Positions 1-57,495 are shown, numbered from the stretch's first letter. The stretch is 57,495 bases of DNA from Deltaproteobacteria bacterium (GCA_031278475.1 JAITKK010000225.1:1-57495); one strand, 5' to 3'. A program made the numbers and translations. Notes: a model not told the origin generated them from the letters alone.

Positions 1-147
1 CCTGGCCAGGCCCCCAGGGCCTGGATTTTACAGTAACCCCTCTATTTTGTGTTATAATGCCCCCCGCGCCCGCATGGGCCCATGCGCCGCCCCCTTGGGG
101 CGGGCGCAAGGGACACGGGCCATGCGGTGGGGGGTGAGGCCAGCCTC

Positions 148-576
148 ATGAAGAAAATACTTGTCATAAACGGCCCCAACATCAACATGCTAGGGAAGAG
201 GGAGCCGGGTATATACGGCACGGAGAGCCTGGAACAGGTTAACGAGAACCTTGGCAGGAAGGCCGGGGCCTTGGGGCTCGAGGTGGATTTCTACCAGTCC
301 AACCATGAGGGCGACCTTGTGGACAGGATCCAGGGCCTGGACGGCAAGTACCAGGGGGCGATCCTGAACGCCGGGGCCTACACCCACACCTCGCTCGCCA
401 TCCGGGACGCCGTTTTGTCGGTGAGAACCCCGGTCGTGGAGGTGCATCTCTCCAACCCCCACGCGAGGGAGCCCTACCGCTGGCGCTCCTATTTGGCCGG
501 GGCGGCCGTGGGCTGCGTCGCGGGCTTCGGCCCCCGCTCCTACGAGCTGGCCCTGTGCTGGTTCGCGAACGGCTGA
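148..576 (+). CDS. aroQ: 3-dehydroquinate dehydratase, type II
   Basis: ORF 82..576. From the internal ATG at 148 (preceded by GGGGTGAGG) it reads [24 protein letters not shown]...QSNHEG...NAGAYTHTS...[15 protein letters not shown], the type II DHQase hallmarks. The 22 upstream codons look like a spurious extension. Confidence 0.9.
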
Positions 577-634
577 GACGGGCCTAGCGAGATTTTCCAA
601 CATGCCCCACTGACCCAAAGGACCCTGCGGCCGG

Positions 635-3532
635 ATGCCGCAGGGTCCCCCGGATTCGGATCCCTTACCCTTGACCCTCGACACCATCACCATACGCGGC
701 GCCCGCGAGCACAACCTCAAGAACATCGACTGCGACATCCCCCGGGACTCCTTCACCGTGATAACCGGGCTCTCGGGCTCGGGGAAGTCCTCCCTTGCCT
801 TCGACACCCTGCGTGCCGAGGCCCAGCGCAGGTTCGTGGAATCCCTGTCGGCCTACGCGAGGCAGTTCCTCTCCCAGCTGGACAAGCCGGACGTAGACCT
901 AATCGAGGGACTGTCCCCCGCCATCTCCATAGAGCAGAAGACCACCAGCAAGAACCCCAGATCCACCGTGGGCACGGTAACCGAGATCCACGACTACCTG
1001 AGGCTCTTGTTCGCGAGGGTGGGCGAGCCCCACTGCCACAACTGCGGGAGGCCCATCAAGAGCCAGTCCGCGGAGACCATCGTGGACAAGCTCCTTAGCC
1101 TCCCGGAGGGCACCAGGTTCCTGCTCCTGGCCCCGGTGGTGGATGACCGCAAGGGCGAGCACCAGAAGCTTTTGGAAAGGCTGCGCAGGGACGGCTTCGC
1201 CCGGGTGAGGGTGGAAGGGGAGATCCTTGAGCTCTCCGACGGGGTCATCCTGGACAAGAAGCGGAAGCACCGCATAGAGGTGGTGGTCGACCGCCTGGTC
1301 CTCAAACCCGCCGCTAGAAGGAGGATAGCGGACTCCGTGGAGCTGGCGCTCAGGACCGGCGGCGGGGTGATGACCGCGGCCCTGGTGGACGAGAAATCGA
1401 AAATCAAGGAGGAGCTCTTCTTCTCCGAGAGGTTCGCCTGCGACTACTGCGGCATATCCTTCCCCGAGCTCACCCCCCAGCTCTTCTCCTTCAACAACCC
1501 CCAGGGGGCCTGCCCGGCCTGCGACGGCCTTGGCGCGAAGGTATTCTTCGACCCGGAGCTGATAGTCCCCAACCCGGCGCTCTCGCTCGCGGAGGGCGCG
1601 ATAGCCGTCGGGGGCAGGAACGGGGGCGTCTTCTTCCCCTCCCAGGTGGAGGGCCTCGCCAGCCACTTCCACATGGACATGAACGCGCCCTTTTCGAGCC
1701 TCCCCAAGAAGGCCAGGAACGCCCTCTTCTACGGGAGCCCCGAGGAGGTGCGCTTCTCCTACGTCCGGGGCGGCCGCCGCTACCACTACACCAGGGTCTT
1801 CGAGGGCATAGTGAACCTCCTCTCCGAGCGTTACCACGACTCGGAAAAGCAAGAGGTGCGAGACGAGCTCGCCGAATTCATGAGCTTCCAGCCCTGCCAC
1901 GAGTGCGGCGGTGCCAGGCTGCGCCCGGAGGCCCTGGCTGTCCTTGTGGGAGGGAAGAACATAGACGCCATATCCAGGCTCCCCATCGAGAGGGCCCTGG
2001 AATTCTTCAGGGACCTGAGCCTCCCGCCCAAGGAGGCGTCCATAGCCGCCCGCATCACCAAGGAGATAAGGTCCAGGCTGGGATTCTTGAACGACGTGGG
2101 GCTTGGCTACCTGACGCTCGCCAGATCCTCCGGGACGCTCTCGGGCGGGGAGAGCCAGCGGATTAGGCTCGCAACCCAGATAGGCTCAAGGCTTGTGGGG
2201 GTGCTCTACATCCTGGACGAGCCCTCCATAGGGCTCCACCAGCGGGACAACGAGCGGTTGCTGTCGGCCCTGAAGAGCATGAGGGACCTAGGCAACACCG
2301 TGGTGGTGGTGGAGCACGACGCGGAGACCATACTCTCGAGCGACCACGTCCTGGACCTGGGCCCAGGGGCCGGGGAAAACGGGGGCTACCTCATGTTCTC
2401 CGGGCCCCCGGAGGGGCTTCTGCTGGACCCCAAGTCGCTTACCGGGCTCTACCTCTCCGGAAAGCGGGAGATCCCGACGCCCCGGAACCGGCGGGACAAG
2501 GACAAGGGCTGGGTGACCATCAAGGGCGCCAAGGCCAACAACCTGAAGGATCTGGACGTTTCCTTCCCGCTGGGGGTGCTCACCTGCGTGACTGGGGTGT
2601 CGGGCTCCGGGAAGTCCACCCTGGTCCTTGAGACCCTGTACAAGGCCCTGCGGGTGAGGCTTTTAAGGGGAAGGCATAGGGCAGGGGAGTACAAAAGCGT
2701 GACGGGCCTTGAGAAAGTCGACAAGGTCATAGACATAGACCAGAGCCCCATCGGCCGCACGCCCCGCTCGAACCCGGCTACCTACACAAACCTTTTCACG
2801 ACCGTGAGGCAGCTGTTCGCGAGGCTCCCGGAGTCCCGGGCCAGGGGCTACGGGGTTGGGCGCTTCTCCTTCAACGTCAAGGGCGGCCGCTGCCAGGCCT
2901 GCAACGGGGACGGGGTCCTTAGCATAGAGATGCACTTCCTGCCGGACGTCCACGTGAAGTGCGAGACCTGCGGCGGGGCCCGCTACAACCGCGACACCCT
3001 GGAGATAAAATACAACGGCAAGTCCATAGCCGATGTCCTGGACATGACCGTGTCCGAGGCGGCCGTCTTCTTCCGGCACATACCCCTCCTCAAGCAGAAG
3101 CTTGGCACCCTTGAGCAGGTGGGCCTCGGCTACATACGCCTGGGCCAGTCGGCCACGACCCTTTCCGGCGGCGAGGCCCAGCGGGTGAAGCTCAGCCGCG
3201 AGCTAAGCCGCAAGGCGACAGGCAACACAATCTACATATTGGACGAGCCAACCACCGGGCTGCACTTCGACGACGTGAGGAAGCTCTTGGAGGTGCTCCA
3301 GCGGCTTGTGGAGCTAGGGAACACGGTCATAGTGATAGAGCACAACCTGGACGTGATAAAGTGCGCCGACCACGTGATAGACCTCGGCCCGGAAGGCGGC
3401 GACGGCGGCGGCGAGATAGTGGCGGAGGGCACCCCCGAGGAGGTGGCGGCCGACCCCTTGTCCCACACCGGGGCCTTCCTGAGAAAGGTGCTTGACATAA
3501 AAGGCCGCGCCCCGAGAAGGGCGCGGCCCTGA
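635..3532 (+). CDS. uvrA: excinuclease ABC subunit A
   Basis: 965-aa ORF with N-terminal [12 protein letters not shown], two ABC ATPase modules ([45 protein letters not shown]) and CxxC zinc modules. Length is typical of UvrA. Confidence 0.97.
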
Positions 3533-3635
3533 GAGATCGCTTCAATACCGGCCCGTGATGTAAGCCCTGGATGCGAACCCTTTGATGCGAACCCTTTGAT
3601 GCGGGCCGCGGCCGGTTCGGACAGGGCGCCCCGCC

Positions 3636-4688
3636 TCAGAGCCTGTGGGCCCCCTCCAGGTGGCAGTCGGCGAGGCTAATCAGCGCCATGGCCTCGGCCA
3701 CCGGGCAGAGCCTGGGGGCTATGCAGGGGTCGTGGCGGCCGTGGGTCTCTATCTCAGCGGCCCTTAGGTCCAGGTCCACCGTCCTCTGCGAGATGGAAAT
3801 GGACGGGGTGGGCCTCACGAAGAGCCTCGCCGTTATGGCCAATCCGGTGGATATGCCGCCAAGGATCCCCCCGTGGAGGTTCCCAAGCGGCCCGTCAGGG
3901 CCTATGGGATCGTTGGCGGCGGAGCCCAAGAGCCCTGAAAGCCTTATGCCGTCCCCCAGCTCCACCGCCCTTACGGCCCCTATCGAGAAAAACGCCTTCC
4001 CCAACAGGGCCTCAAGCTTCCCGAAGACCGGATCCCCAAGACCCGCCGGCACACCGGTGGCTATAAGCCTGACCGTGCCGCCCACCGAGTCACCCCTTTC
4101 CATGGCCTTCTCCACCTCCAGCTGCGCGAGTGGCGAGAACTGCGGGTCCAGGAAGCGCAGGGGGTCCGTCTCGGAATAGGCGTAGTCAGTGATGGATGCC
4201 TTGACCGTCCCTATGGCGTCGGTGCCGGCCCGGACGCTCACCCCCAACGGGGCGAGCAGGGCCCTTGCGACCGCGCCCGCCGCGACCCTTGCGACCGTCT
4301 CCCTCCCGGAGGACCTCCCGCCGCCAGGCTGCGGCGGGATCCCGTATTTCACGAAATAGGTCCAATCGGCGTGCCCGGGCCTGAACTTTTTGGCGATGTC
4401 CTGGTAGTCCGTCCCCCTGTGGGCCAGGTTCCGCACGAGTATGGCAATGGGCGCCCCGTTTGTTAGCCCGTCCCCTGTGAGCCCGGAGAGGATCTCCGCT
4501 TGATCCGGCTCCTTGCGGGGGCTGGCGTAGGGCGACATCCCGGGCTTCCTGCGGTCAAGATCGGCTTGGATGTCCTCAAGGCGAAGCCTAAGCCCTGCCG
4601 GCACCCCGTCCACCACCGCCCCAACCCCAGGGCCGTGGGATTCCCCGAAACTCGTAACCCTGAAATTCTTGCCAATCGTGTTTCCCAT
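3636..4688 (-). CDS. aroC: chorismate synthase
   Basis: ORF 3636..4790. The conserved N-terminus MGNTIGKNFRVTSFGESHGPGVGAVVDGVPAG begins at the ATG at 4688. The 34 upstream codons are probably not translated. Confidence 0.93.
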   Translation of the reverse strand: MGNTIGKNFRVTSFGESHGPGVGAVVDGVPAGLRLRLEDIQADLDRRKPGMSPYASPRKEPDQAEILSGLTGDGLTNGAPIAILVRNLAHRGTDYQDIAKKFRPGHADWTYFVKYGIPPQPGGGRSSGRETVARVAAGAVARALLAPLGVSVRAGTDAIGTVKASITDYAYSETDPLRFLDPQFSPLAQLEVEKAMERGDSVGGTVRLIATGVPAGLGDPVFGKLEALLGKAFFSIGAVRAVELGDGIRLSGLLGSAANDPIGPDGPLGNLHGGILGGISTGLAITARLFVRPTPSISISQRTVDLDLRAAEIETHGRHDPCIAPRLCPVAEAMALISLADCHLEGAHRL

Positions 4689-5014
4689 AGGCTTCCTCCA
4701 ATCCAAGGCTCTGCCCCGGTATGGGGCCCGCAAGGCGCAAAAGCCCGCTTTAGGGTCGCTGCCGGGGGGATCCCTTTGACTTCCAGGCAATGGTTTTTGG
4801 AGTCCGCGGCCTTGATGGCACCCAGACCTCTTATAGCAAAAAAAGGTGGATATTCATACCTTGGGAAATATGGCCAGGGCATTAAGGCAAGGCTTGCGGG
4901 CATTGCTTGCGGGCGGCTTCCGAAACGATCCTGGCAAGGCTTGTTTTGGGGGCATGGCCCCGCGCGCGGGAACCATCTGCCCGGCCTGGAGTCCTGCCCG
5001 GCCCGGAGCACGGC

Positions 5015-6112
5015 TCAGCCGGGAGGGGGGCAGAGCAGGCTAAGGAGGGTTATGTAGTGCCTTATGGGGCGTTCCGTGAAATTCACGGACAACATGGAGA
5101 ACAACGGGGTTTCAGGGCAGGACCACTTCAGCCAGCCTGAGGGGGAGTGCGCTATCTTTATGGTCAGGCCTTTCGAGTCGCTGTGTTTTTGCAAATCGTT
5201 CGTCCACTTGGGGGCAGAGTAGGAGGGGTGCCCTCCGCTGTCCAGGGCTATGAGAAGCGTGTCGGCCGATGGGTAGAGCGACCTGCCATTGCGGTCCCAC
5301 CAGTGGGAAAAGCACCTGAGCGGGAAAAATGGCAGATCGATTGTGGTGAAGATGCCGTTCGCGAAAGGCTCGTTTTTATGCTTTCCGACAAAAAACCCGA
5401 AGTCCCCCAATGATTGGACAAAGGTGAGGCGATCGGCCGCCCCGCACTTCCTGTTGGGTGTCCCGGAAAGATGCGCTATGGGCTGCTCGTTTGCGCATTC
5501 CCCCAGGAGCCTTGTGTGGATGCTTGCGACAGGGGAGCCGGAGTTTATCGTCTCAGCCACAAGCTTTCCCATGTATTCGAATTTCCTGTCCGCGAAAGGC
5601 CCTTCGCAAGACGGGCTCGCCAAAGGATCCCCGCAGGGGCGGAAGCCCTGCGAGCGCAGGGTTTTGCGCACAAGGGCCGGATCCTTCGGGAAGTTCCTGG
5701 CCACCATGTCCTCCGCCAGCCCCGCCGAGTCCTTGGAGGTCCACCGCAAGGGGGATTCGTCCCAAGAGCCCGGCCCCATAAGGGAAACAAGTGTCTCCTC
5801 GAAGCCAGGGCTAATTCCCGCAACGGACGCTTCCAAGCCCGCTGGCGCACCCTCCCCAGGATCGTTTTCATAGGAATCCGGTGCGGAGAGCATCGTTTCC
5901 TTGTCTATGGCATTGGGGGGGTACTTGGTGGCATCGTGAACCAAGCCCTTGCCGTTGGGGCCCAAAAGGGCCGCAAGGGCCCCTGCCCACCGCAGAAGGG
6001 TGGGCTTGTCGAACATCCTGTCAATTACAGGGCTGTAGCGTTTGAACTGACGGTGTGAGGGACGCTTGTCCATATCGTTTCGGTTTTGCTTTCGCACCCT
6101 GCCGGATGGCAA
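5015..6112 (-). mobile_element. ISAzo13-family (Rhodopirellula-type DDE) transposase-like gene, highly divergent, possibly an inactive relic
   Basis: 365-aa ORF (TTG at 6112, first ATG at 6073). It has recognisable family blocks: PLRWTSKD (cf PLRWTCKS), YPSADTLLIALDSGGHP (cf YP.A..LLI.ADGGGSN), PKWTNDLQ (cf LWK.ELQ) and SGWLKWSCPETPLFS (cf GTSKWNKIEHRLFS). The block expected to hold the first catalytic Asp reads SIHTRLL (cf SVDTKKKE). The C-terminus is shorter than I recall for the family. No terminal inverted repeats were identified by eye. Confidence 0.6.
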
Positions 6113-6362
6113 AGGCGGCTTGAGGTATTTACGTATTTGAATTTCCGCATCAATCCCATATTAGTGCGCATTATGGGTCTTTATGCGGAATAATGGGTTT
6201 TATGGCCAAGCTACCGGCATCCCCGCATGTTGCAATGTTTGCGTATCCTTTGCGAAAGCATGCCATGGCAAGTTAATATTTTGGCAAAACAGGGCTGAGC
6301 CCTCGGCGAAGCCTTTTCCATTCACGGTAATACTCATTACGATCGCATGAGGCGCACGCTAT

Positions 6363-6433
6363 GAGCGACATTGCATTTGACTCACAAAGCATATGACTGA
6401 CAAAGCATAAGAGCGACAAAGCATATGTGTGAC
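6363..6433. repeat. tandem repeat, 16-bp unit GASYGACAAAGCATAW, about 4.4 copies
   Basis: Read directly: gagcgacattgcattt / gactcacaaagcatat / gactgacaaagcataa / gagcgacaaagcatat / gtgtgac. Confidence 0.85.
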
Positions 6434-6621
6434 CCATGCAGGTACAGTACAAGCCAGTAATCAATATTAGCCGATATTATGTAAAATTACGCAATACCAA
6501 GTTAATTTATTGGCAAGACAAATCACCCGAATGGGCATGGATCCCTACCAACGAGGGAGCCACAACAGCATATCACATTATCGAAAATTTCCAATAACTT
6601 AATCGCCTGCACCGGGATTCC

Positions 6622-6700
6622 GCCCTGAGGGCATTATGCCATGATGCCCTGAGGGCATGTTGCCATGATGCCCTGGGGGCATGTTGCCATGTCCCTGAGC
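6622..6700. repeat. tandem repeat, 24-bp unit GCCCTGAGGGCATKTTGCCATGAT, about 3.3 copies
   Basis: Units at 6622, 6646 and 6670, then a partial copy. Read directly from the sequence. Confidence 0.9.
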
Positions 6701-6867
6701 CTTTCATTGAGGCAGGGCTATACTCTTAGCCTAAGTGCGCAATTATAGGCTTTTATGGCATGCTTATGTCGTATTTTGGAAATTATCGTATAAATTAAAA
6801 AGCCCCCGCATGACTGGATCAAGGGGGAGCGCATTTGTCAGGGCCAAGCATCCATCAATCTGGTTCG

Positions 6868-6944
6868 CCCTTGCAAAACCCTTACTAAACCCTTGCGTAA
6901 CCCTTGCAAAACCCTTGCATAACCCTTGCATAACCCTTGCGTCA
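6868..6944. repeat. tandem repeat, 11-bp unit CCCTTGCRWAA, 7 copies
   Basis: cccttgcaaaa / cccttactaaa / cccttgcgtaa / cccttgcaaaa / cccttgcataa / cccttgcataa / cccttgcgtca. Lies just downstream of the aroK/aroB stop. Confidence 0.9.
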
Positions 6945-7001
6945 AGCGCATGTCTTGGCAGGGCTTGGGTTGTGCGGTGTTTTCAGTTTGTTGGGGCTAT
7001 C

Positions 7002-8870
7002 TTAGAGGTAGGGCCGCAGGGCCTTGCTGGAACACTCAATAGCCAGGTCCTTGGCAACCCCTATGAGTTCCTCGGGGCTTATTTTAAGCAGCACGGGATC
7101 CTCGGGGTTGCGCAGCCCCACGAACTTGAGCGCGCCGTCCCTAATTTTTTTGTCCTTCAAGAGCAGCGCCTTGGCCACGTCGTCTTCCGGGTTTTCGGGA
7201 AAAGTACCACCCGCGAGGGTGAGGCATACGGAGCGGGCCTGATGCGCGAAGCGGTGCGGCAGGCCCAGGGCCCTCTCGGAGTAGAGGAGGCTTACGGCCA
7301 TGCCGTGGGCCACGGCCCTGCCGTGGCTCACGGCATCTGTCCCACCCGCATGGGCGCCCTCCACCACGTGGCCCCAGGTGTGGCCAAGGTTTAAGCGGTC
7401 GCGGATCCCCAGGTTCTCCCGGAAGTCGGCCGCCACCACCTCCATCTTGAGTGTGGCCGAGCGGAAGGCTATTCCAGTAAGAAGGGGGACGTCGTTCGTG
7501 GGGTGTTGTTCCAAGGGATCCAGCCCTTCCCAGCGCGGGGATTCGGGCCCCGGCCGGGCTTTTGGAATCCTCAGCAGGGCCCCCAGGTGGGAGCTTATCG
7601 TCTCCGATAGGCCCTTGTCGGAAAGCAGCCCCATCTTGTACGCCTCGGTCAGCCCCTCGGAGAGCAGGGCCTGGGGAAGGGATCCCAGGGTCTCCCCGTC
7701 CAGCCACACGTCCTGGGGCAGGTAGAAGATCCCCAGCTGGTTCTTAGCGCCGCCGAAGTTCACCGCGGCCTTGCCGCCAATGGCCGCGTCCACCGCGCCC
7801 AACAGGGTGGTGGGCGACAGTATCAGCCTTATGCCCCGCTTGAAGAGCCCCGCGGCCAAGGCCCCAAGGTCGGTAAGGCTCCCGCCGCCCCTGGCCACCA
7901 GGAAGTCGGAGCGGTCGAAGGGGCCGTCGGCCAGGGCGGAAAGCAAGCCCTCCAGTTCCCGGAGGTTCTTGGCCGCCTCGCCCCTGGCCTTGGTCCGGTA
8001 GACAACGGCCCTGTCCGGGCCAAGGGCCCTTAGGAGGGCCCCCTCCTCGAAGGGCAGGGCGTGGTCCAAAAGAACGAGGCACTTATGGCCGGAGGTGGCA
8101 TCCGCTATCTTCGAGAAAAGGCCATCCTTGGTGAGGAAGGTCCTTATGGAGCACCGGGACTCGCCATAGGCTGAAAAATCGCCAACCCTCGCAACCAGTG
8201 TGGAGCCTATGGAGGCGGCTATCGTTTCCGGGGGGCTGGTCAGCTCCAGCGGGAGGCCGAGGCCCTGGTAGGAGGGGAGCCTATCCTTGAAGAGTTTCCC
8301 GAAGGCCTTGAAGTCCAGGGCGAGAGGCCTGAGGCTCGCGGGATCCCCGCCCTTCGCCTCCCTTGACACCCTCTCCCAGAGAAGCCCCGGATCGTCCGTC
8401 CTGAGGTAGAAGACAAGCCCGTTTGCCTTCAGGGCCTCCCTGGTCTTGGGATCCATGGTGGCCCCGCCCCCAAGGGCCACCACCTTGGGGGCGCCCTTGG
8501 CCGTTAAGAGCCCCGATATCCTCTTTGCCTCCCTTTCGCGGAAGTCCGGCTCCCCAAGGGAGGGGTCCTTGAAGACCGCCGGGATGGGCATCCCGTACTC
8601 GCGCTCAAGGGCCTTGTCGAGGTCCAAGAATTCCCTCCCGAGGAGTTTCGCGAGCGCCCTTCCCACGCTTGTCTTCCCCGAGCCCATGAAGCCTATCAGG
8701 AAGAGGTGCCGCCCCAGCTCGGGTGGCAGCGCGCCCTCTTTGGGCGGGGCCTTGGGACGGGGGTTCTTCCCTGGGAATAGCATTTTGCTCCGATATCGGG
8801 GTTTGTTGTGCGTGTTTTCCGCGACGGTCGCGACAGCCGCAGTATTCGCGATGGTCGCGACAGCCGCCAT
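7002..8870 (-). CDS. aroKB: bifunctional shikimate kinase / 3-dehydroquinate synthase (fusion)
   Basis: N-terminal P-loop shikimate kinase block FLIGFMGSGKTSVGRALAKLLGREFLDLD. It is followed by a DHQ synthase-like domain (GGGSLTDLGALAAG, AAIGGKAAVNF, LNLGHTWGHVVE, SHGRAVAHGM). The start is uncertain: ATG at 8870 or ATG at 8783 (MLFPGKN). The first about 20 codons lie in a 24-bp duplication (AAVATIANT/AAVATVAEN). Confidence 0.85.
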   Translation of the reverse strand: MAAVATIANTAAVATVAENTHNKPRYRSKMLFPGKNPRPKAPPKEGALPPELGRHLFLIGFMGSGKTSVGRALAKLLGREFLDLDKALEREYGMPIPAVFKDPSLGEPDFREREAKRISGLLTAKGAPKVVALGGGATMDPKTREALKANGLVFYLRTDDPGLLWERVSREAKGGDPASLRPLALDFKAFGKLFKDRLPSYQGLGLPLELTSPPETIAASIGSTLVARVGDFSAYGESRCSIRTFLTKDGLFSKIADATSGHKCLVLLDHALPFEEGALLRALGPDRAVVYRTKARGEAAKNLRELEGLLSALADGPFDRSDFLVARGGGSLTDLGALAAGLFKRGIRLILSPTTLLGAVDAAIGGKAAVNFGGAKNQLGIFYLPQDVWLDGETLGSLPQALLSEGLTEAYKMGLLSDKGLSETISSHLGALLRIPKARPGPESPRWEGLDPLEQHPTNDVPLLTGIAFRSATLKMEVVAADFRENLGIRDRLNLGHTWGHVVEGAHAGGTDAVSHGRAVAHGMAVSLLYSERALGLPHRFAHQARSVCLTLAGGTFPENPEDDVAKALLLKDKKIRDGALKFVGLRNPEDPVLLKISPEELIGVAKDLAIECSSKALRPYL

Positions 8871-8912
8871 AGGCGGGTGCTTTCCGGCATGCCCTGAGGC
8901 AGGGGGTCCCTC

Positions 8913-9740
8913 TCAGCCGAGGCCTTTCACGAAGGGTTCGATCCCGATGTCGTCCCTGCCCGTCCAGCGGATGAAGGATAGCCTGGCCTGGTGGGCCAGC
9001 ATGGACCTCCCGTCGGAAAAGGAGGCCCCGGCCTTCTTTGCGAGGTTCTCGAAGAGGTTGGGCTTGCGCCCATAGTTGATGTCCACGACAAGGCCGCCCT
9101 TGGCCACCCGCAGCATCGGGAGGAAGTCCCCCAGTTCCGCCTCGGTGGATACGGAGCTTGCGTTCACAACCAGTGGGAAGGGCCCGAGGCTTGGGGGTTC
9201 GCTTCCTTTGGGGAACACATCGGCCCTGAAGAAGGCCGCGAGCGTCTTGGCCCTGGAGTAGGTCCTGTTGAGGATATAGGCGTGGAAGCCCTTCGCCTTG
9301 AGGGCGTGGAGCACGGCGCGGGCGGCCCCGCCCGCGCCGAGGACCAGGGCGGGCGAAGGCTCGATCCCCTGCAGGTAGGCCTCGGCGAAGCCCGGGGCGT
9401 CCGTGTTGTCGGCCAGCCAGTCCTGATCCCTCTGGGGCACCCCCTCGGCGATGACCCTTGCCAGGGTGTTCGCGGCCCCTATGGCACGGCACTCGGGGGT
9501 GCAGCCCTGGCTGTGGGCCAGGGCCGCCTCCTTCAGGGGGGCGGTCACGTTCAGGCCGTGGAAACCCAGCTTCCAGAGGGCGGGGAGTATTGAGTGGAGA
9601 TCGGATTCCTTGGCGCGGAGTGGCAGGTAGTGGCCATGGATGCCGCAAGCGGCGAGTGCCTGGGCGTGCATGTCGGGCGACGGGGAGAGGAAGACCCGCT
9701 CGTCGCCAAGAAGGCCCAGCAGCATGGGTTTTCCGGGCAT
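8913..9740 (-). CDS. aroE: shikimate dehydrogenase
   Basis: ORF 8913..9755 containing GLNVTAPLKEAA, AIGAANTL and VLGAGGAARAV (Rossmann). The ATG at 9740 overlaps the aroA stop (TGATG at 9738..9742), suggesting translational coupling. Confidence 0.85.
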   Translation of the reverse strand: MPGKPMLLGLLGDERVFLSPSPDMHAQALAACGIHGHYLPLRAKESDLHSILPALWKLGFHGLNVTAPLKEAALAHSQGCTPECRAIGAANTLARVIAEGVPQRDQDWLADNTDAPGFAEAYLQGIEPSPALVLGAGGAARAVLHALKAKGFHAYILNRTYSRAKTLAAFFRADVFPKGSEPPSLGPFPLVVNASSVSTEAELGDFLPMLRVAKGGLVVDINYGRKPNLFENLAKKAGASFSDGRSMLAHQARLSFIRWTGRDDIGIEPFVKGLG

Positions 9741-11005
9741 CAGCCCTCCTTCCACAGAAGGGAGAGATCCCTGTGGAAGCCAGGGTAGGAGATGGGGATG
9801 GAGTCATCCCCCAGTATCGGGGTCTTCGCCCCGGCGGCCACCAAGGCGAGGGTAAGGGTCATGGCCAGGCGGTGGTCGCCCCCTGAGTCAAGGGATGCGG
9901 GTATTATGAAGGAGGTAGGGCCGTTTATGTGCAGGTCGTCGCCCTCTATCCATACCCTCGCGCCAAGGGCCCCCAGCTGGTGGCGTATGCTCATGAGCCG
10001 GTCGGTCTCCTTTATGCGCAGCTCGTCCACCTTCCTGAACACGGTGGTGCCCTCGGCCTGGGTCGCGGCCAAGGCGAGTATCGGGATCTCGTCGATAAGC
10101 GACGGGACGTCGGATGCCAGGACCTCGGTCGCGCGGAGCCTTCCCTGGTAGCTGACCGTGACATCCCCTATGGGCTCGGGCGTGTCGGAGCTCATGGTGA
10201 CGGACACCTTAGCCCCCATGCGCTCCAAGGCCCTCAGGAAGCCGGTGCGGCCCGGGGCCAGGAGCATGTTTTTGGCGGTGATGTCGGAGTTTGGGATGAC
10301 TGCCGCCATGCACAGGAAGAAGGCGGCCCCGGAGGGGTCGGCCGGGCAGGGGAAGCTCCCGCCCAGTTGCAGGGTCCCCGGGTAGACCGTGTGCCTTAGC
10401 CCGTCGGATGCCACATGGGCCCCGAAATGGGAAAGGAGCCTTTCCGTGTGGGTCCTGGTCATGGCGGGCTCGGTGACGGTGGTGGGGCCGTCCTTGGCCG
10501 AGAGCCCCGCCAGGAGCACGGCACCCTTCAGCTGGGCCGAGGCGCCCTTCATGGCGTAGTCGATGGGGGAGAGGATGGCCCCGGATATCCCGAGCGGGGG
10601 TTTGCCTGCCAAGGTGCCCACCTTCGCGCCCATCTGCCTCAGGGGCTCGGCCACCCGCTCCATGGGCCTGCGCCTCAGCTGCGGGTCGCCGTCAAGGACG
10701 TAGTCGCCCGGGATGCCCGCGAGTATCCCGGACAAGAGCCTCATGGTGGTCCCAGAGTTCCCGCAGTCAAGCTCGTAGTCCTTGCCTTCCTGGATCGCCC
10801 TGGAAAGCCCCCTTATGCGCAGCCCGTCCAGCCCCTCCTCGGCCCAGCCCCCCAGCTCCCTGAAGACCTTGAGGCTGGAGGCCACGTCCTCGCAGTCGGA
10901 GAGCCCGGTCACGAGCATCTCGCCCTCTCCCAGGATGGGGAAGAGTACCAGCCTGTGGCTTATGGACTTGTCCCCGGGTGGGGTGAACTGACCTATTAAG
11001 GGCAT
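9740..11005 (-). CDS. aroA: 3-phosphoshikimate 1-carboxyvinyltransferase (EPSP synthase)
   Basis: ORF 9740..11104. The conserved start MPLIGQFTPPGDKSISHRL is at the ATG at 11005. Also has LDCGNSGTTMRLL and RIKETDRL motifs. Confidence 0.93.
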   Translation of the reverse strand: MPLIGQFTPPGDKSISHRLVLFPILGEGEMLVTGLSDCEDVASSLKVFRELGGWAEEGLDGLRIRGLSRAIQEGKDYELDCGNSGTTMRLLSGILAGIPGDYVLDGDPQLRRRPMERVAEPLRQMGAKVGTLAGKPPLGISGAILSPIDYAMKGASAQLKGAVLLAGLSAKDGPTTVTEPAMTRTHTERLLSHFGAHVASDGLRHTVYPGTLQLGGSFPCPADPSGAAFFLCMAAVIPNSDITAKNMLLAPGRTGFLRALERMGAKVSVTMSSDTPEPIGDVTVSYQGRLRATEVLASDVPSLIDEIPILALAATQAEGTTVFRKVDELRIKETDRLMSIRHQLGALGARVWIEGDDLHINGPTSFIIPASLDSGGDHRLAMTLTLALVAAGAKTPILGDDSIPISYPGFHRDLSLLWKEG

Positions 11006-12097
11006 GGGTTTCCTTGGGCCAAGGGGGCTATGCGCATGGCTCCCAAGATGGGCCTTGCGCCTATTGACAATGGCAATTATCACGCAAGTCCGGATTTTAA
11101 GCAAGAAGCGGGGGGCGGGTCATGGCTTGCGGGGCTGCGGGCTTGCGGGTTGCCCTATCCTCCATGGGGAGGGCTTTTGTGCTTGGGGCCAAGGCAAGAG
11201 AACGGGAAAGGCAGGAAAAGGCAGGGAATCTGCGGGGGATCGGCAAATCATGCCAAAGCCAGCAACGATTGCATGAAATGCGGGATGTTTGTGCGCTGTT
11301 AGGCGAACCTGTGGCCAGAGACGGCAAGGGAAGCCCTGACTGGCGGCAAGGAATCCCATGCAAGCACATGCGGGCTTGTATCCTTTGCCTTTGTGATCGG
11401 ATACCGGATATAACTAACAATAATAACCCGCAACAATTTGGAATCGGTCATGGGGGCGTACCCCAAGGAATGTCCCCCCATTGCCGAATATCAGCCACAT
11501 GCGCTTGCCAGTATATGTCCAGGCGATGTCCAGGCAATGGTAGCGATGGCCAGGCAATCGCCAAGCAATGGTGGCAACGCCATGCCTTGGCCAACGGGTG
11601 TTGGACGAGGCGCAAGTCCCGGAAGTGATCCAAGGCAAGCAAGCGGCCGTAGCTTTGGACTGCATATCAAGCCCGCGGCAGGAGGTCGCTCCCTTATGGG
11701 CTTCCGGGCCTTGCGGCATTTTCGGAAATGGCCCGGGGTCACCCACAAAAGAGAAAGCCGCCCGTCGTTTGCGGCATGGCTTGCGTGCGCGGGCAAAGGA
11801 TGCGCGACCTGTGCTCCTTGGTCCTGATCAACACCCAAGGAGTGGGTAACCCCGGCCTGAGAAAGCCCTGCTTTTGGCGGCCAATGTGGACTTTCAGGCC
11901 TGACAGGTGATATAGTAGGGCGGAAGTTATTATTGACGGGTAAACGGTTAAATTTATTTTTCCGGCCCCAAGATTGGTTTTTGGCCTTCCTTTCCGGCCC
12001 TGGTCATGCGGGACCCTAAGGGGCCCCGCAAAGCCTGGCGGGTGCCCTTCCCCCGCGCGGGGACTTGGCGGCAGTGTCGGACCAAAAGGAGATATTC

Positions 12098-12478
12098 ATG
12101 ACGGTTGGCTCAGGACAAAGCGTTTTAATAGTGGATGATTCCCCGGTCATGCGCCAGATGCTTTTCAAGCTGTTCGATTCCCAGGGTTTCAATGTGGTTG
12201 GCCAAGCCAGCGACGGGGAGGAGGCCCTGCGCATGTTCGAGGAACTCAAGCCTGAGCTAACCACCCTTGACATCGTAATGCCCAAGCTGAGGGGCACGGA
12301 CGTGTTGGAGCGGCTTATGGCGAAGTACCCCGACTCGCGGATCATAATGGCCTCCTCCGTCTCGGATGCGAGGACGGTCATGCACTGCCTTAAGATCGGG
12401 GCCAAACAGTACATAATCAAACCATACGACGAGGAAAAGGTGATGCAGGCAGTGCGCAAGGCCCTGGACCTCGCCTGA
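12098..12478 (+). CDS. cheY: CheY-like single-domain response regulator
   Basis: ATG at 12098 preceded by AAAGGAG. Has VLIVDDSPVMR, the phosphoacceptor context LTTLDIVMPKL, and IIKPY. About 126 aa, directly upstream of cheA. Confidence 0.9.
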   Translation: MTVGSGQSVLIVDDSPVMRQMLFKLFDSQGFNVVGQASDGEEALRMFEELKPELTTLDIVMPKLRGTDVLERLMAKYPDSRIIMASSVSDARTVMHCLKIGAKQYIIKPYDEEKVMQAVRKALDLA

Positions 12479-12591
12479 CCCCGCCTTGCCGGCGGTTCAC
12501 GGAGACCAAAAGCCAAAAGACCCTAAAAATCCCATGAGGCCGGAAGGGCCCCCTGAGGCAGAATCCAGAAAGGAGGATGCCGGAGGAAAAG

Positions 12592-14760
12592 ATGAGCGTT
12601 AGTGACGAAAATATCGCCGAATTGTTCGAGCAGTACAAGGACGAGGTCCGGGAAACCATAGAGACCCTCGACAACGAGCTGGTCAGCCTGGAGCAGGATC
12701 CATCCAACAGCGAGACCATTTTTTCCCTCTTCCGGCACATGCACTCGCTCAAAGGCTCCTCCAAGATGTTCAACGTGGACAACATAGCCACGATTGCCCA
12801 TCGCCTCGAGGACCTGATGAGCATCATAGACAAGAACAACGCGATCTTAAACAAGTACCCGAAGATCGTGGATCTGCTCTTCAAGGGCAACGACATCTTC
12901 CGCGACATAATAGCGAGGTTGGAAGAAGACATATCCTACACGGCCATGACCGCCGACCACATGGCGTTCGTGGGCGAGATACAGGCGCAGATTGACAAGA
13001 TCAACCGCAGGGACTCCCAGCTTCTGGACGCCGCCAAGAAGCTGGTGGAGGATATCGAGGCCGTGATCCCCACCTTGGAGGAGAACGAGGCCGAGATCAT
13101 CAAAAAAGACGTGGCCGACGTGAACACGGGGCTCGCGCTCGCGACCCTTGAGGAGGACGGGGCCAACCAGATACGCTTCAACTACAACGGGGCTGATTTG
13201 ACCGAGACCGTCAGGGTGATGGAGGAGACCCTGGGGAGGTTCAAGGAGGAAAAGCAGACCCCGGAGGACGGGCAGACCTTCCTGGAGGCTGCGAACGCCC
13301 TATACACGACCTTGGCCGAGGTGGCCACCGAGGATGCCATGGGGCTCATCGCGGAGCTGGGCGACGGCTTGCAGCTCTTCACCGACAGGAAGCTCGAGAT
13401 GGACCAGATGACCGTGAGCTTCTTCTCCGAGATGCTGGACGGGCTCAAGCAGAAGTTCCAGGTGGAGGTGGAGGCCCCGGCCGTAAAGACCACCCGCGCC
13501 TCCAAGACCTCCTCCCAGGTCAAGGAACCCCAGGTAAAGACGATAAGGGTCGACGAGGCCAAGATAGACCAGTTCTTGGAATCCGTGGGAAGGCTCATAA
13601 CCAAGTCGGAGATCCTAAACCACCTGCAGTTCTCCTTCAGGCAGGCCGGGGTCGACGCTGGGCTCCTAAGGGACTTCGCGACGGTGTCCAGGACCATCTC
13701 CAACGACATAGTGAACCTGCAGCGCTCCATCATGGAGGTGCGCCAGGTGGAGATGAACAACATCCTGAAGAAGTTCCCGAGGCTCGTCAGGGACATCTCC
13801 CACAAGATAGGCAAGGAGGCCGAGATGGTCATAGTGGGCGAGCGGGTGCCCATAGACAAGAGCCTCCTGGACGACGTGGAGCAGGCCATGGTCCACATCG
13901 TGAGGAACGCGGTGGATCACGGGCTCGAGACCCCGGACGAGAGGCTGGCCGCGGGCAAACCCCGCCGGGGCACGGTGAACATCACCGTGACCCAGGAGGA
14001 GGCCGCCATCCTCATAGAGGTGTCGGACGACGGGAGGGGCCTGGATCTCCAGAAGATAAAGGCCAAGGCCCTGGAACGTGGCTTCATAACCCCGGAGCAG
14101 GAGCAGACCATGCCTGACAAGGAGGCCGAGATGCTGGTGTTCAGCTCCGGGCTCTCCACCAAGGACCAGGCGACGGATCTCTCAGGCAGGGGCGTGGGCA
14201 TGGACGTCGTCATGACCAACCTCAAGAAATGGAACGGCGAGGTGCTCATAGACAACAAGCCGGGCGAGGGCCTGGCCGTGGGGCTCAGGCTTCCCATAAC
14301 CAACACCCTGCTGACCAAGGAGGCCATCATGATCCGGGTCAGCACCTCCACCTTCTGCCTGCCCCTTGAGTTCGTAAACGAGATAGTGACCGTCCCCAAA
14401 GAGGACGTGCACCACCACAAGGACGGGGCCGTCTTCAGGCACAGGGACATGGTCATCTCGGTGATAGACCTCAAAGGGCTCCTGGGCCTTCCCGACGCCC
14501 CCCTGGACTACGTATCCGAAGAGGAGGTCGAGGAGCCCGGCTCCTCGGTACAGGGGAACCTCGTCTTCGTCATCCTAAGGGGCAAGAACGAGACCAGGCA
14601 GTCCATACTGGCCGACGAGATACTTGGCCAGCAGAAGATAGTCATAAAGGAGTTCGAGCTTGAGACCTTCAGGAAGCTCCCCTACTTCAACGGCCTGACC
14701 CTCTTGGGCGACGGCAGGGTGGTGCTGATACTGGACACCGACAAGCTACTCGACTCCTAG
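12592..14760 (+). CDS. cheA: chemotaxis histidine kinase CheA
   Basis: HPt motif FRHMHSLKGSSKMF, HATPase blocks HIVRNAVDHGLE, DDGRGLD and GRGVGMDVV, and a C-terminal CheW-like domain. ORF opens at 12577, but the ATG at 12592 has better spacing to GGAGGA. Confidence 0.93.
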   Translation: MSVSDENIAELFEQYKDEVRETIETLDNELVSLEQDPSNSETIFSLFRHMHSLKGSSKMFNVDNIATIAHRLEDLMSIIDKNNAILNKYPKIVDLLFKGNDIFRDIIARLEEDISYTAMTADHMAFVGEIQAQIDKINRRDSQLLDAAKKLVEDIEAVIPTLEENEAEIIKKDVADVNTGLALATLEEDGANQIRFNYNGADLTETVRVMEETLGRFKEEKQTPEDGQTFLEAANALYTTLAEVATEDAMGLIAELGDGLQLFTDRKLEMDQMTVSFFSEMLDGLKQKFQVEVEAPAVKTTRASKTSSQVKEPQVKTIRVDEAKIDQFLESVGRLITKSEILNHLQFSFRQAGVDAGLLRDFATVSRTISNDIVNLQRSIMEVRQVEMNNILKKFPRLVRDISHKIGKEAEMVIVGERVPIDKSLLDDVEQAMVHIVRNAVDHGLETPDERLAAGKPRRGTVNITVTQEEAAILIEVSDDGRGLDLQKIKAKALERGFITPEQEQTMPDKEAEMLVFSSGLSTKDQATDLSGRGVGMDVVMTNLKKWNGEVLIDNKPGEGLAVGLRLPITNTLLTKEAIMIRVSTSTFCLPLEFVNEIVTVPKEDVHHHKDGAVFRHRDMVISVIDLKGLLGLPDAPLDYVSEEEVEEPGSSVQGNLVFVILRGKNETRQSILADEILGQQKIVIKEFELETFRKLPYFNGLTLLGDGRVVLILDTDKLLDS

Positions 14761-14806
14761 GCCTCAATCCCACGCCAAAGCATCCATCAGGAAAGGTGAT
14801 CCTACC

Positions 14807-15472
14807 GTGAAGCATATTACACTTCTTGCCGCAGTGGCGGCGCTCTTCCTGTCCGCGCAGGTGGCCCTGGCGCAGGCCCCGGCTGCCCCCGCTTCCCCCA
14901 CCGAGGTGGACTTCGACCGCCAGGGGGTCGCGACCCCCCAGGGGCGGGGCGACTCCGACTCAGTGCTCACCGACCTCTTCTCCGAGGAGAGGGCTGGCGG
15001 AACGGCCACACCCGCCCAAGGGCAGCCAGGCCAGGCGGCGCCCAGGGCGGTGCCCGGCCAGGCTGCCCCATCGGGCCTTACGCCTCTCGCCCCGCCCCCG
15101 GTAGCGCAACCGGCCACCCCAACCGAGAGCAACCTGACGCCTCCCGGCATCCCCAGCCCCGTGGCTCGCCCGGCTGGCCCGGGTGAGGCGGTGATAGAGC
15201 GCAGCGGGGGGGGAGTCGTCACGGCCCCGGCCGCCACCCCCTCGGCCCAGGCGACCCCTGCCGCGCAGCCCTCCCAGGCCACTCCCAAGAGGAGGAGGGC
15301 GGCCAGACCAAGGGAGCCCAAGTTCGCGAACAGCGACGAGGCCAACTGGTACTACGCCAGCAAGGCATGGATCACGCCAAACCAGGCCGACAAGCTCGGC
15401 TGCCAGTCCAGCTACGCCGCTACCTACACCCTGTACCACTTGCGCTGCATCAACCAGGTGAAGGGTTTTTAG
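14807..15472 (+). CDS. secreted Pro/Ala-rich hypothetical protein
   Basis: GTG start after AGGAAAGGTGA. Clear signal peptide MKHITLLAAVAALFLSAQVALAQA, a long low-complexity P/A/Q region, and a Cys-containing C-terminal module (KLGCQSSY...HLRCINQ). No family recognised. Confidence 0.55.
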   Translation: MKHITLLAAVAALFLSAQVALAQAPAAPASPTEVDFDRQGVATPQGRGDSDSVLTDLFSEERAGGTATPAQGQPGQAAPRAVPGQAAPSGLTPLAPPPVAQPATPTESNLTPPGIPSPVARPAGPGEAVIERSGGGVVTAPAATPSAQATPAAQPSQATPKRRRAARPREPKFANSDEANWYYASKAWITPNQADKLGCQSSYAATYTLYHLRCINQVKGF

Positions 15473-15874
15473 GGCCGTTTTTTGGCTTGCTTGGACCCAG
15501 GGCCTTCGGGCTTCCTTAGGGCCGGCATCCCCTGTGCCTGGCATCCTGAATAGGCATCCTGGCATTCAGTGGTATCCAAAGGCATGCCTTCCCGCCCTGG
15601 GGCAAAGCCCCGGCCCGAGGCATGCCTTGGTTTTGCCTATTACCCAGGTTCTTGGGGAATGGGACAGAGCCACGCTGGAAGGCCTAATTCCCAAACATTT
15701 GGCATGGCCTTGGCATGAACCAGAATTGATACCATCCCCATGGACGCAAGGCATACCCCTAGGGTAACCACCGGATATCCGGAATGCTTTGGGACCAACG
15801 TCCGCTTACCTCGCAATCGCACGACAAATCCAATTGCGCCAAGTTGCAAGTTATTATGGGGAATCATTGCGGCA

Positions 15875-15951
15875 TAGCCAAATCCGCTAGCCAAACCCGC
15901 TAGCCAAATACGCTAGCCAAATACGCTAGCCAATCCGCTAGCCAAACCCGC
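15875..15951. repeat. tandem repeat, 13-bp unit TAGCCAAAYMCGC, 6 copies
   Basis: Units at 15875, 15888, 15901, 15914, 15927 (12 bp) and 15939. Read directly. Confidence 0.9.
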
Positions 15952-16204
15952 CAAAATGCACGCAAATATTGTCTTATTATGCAAATGTCATTTGGCATTG
16001 TTGGCGTTAAATGCTTGCAACCATAATTTTGGCGCATTTTTATTGGGATAAATTAAAACGATTGTGAGATCCGATCGATTGCTTGGGTTACGACTGCGCA
16101 TCAGTCCAGACATGCCAAGGGCGTATTTCCGCATAGTAGGCTCTAACCTTTAGGCAAGGCCGGGATAACGCGGTAGTTGGCCAAAGGCAGCTGTTGGGCA
16201 TCTT

Positions 16205-16253
16205 CTCCCCTGGCTTTTCTTCCTTGGCTTTTCTCCCCTGGCTTTTGCCTTGG
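16205..16253. repeat. tandem repeat, 14-bp unit CTYCCYTGGCTTTT, about 3.5 copies
   Basis: ctcccctggctttt / cttccttggctttt / ctcccctggctttt / gccttgg, in the spacer upstream of hom. Confidence 0.85.
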
Positions 16254-16463
16254 TTGAAAATGTCGTTAAGTTTGGTGTTGTGAAAAACAATGTAATGTTA
16301 TAGTATCTTGTGTTTTTGGATAATGGCTTCCGTCCCCGCCTTTGGCGGAGCGCAGGGTTTTCCCTTGGGGCTATTGCAATATTAGGCAAATTGTCCAGGG
16401 GTGCCTGTCCTTGGGCGGATATCAAAGATACTATCGGGCAAAGCCCGATCACATGGGGCGCGC

Positions 16464-17786
16464 ATGGTAACTAATGTAGGGATGCTGGGCTACGGCACGG
16501 TGGGCGCAGGTGTCGCTTGGATCATGTTCGGCCAGGGCGAGCTTCTCAGCCAGAAGGTGGGGCACCCGCTGAGGCTCGTGAAGGCGGTTGTGAGGGATCT
16601 CGCGGCCAAAAGGGACAACCCCCCGCCCCTTGGTTTTCTGACCGACGACCCCCTGGAGGTGGTGGGGAACCCTGACATCCAGGTGGTGGTGGAGGTCATG
16701 GGCGGCATAGAGCCCGCCCGTTCCCTGATACTGAGGGCCCTGGAGTCAGGCCAGCACGTGGTGACCGCCAACAAGGCCCTTTTGGCGACCCACGGGAGGG
16801 AGCTCTTCGACACGGCTGCGGCCCACGGCCGTGAGCTAAACTTCGAGGCGGCCGCTGCAGGGGCCATCCCGGTCATAAGGACCCTCAAGGAGGGGCTGGC
16901 CGCCAACCGCATAAGGAGCGTCTTCGGGATCCTTAACGGGACCACCAACTACATCCTGGACCTGATGACCAAGGACAGGACGCACTCCGTGCCCTACGAG
17001 GCCCACCTGAAGGCTGCCCAGGACCTGGGCTATGCCGAGGCCGACCCCACCATGGACGTGGACGGCACGGACGCCGCCCAGAAGCTGGTGCTGCTCACGG
17101 CCTTAGCCTACGGGACGCTCCCCACGGTCGACGACGTGCGGCCGGAGGGCATAACCAGGCTGGAGCCCCTGGACTTCGTGTTCGCGGACGAGCTGGGCTA
17201 TGTCATCAAGCTCTTGGCCATGGCGAACCTGCCCAAGGAGGGCGGCCGCCTGGAGGTTAGGCTCAAGCCCACCATGATACCCAAGGAGCACCTCCTGGCA
17301 GGGGTCCCAGGTGCCATGAACGCCGTGATGATAAGGGGGCACGCCGCAGGCGACATCTTCCTGTCCGGCGCGGGCGCCGGGATGAGGCCCACCGCGTCAG
17401 CCGTGGTGGGCGACATCATAGACACGGCCAAGGTGGGGGCCACGGGGCACCCCAGCGCCCAGCCATCCCTCGGCTGGCACGGCATCAAGGCCGAGGGCAT
17501 ACTTCCCCCGGGAGAGTCCAGGACCCGGCACTTCCTCAGGTTCACGGTAAGGGATCTGCCGGGGGTGCTCTCCGCCATAAGCGGCATCCTCGGAAGGCAC
17601 GGCATATCCATAGCGCAGGTTATACAGAGGGGCTCAGGCCCGGAGGGGGCCCCGGTAACCCTTGTCATGCTCACCCACACCGCGAAGGAGAAGGACGTCG
17701 AGGAGGCGCTGGTGGAGGCCTCCCGCCTGGATGCCCTCACAGCCGGGACAAGGCGGGTGACGGTGGAGGATTTCGGGGACAAGTAA
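16464..17786 (+). CDS. hom: homoserine dehydrogenase
   Basis: ORF 16401..17786. The conserved N-terminus MVTNVGMLGYGTVGAGV starts at the ATG at 16464. Also has VVTANKALLA, EAAAAGAIPVIR, ILNGTTNYIL and a C-terminal ACT-like domain. Confidence 0.92.
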   Translation: MVTNVGMLGYGTVGAGVAWIMFGQGELLSQKVGHPLRLVKAVVRDLAAKRDNPPPLGFLTDDPLEVVGNPDIQVVVEVMGGIEPARSLILRALESGQHVVTANKALLATHGRELFDTAAAHGRELNFEAAAAGAIPVIRTLKEGLAANRIRSVFGILNGTTNYILDLMTKDRTHSVPYEAHLKAAQDLGYAEADPTMDVDGTDAAQKLVLLTALAYGTLPTVDDVRPEGITRLEPLDFVFADELGYVIKLLAMANLPKEGGRLEVRLKPTMIPKEHLLAGVPGAMNAVMIRGHAAGDIFLSGAGAGMRPTASAVVGDIIDTAKVGATGHPSAQPSLGWHGIKAEGILPPGESRTRHFLRFTVRDLPGVLSAISGILGRHGISIAQVIQRGSGPEGAPVTLVMLTHTAKEKDVEEALVEASRLDALTAGTRRVTVEDFGDK

Positions 17787-17832
17787 GCGCCAGTAAGCGC
17801 CAGTGAGCGCCAGTAAGCGCCAGTAAGCGCCA
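17783..17832. repeat. tandem repeat, 10-bp unit GTRAGCGCCA, 5 copies, starting inside the hom stop codon
   Basis: gtaagcgcca x2, gtgagcgcca, gtaagcgcca x2. The hom TAA (17784..17786) is part of unit 1. Confidence 0.9.
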
Positions 17833-17929
17833 GGCCACAGCTAAGCGCGGCTAGGCGCAAGTGGGCGCTTAAACGAACGGCCTTCCCGGAGGCTTTCGCG
17901 GGCCCCGTTGAAAGTCTGAGGGCGGGGCC

Positions 17930-18517
17930 TTAGGCCCCGCCCTCAGAGCAGCCGTAGAGGCAGCCGCAGTAAGACTGCCGGTATAGCCCCAGTTCCCTTG
18001 CCAGCCTCATGCCCTCCTTGTGCCCCGCCCTGAAATCCTCGTAGTGGAAAGCCACCCCGAACTCCTTTGCCGCCTTGCCCCCTTCCTCCCTTATGACGTC
18101 GTGCTTCTGCTGCCTGCTGAAAAGAAGAGTGGTGGTAAAGGCGGGAAGGCCCCGCTCCCTCGCGGTCTCCGCGGCCTTCCTGAGCCTCAGGCGGTAGCAG
18201 GCGGCGCACCTGTCTGGTGAGAGGGCAACTGGCCCCACGGCCTCCAGGAAGTCCTTCGGCCTGTAGGGCGCGAACTCCATGGAAAGACTGCCAGGGGCGG
18301 CAACAGGAGCCGATCGCAGGGCCCCCAGGAAGGCGAGGGAGTCCCTGCGCCTCTGGTATTCCCAAGGGGGCTGGATGTTGGGGTTGTAGAAATAGAGGAG
18401 GATGTCCAGGCCCCGGCCCAAAAGCTCCCCCAAGGGGTAGCCGGCGCAGGGGCCGCAGCAGGCGTGGAGGAGGAGCCCCTGGCCTTTGGCCAGGGGCTTG
18501 GCTGGGCCCAGGCTCAC
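17930..18517 (-). CDS. queH: epoxyqueuosine reductase QueH (DUF208 family)
   Basis: C-terminal 196 aa of ORF 17930..18796: LLLHACCGPCAGYPL, NPNIQPPWEY, CAACYRLRL, LYRQSYCGCLY. The probable GTG start at 18517 overlaps the upstream kinase stop (GTGA). The rest of the ORF overlaps the kinase gene in another frame. Confidence 0.8.
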   Translation of the reverse strand: MSLGPAKPLAKGQGLLLHACCGPCAGYPLGELLGRGLDILLYFYNPNIQPPWEYQRRRDSLAFLGALRSAPVAAPGSLSMEFAPYRPKDFLEAVGPVALSPDRCAACYRLRLRKAAETARERGLPAFTTTLLFSRQQKHDVIREEGGKAAKEFGVAFHYEDFRAGHKEGMRLARELGLYRQSYCGCLYGCSEGGA

Positions 18518-19647
18518 CTCGGCCGGGCCTGGTCGCCCACGAAATAGGTGAACCTGAAGGTGGAGCCCTTGCGGGGCGAGGTGGTCGCGTCCACCTCGCC
18601 CTTGTGCTTGAGCACGAGGGATCTGACTATGGCAAGGGAGACTCCCACCCCCACCTCGCCCTTGGTGGAAAACAGCGGCTCGAAGGCGTGGCGCAGGGTG
18701 CGCTGGTCCATGCCCCTGCCGTTGTCCTTGACCTCGGACACCAGGTACTGGCCGTCGCGCCACGCGGTGACCGTGATGGTGGGCGTGCCGGCGCACTGGA
18801 TGAGGGCCTCCAGGGCGTTCATCTCAAGGGCATGGTAGATGGTGAAAAGGTCGTCGTAGACGACGTTCTGGGGTTCCAGGCCCCTGGAGTCGTTCACGAA
18901 GTTGACCTTGGGTATGAGCTCCGCGAGTGTCCTGGACTCCTCGGGGGGGCTTTTGGCGACCGTTTCCTTGATGGACTCCCAGGCGGCGTCGGCCGCCTGG
19001 GAGACAAGGACCCTAGCGGCGTCCGCCTCCTTTCCGGCGGCGTCCATCTGGGAGAGCCTGTCGAGGAGCCCCACCGCCGTGCGGATGGAGTCAAGGCCGT
19101 CTTTCAGGAACTCCTTTTTCTTCCCAAGGCTCTGCCCATCGTCCGAGAAGTCTATGAGCGCGAGCGATCCCATGGTCGCGGACAGGATGTTCTTGAAGTT
19201 GTGGTCCAGCCAGCCAGCGAGCTCCACCTGGCCCGCGAGCCGAACCTTCGCCTCCTCGTTGCGCCGGGCCAGGAGCCCGTCCTGGTGCCGTCTCAGGTAG
19301 TCTTCCGCGAGCTTGGGCAGATCGTTGTAGAAGCCCATGTTCTTGACGACGTAGTCGAAGGCCCCGGCGAGCATCGCTTCCCTGGCCAAGGTCTCGCTCC
19401 CGAGCCCGGTCACGAACACCACAAGGGACCCAGGGTCCAGCTTTTTGACCGCCTTCAGGAAGTTGATGCCGTTTCCGGCCGATAGGTACTGGTTGGTGAA
19501 GACGAGATCCGGCCTGCGCTCCTGGTAGATTGCCAGCGCCTCGGTCTGGTTGTCCGTCGCCCTGGCCTCGTAGCCGGCACCCTTGAGCGTGTCGGCCATG
19601 CAGTCGGCCGCGGCCATGTTGGACTCGTTTATCAGGATGAGGGTCAA
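18514..19647 (-). CDS. histidine kinase with N-terminal receiver-like (probably pseudo-receiver) domain
   Basis: TTG start. REC-like fold MTLILINES...DLVFTNQYL...VVFVTG...FDYVVKN. H-box HNFKNILSATMGSL and HATPase blocks VKDNGRGMD and FEPLFSTKGEVGVGVSLAIV. The acidic pocket and phosphoacceptor positions read NES and N rather than DD and D. Confidence 0.85.
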   Translation of the reverse strand: MTLILINESNMAAADCMADTLKGAGYEARATDNQTEALAIYQERRPDLVFTNQYLSAGNGINFLKAVKKLDPGSLVVFVTGLGSETLAREAMLAGAFDYVVKNMGFYNDLPKLAEDYLRRHQDGLLARRNEEAKVRLAGQVELAGWLDHNFKNILSATMGSLALIDFSDDGQSLGKKKEFLKDGLDSIRTAVGLLDRLSQMDAAGKEADAARVLVSQAADAAWESIKETVAKSPPEESRTLAELIPKVNFVNDSRGLEPQNVVYDDLFTIYHALEMNALEALIQCAGTPTITVTAWRDGQYLVSEVKDNGRGMDQRTLRHAFEPLFSTKGEVGVGVSLAIVRSLVLKHKGEVDATTSPRKGSTFRFTYFVGDQARPR

Positions 19648-19662
19648 TTGGGGGGTCCCCGG

Positions 19663-20214
19663 CTAGGTGTTTTTGTCGGGGGATCCCTTCTTGGGGGATC
19701 CTTTGGGCTTCCTGAGCCCCAGTGCGAGCGATAAGGTGAACAGAGCCAGCCCCGCCACCACCGCCACGTCCGCGACATTGAAGGCGGGCCAGTGCCTGGT
19801 CCCGATGTGGAAGTCCAGGAAGTCCACCACGGCGTTGTAGCGAAGCCTGTCGTGGATGTTGCCCACGGCCCCGCCCAGGATGGCGCCCAGGGCCGCGGGC
19901 TGCAGCCTCTGGTTGTGGGGCGACATGCGGTAGAGGATGACTATCGGTATCATGGCGACTACCGACAACAGGGCCATCTTGACGCCCTGCCCCGCACCCT
20001 GCCCGGAGAAGAGGCTGAAGGCCGCCCCGCTGTTCATGACCAGGACCATGTTGAGGAAGCCGGTCACCTCCCTGGCCTCGTTCATGACAAGGTTCCTCAG
20101 GATCAGCTGCTTCGTGAGGATGTCAAGGAACAGGGCGAGTCCTGCGAAGGTCAGGGCGTAGAAGAGCTTGCAGTGGGCCCGGGTGCCCTCGTGGGAAAAA
20201 AGACCCGACTTCAT
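19663..20214 (-). CDS. lspA: lipoprotein signal peptidase (signal peptidase II)
   Basis: 183 aa, four hydrophobic segments, motifs NSGAAFSLF and FNVADVAV. Its ATG shares one nucleotide with the upstream HDOD gene stop (ATGA at 20214). Confidence 0.88.
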   Translation of the reverse strand: MKSGLFSHEGTRAHCKLFYALTFAGLALFLDILTKQLILRNLVMNEAREVTGFLNMVLVMNSGAAFSLFSGQGAGQGVKMALLSVVAMIPIVILYRMSPHNQRLQPAALGAILGGAVGNIHDRLRYNAVVDFLDFHIGTRHWPAFNVADVAVVAGLALFTLSLALGLRKPKGSPKKGSPDKNT

Positions 20215-21068
20215 CAGTTCAGCGCGGTCAGGTCATTGAGGCTGCTCAGCTTGGGCTCGAGCTTCTCTAGTATGGGCAGGAAGTCCACCTTCCTGAGGCC
20301 AAGAATATCCCAGGCGGCCATGGAGATGTCGGGGACCATGTCGTCCCCGCCGTTTCCGAAGCCCTTGGCCCTTACCAGTATGTCGGCTATGTGGACTATG
20401 GCCGTCCACTCCGGCTTGAGCACCGCCTTCTCCGGCTTGTGGTGGAAGCGCATGGGCTCGGCCAGGCTCTCTGGCAGGTTCCAGTGCTCCGCCAGCCACT
20501 GGCCGATCTCGGCGTGGTCGAAGTCCAGGACCTTGTTCTCGGCCTCGTAGAAGTAAAGGTCTTCTTCCGCGACCTTGTCCTGCACCAGCTTCATCTCCTC
20601 CGGGAGGTTAAGCGCGAGCACCACCTTCCCAAGGTCATGGAGCAGGCCCGCCACCAGCACCTCCTCCGCGTCGTCGCGGCCCAGGTGGGCGGCTATCACC
20701 CCGGAAGCAGCCGCGCAGCCTATGGAGTGCTCCCAGAGCCCGGCCATGCTTTTTTGGATCATGTCGAAGACCGAGCTTGTGAGGACCAGGCCCTTAACCA
20801 CCTCGAAGCCCAGTATTATGAGCGCCTGGGAGATGGAGCTTATCTTCCTGGACATGCCGAAGAAGGCGGAGTTGGCCATCCTCAGGACCTTGGCTGACAG
20901 CACCTGGTCCTGGGATATGAGCCTTCCCACGTCGGCGACTGAGGTGTCGGGGTTTTCCACCATGCGGGAGATCTTCGCGACTATGCCGGGGACGGTGGGG
21001 AGGTTCTTTATCCTCCGCACCTCCTTTTTGGCCTGCATCCTGTCGGATATGTTCGGGTCTGGGGACAA
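20214..21068 (-). CDS. HDOD domain-containing signalling protein
   Basis: LPTVPGIVAKISRMVENPDTSVADVGRLISQDQVLSAKVLRMANSAFFG...LGFEVV...LLHDLGKVVL is the typical HDOD pattern. The start is uncertain: TTG at 21068 or ATG at 21038. Confidence 0.85.
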   Translation of the reverse strand: MSPDPNISDRMQAKKEVRRIKNLPTVPGIVAKISRMVENPDTSVADVGRLISQDQVLSAKVLRMANSAFFGMSRKISSISQALIILGFEVVKGLVLTSSVFDMIQKSMAGLWEHSIGCAAASGVIAAHLGRDDAEEVLVAGLLHDLGKVVLALNLPEEMKLVQDKVAEEDLYFYEAENKVLDFDHAEIGQWLAEHWNLPESLAEPMRFHHKPEKAVLKPEWTAIVHIADILVRAKGFGNGGDDMVPDISMAAWDILGLRKVDFLPILEKLEPKLSSLNDLTALN

Positions 21069-21126
21069 GTCTTAGCCCTTTCCTGTCTGTGATCGCCCCA
21101 GGGCCCGGGGGCTCTGCCCCCGGGCC

Positions 21127-21612
21127 CTAGTCCTTGACCTGATCCTTGGCCTGATCCTTGCCTTGGCGCTTGCTTGCCTTGGCCCCCGCCTTTGGCGGGG
21201 GGGACACGGCCTCCCCCTGGCCTTCCTCCGGCTGGGTGCCGTTTGCGGCCTGGGCCTCGTCGGCTCCCTTTTCCTGGGACTCCCTCAGGGCGAAGATGCC
21301 CTTCTCCATCTCCTCTTTGGAAAGGAACGCCAAGGTCTTCTTCAGGGCCATGAGCACGGGCTGGCCGCCCACCCTCCTGAAGGCCCTGTCGAGCCTGGAC
21401 AGGTTTTCCCCGTGCGAGGCCCGGATTTCCTCTTCGGTGCGCCCTTCCTCTTCCTCGATGACGATGGTGTCGACGTTCAGGCGCACCAGCATCCTGAGCA
21501 GGCCCTCGGAGACCTCGGAGCCTTGGTTCGCGAGCAGCACCCCGTCGTGGCGCGCGATGCTCTCGGCCAGTATCTGCCCTGGTTTCGCCTGATCCACCGG
21601 GATGCGCTTCAC
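21127..21612 (-). CDS. hypothetical protein with acidic/lysine-rich tail
   Basis: GTG start at 21612, 8 nt after GGAGGT. The N-terminal about 60 aa (IPVDQAKPGQILAESI...VDTIVIEEEE) resembles the small N-terminal domains that precede HD-GYP/HDOD-type proteins (weak recollection). Co-oriented with the HDOD gene. Confidence 0.6.
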   Translation of the reverse strand: MKRIPVDQAKPGQILAESIARHDGVLLANQGSEVSEGLLRMLVRLNVDTIVIEEEEGRTEEEIRASHGENLSRLDRAFRRVGGQPVLMALKKTLAFLSKEEMEKGIFALRESQEKGADEAQAANGTQPEEGQGEAVSPPPKAGAKASKRQGKDQAKDQVKD

Positions 21613-21888
21613 TGGAATGGACCTCCGACGGGAAAATGGCGGGCGGGCAAAAGGCCGGGGTGTTTTAGGGGTGCCGGGCCTTGGGCCTGTTGGGCCAAGT
21701 CCCGTTAAGGGGAGTGGCCTGGTTTGTCAGTTGGGCTTAACAAAGGCCATTAATGGTAACACAAACATATACCTGTTTCCAAGCTTGCCTGGCCTCGGCT
21801 TTCAGGTATTGGCAGCCGGGCGGGCCTTGGCTTGGGCCTTGGGCCCAAGGCCGGAGGGGGCGGCAGGCATAGGGCCTGCCTTAACGGC

Positions 21889-21940
21889 GTGGCTGAACAG
21901 CGTAGCGGAACAGCGTGGCGGAACAGCGTGGCGGAACAAA
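21889..21940. repeat. tandem repeat, 13-bp unit GTGGCGGAACAGC, 4 copies
   Basis: gtggctgaacagc / gtagcggaacagc / gtggcggaacagc / gtggcggaacaaa. Confidence 0.9.
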
Positions 21941-22404
21941 GTACCTCAGCCATAATTCAGGCAGAGTCCGATAGCAATGGTTATATTTATAAATTATTTA
22001 ACAACTAGCATATAATTAAGTATTATTGCCATGCATTATACTCTAGTAATAATTCTCCGTCAATGGCCGCCCCTTTGCCAAGGGAGCAAGGCGCCACCAC
22101 TGGCGCCACTCCCGACATTAATGACCGCGGCCCTTTGCTGAGCGGGTTTTTTGATGTATATTGTGACATGTTCCCGGAGCGGGGCTCTTTCCAGCCGGGC
22201 CGTCTTGCGCCATTGCCGCGCGCCACTACAAACTCCCACGGAAAAAATCCAGCCCATGGCAGCAACTTTCCGGGCCAAGGGCAGGGCCCGGGGCACCAAG
22301 GGGAGCCCCGGGCCGGCATTCCCTGGGGTCCACGTCTTAGAAAGCGGGGTCAAAAACCCCGCGCCGGGGACCGGCGCGGGGGATCTAACCCCGCACGAGG
22401 GTTT

Positions 22405-22632
22405 ATGAAACTTACCTGCGAAGAATGCGGGGCGGACATAGCGTCCGACCCCTGCCCGGCATGCAAGGAGCCTGCCCCGCTCTGGGCGAAGTTCTGCCCC
22501 CACTGCGGCAAGAAGCTCTTAAAGGAGCAAAGCACCCAAGGCAAGAAGAGGCGCCAGCTCTGCTCCGACGAAAGCTGCATAGGCATAATAGGGCCCGACG
22601 GGCTCTGCACCGAATGCGGGAAGAGGCCCTAG
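22405..22632 (+). CDS. small zinc-ribbon protein
   Basis: 75 aa from the ATG at 22405: MKLTCEECGADIASDPCPACKEPAPLWAKFCPHCGKKL...CSDESCIGIIGPDGLCTECGKRP, with three CxxC-type pairs. The upstream part of ORF 22063..22632 looks non-coding. Confidence 0.55.
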   Translation: MKLTCEECGADIASDPCPACKEPAPLWAKFCPHCGKKLLKEQSTQGKKRRQLCSDESCIGIIGPDGLCTECGKRP

Positions 22633-22764
22633 GGGCCCCGCCCCGGCCCCGCTAGGGGAATCATCACAGTCAGCCGACAAGGGACGGACAATGGGGCCGC
22701 CTGGCCCTTGCGGGCCGCAAGGCCACGGAACGCCGCAAGCCAAAAAACACACTCTGGAGAGCAT

Positions 22765-23169
22765 ATGCCAGCTTTGCTATTGACCGGCGCCGTCATAATG
22801 ATTGGCGGGTTAGTCCTCTTCGTGGTCTGGTTCGAGTACCTCTGGGCCCTCATCAAGGCCCTTGCGCCCCTCGCCATCATAGGGGTCGGCGCGGTGGTCA
22901 CCTATTTCGGCTGGGAGGAGAAGAAGGACCGCAGCGGGGCCTTCCTGGACTTCTCGTCGCCCTCTGAGGCGAGCCGCTACCAGGCGGAGGCCCTGGCCTA
23001 CCAGGAGAAGTTGGACGGCATCCAGGACGCGACCGTCAAGGAGGCCGACGTGGCTGCCGAGGTCATCCTCGAGAAGGAAGACTTCAAGGAGATTGAACCC
23101 GAGCCAGCCAAGCCCGAGGGGGATGGCGAGGCCAAGGGCGAGGGCGACGAGGGGAAGTCGGAGGCATAG
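22765..23169 (+). CDS. small membrane protein with acidic C-terminal tail
   Basis: ATG at 22765 after GGAGA. Two predicted TM helices (LLLTGAVIMIGGLVLFVVW, ALAPLAIIGVGAVVTYF), then a charged tail. Confidence 0.55.
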   Translation: MPALLLTGAVIMIGGLVLFVVWFEYLWALIKALAPLAIIGVGAVVTYFGWEEKKDRSGAFLDFSSPSEASRYQAEALAYQEKLDGIQDATVKEADVAAEVILEKEDFKEIEPEPAKPEGDGEAKGEGDEGKSEA

Positions 23170-23342
23170 GCCGCAAGCCTCAAGGTCCCTTTGCCCCAAG
23201 AAGCCAGCAACCGGCCCCTGGCCTTTGGCTCCGGCGCCGTGGAAAGCCCAGTTTTTTGTTGACATCCTGGACGGCCTTTGAGTAGAATGCCCTTTGTTTT
23301 TTGCGGCGTGGGCAATCCCGCCGCTTCCTCGAAGGAAGACGT

Positions 23343-23418
<76 letters not shown>

Positions 23419-23482
23419 ACCTTAAAACACCCTGCGAATCCGAAATAGGCGAGAACCCGCGATCGCCCCGCATTGGCCGCTG

Positions 23483-23515
23483 TCCCGGAAACTTTGTGGT
23501 TTTCGGGATTTTTTT
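23483..23515 (+). terminator. intrinsic terminator downstream of tRNA-Asn
   Basis: Stem TCCCGGAAA / TTTTCGGGA (9 bp with one G-U), 8-nt loop, followed by a T7 run. Confidence 0.7.
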
Positions 23516-23900
23516 GTCCCTTTTGTGTCCTTGGGGCCTTTGGGCCGGGAGGCCATGCCTTTATAAAACACCAATATATGTGTACAAGAAAATAATTTTA
23601 ACTAATGTGCCATCCGGGCTGGCAAGCGGGCACTCACACTTTGCCTCTTTCACATCTTGGTCGGCGCCAGGGCCGGGATACGGGTTTTGGGGCCTTAAGC
23701 CCTGGCTAAGCCAGGGCAAACGGGAAATCGCGGGCCTTGGGGTCGTCTGCGTGGGTTGTGAGGACGGGGGCTAAAAGGGGAGGGGCTTCCTTAGCAAGCG
23801 CTTAGGGCGCAGGGCTTGCTTTCCGGGGCCCAACAATTGCGGGAATGCCAATGTTTAGGGGGAATTAGGGGGGGTTAGGGCGAATAGGAGGGGCGGCCTT

Positions 23901-25994
23901 TTAGTGTTTGATGTCGATGAACATCAGGGATTCGTTTCCGAGGATGTCTATGACCTTGACCGCTACTTTTTTGACACTTGCCGGGGAGTAGTTGAAAAAA
24001 GGGCTTTGGAGTTCTATTTTGCGGTTTTGCTTGAATCTGAAGGCATGCCAAGTGTTGGTGAAAAAGAAGTCTTGGGCGAAGGATCCTTCAAAATCGCCAT
24101 TGCCTTTTAAGGCCTTGCCATTTTGCTTGCAACCGATATCTATCGCCCAATAGTCGATCCAATCGCTCCAGCTTTTGGTAAGTTTTTCGGTTTTTAGCCT
24201 GCCTTCTGCATCCTTGGTAATCTTTACCACTTGGCCCTTATGGACCTTTATCAAGGTTGAGTTATTCCTAAGATCGGAGGGATGTATATTGTCCTGCGAG
24301 TAAAAGCATGAATAGTCGGTAAGCTCGATTGAAAGGCTATTTTTCTTATAATGCGGTACTGCATTAATGAAAGATACCTCTCGGAAATACGGTTTGTAAT
24401 CCTTGTGATGGTATTTACGGAATAAATCCTGCGGTATGAGCTTGGCTGCCAAATCCACGCCTTTGGCAGTCATCTCATCGTATATTTTCGGGAATAACCC
24501 TAAACCATATTCAAAGGCAAGGACATCGATCTTATCTATACCGATCTTTACGCACTCTTTTAGTATTTTTTGAAAAATGTCCTTCGTGAGCGGGGTACCT
24601 AAGTCCGCTACATAGACCACCCTGTCGCCCTTGACTGCTTGGAACATGCCCAAATCGCTGGTATTTTCGGCAAGGTACGCATCCAATATCGCGCTAAGGG
24701 CCCTTTTCTTGCGCTTTTCTATCAGCTTTTCCTCTTTTTGCTCAAGCGGGTTGGTGTTTGCTTGGAAAAAAAGGGTTTGAGGGCGATTGTCCAATTTAAG
24801 GATCTCGAATGGTCTGTAAGGGATATTTTCTTTTCTAAACTCCTCATGGAGCGCAAGTATTCTCTTTCTTGCGACATGTATTGCGAATTTGCCCAAATCG
24901 TTCCCAATCCACTTGCGGCCCATGGTCTCAGCAACCGCGGCAGTGGTCCCAGACCCAATGAAAAAGTCGGCAACAATGTCGCCGGGCTTTGAGGACATCT
25001 CGATTATCCGTCTTAAGATTTCCGCAGGTTTTTGGGTCGGGTAATTCAGGTTTTCCGGGCCCCTTACAACGGGAGCTGCGGGAACTATCCAAACATCGTC
25101 CGCCATCTTGTCTTCGCAGATGTCATATATTAAGTTCCCATTATCGTCGCGCTCGTAGCCCCTCCACTTTTTTAAGGCCGCATTCCATACTTTCCTGGCC
25201 ATCTTCCTGGGCACGTCTCTGAGGATTTTCAAGGTGTTGTATTGCTTTTTGGCTTTGTTCTTTGCATAAAAGAACACATCGTCATGGTTTTGGGGAAGTC
25301 GTGATATACCTGACGGTATCTTGTCGGGGTAATACCATATGATATCGTTTATGAAATTCCCCGGATCAAAGATTTCGTCCAGAATCTCCCGAATATGGCC
25401 ATTAATGTGCCAGTCGCAATGCAGATACAGACTCCCATCCTCACTTAGCAGCTCATGCATGAGCCGCAAGCGTTCGTAAATCATGTTAAGGAAGGAATCT
25501 TTTCCGTAGCCCCAGATGTCGCTGTATGCCAGTTCAGAGAGGACATTTGGGTCTTTTTTGACTTTTTCGTCGCCAATTTCGATGCCAATCGTGAAATTCA
25601 CGCCCACGTCGAAAGGGGGATCGATGTAAATTAGCTTTATGCCACCATGTTTTTTGATTTCTTCCCTAAGGGGTCCGCTCTTCAACGATGAGATGACAGC
25701 TTTGTTGTCTCCTTGGATAAGTTTGTTCGCCCAGCCGTCGTCCTTCAGCGGATTCTTGGGGGGATCATCGAACAGGGTGCGTTTCGCTATGTCTTTTCCC
25801 AAGAAGGAATCCGATTGCTCTATGAACTGAAAAGGAAAAACCTTTTTGTAAGTTTTCTTGTTTTTCCCGTTCCAAACCAATTCCACTTCTTTATTGTTCT
25901 CGAACAGGATGTAGCGATACTTATCCGGCAATGGTATGCGATGTCTGAGGCAATATGTTATCGCCTTTATGTCATCGTCGGAGAGTTTTATCAT
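23901..25994 (-). CDS. orphan beta-class N6/N4 DNA methyltransferase, type III Mod-like, with long C-terminal extension
   Basis: 697 aa. N-terminal ELVWNGK box. Motif IV IYIDPPFD lies about 210 aa before motif I DFFIGSGTTAAVAETMGRKWIGNDL, which is the beta order with a central TRD. About 300 aa follow the catalytic core. AT-rich codon usage, no Shine-Dalgarno, no adjacent Res/endonuclease gene. Confidence 0.9.
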   Translation of the reverse strand: MIKLSDDDIKAITYCLRHRIPLPDKYRYILFENNKEVELVWNGKNKKTYKKVFPFQFIEQSDSFLGKDIAKRTLFDDPPKNPLKDDGWANKLIQGDNKAVISSLKSGPLREEIKKHGGIKLIYIDPPFDVGVNFTIGIEIGDEKVKKDPNVLSELAYSDIWGYGKDSFLNMIYERLRLMHELLSEDGSLYLHCDWHINGHIREILDEIFDPGNFINDIIWYYPDKIPSGISRLPQNHDDVFFYAKNKAKKQYNTLKILRDVPRKMARKVWNAALKKWRGYERDDNGNLIYDICEDKMADDVWIVPAAPVVRGPENLNYPTQKPAEILRRIIEMSSKPGDIVADFFIGSGTTAAVAETMGRKWIGNDLGKFAIHVARKRILALHEEFRKENIPYRPFEILKLDNRPQTLFFQANTNPLEQKEEKLIEKRKKRALSAILDAYLAENTSDLGMFQAVKGDRVVYVADLGTPLTKDIFQKILKECVKIGIDKIDVLAFEYGLGLFPKIYDEMTAKGVDLAAKLIPQDLFRKYHHKDYKPYFREVSFINAVPHYKKNSLSIELTDYSCFYSQDNIHPSDLRNNSTLIKVHKGQVVKITKDAEGRLKTEKLTKSWSDWIDYWAIDIGCKQNGKALKGNGDFEGSFAQDFFFTNTWHAFRFKQNRKIELQSPFFNYSPASVKKVAVKVIDILGNESLMFIDIKH

Positions 25995-26021
25995 TGCTGT
26001 TGGGTTATTTATTGTTAAGGG

Positions 26022-26978
26022 TTATTTGTCTTCTCTGGGTGGCATGAATCCCTTTAGCAAAACCGATATGTTCGACAGCTTTGCCTGGATGTCATCGAGA
26101 ATCATCAGTTCAGAGTTGTTGATTTCCGTCTTGTGAAGGTGCTTTGTCAGCTCCTCCAAGCGCTTGTATAGCGTGTCTGCGTTGCGGAGCAACGACTTCT
26201 CGTGCCGTTCAAGCATGCTCCGGCCGCTCCTGTCACGCCCAGGCGTGGGGGTAATCTTCTTCTCGATTTTTTTTGATATTTTTTCCTTCAATTCCTCGAA
26301 TTTCCTCCGTCTTTCCTCTTTGTCCTTGATTTTGGAAAGATGCAGAAGCTTGGCCCCTGACCAAAGGTTGGACTTGATAGCCTCTTTTTTGATCTCTTCC
26401 TCGAGGGTGCTGATCTTGAGCAGCTCCGAGATGTAGGTCTCGGAAAGGTTGACTTTCTTGATGAGCTGCCTTTGCCTTACTTTTTCGTTCTCCCCCTTCA
26501 TTTTGTGCAAGAGTTTCGCGACCGCCAATGCCTTCTCGATTGGCAGCAGATCCTCCCGGTGGATGTTCTGGGTGAGGGAGATTATTTCGTAGTCATCGGA
26601 TTCCAGGGCTACTATCCTGCATTTTATTTCGGTGAACTCCAATTCCTTGAGGGCCCTCCACCTACGCTCGCCGTCCACAATTACGTAGTGATCGGGCTTG
26701 CTGTGGTCATGCCTGACAAGGATGGGTTCAAGCTGTGAAATGGTTTCGATCGAATGCTTCAGGTTATCCAAATGCACCTGATCGAAATATTTCCTGGGCT
26801 GTCCTGGATCCGGGGAGATTTTGTCAATCTCGATTGTTACGATTTGATCGTTTTTTCCGGTTGTGGTCATAGTTGTTGGTTGCTTCGTTTTTGTTTTTGG
26901 GTTGACTGTAAAGCCTTTTTGCTGATTCGTCAGCGTCAATCGCTTAAATTTTCTAATTCGTGTCAGGCGCTGACCCAC
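26022..26978 (-). CDS. ParB/Srx-family protein (ParB N-terminal domain with GERRxRA box, HTH, K/E-rich coiled-coil tail)
   Basis: IDKISPDPGQPRKYF...LEPILVR...YVIVDGERRWRALKEL...LTQNIHREDLLPIEKA matches the ParB N-domain boxes. Start ambiguous: GTG at 26978 or ATG at 26870. The stop is 27 nt upstream of the methyltransferase start on the same strand. Confidence 0.8.
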   Translation of the reverse strand: MGQRLTRIRKFKRLTLTNQQKGFTVNPKTKTKQPTTMTTTGKNDQIVTIEIDKISPDPGQPRKYFDQVHLDNLKHSIETISQLEPILVRHDHSKPDHYVIVDGERRWRALKELEFTEIKCRIVALESDDYEIISLTQNIHREDLLPIEKALAVAKLLHKMKGENEKVRQRQLIKKVNLSETYISELLKISTLEEEIKKEAIKSNLWSGAKLLHLSKIKDKEERRRKFEELKEKISKKIEKKITPTPGRDRSGRSMLERHEKSLLRNADTLYKRLEELTKHLHKTEINNSELMILDDIQAKLSNISVLLKGFMPPREDK

Positions 26979-27517
26979 ATGGTAAGGCTTGAATACCGTG
27001 TGGGAACTTCGGAGCTACGAAGAATCCAATAGTTCCAAAGCCGATGTACCACAATACATAGCACAATAAAGAATCTTAATAAAGCAAAATTTTGATCCTG
27101 TCAATACTCTCATCCCAAGCGTGCTATCACTACGCTTCATAACTACATCCCTTTTCTTGACGAAGCTTAGCTTCCCGAAAATCCGCATATCTCTTGTTGT
27201 TTGGTGCAACACACTCATCGGCTCCGCTTTTCCCTACGTCTTCCGCTAGGCATCGTGTGCCTGGCCGCTCAAGTGCAATCTAAGGTTCGTAAAAAATAGC
27301 TTTCTTCAGTCTTTTGGACAATGCCGTCCTCCTGGCAAAACGCACAAACAAATCCCATCGTAATTTCGTCTTGCGCAAAAACGATGGTACCGAATGCATG
27401 CTTGGGTACATTTTGTGCCTTTTTTAAATGAAATCCCCCCTATTCATGGATTGATGACCAAGCGGGCCATCGTGAGCAGAAGCGTTTTTGGGTCTGTGCC
27501 GGGGTGCCGCCATGCCG

Positions 27518-28005
27518 TCGGATGCCGGCCTTGCGGTGGATGTTGGCTTGCCACCGGTTGCCCAATTGCCGCCGGGATACTGGCTTTCCGCCAGTTTCCT
27601 GCTTGCCGCCGGGATACTGGCTTTCCTCCGGTTGCCTACTTGCCATCGGATGCCGGCTTCCCGGCAGTTGCCGACTTGCCGCCGGATGCTGGCTTGCATC
27701 GGAAGCCGGCCTGCCGCCGGATGCCTGCTGGCCGCCGGGATGCTGCCTTGCCGTCGGATGCCGGCTTCCCCTCGGATGTCGGCTTGGTTCCGTATGCTGG
27801 GTTGCTTCCGGATGCTGGCTGGCCGCCGAAATGCTGCCTTGCCGTCGGATGCCGGCTTGGCATCGGATGCTGGCTTAGCGCCAGTTGCCGGCTTTCCGTC
27901 GGATCCCGACTTGCCGTCGGATGCCGGCTTGTCGCTTGGTGCTGGCTTGCCGCCAGTTGCCTACTTGCCGCCGGATGCTGGCTTGCCGCCGCAGTTTGCC
28001 CCTGG
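27518..28005. repeat. degenerate tandem iteron array, about 27 units of 17-19 bp, consensus CGGATGCYGGCTTGCCGY (variant CAGTTGCCNACTTGCCGC)
   Basis: Read unit by unit from the sequence. It is GC-rich inside an AT-rich region. Five of the six frames are open across it, but unit-length variation shifts the repeat phase within every ORF. Confidence 0.9.
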
Positions 28006-28538
28006 TGGGGATGGCATTTATGGATCCATTATGCTTTATCCAGTTCGTTATTAGAAGTATTTTTTTTCGTCTAACGCAAGTCCCGCCACAAGCGGCGAAA
28101 TGCCCTATTTCCTTTGTATAATGCGGCAAAAGGCCATCCAACAGGGGGTTTTGGGGCTGTCGTTATGCCACTATTATTCATAAAATTTATTATGACTACC
28201 ATATATTGTAGCTAAATGACTTTTTCACGTCATTATTTTTTTTGCAACCCCGGGCATGGGGCCAGTTGAGGGCCCAAAAAGCGCCTTGAGGCCCCTTTGT
28301 CGTGGCCGCAACGGCTCCTCTGAATAACAACTTTGGCCCAAGAAGGCCTAAGAAGGCCAAAGAAGAGCCAAAGATCCAGGAAAGGTCAGAAAGGCCCCTG
28401 CAAGGCCCCTGGAAGGCCTTTAAAGGGCCCTACAGACACAGAGGCAGCCATTCCCATGGGATTTTATTTGCCACCTCTCGCCTCCCCATGGAAAGCCATT
28501 CCCAGTGAGCTGCCAAGGGCCATTCCCAAGAAAATAGA

Positions 28539-28567
28539 TTGACATCAATTTTATGCTGCAATAATAT
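28539..28567 (+). promoter_or_regulatory. near-consensus sigma70-type promoter (TTGACA - 17 nt - TAATAT)
   Basis: TTGACA at 28539..28544, a 17-nt spacer, TAATAT at 28562..28567. No ORF follows. A hairpin terminator lies about 90 nt downstream. Confidence 0.45.
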
Positions 28568-28573
28568 TTTGGG

Positions 28574-28686
28574 AGCACTTGGATTTTTTTTAGAGCCCGG
28601 TCCCTTATCTTAGATATTTTGGGATAAGCCCATTCTTTGGTGAAAAGCCGCCACAAAAAAAACCGCCGGTCTTGAAGGCGGTTTTG
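28574..28686 (+). ncRNA. candidate small RNA (about 110 nt) bounded by promoter and hairpin
   Basis: Runs from the predicted start just after the -10 box to the hairpin at 28659..28685. There is an internal hairpin CTTATC...GATAAG. No start codon or ORF. No known RNA family recognised. Confidence 0.3.
28655..28686. terminator. bidirectional intrinsic terminator-like hairpin
   Basis: AAAACCGCC - ggtcttgaa - GGCGGTTTT, with an A8 run upstream. It therefore reads as stem plus a T8 run on the minus strand and stem plus TTTT on the plus strand. Confidence 0.7.
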
Positions 28687-29248
28687 CTGAAAGTCTTGTT
28701 AGAGTGCCCGTCCTCATGTCACGGAAAACTTCCCGAGGCTCTTGGGGTCCATTTTGTCGCGCGCAAGCTGTTTTTGGTTTTTTTTATTATCTTTCTGTCC
28801 GCGGACTTTCTAAAGGCGAAAGCAAAGCGTTCCCCCTTTTGCTTGCAACTGGCACTTGCGTCGCCTGTCGCGCTTTGCGGACTTCGCAGGCTTTGCGGCT
28901 AATTTTCCCGGCATGGCTCGATTGGGTTCTGGGCGTGCCGTCAGAGGGAAAATCCCGCCTTTGGGGGCTTTGGCCGGACGGCACCCCGAGCCGCCCCATG
29001 CATGCTCGGGCCAGGGAGGGGCCTTGCGGGTCTTTTGTCAAGTTTGATCCAATATAAAACCCAGCTGCGCAAAAGCCTCTTCGCCCAAACGATGCCATAT
29101 GCGCGAAGGAGGGGCTTTTCTTGGCGGGGCTTGGCTTTTGTGGCCCCTTCCGCCGCTTGACTATGGGCCCCCGCACTGTACAATCGTCACAATAAGGATG
29201 CGGCCAAGGTGACTCCCCGGGGGTTTCCGCATCCAAGGAGTAAGTGAT

Positions 29249-30049
29249 TTGCGACAAGATTTGGCACAATCAGGCGAGGGCTCCCCGACCGTACCCAAAG
29301 CCATATCAAACCCAAGGGAATTCTGGGACAGGAAGGCCGCCACCTTCCCAAGATACTCACCTGGCGAGGATACCTACGAGGCTTCCCTGCTGTCGCTTGC
29401 CAGTGAAAACGGGGCGTCCATGCGGAACGCCGTGGCCCTCGACGTGGGCTGCGGCACCGGCATGTTCACCATCCGCTTGGCGATGGAGGCCAGGAAGGTG
29501 ATAGCCGTGGACATATCCGAAAGGATGCTGGACATCCTGCGGGAGGATGCCCGAAAGGCGAGGCTCAGGAACATAGTGGCCGTGAATTCCGACTGGCTGG
29601 ACTTCCGGGTGCCGGTAAGGCCGGACATTGTCTTCTGCTCCATGAGCCCGGCCATAGGCTCGGAAGAGGGCCGCGGGAAGCTTGTCGGCCTGGCCGGGTC
29701 CCAGGTGGTGGCGGTGGTCCCCACCGAGAGGTTCCAGTCCCAGATAATGGCCGGTCTCTACGACAGGTACTCCGTGACCCCGACCTACCAGCGGGAGGGT
29801 CCCACCCTGGGGGCATGGCTTGCCGGCCGCGGGATACGGCCCACCTCCGTTCCGGTGACGGGCAAATGGCGGGTCCCCCAAAAGCTCGCGCATATCAAGG
29901 ACAGCGCCCTCTGCATGCTCCACAACTTCGGGGTGGAACCAGACGAAGGGGAGTTGGACGAATATCTTGAGGGTTTCAGGGGCACGGACGGGATGTACCT
30001 CGAGATAACCGACTACAAGCTGGAGATGCTTCTCTGGCACAATCCCTAA
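29249..30049 (+). CDS. class I SAM-dependent methyltransferase (small-molecule type)
   Basis: TTG start 8 nt after AAGGAG. Motif I VALDVGCGTGMFTIRLA, then VIAVDISERML. GC-rich, host-like codon usage. Confidence 0.8.
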   Translation: MRQDLAQSGEGSPTVPKAISNPREFWDRKAATFPRYSPGEDTYEASLLSLASENGASMRNAVALDVGCGTGMFTIRLAMEARKVIAVDISERMLDILREDARKARLRNIVAVNSDWLDFRVPVRPDIVFCSMSPAIGSEEGRGKLVGLAGSQVVAVVPTERFQSQIMAGLYDRYSVTPTYQREGPTLGAWLAGRGIRPTSVPVTGKWRVPQKLAHIKDSALCMLHNFGVEPDEGELDEYLEGFRGTDGMYLEITDYKLEMLLWHNP

Positions 30050-30164
30050 AGGAATCCCGCGTCATTTGGGCATGCATTCCCTTCCCAGCCTGCAGGCCGA
30101 AGCCATTCCCAATCCCGATTCCCAATCCCGTGCGGCGCACGCGAGACCTGCCGTAAACCGGCCC

Positions 30165-30205
30165 CAAACCGGCCCCAAACCGGCCCCAAACCGGCAGCCA
30201 ACCTA
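30165..30205. repeat. tandem repeat, 11-bp unit AAACCGGCCCC, about 3.7 copies
   Basis: Units at 30165, 30176 and 30187, then a partial copy. Confidence 0.9.
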
Positions 30206-30340
30206 TCGGCCGCTCCGTCAATGGCTCGGTGGCTTAGGCTATCCGCGCGCCCTGGGCAAAGCCTTCAAAATCAACGATTAAGCCCCATGCGAGGGCCAGG
30301 TGGCGCTTCCCGGCAAAGGCAAAAACCCGCAGCCGGACGC

Positions 30341-30373
30341 AAAAAACCCGCCGGACTAAGATCCTGGCGGGTT
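30341..30373 (-). terminator. intrinsic terminator downstream of tRNA-Lys
   Basis: On the minus strand it reads AACCCGCCAGG-loop-CCGGCGGGTT followed by a T run, about 44 nt after the tRNA 3' end. Confidence 0.75.
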
Positions 30374-30416
30374 GTCTGTTTAGGGGCTCGGCACCTTAAG
30401 GTGCCGCATTTGACCG

Positions 30417-30491
30417 TGGTGCGCCATGGAGGGCTCGAACCTCCAACCTAATGATTAAGAGTCATTTGCTCTACCATTGAGCTAATGGCGC
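30417..30491 (-). tRNA. tRNA-Lys (anticodon CTT), CCA encoded
   Basis: Reverse complement: GCGCCAT TA GCTC AATGGTA GAGC A AATGA CTCTTAA TCATT AGGTT GGAGG TTCGAGC CCTCC ATGGCGC A CCA. All stems are Watson-Crick. Confidence 0.93.
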
Positions 30492-31004
30492 GAAACTTGT
30501 TTGGCGGGGGCTTTTTGGCCCCCTTGGGAGCGGCAAGCAGGCCCGGGCCTTGGCCGGGGCGACCAAGGCCCGGGCCTTTCGACGGAAGCAGAGTATAGAG
30601 CATTTCGGGCCCTCTGTAAACAGCAATTTTGAGGCCGCGTAAAAGCATGCGGGGATCATGCGGGTGCCCTGGAAACGGACATGCCCTTCCGCCTTCCGCC
30701 TTCCGCCTTCCGCCCAAGGTGGCGCCGCTTGCGGGATCCTAGCCTCCCTTACAGGATTTGGGAGCTTTTCGGCAAAAAAGGGACTAAATAAAGTATAATG
30801 ATTGGCGCCCGGCCGCCAGGCAGGCGGTAGGACCTTGCGGGCAGCCGAAATCCCTAAAAATCCCGATACAGATCGTGTTGCCAGGAACTGTATACACTAT
30901 ATTGTATATAGATTTATAATATTGGCATTTTTAGGCATTTCGCATTATCAGGCATGCAAAGAACCCCACCGGCGTCCCGAGCCCGGGAGCCGGGCTCGGC
31001 TAGT

Positions 31005-31069
31005 GCGCCCAACGAACGCGCCCAACGAACGCGCCAAATGAACGCGCCAAATGAACGCGCCCAAATGGT
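31005..31069. repeat. tandem repeat, 13-bp unit GCGCCMAAYGAAC, 5 copies
   Basis: gcgcccaacgaac x2, gcgccaaatgaac x2, gcgcccaaatggt. Confidence 0.9.
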
Positions 31070-31116
31070 TCGACCAACCCGTGTCATGACGGCCCGGACA
31101 TAACAAGAGGTCACGC

Positions 31117-31695
31117 ATGAAGACTTCCCTTGGCCCCAAGACCATAGCCTTCCCGCTCCCAGCCTACCTGGTGGGGAGCTACGACGCCAACCTCAACCCC
31201 AACATCATGACGGCCGCCTGGGGCGGGATCCTCTGCTCGGATCCCCCGCTCTTGGGGGTGTCCGTGAGGCCCACCAGGATGAGCCACGACGGAATCCTCA
31301 ACCACAGGGCCTTCACCGTGAGCTTCCCCAGCGTGCAGCTCGCCTTGCAGACCGATTTCGCGGGGCTCACCTCCGGGCGGCAGGTGAACAAGTTCGCCCG
31401 TTCGGGCCTGACCCCTGTAAAAAGCCCCCTGGTGGACGCCCCCTACGTGGAGCAGGCCCCGGTCATAGCCGAGCTGAGGCTATTCAAGACCGTGGAGCTG
31501 GGCACCCACACCCTTTTCGTGGGCCAGATAATGGACGTCAAGGCGGACCCCGAGGTCTTGGCCGAGGACGGCTCGCTCGACATCCATAAGGTCAACCCCT
31601 TGGTCTACGACGGTGCCGGCTATTACAAGGTGGGCGACTTCGTGGGCCAGGCCTTCTCCATAGGGAAGGCCCTCATAAGGGCCGTGGCCGAGTAA
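31117..31695 (+). CDS. flavin reductase-like (FMN-binding split-barrel) protein
   Basis: ATG after AAGAGG. NIMTAAWGG...PPLLGVSVRP...FTVSFPS...H.LFVGQI is the pattern of flavoredoxin/flavin reductase domain proteins. Confidence 0.8.
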   Translation: MKTSLGPKTIAFPLPAYLVGSYDANLNPNIMTAAWGGILCSDPPLLGVSVRPTRMSHDGILNHRAFTVSFPSVQLALQTDFAGLTSGRQVNKFARSGLTPVKSPLVDAPYVEQAPVIAELRLFKTVELGTHTLFVGQIMDVKADPEVLAEDGSLDIHKVNPLVYDGAGYYKVGDFVGQAFSIGKALIRAVAE

Positions 31696-31808
31696 GGGCC
31701 CTTTGCAGTAGCGGGGTATGACGCCAGGGCCTGGAAGGCCTTCCGGGCGGGACGCCCGGAAGGCCCAGCAAGCCAAGGCCCGCCGCCAATATTTAGGCAC
31801 CGTGGTAG

Positions 31809-31878
31809 TTTTACGGCGTTTTATGGCGTTTTATGGCGTTTTATGGCGTTTATTGGCGTTTTACGGCGTTTTACGGCG
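31809..31878. repeat. tandem repeat, 10-bp unit TTTTAYGGCG, 7 copies
   Basis: Units every 10 nt from 31809. The fifth copy is tttattggcg. Confidence 0.9.
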
Positions 31879-32020
31879 AATATCGGCCTTTCGCAAGGAC
31901 CGGTGGCCGGGTTTTCCGGCTGAGAGGCCTTTCGCGGGCGGCTCCTTCTTTTTTAGCTGATTTCACCTAACTTTTTACCCCAGTGCTTTTTCAGGACGAA
32001 GGGACAGACAGTTTTCGCCA

Positions 32021-33997
32021 ATGCCTACGGATATCCTCATAAGCAAGGTTCTCGTGCTCCTGGCCCTGGCCGTGGGGCTCATCTATTTCGGCCTGAGGCT
32101 CAAGATGCCCGCCATCGTGGGCTTCCTCATAACTGGCATCTTGGTGGGGCCCTCGGGGCTGAAGCTCCTGACCGACCCGCACCAGGTGGAGGCCCTGTCC
32201 GAGCTGGGGGTGGTGCTGCTCCTCTTCACCATCGGGCTGGAGTTCTCCATCCAGAGCCTCCTCAAGATGAAGAAGCTGGTGCTCATGGGGGGAGGGCTAC
32301 AGATGGGCATAGCCATAGCCCTGGCTTTGCCCTTGGGTATGTTAATAGGGGGCTTCCCCTGGAACGAGGCCCTGCTCTACGGCATGCTCATATCCCTTTC
32401 GTCCACGGCAATCGTCCTGAAGCTTCTCCAGGAGCGGGGCGAGATGGACTCGGCTCACGGAAGGGGGGCCCTGGGGGTCCTGGTCTTCCAGGACCTGGCG
32501 GTGGTGCCCCTAGTGCTGCTTGTCCCCTACATGGCCGGGAAAGGGGGCTCGGATCCATTCTGGCTGGTAATAGCCAAGGTGGTGATCATCCTGGTCCTGG
32601 TCTACATCCTTGCCAACTGGGTCATACCCTGGCTCATGCTGAAAGTCTCCCAGACCCGCTCCAACGAGCTCTTCATGTTCACCGTGGCCCTCATCTGCCT
32701 GGGCACGGCCTTCCTGACGGAGAGGGCGGGGCTGTCAATGGCCTTGGGGGCCTTCCTCGCGGGCCTCATCATAGCCGGCTCCCAGTACGCCTACCAGGCG
32801 ATTTCCTCCGTGCTCCCCATGCGGGACGTCTTCACCAGCTTCTTCTTCGTCTCGATCGGGCTGAGGATGGACATAGGCTACCTCGCGAGCCACCCCTTTT
32901 CGACCATACAGCTGGCGATAGGCATAATGATCTTCAACCTGCTCACCACCACCCTCGCCATGAGGCTCATCGGGCTCTCGCCCAGGGTGTCGGTGCTGAT
33001 AGGCTTCAGCCTCTGCCAGGTGGGCGAGTTCGCCTTCGTGCTGGCCAGCATGGGCTCGAACCAAGGGCTCATGAACGACGAGGCCATGAAGATGTTTTTG
33101 AACATCACGGTCATCACCATGGCCATGACGCCGCTCTCCATTGCCCTGGGCCGGATGGTCTCACCCAAGTTCGCCGATCTTGAGGACAGCTCCCCGCCGG
33201 AGAAGGCCCCTGAGGCCAAGGATCACGCCGTGGTGGTGGGGTTCGGCGTTGCCGGCCAGGCCGTGGCCAGGGCCTGCCGCTACATCTGCAGGCCCTACTA
33301 CGTGATAGACATGAACCCCTCCAGCGTCAAGAATTTCAGGAAGCTGGGGGAGCCGCTCTTCTTTGGCGACGCGGCCTCCGAGCACATCCTGCTCCACGTC
33401 CACATAAAGGAGGCGAGGATCCTCGTGATTACCATCCCGGATCCGGTCGCCACCCGCAGGATAATAGCCCAGGCGAGGTCCCTGAACCCCGGGCTCCACA
33501 TAATCGCCCGCACAAGGTTCATGCTGAACATCGCCCTCCTGGAAAACCTAGGGGCCGACGAGGTTGTGGCCGAGGAGTTCGAGGCGGCATTGAGGGTCTT
33601 CGACTCCATCCTGCGCTTCTTCGGGGTCCCCCAAAAGGAGAGGGAGGAGCAGGCGGCCGTGGCCAAGACCGCGGACCCCACCAAGTTCCGGCTCCTTGAC
33701 GGCATGGACAGCCCCCCGCCCCTTGACGGGCAATGCAACTACACCCCAAGGCCAAAGGCAGCGGGGGCGGACGCCCCCGCTCTCGGGCATTCCCCCGCGG
33801 AAACCCCCGCGGAAACCCCTGCGGAAACCCCCGCGGAAACCCCCGCGGAAACCCCCTTGGCTGCCCCGCTCGGGGCCGCCGCGTCGGCCGCCCAAGTGGG
33901 CCAAAAGGCCGAGGCCCTGGCGATTGGCGATGCCGCTGCCCCGGACGATGCCCCTGGGCATGCCACTGGTGGCGCAATCGACGCCTCCAAAGGCTAG
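32021..33997 (+). CDS. monovalent cation:proton antiporter-2 (CPA2, KefB/YbaL-like) with RCK/TrkA-N domain
   Basis: About 12 TM N-terminal Na_H exchanger domain (GFLITGILVGPSGL), then a Rossmann domain HAVVVGFGVAGQAVARA, and a low-complexity C-tail containing AETP x5. Confidence 0.9.
   Translation: MPTDILISKVLVLLALAVGLIYFGLRLKMPAIVGFLITGILVGPSGLKLLTDPHQVEALSELGVVLLLFTIGLEFSIQSLLKMKKLVLMGGGLQMGIAIALALPLGMLIGGFPWNEALLYGMLISLSSTAIVLKLLQERGEMDSAHGRGALGVLVFQDLAVVPLVLLVPYMAGKGGSDPFWLVIAKVVIILVLVYILANWVIPWLMLKVSQTRSNELFMFTVALICLGTAFLTERAGLSMALGAFLAGLIIAGSQYAYQAISSVLPMRDVFTSFFFVSIGLRMDIGYLASHPFSTIQLAIGIMIFNLLTTTLAMRLIGLSPRVSVLIGFSLCQVGEFAFVLASMGSNQGLMNDEAMKMFLNITVITMAMTPLSIALGRMVSPKFADLEDSSPPEKAPEAKDHAVVVGFGVAGQAVARACRYICRPYYVIDMNPSSVKNFRKLGEPLFFGDAASEHILLHVHIKEARILVITIPDPVATRRIIAQARSLNPGLHIIARTRFMLNIALLENLGADEVVAEEFEAALRVFDSILRFFGVPQKEREEQAAVAKTADPTKFRLLDGMDSPPPLDGQCNYTPRPKAAGADAPALGHSPAETPAETPAETPAETPAETPLAAPLGAAASAAQVGQKAEALAIGDAAAPDDAPGHATGGAIDASKG
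33797..33856 (+). repeat. in-frame tandem repeat, 12-bp unit GCGGAAACCCCC, 5 copies, inside the antiporter CDS
   Basis: Encodes AETPAETPAETPAETPAETP in the C-terminal tail. Confidence 0.9.
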
Positions 33998-34248
33998 GGC
34001 GGCAGCCCCAAGGGCCAGGGGCGTCCGCCCCAAAAACTTCAAGCGGTTGCGCAAAGCAACCCCGCCCGGGGGCCCCGGAAGGGCCCCCGGGCGGGTTCGG
34101 GGCGGATCGGGGACGCTTCAATGCCCGCCTGCCCCTGTGCTAGAATCTATGCCGCCGGTGGCCCAGGACCCCGGCGGCCTTCTTGACCCCATTCCGGGGC
34201 GCGTGAAGGGCCGACACCAGAAAAATGAGGCCCGCTGGGAGGTTCGGA

Positions 34249-35226
34249 ATGGACAAGACCCCATCCGATTTTGGCCCTCGCTGCATCTTCAAGCAGGACG
34301 AGGCGAGATACACTCACGAGGTCGTCCCGAGGATTAAGGCGGTGACGGACGAGCTCATGGAGGTCCGCAAGGGGCTCCAGGCCTTCGAGTACGTGACCAT
34401 ACTGCCGCGGCCCACCTTCGAGACCGTGGAGCTTATATGCCAGCTGGTCAGGTTCGTCATCTTCCCGGGCTTCTTCGAGTCCAGGCAGCCCGCGAGCGAG
34501 TTCAACGTGCGCTCCGGCACCAGCCAGCACCTTAGCCACCTGTACTCGGTCCTGTACAACGAGGTGGCCCACGCCATACGCCACGAGCACATGCGCCACC
34601 ATGGGGAGTGCGCCAACTGCACGGAGCTGGCCCAGGACATCGCGCTCGATATCCTCGGCAAGCTCCCGGCCCTGAGGCTTATCCTGGCATCCGACGTGGA
34701 GGCGACCAAGGTGGGCGACCCTGCGGCGGGAGACTACCTGGACCAGATCATATTCTGCTACCCGGGCGTTTACGCCACCATGGTCTACCGCATAGCCCAC
34801 GAGCTCTGGGTCAACAAGGTGCCCTTCCTTCCCCGCATGATGACCGAGTACGCCCACGGGCGCACGGGCATAGACATCCACCCCGGGGCGAGCATTGGAA
34901 AGAGTTTTTTCATAGACCACGGCACGGGCGTTGTGGTGGGCGAGACCACGATCATAGGCGAGGGGGTAAGGCTCTACCAGGGCGTGACCTTGGGGGCCCT
35001 GTCGCTTCCCAGGGACGCGGGCGTCAGCCTCAGGGGCGCAAAAAGGCACCCGACGCTCGAAGACGACGTGATAGTCTATTCCGGCGCCACCATCCTGGGC
35101 GGGGAGACGCTCATAGGGGCCCGCTCGGTCATAGGCGGGAACGTCTGGCTGACGGAGAGCATCCCCCCTGACACCAAGGTCTTCATCAAGAAGCCGGAGC
35201 TTGTGTTCGTGAACACCAAGGACTAG
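34249..35226 (+). CDS. cysE: serine O-acetyltransferase (long N-terminal form)
   Basis: ATG at 34249, 6 nt after GGGAGG. Hexapeptide core GIDIHPGASIGKSFFIDHGTGVVVGETTIIGEGVRLYQGVTLG. Confidence 0.88.
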   Translation: MDKTPSDFGPRCIFKQDEARYTHEVVPRIKAVTDELMEVRKGLQAFEYVTILPRPTFETVELICQLVRFVIFPGFFESRQPASEFNVRSGTSQHLSHLYSVLYNEVAHAIRHEHMRHHGECANCTELAQDIALDILGKLPALRLILASDVEATKVGDPAAGDYLDQIIFCYPGVYATMVYRIAHELWVNKVPFLPRMMTEYAHGRTGIDIHPGASIGKSFFIDHGTGVVVGETTIIGEGVRLYQGVTLGALSLPRDAGVSLRGAKRHPTLEDDVIVYSGATILGGETLIGARSVIGGNVWLTESIPPDTKVFIKKPELVFVNTKD

Positions 35227-35741
35227 GGGCGGCCTTTCCCGCCCTGGGGGGGCCCTGCGGGCCCCCCCAGGGCCGCCTTCCGGGCCGTCCTTGGGGCTAT
35301 CCTTGGGCCCATTGACCCATCGGGCCCGCAGCCCGTCAAGCCCTGGAAAAAGCATCACTCAGGGCCATGGAAGCGGCGCCGATGGGCCCCAGGGTCCCCA
35401 ATGGCCCCTTATGTTGTGGCCTGGGGCCGGGGAAATGGCAACGTCACTTTTTGTTTGTTTTTTGAATACGCCTGGGTATAATTTTTAGTTGGGGCCCCGT
35501 CTTTCGGGCCCGCCCCGCCAAGGGGTGCCTCGTTCTGAGGCCGCGGGGCCGCGGCAGCGGCGCCGCGGGGAATAACTTTTAGGCGAATCAGGGAAATTCA
35601 AAGGTAATTCTCGCTTATTGCCCTGAATTACCGGCCGTTTTTGCGATCTGTCAAGAGAGCATGGCTTTGGCGTCCCCCATCCCCCTGTTCATGGGGGCCT
35701 GCCAGGAACGGTTCCCAGCCCCGGAAAGGAAGGCCCATAGG

Positions 35742-36128
35742 ATGGCCCAAGGCTTTGTTTTGTCCGAGAAGAGAAATATGGAGAGGCGCGAGCTCATCTA
35801 CTACCTCAAGGTGAGGGACGTCGCGACCGACAAGGAGCTGGGCCGCATGGTGGACATCCACCGGGAGGGGCTCCTCCTGATGGGCGACCGCAAGCTCCAG
35901 GCCGGCAAGGAATACAACATCTCCATAGAGATGCCCAAGGCCATGATGGACCAAGGGATAAAGAACGTCGGCCTCAAGGCGGTCGTGATGTGGGCCAAGA
36001 ACAGCCAGACAACCTCCTTTCTGGAAAACGGCCTCAAGTTCATCGACCCCAGCACCGACGCCCAGCGCACCATCGACAAACTCATAGAGTTCTTCGCCAT
36101 GCCCAACGGCACCTTCAACCTGTCCTAA
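35742..36128 (+). CDS. PilZ domain protein (single domain)
   Basis: ERRELIYYL (RxxxR-like) and DIHREGLLL (DxSxxG with S replaced by H). The ATG at 35742 follows GGAAAGGAAGG. The ORF opens at 35661. Confidence 0.65.
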   Translation: MAQGFVLSEKRNMERRELIYYLKVRDVATDKELGRMVDIHREGLLLMGDRKLQAGKEYNISIEMPKAMMDQGIKNVGLKAVVMWAKNSQTTSFLENGLKFIDPSTDAQRTIDKLIEFFAMPNGTFNLS

Positions 36129-36145
36129 GGGCCAAAGGCGCACAT

Positions 36146-37258
36146 ATGCACTTAGTAACGATGGCCGCCGCCAACTCAGCCGACAACCTGGCACAGGTCC
36201 AGGCGGGCTTCTCAAAGCCCGCGGAAGTGCCGGTATCGGACGTTTGGCTGGCCACCACCATACTCGCGGCACTCATCCTGGTAGGCCTTGTGGTCGCCGT
36301 TTACCAATACCGCAAACGCAAGAAGTCCCAAAGGCAGGGCTGGTCGTCTATATCCAACCCGCTCGCCATCTGGGAGATCATCACCAAGGCGGTCTCAAGG
36401 CAGGCCAACTTCATCCTTGAGATCTACGAGGACAGCCACACCATCTCCTACAAGGGGATCCTTGACAGCGTGGAGGAGGACAGCCTCATAGTGCTAGCCC
36501 TCCAGGACACCCCCTCGACCGAGATCGTCTTCAGGGGCCTGCCAGGGCTCCTGCACCTGAACTACAGGACCGGGCCCAAGGAGCCGATGGATCACTACCA
36601 GTTCTCCACGACCATCGAGGACAGCCGCTTCATCAAGCGGCAGAGCTGGAGGGAGGCCCAGCTCCTCATACCCGTCCCAAAGGTGCTCACCAGCGCCCAG
36701 AGGCGCAACTTCCTGAGGCTCGAGCCCTTCGATTCCTTCGCCTTCAACTGCGATCTCTACGACGTCCCCGAGGGCGGCACCATAAAGGACCTGGAATCCT
36801 TGGAGAAGGTGGGCTCTGGCGAGGTCATGGACATAAGCATAGGCGGGGCCCAGCTCAAGTTCCCCTTGGCCTCCAACCTCAAGGAGACCCAGCGCTTCGT
36901 GGGCATCATGGAGCTTCCGACAAAGGAGCTTGACCAGGAGATAGCGAACCCCACCTTGGTCATCCTCATCCAGCTGATAAACCAGGAGAACGTCAAGGGG
37001 CTCGACAGCTACGGGAAGGAACCCCACTCCATGCTCAGGGTGCGCTTCCTGGGCCGCTACCAGCAGGATCCCATCCAGGGCAGCTGGGTGTACAAGGGGC
37101 TCACCCAAGCCGCGTTGGAGGATCTGTCCCACTGGATGCTCTCCTACCAGCGCTACCAGATCAAGAAAAAGAGCTTCATGGCCGCCCCCAGGGGGGACCA
37201 GGCGCCGAACATGTTCCCCGCCTCGCCACCGGAGCGGCCTCCGCTGAAATACACCTAA
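36146..37258 (+). CDS. membrane-anchored PilZ domain protein (YcgR-like two-domain architecture)
   Basis: From the ATG at 36146: one TM helix (WLATTILAALILVGLVVAVY), a PilZN-like region, then the canonical PilZ motifs QRRNFLRLEP and VMDISIGGAQLKF. Confidence 0.75.
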   Translation: MHLVTMAAANSADNLAQVQAGFSKPAEVPVSDVWLATTILAALILVGLVVAVYQYRKRKKSQRQGWSSISNPLAIWEIITKAVSRQANFILEIYEDSHTISYKGILDSVEEDSLIVLALQDTPSTEIVFRGLPGLLHLNYRTGPKEPMDHYQFSTTIEDSRFIKRQSWREAQLLIPVPKVLTSAQRRNFLRLEPFDSFAFNCDLYDVPEGGTIKDLESLEKVGSGEVMDISIGGAQLKFPLASNLKETQRFVGIMELPTKELDQEIANPTLVILIQLINQENVKGLDSYGKEPHSMLRVRFLGRYQQDPIQGSWVYKGLTQAALEDLSHWMLSYQRYQIKKKSFMAAPRGDQAPNMFPASPPERPPLKYT

Positions 37259-37297
37259 GAGGCCCTGGGGGCTTGGCCCCCAGAGCCAAGGATTCTC

Positions 37298-37343
37298 GGC
37301 CTTGCGGGACGGCCGCCCAAGCCCCCGCAGGGCCCTTTTTTTT
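37298..37343 (+). terminator. intrinsic terminator after the PilZ operon
   Basis: GGCCTTGCGGG - 15-nt loop - CCCGCAGGGCC (11 bp, one G-U), followed by C and a T8 run. Confidence 0.75.
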
Positions 37344-37502
37344 GACATCCCCGGGCTTTTTTGCTAATTAGGGGTTGTCACTCCCGGCACGATATGTAAT
37401 TTTATTTTTTACATTTTCGCAGGCGAAAAGCGGCAGGGCTGCCACGTCTTTTGCCCGCCTCAAAGGGCGAGCCTTCCTTGGATATGGGGCTCACATTAAA
37501 TT

Positions 37503-37557
37503 GCCTGCCTGCCTGCCTGATAGCCTGATAGCCTGCCTGATAGCCTGATAAGCTGCC
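37503..37557. repeat. compound tandem repeat built from GCCT and GCCTGATA units (20-bp superunit x2)
   Basis: gcct gcct gcctgcctgatagcctgata gcctgcctgatagcctgata agctgcc. Confidence 0.85.
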
Positions 37558-38007
37558 AACTTGCTTTCCGGCTTGTTGCACTGGCTCAATGGCGCTTTCC
37601 AAAACAGGCGGATTATAGGTTGTAATTGCATTTTAGTGTCTTTGTTGGTTTTTGGGGTATTCCCCGTTTACCCGCATTTTTAGTATCTGTGGTTTCTTTA
37701 TCACTTGGCCCGGGTTTCGCGGTTAATCGCCTGGAATCGGAAAATCAGGTTATTATCAAGCAATTATTTTACAACCCTGCAATACCCCACTTTTTGGAAA
37801 AGCCACAAAAGCAAGACAAACGGAAAACCCGATCCCTTATAGCTTTGCATAATAATCGAGTGTCCTGATTGGGCAATACGCATTTTTAACAATTCAATGA
37901 TATCAATATGTACGAAAAACGTCATAATAATCGCGAAACTTGGGATGGTTTTGGCGCAATCATTGTCCCAACCGCTTGCGGCAAGGCGCCAACGGAGGCA
38001 TTTTCAG

Positions 38008-38622
38008 ATGGGCCTTTTGAAGGGGAACCCCACGGTCACCCGCTACAGGATACTTGACCCGCTTACGAACGATTTCACGGAAGAGTTCATAGGGGAGCGG
38101 CTCAGGAAGTACGCCTTCCAGAACATAGAGGGCACAACCGACGAGAACGCCGTGGGCTGGGTGGAGCTCTTCGCTTACCTGTCGACAGCGTTCGAAAAGG
38201 AGTCCTACTCCTTCGGGAACACCTATGCCTTCACCATGCGCATGGACTCAAGAAGGCTCTCCACCAAGGTGCTCAACCGCTACTACGACCTGACCGAGGC
38301 CAGGTACTTCAACAAGCACGGAAGGCAGCCAAACGCCAAGAAGAAAAAGGAGCTCAAAGAGACCCTGAGGCTGGAGCTTCTCAAAAAGATCCTTCTTACG
38401 ACCGACCTCTACGAGGCGGTGTGGTTTTCAAGGACATCCGAGATATGGTTCTTCGGCTCGGGCGAGAAGCTCAGGATCGCCTTCGAGGAGCTCTTCGGGC
38501 AGACCTTCGGGCTCGCGATCAGGCTCATCGTCCCCATAACCATGGGGCTCGAGCTGGTCGACGACAATGACCGGCTTTCCCTGTTGGATCTCGTGCCGGG
38601 CCCTCTGGGCATAGGGGGCTAG
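38008..38622 (+). CDS. RdgC-like recombination-associated protein (short form)
   Basis: ATG at 38008 after GGAGG. MGLLKGNPTVTRYRI..., VGWVE, and MDSRRLSTKVL...KKKKELKETLRLELLKK resemble the N-terminal half of RdgC (PF04381) as I recall it. Not verified. Confidence 0.5.
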   Translation: MGLLKGNPTVTRYRILDPLTNDFTEEFIGERLRKYAFQNIEGTTDENAVGWVELFAYLSTAFEKESYSFGNTYAFTMRMDSRRLSTKVLNRYYDLTEARYFNKHGRQPNAKKKKELKETLRLELLKKILLTTDLYEAVWFSRTSEIWFFGSGEKLRIAFEELFGQTFGLAIRLIVPITMGLELVDDNDRLSLLDLVPGPLGIGG

Positions 38623-38623
38623 T

Positions 38624-39232
38624 ATGGCCAAAGGCAGGAAGGGCGGCAAAGGGGACATACCCACGGCCATAGAGATACTGGAGCAGGAGGACTTTTTCGA
38701 GCTCTGGCAGGGGAAGCTTTTCCTGGGCCAGGAGTTCCTCACCTGGCTGTGGCTCAGGACCGAAGGCGACGGGAGGACAATGCGGCTCCCCAACGGCCAC
38801 GAGGTGGAGGTCTGGTTCGAAAACCAGCTGCAGCTGAGCCTGGGTAGCGGGCAGACCAAGAGGAGCGTCTCCATCACGACCACCGAGGAACCCGCCGACG
38901 GCGACTGGATGGAGGCCTACACGGCACTCGCCCAGCACAAGAAGGTGAGCAAGGGCACCCTCCGCGTAAGGACCGGGCCGTCCGAGTGGCGGTTCACCTT
39001 GTCCCACGACACACTGATACCCCAAGGGATCAGGCTTTCCACCAAAAGCGCCCCCGAGGACACGGAGGAGCTGGGGAAGGAAGGGAGGGTCTTGGAAAGG
39101 CTCTCCTCCACGGCCGAGCTCCTTAACATCCTGGAGGGGCTCTTCAAGGTGTTCATCAGGCTAAGGGTATCCCCGGAGTGGGACAAGAAAGAGCTCCCCA
39201 GGCTCCAGGGCTTCCTGGACAGCCAAAAATGA
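38624..39232 (+). CDS. hypothetical protein, possible partner or second half of the RdgC-like module
   Basis: Starts 1 nt after the preceding stop. Its stop overlaps the plsC start (ATGA). Has a conserved-looking block LFLGQEFLTWLWLRTE. No family recognised with confidence. Confidence 0.55.
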   Translation: MAKGRKGGKGDIPTAIEILEQEDFFELWQGKLFLGQEFLTWLWLRTEGDGRTMRLPNGHEVEVWFENQLQLSLGSGQTKRSVSITTTEEPADGDWMEAYTALAQHKKVSKGTLRVRTGPSEWRFTLSHDTLIPQGIRLSTKSAPEDTEELGKEGRVLERLSSTAELLNILEGLFKVFIRLRVSPEWDKKELPRLQGFLDSQK

Positions 39233-40110
39233 GGTGCATCGGCCGATGTTGCCTGCGGGCACTCTTCGCCGTATGGTACTACGCGTTTTTCCTGACCCTT
39301 ACCCTGCTAGCAGGGTTTCTCTGCCTCTTCCTAAGCCTCTTTTCCAGGAAGGCCGCGAGGGTGGTGACGGGCGTCGTCTGGGCCTCGGTCGTTTTCGGCC
39401 CAGCCTTCATAGGCCTTGAGACCAGGGGCCGGGATAACATCCCAAAAAAAGGCGGCTTCGTCATCTTCGTGAACCACCGCTCGCTTTTGGACATCCCAGC
39501 CGTCGCCATGTCCACGGGGCTTCCGGTCACATGGCTTGCCAAGGCCTCCCTGGGCCGCATCCCGCTATTCGGCTGGTGCCTCAAAAGGGGGCACATGCTG
39601 ATTGAGCGCGAGGGCGGGACCGAAGCCGCCAAGAAGATGGTTGCCGAGGCCGAGGAACGCCTCAATGCCGGGGAGATCATCTCCATCTTCCCGGAGGGCA
39701 CCCGCAACATGGGTGACTCCCCGCTTCTCCCCTTCAAGAAGGGGGCCTTCATACTGGCCAAGCACACGGGCGCGCAACTGCTTCCCATCGCGACCTACAA
39801 CACGGGCAATCTCTGGCCGAAAGGCGCCCTGCTCCCCCACAGCGGGAAGATAACCGTGAGCATAGGCAAGCCCATGGCATTCGGGCCCAAGGATACCCTA
39901 AACGTCATAACGCAGAAATGCCAGGACACCCTCTTGGGGCTCTACTCCGCCATGGAGAGTGACCATAAGGCTCTGCTCGGGGAAAGGGATGCCGAAGACA
40001 CCCAAGCCAAGGGCCCGGGCCCAGGCACGAAAGACGGCGGGAAAGGGGTGAAGGAAGGGGGCGTGGGTGACGCAGGCGCCGACAACGATGCCGGAAAGTC
40101 CCAAGCCTGA
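39229..40110 (+). CDS. plsC: 1-acyl-sn-glycerol-3-phosphate acyltransferase
   Basis: N-terminal TM helix, acyltransferase motifs FVNHRSLLDIPA (HxxxxD) and FPEGTRN. ATG at 39229. Confidence 0.88.
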   Translation: MRCIGRCCLRALFAVWYYAFFLTLTLLAGFLCLFLSLFSRKAARVVTGVVWASVVFGPAFIGLETRGRDNIPKKGGFVIFVNHRSLLDIPAVAMSTGLPVTWLAKASLGRIPLFGWCLKRGHMLIEREGGTEAAKKMVAEAEERLNAGEIISIFPEGTRNMGDSPLLPFKKGAFILAKHTGAQLLPIATYNTGNLWPKGALLPHSGKITVSIGKPMAFGPKDTLNVITQKCQDTLLGLYSAMESDHKALLGERDAEDTQAKGPGPGTKDGGKGVKEGGVGDAGADNDAGKSQA

Positions 40111-40242
40111 GGATACTGAAAAGAGGTGTTTTTTGCTAATATAGGCGGAGTTTGGGCGAAAAGCCTGCGGTATGCTTGAAATGCGGGCTTAAGGCATGCC
40201 CAAGGCATGCCTAGGGAAATCACACTGAATCAGTCCATTGCC

Positions 40243-40305
40243 CTTTTCGCTAATTTCACTACTTTTCGCTAATTTCACTACTTTTCGCTAATTTCACTAC
40301 TTTTC
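40243..40305. repeat. tandem repeat, 19-bp unit CTTTTCGCTAATTTCACTA, 3 copies plus a degenerate tail
   Basis: Perfect units at 40243, 40262 and 40281. Confidence 0.9.
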
Positions 40306-40521
40306 CCGGCTTACCCCGACTTTTCCCACACCCTTCCAAGATTTTCCCCAGCATTCCCTAACTATTCCCAACTTACCCCGGCTTTCAAGCACATTCCATA
40401 AAAGTCAAAGTGAGCTAGCCTTCCAAGCCATGACGCTAAAAGCCATGCCGCTTAAGTATTGCGGCCATGCTTGCATTGCGGCCCCGCCAAGACTTGCGGG
40501 GCCGCAATGCCTGATGTCCCC

Positions 40522-41028
40522 CTATGACTTTTGCTCGGTCTTCCGGGGCGGAGCCTCAGGCCGCGGGTTGAAGAACCTGGTGCAGATGCCGAACCTGTTC
40601 ACCCAGAGCGGGGTGAGCTTTCCTTCCGGGCTCACCAGCATGTAGGTCTCGCAGCGGTAGCGGCGGTTGGGCTCCCTCGTCCAGTCCCAGTCGTTGAAGC
40701 GGTAGTCGTAGGCGTAGCGCATGTCCCCGGATACGTTGTATTCCTCCACGTAGATGTACCTCTCGCCGGGTTGGCCGCCTGTCTGCTTGTCAACCTTGTC
40801 CGGGTAGCCCCATTCCGTTATGAGCTCGCTCACGTTGCGGCCCCTCCAGGTCTCAAGGGCGCGCATCTGGGGCTGGGCGAAGAACTTTTCAGGTGATCCC
40901 AGGCAGTTCTCGTTCACCGGCCGGCAGCCAGAGTCGTTCATGTAGTCGGTTACCGAGTCGCTTATCGGGACGCAGGCGAAAAACATAATGGGGCACAGAA
41001 ACAAAAGTGCAATGGGTTTCATTGGCAT
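40522..41028 (-). CDS. lipoprotein, hypothetical
   Basis: From the ATG at 41028: MPMKPIALLFLCPIMFFAC (lipobox FFAC), followed by a Cys-containing globular domain. The upstream part of ORF 40522..41226 overlaps the next gene. Confidence 0.65.
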   Translation of the reverse strand: MPMKPIALLFLCPIMFFACVPISDSVTDYMNDSGCRPVNENCLGSPEKFFAQPQMRALETWRGRNVSELITEWGYPDKVDKQTGGQPGERYIYVEEYNVSGDMRYAYDYRFNDWDWTREPNRRYRCETYMLVSPEGKLTPLWVNRFGICTRFFNPRPEAPPRKTEQKS

Positions 41029-41116
41029 ATGTCTCGGGCTTTCCGTCTTGAAGGTTGTGGGGATGTTAGGGGTATGCGTTTGTCTGCGCGTCTGATCCTT
41101 CCCTGAAAGGCCTGGC

Positions 41117-41602
41117 TCAGGGCTTTCCGCCCCTGGACGCCGGGTTCTTGGGAGCTGGCCCTTCCTGGGAGAGCACTTGGCAGGAGTCCAGGAAGATGTT
41201 GTCTTTTGCCGACGATTTGGAGACAAAGCCCGCGATGGTCACCCGGTCGCCCAACGCTACCTGGCGCGAGCCCGGGGGGAGCGTCCTCAGGCAGTAGACC
41301 GTGCCCTTGGCCGGGATCCCGCTTACCGACGGGTTTTCGGAAACGCCCATCAGCTCCTTTCCGACAGGGCCGCCTTGGTAGCGGCTCACAACGTAGCCCG
41401 TGAGCCTCACCCCGTCGGGGGGGTAGGGCTCCTTGCGGTCCTGGCCCACGGTCTGGTTGAGCTGGTCAATGGAGAGGCCCATCGCCTTGGAAGGCGTGAA
41501 GGCCTTCCTGGGGGCCCGGCCTTGGCTCTGGCAGGCGGCCAGAAACATCGCGGACAGCAACACTGCCATAATTGCCCTTAATGCCTGTCCCATGCTTTTC
41601 AC
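41117..41602 (-). CDS. lipoprotein, hypothetical
   Basis: MKSMGQALRAIMAVLLSAMFLAACQSQ (lipobox LAAC). Start is GTG at 41602 or ATG at 41593. Lies downstream of the hybrid kinase on the same strand. Confidence 0.65.
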   Translation of the reverse strand: MKSMGQALRAIMAVLLSAMFLAACQSQGRAPRKAFTPSKAMGLSIDQLNQTVGQDRKEPYPPDGVRLTGYVVSRYQGGPVGKELMGVSENPSVSGIPAKGTVYCLRTLPPGSRQVALGDRVTIAGFVSKSSAKDNIFLDSCQVLSQEGPAPKNPASRGGKP

Positions 41603-41744
41603 CTCGGCAACCCCTTTGCGCGGTCGATGTCTTTTCCCGATTGATGCCTTTCCGATTGATGCCTGTCAGTGCCCCTGCCGTCTTTTGCCCATTGGGCATC
41701 GTTATCGCCGGGTCTGGGCGCAAGGCCGGTCTTTTACCCAGGGC

Positions 41745-44648
<2,904 letters not shown>

Positions 44649-45099
44649 GAGTCACTGAAAATCCAAAATCGTGGAAGGACGCGGCAGGCATCCTAGCCCT
44701 ATGGGAGGCGGCCTGGTTCGGGCCGGGCGGGAAATTGACCCGCGCCCCGGGCTGGTTCATAAGCAAAGGGGCCTTGCCCCTTGGCTCATCCTACAACATT
44801 GCGCGCAAAATTATAAGGGCCCGGAAGGGATCCAGGCCCCTGCCCGCGGCCGTGGCGGCCGCGGGCAGGGGCCCGCCTTGCCCCGGGGAAGGTGGGCCTA
44901 GGCAAAAATATAATACAGTGCCTGGGCCCCGTAGGCTTGAAGGCATGGCCAATGGCCTGGGAGGCCCCGGCCCTTGGCCCAAAGATTCTGGTTCTTGTTG
45001 TGTGGCTTAGTGGCCTTTTCCGGCCTTTGGGTGCTTTTGGTGGCCTTTGGGGGCTTCTGGCCTTTTTGGGGGCTTTTTGCCCGAAGGCAAGCGGGCGTG

Positions 45100-46869
45100 C
45101 TAGAGACCCTCCATAAGGCCTTCTATCACCTGGAAGCCTCCCTTCCAGAAGGCATCGTCAAGCGGGCCCACCCCGGCCTCGGAAAGGATGTCGGCGGGGG
45201 CCAGCGAGCCCCCCAGCTCGAGTATCCGGAGGAAGGCGGGGACGAACTTGGGGCCTTCCAGCTGGTAGCGGCGGAAGAGGCTGTAGACCAGGAGCTGGCC
45301 GAAGGAGTAGGCGTAGACGTAGAAGGGGGTGTGGAAGAAGTGGGGGATGCTGACCCACTCCCAGGCGAACTCAGGGGAGACGTCGATGGAGTCCCCGAAC
45401 TGGGTGCGCAGGTTGCCCAGGTAGCTGTCGCTAATCTCGGTTGCGGTTGCCCCCTTGGCCGCCATCTCGTGGGCGACTGACTCGAAAAGGGAGAAGAAGG
45501 CCTGGCGGCCCACGGTCGCGTAGGCGTCGTCCATCAGGTGGGCCGCGAGATCCCTGCGGCCCGGCTCGTCAAGGTCGCCCTGCCTTAGCCTTTCGCCAAG
45601 GAGCATCTCGCCGAAGGTGGAGGCGGTCTCGGCCAAGGGCAGGGCCGCGTGGTACTGGAAGATGCCCTTGTCGGCCGCCAGCTGGGAGTGCACCGCGTGC
45701 CCCAGCTCGTGGGCCAGGGTGAACATGTCCTGGCGGCGGCCCTTGTAGGTCATCAGCACCCAGGGCGGCTCCCCCGGGGTAAGGGAGGCGCAGTAGGCCC
45801 CGCTCTCCTTTCCGGGCATCTTCCTTGCGCTTAGGTGCCTCGCCTGGTCTATCCTCATGGCAAGGTCCGCCATTTTAGGGGAGAACGCCCCGAAGGCCTC
45901 CCTCACCTCCGATAGGGCCGCCTCGAAGGGGATGTCCTCTTCCTTGGGTTTGGCCAAAGGCGCGTATATGTCATAGCGGCGGAGCCTCCCCATGCCAAGG
46001 GCCGCGGCCTTCCGCCTGAACCATTCACCGAACACCCTGGGTGCCTCCTCGGCGCATACCCTGAGAAGGCTCGCGACCACCCCGTCCGGAAGGTCGTTTC
46101 TGTGGTTGCGCACTGCCCTTGGGTCCCGGTAACCCCTGAGTGACACGTTCTCGGTGCGGAAGTCCCTGGCGAGGTTCTGGAAGATAAGGGCAAGTGTGGG
46201 CCCTTCCTTGGAGAAAACCCTGTAGAACTCCTTGTAGGCGCCCTCCCTCACCTCGGGCAGGTGGTCCCGCACGTGGACCATGAGCTCCTCCCGGGTGACG
46301 TCGCCTGCGCCCCCGCCAGGAAGGTAGTCGGTCGAGAAGCGGTAGCCGTTGGTGATGGTGTCGTAGAGGATGACCATGGCGTCCGGGCCGGTCGCGTTCT
46401 TTTGGTTTATTATCCTCTCCTCTGGCTCTGAGAGGGTGTGGGGCTTGAAGGCCCTAAGCCGCTCAAGGTAATACCGCAGCCCTGGCACCGCGTCCATGAA
46501 GGCCGAGGCCCTGGCATCGGGGAGGTCCTTCCACCAGAGCTCGAAAAAGAGAAGCGAGTTCTCAAGCCCCACCAGCTCGTGCTCCACCACCCCCACGAAG
46601 GCCTGGGCCTTCTGGTTGGAGGTGTCCTCGGAGAAGTACAGCCCGGAGTAGCCCCCCAGCTTCGATGCCAGCTCCTGGATGGAGGAAAGCTCCCCCATGA
46701 GCTCCCGGAAGTCGTCGTTGTCGAAGTCTTCCGCCTCAATCCTTGGCTTCCAGCGGGGGAAGCTTGCGGAAAGCTCCCTGATCTTTGCCATGTCGGATTC
46801 CAGCTCCGGGGATCCCTGCCGGTAGAGCTGCGCCAGTTCCCAGTGCGGTGCGTTCCCTGAGTCGCCCAT
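45100..46869 (-). CDS. pepF: M3-family oligoendopeptidase F-like metallopeptidase
   Basis: Zinc motif HELGHAVH and about 590 aa. The ATG at 46869 follows AAAGGA. The ORF extends to 46959. Confidence 0.88.
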   Translation of the reverse strand: MGDSGNAPHWELAQLYRQGSPELESDMAKIRELSASFPRWKPRIEAEDFDNDDFRELMGELSSIQELASKLGGYSGLYFSEDTSNQKAQAFVGVVEHELVGLENSLLFFELWWKDLPDARASAFMDAVPGLRYYLERLRAFKPHTLSEPEERIINQKNATGPDAMVILYDTITNGYRFSTDYLPGGGAGDVTREELMVHVRDHLPEVREGAYKEFYRVFSKEGPTLALIFQNLARDFRTENVSLRGYRDPRAVRNHRNDLPDGVVASLLRVCAEEAPRVFGEWFRRKAAALGMGRLRRYDIYAPLAKPKEEDIPFEAALSEVREAFGAFSPKMADLAMRIDQARHLSARKMPGKESGAYCASLTPGEPPWVLMTYKGRRQDMFTLAHELGHAVHSQLAADKGIFQYHAALPLAETASTFGEMLLGERLRQGDLDEPGRRDLAAHLMDDAYATVGRQAFFSLFESVAHEMAAKGATATEISDSYLGNLRTQFGDSIDVSPEFAWEWVSIPHFFHTPFYVYAYSFGQLLVYSLFRRYQLEGPKFVPAFLRILELGGSLAPADILSEAGVGPLDDAFWKGGFQVIEGLMEGL

Positions 46870-47871
46870 GTCGGTCCTTTCGCTTGCGTTGCCTTTGGCC
46901 TTTGGCCAAGGATTTTTATATGGTAAAAGCCCTATCAAACCAATTGCACACAGTACCACAAAAGGGGCGGCTATGCCAGTTGCCTGCCATTTAAAGCGCC
47001 GCGGCCAAACCTGGGGGAGCTAGGCAAAGGGTCTTGGCCATGGCAACGGCCAAGGCCCGCGGGCAAGGCCAACGAGTACGGCAATCGCTAGGCCTGTGGC
47101 CTTGGATTTGTGCGGGGTTCAAGGAAGGCTTTTAACAATTCTTTGATAATTTATTGGGTTCTTGGACAATTCAAAAAATTAATTATGCCAAAGGGCTTGC
47201 GGCCTAAAATGTGCTCCGGGCTTATGGCAAATGTTTTGCTTGTTTTGGGTAAGTGCGACACTTGCGCTAATTTGACGCAATTTTGCGTAAGCGCGGATTC
47301 GTTCCCATGCTGAAGGCGGACCAAGAGCCGCAAATCGAATAGGGCCAAAAAGCAAAAAACCAAACTTGGGTGATTTGCCTCAAAAATGCCGATAGCGCAT
47401 GATATTTTGCAATCCAATCAAGCGGTTTGCGAGATGCAAAACATGATGCTAAACATGATGCAAATCATTGTGCAAGATATAATGCATAATAATATGCAAA
47501 ATATTGACATATTGATGAAACGCTAGAAATACCATAGGCTAAAAATTATTATAATTGGCAAATATGTTCAGTGTTTATGGTTTTTTTGGTATTTTCCAAA
47601 CCTTTTAAAGAGGTTCCTAAATGATTTTCATAAACGCCAAAGGCAGAAATTGTAAGCGCACAAAAGTCTAAGATATTCACAAATTACCCGAAATTAGGGA
47701 CAATTACAGGCCCGATTGATTTCACGCAATGTCGCATTCAAGGCTCTGTTATACGTGTGATCCAATAAAAACGCATATTATGGAATAATACGCCCGAAAC
47801 AATAGTAGGCGATGATTTCCGCTGAGATTATTTGCTCGATTGAGAACGGGCAAAAGCCAGCCGCAAAACGA

Positions 47872-49098
47872 TTAGCGCAGGAATTCAATGGAACTCGCGA
47901 ATACCTTGCGGAATGCGGCATCAATCGCGTCCGCATTTTTAGTCCCAACCGGGAAGGGATCCTCGTGGCGGTAGGGAAATGGGAAATCCTCCACGTCCAC
48001 CCGGATGTCAATGTCCCTTGCGGCCCCCTTGAGGGTGTTTATCACCTCGAAATAGGGCACCACCTCGTCTTTGGCAAGGCACAGGGCGTAAATGCGTTCG
48101 GAAAGATCCCTTAGCTTATCCTCCCTGTAGCCTCTGTCCAGGCGGTAGTTAAGGAAGCTGCGGATGTTCATGCCCACTTTTACGGAATCGCCCGAGAGGT
48201 AGCTTGCGAGGTTTTGGTTTTCCTTTATGTGGCTTGTCAGGTGCTCCACCAGGTAGGAGTAGAGGGCAACGCTTGCCTCGGAGTCCAGGATGAACTTGGA
48301 TACTGGCGAGAGGCGGTTAAACACGGGCCCCCCGCAGAAGGCCACCATCCTTGAGTCCCGGAACAAACCATCCTCGTCCGTCATCAACACGATCTCGCCC
48401 AACAAGGTGCCTATGGAGTAGGTGAAGAAGTCTATCCGCGCATCCTTTTTTATGCCGGGGAACGCCCCCTTGCGGATGAGCCTTCCAAGCTCCCCCACGT
48501 CATGGAAGGACTGGAGCCCCGACCAGAAGAACCTCGCGGGGTTTTCCGACATGCGCACGCTTATGGCGGCATTTGAGAGGGTGCTCTGTTGCACCCTCGG
48601 GAAGGCCTTTTTCCGGAGCTGCGAGACCGAGCGCATCAGGTGCGGGTCGTTCCAGGCGGAAGGGGACCGGTTCATGTGGAAGGCGATGGGGAACATGGCG
48701 ACGGCCGCCCCCGTTCCCTCCGCCAAAAGGGACGCCCAGGGCAAATACTTTCCCCAGTTCCGCTCGTTGAAGCCGTGGAGCAGGATTATCACCCTGTCCG
48801 CGTCCCCCTCGTTTGGCTGCAGGGCGTGGAAGGCGAAGTCCTTGTTCTCTGGTATCCTGTGGTCAGGTACCTTCGTTATGGCGTAGGTTTCCCGGGCGGC
48901 GTCCGAATCAGAGTCCGTTACCCCCGACTTGTCCGGGAGCGGGTCGAAAAGTGGGGTTTCCACGGACTGTAATAATTTGTGGGCAACGGATCCGAAGCGG
49001 TGGTTGCGGACCCTCTGGGATAGCTCGGGAAGCTCTATCACTTCCGGCTCGAAATCTATTCTTTTTTTAAGGTATTCGTGTAATTCGTTGTAACGCAT
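47872..49098 (-). CDS. alpha/beta-hydrolase-fold-like protein, function unknown
   Basis: From the ATG at 49098 (MRYNELHEYLKK). Has VIILLHGFNE and a nucleophile-elbow-like FFTYSIGTLLG. The upstream part of ORF 47872..49392 overlaps the neighbouring lipoprotein gene. Confidence 0.6.
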   Translation of the reverse strand: MRYNELHEYLKKRIDFEPEVIELPELSQRVRNHRFGSVAHKLLQSVETPLFDPLPDKSGVTDSDSDAARETYAITKVPDHRIPENKDFAFHALQPNEGDADRVIILLHGFNERNWGKYLPWASLLAEGTGAAVAMFPIAFHMNRSPSAWNDPHLMRSVSQLRKKAFPRVQQSTLSNAAISVRMSENPARFFWSGLQSFHDVGELGRLIRKGAFPGIKKDARIDFFTYSIGTLLGEIVLMTDEDGLFRDSRMVAFCGGPVFNRLSPVSKFILDSEASVALYSYLVEHLTSHIKENQNLASYLSGDSVKVGMNIRSFLNYRLDRGYREDKLRDLSERIYALCLAKDEVVPYFEVINTLKGAARDIDIRVDVEDFPFPYRHEDPFPVGTKNADAIDAAFRKVFASSIEFLR

Positions 49099-49271
49099 GT
49101 GTCGCCCGCCTCTTTGCGAGGCATTGTTGTTGGTTTGTTTTCGAATCCATGCCGTATTGTGGGTAGTCATGGAAGTGGTCAGGGCATGGGCGTGCGAAGC
49201 CAGGCCCTTGGGAAAGCATTCCAAGGGAAGTCTCATTCGGTGCGGGAAACAGGCTTGGGAAGGCCGTGGGC

Positions 49272-49805
49272 TCAGGGCCCCCCGGGGAGGGTTAGGTTGA
49301 AGTAGGAGGGGCCGGGGTTGGGGTCCCGGTTGAGCCCCTGGTATAAGGGATCGCTGTAGCGGGCGTAGGAGAGGTTCTCCTCGAAACGCCACTCGTAGAC
49401 AACGCCCCCATGGGTCCTGAGGCTCACGAGGAAGCTCGCGGGGTAGTCGGCTATGACGTCCCCGTCGTTAAGCGCGGGCTGGTCGTAGATGGCGACAGGC
49501 CTGTAGCTCACCTGCACCTCGCCCTGGGGGCCGGTCACGGCGTTCCCGTCGGGCGGGAAGTTGAGCGTCGCCGGTGGGGCTATTGCCACGTTCACGTGGG
49601 CCCCCGCGACCGGGCTAAAGCTTCCCTCCCGCTCGAAGACCAAGACAAGCTTCCGCTCGGAAAAGCGCGGGGCCTCGGTGGCCGTTGGGGTCTCCCGGGC
49701 GGGTATGGAGCAGGCAGGGAGCGCCATTGCCATGAGCGCGAGTGCCGCCCACAGGGTAAGGCTTAGCGGGCCCCGCCCTTGGCGGGGCCCGCGGGCTTGG
49801 CTCAT
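49272..49805 (-). CDS. lipoprotein, hypothetical
   Basis: The ATG at 49805 overlaps the RNase E/G stop (ATGA). MSQARGPRQGRGPLSLTLWAALALMAMALPACS (lipobox LPAC). Confidence 0.65.
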   Translation of the reverse strand: MSQARGPRQGRGPLSLTLWAALALMAMALPACSIPARETPTATEAPRFSERKLVLVFEREGSFSPVAGAHVNVAIAPPATLNFPPDGNAVTGPQGEVQVSYRPVAIYDQPALNDGDVIADYPASFLVSLRTHGGVVYEWRFEENLSYARYSDPLYQGLNRDPNPGPSYFNLTLPGGP

Positions 49806-51511
49806 TGGGCGCGCCCCTTGGGCTTGTTGTCCTGCTGGGGCGGCCTTTGGGAGGAGAAGGCATGCCTGCGGCCGGATGACCGTTTGCGGCCGCCCCGGTG
49901 GTCCTGGGGGACGCCGTTTTGCCCGTTCCCGCCGAAGGGCGGCTTGGGGCCCTGGCCTTGGGAGGCCTCGGCGCCTTCCTCCTGGCTCTTTATCACCTGC
50001 CCGGGCTTTAGGGAGTTGTCCGGCCCCTGGGCCGCCTTCTCCGAGGTTATCTCGAACTTGGCGGGGGCGAGAGACGGGTCCCCTATTACCATGATCCTTG
50101 TGTTGTGGCGCTCCTCGAGGCGGGAGATCTCGGCCCTTTTGACGTTTAGGACGTAGTTCGCGACCTCCGGGTTTAGCCTCGCCCGGTAAATGAGCGTGCC
50201 AATGCCGCCCTTGACCGAAAGCTGCTGGGCCGCGACCCTCAAAAACGACACGGCCGCGCTCTCGGCCGTGAGGACCTGGCCCTTGCCGCCGCAGTGGGGG
50301 CACTCCACGTACATGCCGGCCTCGACGGGCGGCCTTATCTTCTGGCGGGTGAACTCGAGCAGGCCGAACTTCGATATGGAGCCGAAATCCATCTTGGCCT
50401 TGTCCGTGCGGGAAGAGTCCCTGAGCTTGCGCTCCACGTCCCTGCGGTGCCTTTCCTCCCGCATGTCGATGAAGTCCACCACCACGACCCCGCCCAGGTC
50501 CCTAAGCCTCAGCTGCCTCGCTATCTCCTCGGCGGCCTCCATGTTGGTGTTGAAGACCGTCTCCTCGAGGGTGTTCTCCCTGGAACCTTTCCCGGAGTTG
50601 ACGTCTATCGCTACCAAGGCCTCGGTGGGCGCTATCACGATGGAGCCGCCTCCCTTTAGCCTCACCGAGGGATGGCGCAAGGTCTCAAGCTGCTGCTCCA
50701 GCTGGTGCCTTGAGAATATGGGCCTCTTCTCGTTGTGGAGCCTCACCTTGTGGAGCTGATCGGGCGCTATGGCCTTTATGTACTCCCTCACCTTGTTGTA
50801 GGTGGCGGGCTCGTCAACCATGATCTCCGAGCAGTCGGAGGTGAAGTGGTCGCGGAGGACCTTTATTACCAGATCGTGCTCCTTGTAGATGAGGCTGGGG
50901 GCCGGTGCCTCAAGGCCCTGGTGGCGAATGTCCTCCCAGCGGTTGTAGACCTCGTAGAGGTCGTCCGCCAGCTCGGCCCTTGAGCGCTCCTCGGCCACGG
51001 TACGCACGATGTAGCCGCAGCCCTCAGGCACGGGAAGCTTCTCGGCTATGGCGCGCAGGCGGTTGCGCTCCTTCTCGTGGGAGATCTTGCGGGAGACGCC
51101 CACGTGCTTCCTGCCAGGGGTCAGGACCACGAAGCGGCCCGGAAGGGATATGTAGGTGGTGAGCGCGGCCCCCTTGACCTGGCCCGGCTCCTTTGTCACC
51201 TGCACGAGTATGGGCTGGTAGCGGCGCAAGAGCTTCCGGATGTCCGGGTGCCTGCTGTTGCCGCTGTCCTCCATGTAGTATTCCGGGTGGATGTCCTCCA
51301 GCTGCAAAAAGCCGTTGCGGTCCGTCCCGAAGTTGACGAACGCGGCCTGCAACGAGGGCTCTATGTTCTGGATGAAGCCCTTGTAGATGTTGGTTAGGCA
51401 TATCTGCCTGAGGTTCGAGTCCGTGTAGAACTCCTGGAGCATGCCTTTGGAGTCCAGCATGGCAACGCGGCACTCCTCCGGGTCGGCCGCGTTTATAAGG
51501 ATTTTGTCCAC
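49802..51511 (-). CDS. rng: ribonuclease E/G family endoribonuclease with Arg/Gly/Pro-rich C-terminal tail
   Basis: ILINAADPEECRVAMLD and the S1 domain NIYKGFIQNIEPSLQAAFVNFG. Probable GTG start at 51511 after GGAGGG. The ORF extends to the ATG at 51634, but those 41 codons do not resemble the family N-terminus. Confidence 0.85.
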   Translation of the reverse strand: MDKILINAADPEECRVAMLDSKGMLQEFYTDSNLRQICLTNIYKGFIQNIEPSLQAAFVNFGTDRNGFLQLEDIHPEYYMEDSGNSRHPDIRKLLRRYQPILVQVTKEPGQVKGAALTTYISLPGRFVVLTPGRKHVGVSRKISHEKERNRLRAIAEKLPVPEGCGYIVRTVAEERSRAELADDLYEVYNRWEDIRHQGLEAPAPSLIYKEHDLVIKVLRDHFTSDCSEIMVDEPATYNKVREYIKAIAPDQLHKVRLHNEKRPIFSRHQLEQQLETLRHPSVRLKGGGSIVIAPTEALVAIDVNSGKGSRENTLEETVFNTNMEAAEEIARQLRLRDLGGVVVVDFIDMREERHRRDVERKLRDSSRTDKAKMDFGSISKFGLLEFTRQKIRPPVEAGMYVECPHCGGKGQVLTAESAAVSFLRVAAQQLSVKGGIGTLIYRARLNPEVANYVLNVKRAEISRLEERHNTRIMVIGDPSLAPAKFEITSEKAAQGPDNSLKPGQVIKSQEEGAEASQGQGPKPPFGGNGQNGVPQDHRGGRKRSSGRRHAFSSQRPPQQDNKPKGRAQ

Positions 51512-51678
51512 TATCCCTCCTAAGTAAAGGATGAAGTTTGCAAGCGTTGTGCTGTCTTTGGCCCATGGGCCCGGATGCTGCGCGCTCCCGGGGCCCTTGG
51601 GCTGCGGATTTTCCGCGGGTTGCGTTCCCGCCATGGGGGCCCTTGCTTTTAGGCAAGGGCCTGTGATTGATAGTTTCC

Positions 51679-54600
51679 CTACGGCCTCAGGCCGCCCTGG
51701 GCGTCGCCCTGGGGCTGGGGCCCTTTGGCGCCTTTGGCCGCCTGAGGCCCTTTGGCCTTGATTCCCTGGGATTCAAGGCCTTGGGGCATCAGGATGCCCG
51801 TGTCAGGGCCGTCCTTCGGGGCGTCCGCCGGGGCGTCCTTCAAAACGCCCGACAGGTCGATGCCCACGGAAATCGTCTTGGCGAACGAGCCCTTGCGGCG
51901 GTTGGCGACCTGGTACATGAAGGCCTCGAGCCTTGACTGGGTGTTGGTCTGGCTCTGGCCGTCGAAGGCAAGGCTTATGAGCGGGAGCCCCTTGGCCATG
52001 CCCCTGAAGCGCTGGGTAAGGGAGCCCACCACCATGCCGGGCATGCAGGTGAAGGGCATGATGTTCACAAGGCCCGCCGCCCCGCGGTGGAAGAACTCCA
52101 TCCCCTTCCCAAGCGAGAGTATGCCCTCGCCCTGGAAGGAGCGATCAAGGAAGCCCTCGCCAAGGCGCACCACCTCGGACACGGGCGGGTCCTTGGCCCC
52201 GTCCGGGAAGAAGCCCTTGAAGGGCTTCGCGAGCTTCGAGAGCTCGTAGTCCTGGGCCAAGAGGGTGAGCCTTGTCTTTAGCGTGCGCCCGAGATCGCCC
52301 GCGCGCCTCGCCCTCATGTTGTTGACGAAGCCCGTGTAGAGGATCCACTCCACCAAGGGGGGCATCTCCACCTCGGCCCCCAGGGCCTCGAGCCTGCGGA
52401 TGATGTTTTCGTTCGCGAAATCGTTGTTGCGCACGTAGATCTCGCCCACAAGGCCAACCTTGGGCCTTTCCGGGAACGGGCCTTCCGCCATCGCGGCCTC
52501 GAAGCGCTCCCTTCCTTGGGCCAGCTCCGCTATGATGTCCCTCACGCTCCCGTCCTCGATGGCCCTTTCAAGGGCCCTCAATGACTCGGAGTAGGCAAGG
52601 TCGGCCGCGCCTGGGGCCTTTTCCCGTGGCCTTGCCCTGAGGAGGGCCTTCTGCAAAAGATCGACCGCGGCAAGGGCCCTCCAGATGGCCTTGGACAGGC
52701 TTCCCGCGCCCCTCGCCTTGGCGGCCCCGTCCAGGTGCTTGTACATGCCGCCGGTTTGATCGAGAGCCAAGACCTGCACGCCAGGGAGCCCCTGGCGGCG
52801 GAAGAGCAGGCTCAGGTAACGGCTGTACTGGCCGAAACGGCAGGGGCCGTTGGAGGTGGGCATGAATAGGGCCGATTTGTCGGGATCGAAGCCCGGCCTT
52901 TGGGATAGCTTGAAAAAGTCGCCCACGGTAAGGATCAGCGGGTAGCATTCCTTCCCTGAGGTCTGGGAACGGCCCAGGTCCACCGTCTCCTGGTCGGATG
53001 GCGGGAGCGCCTCGCTGTCGAGCCCGAAACGCCTCAGGGCCGCGGCCAGGGGCCCCGTGTGGTCGCACATGGGCGGGATGTAGATGGTCTGCCCGGGCCT
53101 TGGGCCCTTGAGGACGCCTATGGGCCGCCTCCCCTGGCTGATGGGGGGCATCCCCTTCCTGCGCCTCGCGTCCAGGGAGTCCAGGAAGGCCTCGAGCCTT
53201 GTCACCGCCCCCACGTCCGAGCTGTGCTCGTCAATCTCTATCTCGAGGTAGGGCTTGTCGCCGAGCGAGTTCTTGAAGAAGTGGAGGATGAAGGAGTCCG
53301 GGCCGCAGCCGAAGTTGGATATGTAGAGCGCCTGAAGCCTGGGATCCGTCGCGACTATCCTTGCCGCCTGGCTAATCTTCTGTCCGTAGCGCCAGTAGTG
53401 GGACAGGGACTCCTCGTCGTCACCAAGGGTCCCTACCGGGAGCAGGTCCATGGGTATGCCAAGGATCCCAAGGTCCCTCATCTTCTCGTTGAGCCTGAGG
53501 TTAAGGCCCGGGTCAAAGCCGTTGTAGGGCCTCGACACCACCACCATGGCAAGGGAATCCTCGCCAAGGCCCTTCAGCGCCTCCTCGCCCTTGGCCAAAA
53601 GCCTCTCCTGGAAGGCATCCTGGGCCTTGCGCCCCGCCTTGAGGGCGTTGGGTACCTCGGACGCATGGGCCCCCAGCTTGGCGGCCAGGGCCTTAAGGGA
53701 GTTCAGGAGGGCCTTCTCGCCCTCGCCGAAGAAGACCGGGCCCCGTACAAGGAAGGGCTCCTCCAGGCCCAGGGCCGCCGGCGCCGTGTAGGCGAGGGAT
53801 TGGTTGTAGGGGCAGGCAGTGCTGTCCGGGGCCTTGCGGGCGGCAGCCATTATCTTGTCCTTGCCCTTGGGCTTGGATTTCTCCTTGGGTTTGGATTTGG
53901 ATATATCCTCCCCGTTGCCCTTGGGGCCCTTGGGCCCGGCCGCGCCCGCTTGGGCGCGGGCGTCGGTCCCGTTCCCGCCCCTGGCCTTGTCCGCCTCGGC
54001 CTGGGAGCGTCCGGGGGGCATGTTCACGATGGAGGGGATCAGTATGTGGTCAAGCCCCATGCCCATCAGATCCAAAAGATGCCCGTGGGCGGCCTTTATG
54101 GGGAAGCAGAACTCGCCAAGGGTCCTCTCGCAGCCCTTGTGGATGGTCGCCTTGCTGGTGGGGGGCGACCACACGGGCTCAAGGCCCAGGGATGCCAGAA
54201 AGACCGCCCAGAACGGGCCCAGCTCGGAAAAGAACATGCCCCTGGCCAGGCCCACCCGCTTTTTGAATGGCACCTGCCCTGGGCCCTTCCCGTAGGGAAG
54301 TTCGGAAAGCTCGGGCGGGTCGTAGGCCAGCTTGTGGCGGAAGGCGAAAAGATCCGGGAGATCCTTCCCCTTTTTGTCCTTCCCCCTGCCCTCGTCGTAG
54401 CGGTCGCAGCGGGAGCCGTAATGGAAGGGCTTGCCGCCTTTTACCGTCACCTGCCTTATCTCGCAGACGTTCTCGCAGTGGCGGCACTCGAAGCTTTTTA
54501 CCTTGTAGTCCCTGTCGGATAGGTCGAAGCCCGCGAATGAGCTCTCATCCCAGGTCTTCCTGTCCCTGGCGATGAGCGCCGCCCCCACCGCTCCCGTCAC

Positions 54601-56310
54601 GTCCGCGTTGTCCGGGACGGTTATGGCCCTCCCTAGCCTCGACTCGAAGGCGGAGGCCACCCCCTCGTTGAAGCTGGTCCCGCCCTGGAAGAAGATCCGC
54701 TCGCCCACCTTCCTGGTCTCGACCACCCTTCCCAGGTAGTTCGCTACTATGCCGTGGCAGAGCCCGGCCACAAGGTCGGCGTGCCCCACGCCGTTCTGCT
54801 GGTGGTGGACAAGATCCGACTCCATGAACACCGTGCAGCGCTCGCCAAGCGACACAGGCCCCTGGCTTGAGAGCGCGAGGGACCCGAACTCCCCCTTGAT
54901 GTCGATTCCCAGCTTGTCGGCCTGCTCCTCCAGAAAGGAGCCGGTGCCAGCCGCGCAGGCCTTGTTCATCATGAAGTCGACTATGACCCCGTCCTTTACC
55001 GAGATGTACTTGGAGTCCTGGCCGCCTATCTCGAATATGGTGTCGACAGCCGGATCGATTGCGACCGCCGCCGTCGCCTGGGCGGTTATCTCGTTCACCG
55101 TCATGTCCGCGCCAAGGTAGTCGGCCGATAGGTACCTGCCCGAGCCGGTGGTGCAGGCGCCCAGGACCCCCGCCTTGTCCCTGGCCTCGGGCGGGATCAT
55201 CGCGAAGCCCTTGCATATGGCCTCCAGCGGCCTTCCGGCCGTGGGCAGGTAGACCCTGGAGAGCAGCCTGCCCTCGGGCGTGACCAGCGCGATGTTCGTG
55301 GATACCGAGCCCACGTCCACGCCCACGTAGACGGGCACCTTCCCGCCTTCCGGGACGGCCCCCCAGTCGAAGTCCGAGACCTTGGGTCCCTGGGGCCTCC
55401 TTGCGAGGGGTTTCTGCCGGGCGGGCGGCTCGTGGGGGGCTTCGAGCCATTCGGCCAAGGGGGCCAGATTCAGCCCCGGGGCGTCCGCCCCGGGGCCCTC
55501 TTCCAGGAGGCCGCAGGCGGCGCCGAGCGCCCCGAACACGAAGGATTGGGAGGGGATCACAAGCCCTTCCCCGGGAAGTTCCAGGATCTCCCTAAGGGCC
55601 CTCGCGAGCCCCGGGTTGGCCGCGACCCCGCCCGTGAAGAGAACCGGGGCGTCCAGCGTCCTCCCCTTGGCGAGCCCGCCCTTGAGGCTTCTGGCCATCG
55701 CGAGGCAGAGGCCGTAGATTATCTCGTAGTCCGGGGTGGCTGACTGCTGGAGGTGGATCATGTCGCTTTTGGCGAAGACGCTGCAGCGGCCGGCCACCCT
55801 CGGCGGGAGCTTGGAATCCAGCGCGAGCGAGCCGAAACGGGAGATGTCGTAGCCCAGGCGGTGGGCCTGCTGGTCCAAAAAGGAACCGGTGCCGGCCGCG
55901 CAGATGGCGTTCATGGCGAAGTCCTGAAGCGTCCCGCCGTCTTCCGGGTCGAACCAGAGCAGCTTGGTGTCCTCGCCGCCTATGTCTATGAGGCTTCTCG
56001 CCTCGGGGAGCACCTTTTTGGCGGCAAGGGCCAAGGCCATTATCTCGCCTATGCGGGACCCGGACAAAAGGGAGGCCAGGCGGGGGCCGGAGGCCCCCGT
56101 CACCTTGGGCGCGTGCAATTTTTCCGGAGGGTACTTGGCGCAGAGGCCCGAGAGGGCCTCGTAGGCGGCGTGGAAGGGCCTGCCGTGGTGCCGGAGGTAG
56201 ACCCCTTCGCGGAGATTCCCGGAGTCGTCCAGGAGGGCCACCTTGACGCTCACCGAGCCCGCGTCCAGTCCCAGATAGTATCGCCCTGAGGCTGAGGTTG
56301 TATCGTCCAT
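51679..56310 (-). CDS. BadF/BadG/BcrA/BcrD-type activase (two ASKHA ATPase modules) fused to a 2-hydroxyacyl-CoA dehydratase-like domain
   Basis: 1543 aa. Two repeats of the GLDAGSVSVKVA / GVDVGSVSTNIA activase N-termini, each with a C..GTGSFLD(E)Q block. The C-terminal half resembles HgdB/DUF2229-type domains. It has a lysine-rich low-complexity insert. Confidence 0.85.
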   Translation of the reverse strand: MDDTTSASGRYYLGLDAGSVSVKVALLDDSGNLREGVYLRHHGRPFHAAYEALSGLCAKYPPEKLHAPKVTGASGPRLASLLSGSRIGEIMALALAAKKVLPEARSLIDIGGEDTKLLWFDPEDGGTLQDFAMNAICAAGTGSFLDQQAHRLGYDISRFGSLALDSKLPPRVAGRCSVFAKSDMIHLQQSATPDYEIIYGLCLAMARSLKGGLAKGRTLDAPVLFTGGVAANPGLARALREILELPGEGLVIPSQSFVFGALGAACGLLEEGPGADAPGLNLAPLAEWLEAPHEPPARQKPLARRPQGPKVSDFDWGAVPEGGKVPVYVGVDVGSVSTNIALVTPEGRLLSRVYLPTAGRPLEAICKGFAMIPPEARDKAGVLGACTTGSGRYLSADYLGADMTVNEITAQATAAVAIDPAVDTIFEIGGQDSKYISVKDGVIVDFMMNKACAAGTGSFLEEQADKLGIDIKGEFGSLALSSQGPVSLGERCTVFMESDLVHHQQNGVGHADLVAGLCHGIVANYLGRVVETRKVGERIFFQGGTSFNEGVASAFESRLGRAITVPDNADVTGAVGAALIARDRKTWDESSFAGFDLSDRDYKVKSFECRHCENVCEIRQVTVKGGKPFHYGSRCDRYDEGRGKDKKGKDLPDLFAFRHKLAYDPPELSELPYGKGPGQVPFKKRVGLARGMFFSELGPFWAVFLASLGLEPVWSPPTSKATIHKGCERTLGEFCFPIKAAHGHLLDLMGMGLDHILIPSIVNMPPGRSQAEADKARGGNGTDARAQAGAAGPKGPKGNGEDISKSKPKEKSKPKGKDKIMAAARKAPDSTACPYNQSLAYTAPAALGLEEPFLVRGPVFFGEGEKALLNSLKALAAKLGAHASEVPNALKAGRKAQDAFQERLLAKGEEALKGLGEDSLAMVVVSRPYNGFDPGLNLRLNEKMRDLGILGIPMDLLPVGTLGDDEESLSHYWRYGQKISQAARIVATDPRLQALYISNFGCGPDSFILHFFKNSLGDKPYLEIEIDEHSSDVGAVTRLEAFLDSLDARRRKGMPPISQGRRPIGVLKGPRPGQTIYIPPMCDHTGPLAAALRRFGLDSEALPPSDQETVDLGRSQTSGKECYPLILTVGDFFKLSQRPGFDPDKSALFMPTSNGPCRFGQYSRYLSLLFRRQGLPGVQVLALDQTGGMYKHLDGAAKARGAGSLSKAIWRALAAVDLLQKALLRARPREKAPGAADLAYSESLRALERAIEDGSVRDIIAELAQGRERFEAAMAEGPFPERPKVGLVGEIYVRNNDFANENIIRRLEALGAEVEMPPLVEWILYTGFVNNMRARRAGDLGRTLKTRLTLLAQDYELSKLAKPFKGFFPDGAKDPPVSEVVRLGEGFLDRSFQGEGILSLGKGMEFFHRGAAGLVNIMPFTCMPGMVVGSLTQRFRGMAKGLPLISLAFDGQSQTNTQSRLEAFMYQVANRRKGSFAKTISVGIDLSGVLKDAPADAPKDGPDTGILMPQGLESQGIKAKGPQAAKGAKGPQPQGDAQGGLRP

Positions 56311-56933
56311 CTATGGGGAAACCCGAAACTTACATGGTTTTGTGGGCCCGTTGCCAAAAAACAGGCCCCAGCCGCGCCGGGGCGGGACGCCCCGGCCCGG
56401 GGCCGGAAGGCCTTTTGGGCCGGCACTTGGGCCTTATGGCAGGACCTCTGGAAACGGCTAAAGAACGGGCTTGGGGATGGGCCTGGGTCAAGCCCAAGGC
56501 CACCCTGGCACGGGACGCAGGGAACCGGGGACGAGCGGGGCTTAGGGCCCCGCCGTCAGCCACGGCCCGCCTGGGCCGGGTAACGCCGTTCTGGTGGCCG
56601 TTCAGGCCTTTGGGGGGAAAGCTCTCAAGCGGGACTTGCGGGGCGGGGGCCTCTTGGCGGCCAGGCTCTTCGCCCTCTGGCGTCTTGCGCCAAGGGCATC
56701 CCAACATTTTAATACGCTATTGTAGCATAAATATAAAAAATGTAGTGCCAAAACCTAAATTTTGGCAAATTTTTCCCTAATATCCACGTGCCGGTGGGGC
56801 CAAGCAGGCCCAGGGGCACTCGGCCCCCGGCCAAGGCACGGGGCGCGCCCCAAGGGAGGCGCGGCGGGAAAAACCAGACAGATGGTACCACAAAGCCCCC
56901 TGACTTGGTAGCCCGTCCCGGGTTCCTTGCCAG

Positions 56934-57068
56934 GCCGCGGCCTTGGGCGCGGCCTGGGGCCCGGCCTTGGGCTTGCCCTTGGGCCTGCCCTTGGGCCAGC
57001 CATTGGGCCTGCCTTTGGGCCTGCTTTTGGGCCTGCTTTTGGGCCTGCCCTTGGGTCCGCCCTCTTGG
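56934..57068. repeat. tandem repeat, 12-bp unit GGGCCTGCYYTT, about 11 degenerate copies
   Basis: ggcctgcccttg / ggccagccattg / ggcctgcctttg / ggcctgcttttg and so on. Open in several frames on both strands, giving QAQG/GPKA peptide repeats. Confidence 0.85.
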
Positions 57069-57495
57069 CAATGCGGTGAATAGCTCCGGCTGGCCGTCCT
57101 GGGCCGTCCCGGGGCGTCCTGGGCCTTGGCATAAAGCCTCTATCCCAAAGGAAAAGCCGCAGGGGCGGGGCTAACACGAAGGTCAAGGTTTTTGTCAAAG
57201 CCAAGGTCTTGGAAATGAACGATGTAGTAGGAAAATGGCCCCAAAAGAGAGGCCCTGGGACATAAGAAGCCACAATTGCCTATAAAGAGGCTTAATAAAA
57301 CGAAAAACCGCAACAGGGCGAAAAACCCGGCCCGATGCCGTGCCGGGAGGCCAAGGAGGCTCCCCGCAGGGGTCGTCCCCTGTCTTCACAAAAGGCCCTT
57401 TTTGCGATATAAATAGGGATGGCGCAAGCCTTTGATATCGCTTAGGTGGCACTATGGTCAAATCATTCGAGACATTTTCGGCGGTTGCGGCATAC

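Follow-up and report, generated by a model that had tools for sequence, protein, structure and literature searches.

What does a ParB-family protein do when its gene has no parA beside it and is followed by a lone DNA methylase? The question is raised by a ~7 kb region between two tRNA genes in a 57,495-nt stretch of DNA from a deltaproteobacterium (the whole stretch is called the window below). A preliminary description of this region proposed that its ParB and methylase are i) a phage or conjugative-element remnant; ii) an epigenetic module in which a ParB clamp recruits the methylase; or iii) a defense pair in which ParB is the nuclease effector. These three explanations fit the comparative data poorly, because in each of them the methylase is the dedicated partner of ParB. 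The explanation tentatively favored here is a ParB clamp of the KorB/VirB/BisD kind that, once loaded at its private site, would control the operon it belongs to and the cargo gene.

The tRNA-bounded locus

The tRNA-Asn and tRNA-Lys genes, with inward-pointing 3' ends ~7 kb apart, were reproduced on the strands reported before (Table 1). The GC content is 0.41-0.50 across 23.8-27.4 kb and 0.46-0.49 across 28.0-28.8 kb, against 0.60-0.65 in the flanks. Third-position GC is 0.56 in the methylase and 0.64 in ParB, compared to 0.80-0.89 in the neighboring host genes. The low-GC, foreign-looking core stands. No ParA, Res, integrase or replication gene was found in or near the 7-kb region, as had been noted; the flanks encode housekeeping proteins instead (LspA, HDOD, QueH, a flavin reductase and a Na/H exchanger). 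An att-like repeat was sought at the locus and not found. The class I methyltransferase gene next to tRNA-Lys has a GC of 0.62 (0.80 at third positions) and adjoins ParB in two other metagenome-assembled genomes (MAGs), L001 and L007, with tblastn identities of 52% and 45%, respectively. Being GC-typical and kept in relatives, it is a host gene outside the low-GC core.

Table 1. Features of the locus, in window coordinates.
Feature	Position	Strand	Evidence or remark
tRNA-Asn(GTT)	23343..23418	+	ARAGORN; Rfam 67 bits; one edge of the locus
Non-coding spacer 3' of the methylase	23419..23900		GC ~0.55
Orphan beta-class N6/N4 DNA methyltransferase, 697 aa	23901..25994	-	PF01555 2.7e-44
ParA-less ParB-family protein	26022..26978	-	PF02195 4.4e-18; PF17762; TIGR00180 8e-33
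16-bp near-perfect palindrome CTTCGGAGCTACGAAG	27007..27022		29 nt upstream of the ParB GTG
AT-rich leader/promoter region of the parB-methylase operon	27023..27400	-	GC 0.42-0.44; putative promoter
GC-rich tandem array, ~27 degenerate 18-bp units	27505..27993		TRF score 327
Second AT-rich non-coding segment	28050..28700		
Class I SAM-dependent methyltransferase	29249..30049	+	PF13649, PF13847
tRNA-Lys(CTT)	30417..30491	-	Other edge of the locus; also in L001

The view of the region as a discrete, recently inserted island does not hold. The order tRNA-Lys, SAM-methyltransferase, ParB, methylase, tRNA-Asn is the same in L001, a termite-gut MAG of another species (ParB ~59% and methylase 47-48% identical to those of the window), and in L007, a third termite-gut MAG, the corresponding locus contains ParB but lacks the methylase. 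tRNA-Asn occupies the same position in both: the sequences at L007 3406-3484 and at the end of L001 are 100% identical to it. tRNA-Lys is 96% identical to L001 7450-7534.

Several non-coding elements lie around the two low-GC genes. The spacer behind the methylase contains a hairpin with a T-run after tRNA-Asn (23482-23509, plus strand) and a TTAGGGGGAA-type short repeat (23855-23893). The 18-bp array, previously called an iteron array, is real: its consensus, TGCCGGCTTGCCGCCGGA, has 15 copies within 3 mismatches vs 0.22 expected by chance, and spacings of 73 and 110 nt between copies disrupt the reading frame. The name "iteron" finds no support, since there is no Rep gene and no similarity to the array in the syntenic loci L001 and L007. 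The second AT-rich segment has 10-11-bp GGCC-rich repeats (28335-28418), three copies of GCCATTCCCA, a promoter-like TTGACA-17-TAATAT (28539-28567, plus strand), and a hairpin (28655-28690) with an 8-T tail on the minus strand. The promoter-like site and hairpin behind the earlier RNA candidate are present, but the RNA itself finds no backing: the segment gave no Rfam match, its fold is not unusual (z = -1.3), and it is not conserved in relatives.

A clamp-type ParB and an orphan Mod-like methylase

ParB is 318 aa long if translation begins at the GTG at 26978 and 282 aa if it begins at the ATG at 26873; the GTG start agrees with the lengths of the orthologues and with their distances to the palindrome. 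An N-terminal CTPase domain is followed by a ParB HTH and a C-terminus of two helices. Among 24 aligned family members the boxes QPRK, GERRWRA and NIHREDL vary little or not at all, and boxes I-III align with the equivalent motifs of Spo0J and Noc. The CTP-switch boxes, GERRWRA among them, are intact, as first read. The top PDB matches of an AF2 model (pLDDT 80.8) are Noc, ParB and KorB. By its domains, boxes and predicted fold this is a canonical clamp-type protein. Its domain order and boxes are those of chromosomal ParABS/Noc proteins, which also give the best database scores (TIGR00180, 8e-33; Noc, 3.6e-30; PDB 4umk and 7nfu) and, as parS or the Noc-binding site, have a 16-bp palindrome. 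It differs from them in having no ParA, in occurring as several low-GC accessory paralogues per genome, and in a C-terminus modeled as a helical hairpin, not the usual dimerization domain. Against the Noc equivalog it reaches 105 bits, where the cut-off is 315.

The motif order of the methylase, DPPF at residue 125 and then FIGSGTT at residue 345, is that of the beta class, and DPPF suggests N6-adenine as the target. PF01555 covers residues 119-376 as a single stretch, followed by a C-terminal extension of ~320 aa, the presumed target-recognition region. The PADLOC profile MTase_III PDLC03633 matches the full length (residues 37-691, E 1.5e-74), PDB matches include EcoP15I Mod and MboIIA, and a 43% identical homologue from Rhizobium etli (L169) stands directly before a ResIII gene. 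The PADLOC match and this ResIII neighbor bear out the assignment to the type III Mod-like class. Unlike a type III restriction-modification system such as EcoP15I, the locus has no Res gene, nor could a Res remnant be detected near the methylase by tblastn; and the target-recognition region is C-terminal, not inserted between motifs IV and I. The stop of parB and the start of the methylase gene are exactly 27 nt apart on the same strand, confirming the earlier measurement, and the gap has no GGAGG. The two genes are probably co-transcribed as a candidate operon, and the gene order agrees with this: palindrome, parB and cargo gene share one strand, and in four distinct loci 4-27 nt separate parB from the methylase gene. 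The identity ranking L170 > L172 > L001 holds for both proteins; on this evidence the pair is co-diverged and conserved in one ParB subclade.

A palindrome shared by a family of ParB loci

A conserved 16-bp palindrome upstream of ParB was overlooked in the preliminary description. It may serve this ParB family as a parS-like loading site or as an operator, and nothing else in the 57 kb window comes within 3 mismatches of the consensus. The same palindrome precedes parB in L001, L170 and L172, and every paralogue has a variant of it upstream. The general form, NTTCG-N6-CGAAN, precedes ParB by 30-270 bp in 20 of the 22 family loci, and the other two have a one-mismatch copy; among 157 distant ParB loci it was seen in just 3 (Fisher p = 2.5e-21; background rate, 0.065 per kb). 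By this comparison the palindrome is family-specific. The site differs by paralogue group (CTTCG..CGAAG, GTTCGGTAACCGAAC, TTTCGACGCGTCGAAA) alongside changes in the HTH segment, a covariation that may be phylogenetic inertia. The leader in the window shares a block, AAAATTTTGCTTT, with L001 and L172, as seen when upstream sequences were compared. Relative to the best guess for the promoter, the palindrome is at about +30 to +50 and not over the -35/-10 elements, and therefore simple operator repression is not evident. The arrangement recalls the controller (C) proteins of restriction-modification systems, with a co-oriented DNA-binding gene just upstream and a palindrome ahead of the regulator's own gene. 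C proteins are small, about 80-100 aa, of the Xre-type HTH class and without a nucleotide switch, whereas the 300-aa protein here is ParB-type; the resemblance is one of analogy, not homology.

The family amounts to ~16 distinct loci after removal of duplicates of the same sequence, many of them on short or truncated contigs, and its hosts are uncultured, a narrow set of termite-gut MAGs. A genome has several diverged paralogues, all low-GC, each apparently with one site beside its own gene. None of the loci has a ParA, and no conserved small partner ORF was seen upstream of ParB across them. Synteny between species is found for the window, L001 and L007, and again for L016 and L017. What follows ParB is variable: this methylase (in 4 loci), a Type ISP restriction enzyme, PIN/zeta toxins, AAA/PD-(D/E)XK proteins, or none. 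Gabija lies ~5 kb downstream of the paralogue in L014. The association with defense and toxin genes could be no more than a build-up of accessory genes at shared hotspots. Solitary units of ParB and site without cargo occur in L005, L007 and L016, and thus ParB may have a function unrelated to its neighbors. Judged from these arrangements, ParB is the constant part and is not tied to the methylase. Since relatives carry the same site ahead of differing restriction, defense and toxin genes, ParB most likely regulates genes locally rather than serving in chromosome partition or restriction. Recruitment of the methylase and action as a nuclease effector, two of the earlier proposals, are disfavored as general functions because paralogues with the same palindrome precede unrelated cargo or none.

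The locus could instead be what is left of a plasmid, ICE or phage decayed beside tRNA genes, with a vestigial partition system or centromere, an anti-restriction methylase and no present coordinated function. The genes are low-GC, several loci adjoin a tRNA (Asn in the window, L001 and L007; Met in L005), toxin genes follow ParB in some, and orphan methylases, ParB homologues and toxin-antitoxin genes are found together in plasmid leading regions (PMC11541004, PMC7736820). This is nevertheless unlikely. No family locus has an integrase, relaxase, Rep, ParA or att repeat, and no close homologue is present in 72,556 plasmids, 50,697 phages and IMG/VR (best match, <=40% identity over <=52% of the protein); the latter result also weakens the earlier proposal of a phage or conjugative remnant. 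Furthermore, the retention of ParB motifs and site over ~16 diverged loci, with synteny between species, points to purifying selection rather than decay.

Somewhat less probable still is a dedicated module: from the palindrome, ParB would recruit the methylase to nearby DNA, position it there or activate it. Such a module would be either a split form of the phage and plasmid ParB-methylase fusions or a counterpart of the dioxygenase-activating ParB known from a phage, which acts on a DNA dioxygenase. The tight linkage and co-divergence of the two genes in the four loci speak for it. ParB_N-PF01555 fusions are common in prophages (PMC12704722), and in a phage the 5mYOX enzyme is activated on double-stranded DNA by its cognate ParB (PMC13229309). 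The palindrome also has the half-site CGAAG head-to-head, although its reading as a short asymmetric methylase site is speculation. Against the module, family ParBs with the same type of site precede other genes or none, and at the identical locus in L007 the methylase is missing. The methylase family, with >8000 full-length relatives, is normally ParB-free, as in L169, where the partner is Res, or in L167, where the homologue stands alone. The prophage and plasmid fusions (PMC12704722; leading regions, PMC7736820) share with the pair the ParB fold, PF01555 and the orphan state of the methylase, but here the genes are separate, ParB has a full HTH and C-terminus, and the enzyme is a 700-aa type III Mod-like protein.

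A non-canonical restriction-like or defense system, with ParB as the sensor or nuclease effector replacing Res and cooperating with other cargo elsewhere, is improbable. Restriction-modification, defense and toxin genes do make up most of the cargo, and proteins of the ParB/Srx fold occur in Dnd, Dpd and GmrSD systems (PMC4619093). However, the matches of ParB to DpdB are weak (E ~1e-3, against ~1e-33 for partition/Noc/KorB-type models), and the protein is a canonical clamp that has an HTH, no added nuclease domain, and a private site beside the gene that encodes it. It is solitary in three loci, and the Type ISP and Gabija cargo are self-sufficient. A chromosome-organizing, Noc-like ParB that marks chromosomal sites independently of its neighbors, possibly with the host ParA, is very improbable: Noc is among the best structural and sequence matches and the solitary units are syntenic, but the paralogues are multiple, confined to few MAGs and low-GC, apparently with a single site each, and the N-terminus varies across the 24-member alignment without an evident membrane-targeting helix.

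ParA-independent clamps and a model for the locus

ParA-independent ParB clamps that regulate mobile-element genes are known: KorB (PMC11790492), VirB (PMC10770331, PMC10653881), BisD (PMC12409273) and HerB (PMC13370423). KorB of plasmid RK2, a long-range transcriptional repressor (PMC11790492, PMC13584720), likewise combines a ParB_N CTPase with an HTH, uses a short palindromic site at or near promoters, regulates accessory-element genes, and matches the present ParB in structure (8qa8, 8qa9, E ~1e-9). It differs in being plasmid-borne, in partitioning with IncC (a ParA), and in having 12 OB sites and the clamp-locking proteins KorA and TrbA, whereas the ParB here is chromosomal, with no ParA, no conserved partner ORF and apparently one site per gene; the sequence similarity is generic only (family profile E 1.8e-13). 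VirB of Shigella and BisD of ICEclc are orphan ParB-type switches that work without ParA and load at specific sites, with an effect that extends over kilobases of DNA gained by horizontal transfer; in the case of VirB this DNA is AT-rich (PMC10770331, PMC10653881, PMC12409273). An AT-rich ParB gene and cargo in a GC-rich host is a VirB-like feature. Neither VirB nor BisD is among the PDB matches listed for ParB, and they are not close homologues; their cargo is virulence or transfer genes, here it is restriction-modification, defense and toxin genes, and there is no evidence at this locus for an H-NS-type silencer or for activation.

In the favored model, ParB dimers would load at the palindrome in the leader of their own gene. 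The CTP-bound clamps would then close and slide into the AT-rich parB-methylase operon, and transcription of ParB and cargo would be set by these clamps, either through KorB-like repression or a roadblock, or, as with VirB and BisD, through activation or anti-silencing, the DNA being AT-rich in a host of 60-65% GC. The locus would be an old, partly ameliorated accessory islet, whose constant core is a ParA-independent ParB CTP switch and its 16-bp site. The methylase, an orphan member of a type III Mod family, would be the cargo; it would recognize a short site of its own and methylate the genome there, either as protection or in an epigenetic role.

Layout, composition and age of the locus

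The arrangement reported in a preliminary description of this DNA, a low-GC core with ParB and Mod-like methylase genes between two tRNA genes, lacking any gene for ParA, Res, an integrase or Rep, is confirmed: each element was found again, and partner genes, a Res remnant and an att-like repeat are all absent. ARAGORN and Rfam place two tRNA genes, and no more, in the window, with their 3' ends facing inward. GC content is 0.41-0.50 across 23.8-27.4 kb and 0.46-0.49 across 28.0-28.8 kb, compared to 0.60-0.65 in the flanks, and the low-GC core is filled by two long minus-strand ORFs, the methylase and ParB. These are separated by 27 nt plus the TAA stop of ParB, and the gap contains no GGAGG, both as originally described. 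Downstream of the methylase, 480 bp of non-coding DNA lead to tRNA-Asn. The 2.3 kb interval between ParB and the next gene consists of an AT-rich leader beside ParB, a GC-rich array of 18-bp repeats, and a second AT-rich stretch (28.05-28.7 kb). The genes flanking the locus are those for LspA, QueH, an HDOD protein, a flavin reductase and a Na/H exchanger. Neither the locus nor the window flanks contain a gene for ParA, Res, an integrase or Rep.

Coordinates of the features at the locus
Feature	Position	Strand	Remarks
tRNA-Asn(GTT)	23343-23418	+	ARAGORN, Rfam
Methylase	23901-25994	-	PF01555, 697 aa
ParB	26022-26978	-	ParB_N and ParB-HTH domains
Palindrome CTTCGTAGCTCCGAAG	27007-27022	ParB strand	29 nt upstream of the ParB GTG start
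18-bp array	27505-27993		GC-rich, ~27 degenerate units, between two AT-rich segments
Class I SAM-methyltransferase	29249-30049	+	GC-typical; next gene beyond ParB
tRNA-Lys(CTT)	30417-30491	-	ARAGORN, Rfam

The third-position GC of the methylase/ParB pair (0.56 and 0.64) is far below that of host genes (0.80-0.89) and above the overall GC of both genes, which is how partial amelioration would be expected to look. The SAM-methyltransferase was rejected as island content because it is GC-typical and syntenic in relatives; its PADLOC mad2 match is limited to the generic SAM-binding region. Low GC agrees with the island reading. There is no integrase and no direct repeat of either tRNA end within 23300-30600, and the genes are syntenic in relatives.

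Comparison with these syntenic loci speaks against a discrete recent insertion. One locus, L001, has the exact arrangement of the window, tRNA-Lys, SAM-methyltransferase, ParB, methylase (4 nt on) and tRNA-Asn, with identities of 59% for ParB, 47-48% for the methylase and 52% for the SAM-methyltransferase. Another, L007, shares the SAM-methyltransferase, ParB, tRNA-Asn and the downstream host genes (76-85% DNA identity to window 22.4-23.0 kb) and lacks the methylase. On two more contigs, L170 and L172, ParB is followed by the same methylase 6-9 nt later; the ParB-methylase gap is thus 4-9 nt in the orthologous loci versus 27 nt in the window. Both proteins rank these loci alike by identity, L170 > L172 > L001, so the pair has co-diverged. 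L001 has the same genes at this position and L007 has ParB there, so the sequence comparison points to acquisition long ago or to a recurrent hotspot rather than a fresh insertion.

The 0.5 kb repeat array of the preliminary description exists, but an iteron role does not hold. An iteron replicon or centromere array would consist of the binding sites of a Rep or partition protein and be conserved together with that protein's gene, whereas this one has no Rep gene and no ParB half-site, and is not conserved in the syntenic loci. It was rejected as a set of ParB sites because its units lack the CTTCG/CGAAG half-site, and as a gene because copies spaced 73 and 110 nt apart break the reading frame, so that the 226-aa ORF runs through all three unit phases. 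Nor is it a family feature: the syntenic L001 and L007 have no counterpart, and the only comparable array, in the ParB locus L013 (24 bp x 18.7 copies), is built of an unrelated unit. In the window (27505-27993) and L013 (8539-8987) the array is ~0.45-0.5 kb long and lies 0.5-0.9 kb upstream of ParB.

The promoter/terminator-bounded RNA candidate (28574-28692) has a good promoter-like match, but its fold is no better than shuffles (z = -1.3), the strong T-tail is on the opposite strand, and it is not conserved in L001 or L007; Rfam matched nothing beyond the two tRNAs in a gathering-threshold search of the whole window, and nothing at all in an E-value scan of 26.9-29.3 kb. It was therefore rejected as an sRNA. 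The hairpin at 28655-28690 (ACCGCC...GGCGGT), with 8 T on the minus strand versus 4 on the plus, looks like the terminator of a putative minus-strand transcript from 28.7-29.2 kb, a region whose ORFs have no Pfam match.

Other repeats were seen nearby. Short direct repeats occur within 28335-28530, upstream of the promoter-like TTGACA at 28539: 10-11-bp units of the GGCCAAAGAA type at 28335-28418 and three copies of GCCATTCCCA at ~28447, 28494 and 28519. Similar AAGGCCAGAAA repeats lie near tRNA-Lys in L001 (7058-7151). The gap between the SAM-methyltransferase and tRNA-Lys in the window (30103-30201) has perfect tandem repeats, AAACCGGCCCC x 3.7 and ATTCCCAATCCCG x 2. AT-rich patches at 6100-6700 and 47000-47850 (GC ~0.44-0.47; rest 60-65%) are intergenic, with no ORF above ~90 aa.

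The ParB family and its predicted site

The closest relatives of this ParB number only ~33 among 5.8 billion proteins, nearly all from termite-gut "Deltaproteobacteria" MAGs or metagenomes. About 16 distinct family loci were recovered, three of them in a single MAG, where one carries two ParB genes. All are low in GC relative to their own flanks and none has ParA.

The domain searches proposed earlier identified both proteins, ParB by PF02195 and PF17762, and the methylase by PF01555 and a full-length PADLOC MTase_III match. The N-terminal domain of ParB is clear (PF02195, 4.4e-18) and the central HTH scores just above threshold (PF17762, 9.2e-05; 23.0 bits versus a cut-off of 22.6). CTP-switch clamps were recognized by the C-motif of box I, GxxRxxA in box II and ENxxRxxL in box III. 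In a 24-sequence family alignment, box I QPRK, box II GERRWRA and box III NIHREDL (segment NIHREDLLPIEKA) are invariant or nearly so, and all three match up with their counterparts in Spo0J of Helicobacter and Noc of Geobacillus. The claim that the GERRWRA switch box is kept is thus upheld, and the conserved motifs are those of a putative CTP switch; the NTP specificity of ParB-type proteins is poorly predictable from sequence (PMC12704722). The AlphaFold model (pLDDT 80.8) is most similar to Noc, ParB and KorB. Its helices at 110-206 superpose on Noc and ParB, and two long helices stand in place of the usual C-terminal domain. The N-terminal tails vary greatly across the family; in one paralogue (L010, 9707-9952) the N-terminal coding part contains a 42-bp tandem repeat of 5.9 copies that encodes a serine/aspartate-rich repeat.

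A search for shared palindromes found CTTCGTAGCTCCGAAG (ParB strand) as the palindrome common to the orthologous loci, with an identical or near-identical site ahead of ParB in L001, L170 and L172. Every ParB paralogue has a variant at the same position: CTTCGGAACTCCGAAG, CTTCGGCGCGCCGAAG, GTTCGGAGCTCCGAAC, GTTCGGTAACCGAAC (two copies), or TTTCGACGCGTCGAAA (two copies, at the divergent second ParB of L014). Of the 22 family loci, partly non-independent and representing ~16 distinct ones, 20 have TTCG-N5-7-CGAA close to the start of ParB, versus 3 of 157 distant ParB loci (Fisher p = 2.5e-21; background rate 0.065 per kb). The two exceptions are duplicates of a single sequence, in which the copy has one mismatch, and one of the three distant positives, L018, is a truncated family member. 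The window palindrome is the sole match in 57 kb. The 16-bp palindrome is specific to this ParB family, for which it may be a parS-like loading site. No promoter could be confidently assigned upstream of it. In L014 two ParB paralogues, at 6183-7442 (-) and 9818-10864 (+), stand back to back ~2.4 kb apart. Each follows two copies of a distinct palindrome of its own, in one case TTTCGACGCGTCGAAA and in the other GTTCGGTAACCGAAC; L174 has the same pair.

Variable cargo and the methylase

ParB is the constant element and the neighboring gene varies. Downstream of ParB on the same strand, the window, L001, L170 and L172 carry the methylase. At the same place other family loci have a 1656-aa Type ISP restriction-modification enzyme (L003), two AAA-ATPase_like genes, of which one contains PDDEXK_9 (L013), PIN toxins (L011, L009), or a zeta-toxin fragment and an AAA ATPase (L010). 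L014 has two unannotated genes, then a Gabija pair ~5 kb off (GajA 5e-143, GajB 1e-214). Three loci (L005, L007, L016) have no cargo, and host genes or a tRNA come next. The survey of neighborhoods thus bears out the ParB-methylase pairing in four loci but not beyond, ParB elsewhere having other cargo or none, and the two are never one polypeptide here, unlike the ParB-methylase fusion proteins, which join ParB_N and PF01555. Four contigs (L173, L017, L018, L012) break within a few hundred bases past the ParB gene, which suggests strain-level variability or repeats at the cargo position. Family members in L011 and L012 are on 30-33% GC termite-gut contigs binned as Streptococcaceae or Lactobacillales; this could reflect mis-binning or a low-GC donor lineage for the family.

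The methylase shows the beta-class motif order, DPPF (residue 125) before FIGSGTT (residue 345), and has a ~320-aa C-terminal extension. The PADLOC type III Mod model PDLC03633 MTase_III matches it end to end (E 1.5e-74), and a homologue in Rhizobium etli (L169, 43% identical) has ResIII directly after it, in agreement with the Mod-like architecture first proposed. A type III restriction-modification system also needs a neighboring Res helicase-nuclease, which is missing here, as had been stated: a tblastn search with the L169 Res gave no hit in the window, L001, L170, L172, L007, L167 or L168. A Res remnant in the window was rejected, tblastn with the Type ISP enzyme being empty as well. The methylase family has more than 8000 full-length relatives, and its members pair with ResIII, sit beside an ATPase, or stand alone (L167). 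By this comparison the methylase is best regarded as an orphan type III Mod family member, cargo rather than an obligate partner of ParB. In a Magnetomoraceae MAG (L168, 8001-18106), a full-length PD-T4-4_A / PDC-M47A-like ATPase comes after a methylase homologue of 46% identity, which adjoins the Mu-like phage genes Gam, Mor and GemA.

ParB as a putative regulator of its operon

The ParB side of the finding is more interesting than the ParB-methylase pairing. ParABS partition requires an adjacent ParA (Walker ATPase), and no ParA was found in the window flanks or any annotated family locus. Several ParB-type proteins act otherwise. KorB, a sliding clamp, has become a repressor (PMC11790492), VirB counters the silencing of AT-rich DNA (PMC10770331, PMC10653881), BisD acts in long-distance activation on ICEclc (PMC12409273), and HerB, a leading-region ParB-like protein, reprograms host transcription (PMC13370423). 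The present loci resemble these regulators in having a ParA-less ParB with switch motifs, an HTH, a palindrome at its own gene, and co-oriented, variable, AT-rich cargo. From this resemblance we propose that ParB would load at the palindrome in the parB leader and from there control its own operon, including the methylase; that it binds this site, that CTP is required, that the genes are co-transcribed and which way regulation runs are all inferred. A KorA-like partner gene was rejected, no conserved small ORF preceding ParB across the family loci.

One alternative is a dedicated module in which ParB assists or positions the methylase, one of the readings first offered. It has precedents in ParB-methylase fusions (PMC12704722) and in a phage whose ParB activates a DNA dioxygenase (PMC13229309), but the variable cargo and the methylase-less syntenic L007 count against a methylase-specific role. 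A decayed remnant of a phage or other mobile element, also suggested at first, is argued against by the conservation of motifs, site and synteny; PLSDB, INPHARED and IMG/VR hold no close ParB relatives (no match above ~40% identity or about half-length coverage), and a plasmid or phage origin was rejected on that ground. A further alternative is a defence system with ParB as effector. The single PADLOC match of ParB, to DpdB, is marginal (E 1.2e-3), and ParB was accordingly rejected as a PADLOC-recognized defence protein. A Noc-like chromosomal role would suit the model's likeness to Noc; the Noc equivalog cut-off, TIGR04285, is missed by far (105 bits versus 315).

The proposed regulation by ParB can be extended, as a possibility that we hold doubtful, to a hitherto unrecognized class of gatekeepers: a ParA-less ParB-CTP clamp and its private parS-like palindrome would head AT-rich cargo and control it by sliding from the site. 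The cargo would be restriction-modification, defence or toxin genes in GC-rich genomes, the control would consist of silencing, anti-silencing or timed expression, and several orthogonal ParB-site pairs would coexist per genome. In the subclade of the window, epigenetic feedback could come on top if the co-transcribed methylase modified the site, which contains CGAAG.

We consider the finding real; its suggested function comes from comparison of fragmentary MAG contigs. On that footing the locus would join the known orphan ParB-CTPase regulators, with a computationally defined site and an association with restriction-modification, defence and toxin cargo that appears undescribed. ParB-type CTP switches have recently gained roles beyond DNA segregation, as in KorB, VirB, BisD and HerB, nearly all known cases being single proteins from plasmids or ICEs in model bacteria. 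Should the regulatory proposal fail, what is left is an ordinary orphan methylase beside an orphan ParB. If it is true, this would be a case on the chromosome and in several copies, where computation defines a cognate site for every paralogue, hence a natural set of orthogonal ParB-site pairs, and a new link of ParB to restriction-modification, defence and toxin cargo. It offers a directly testable system, consisting of one operon, a protein of 300 aa and a site of 16 bp, for relating upstream clamp loading to transcription, and could show whether bacteria manage the expression of costly foreign defence genes with ParB clamps.
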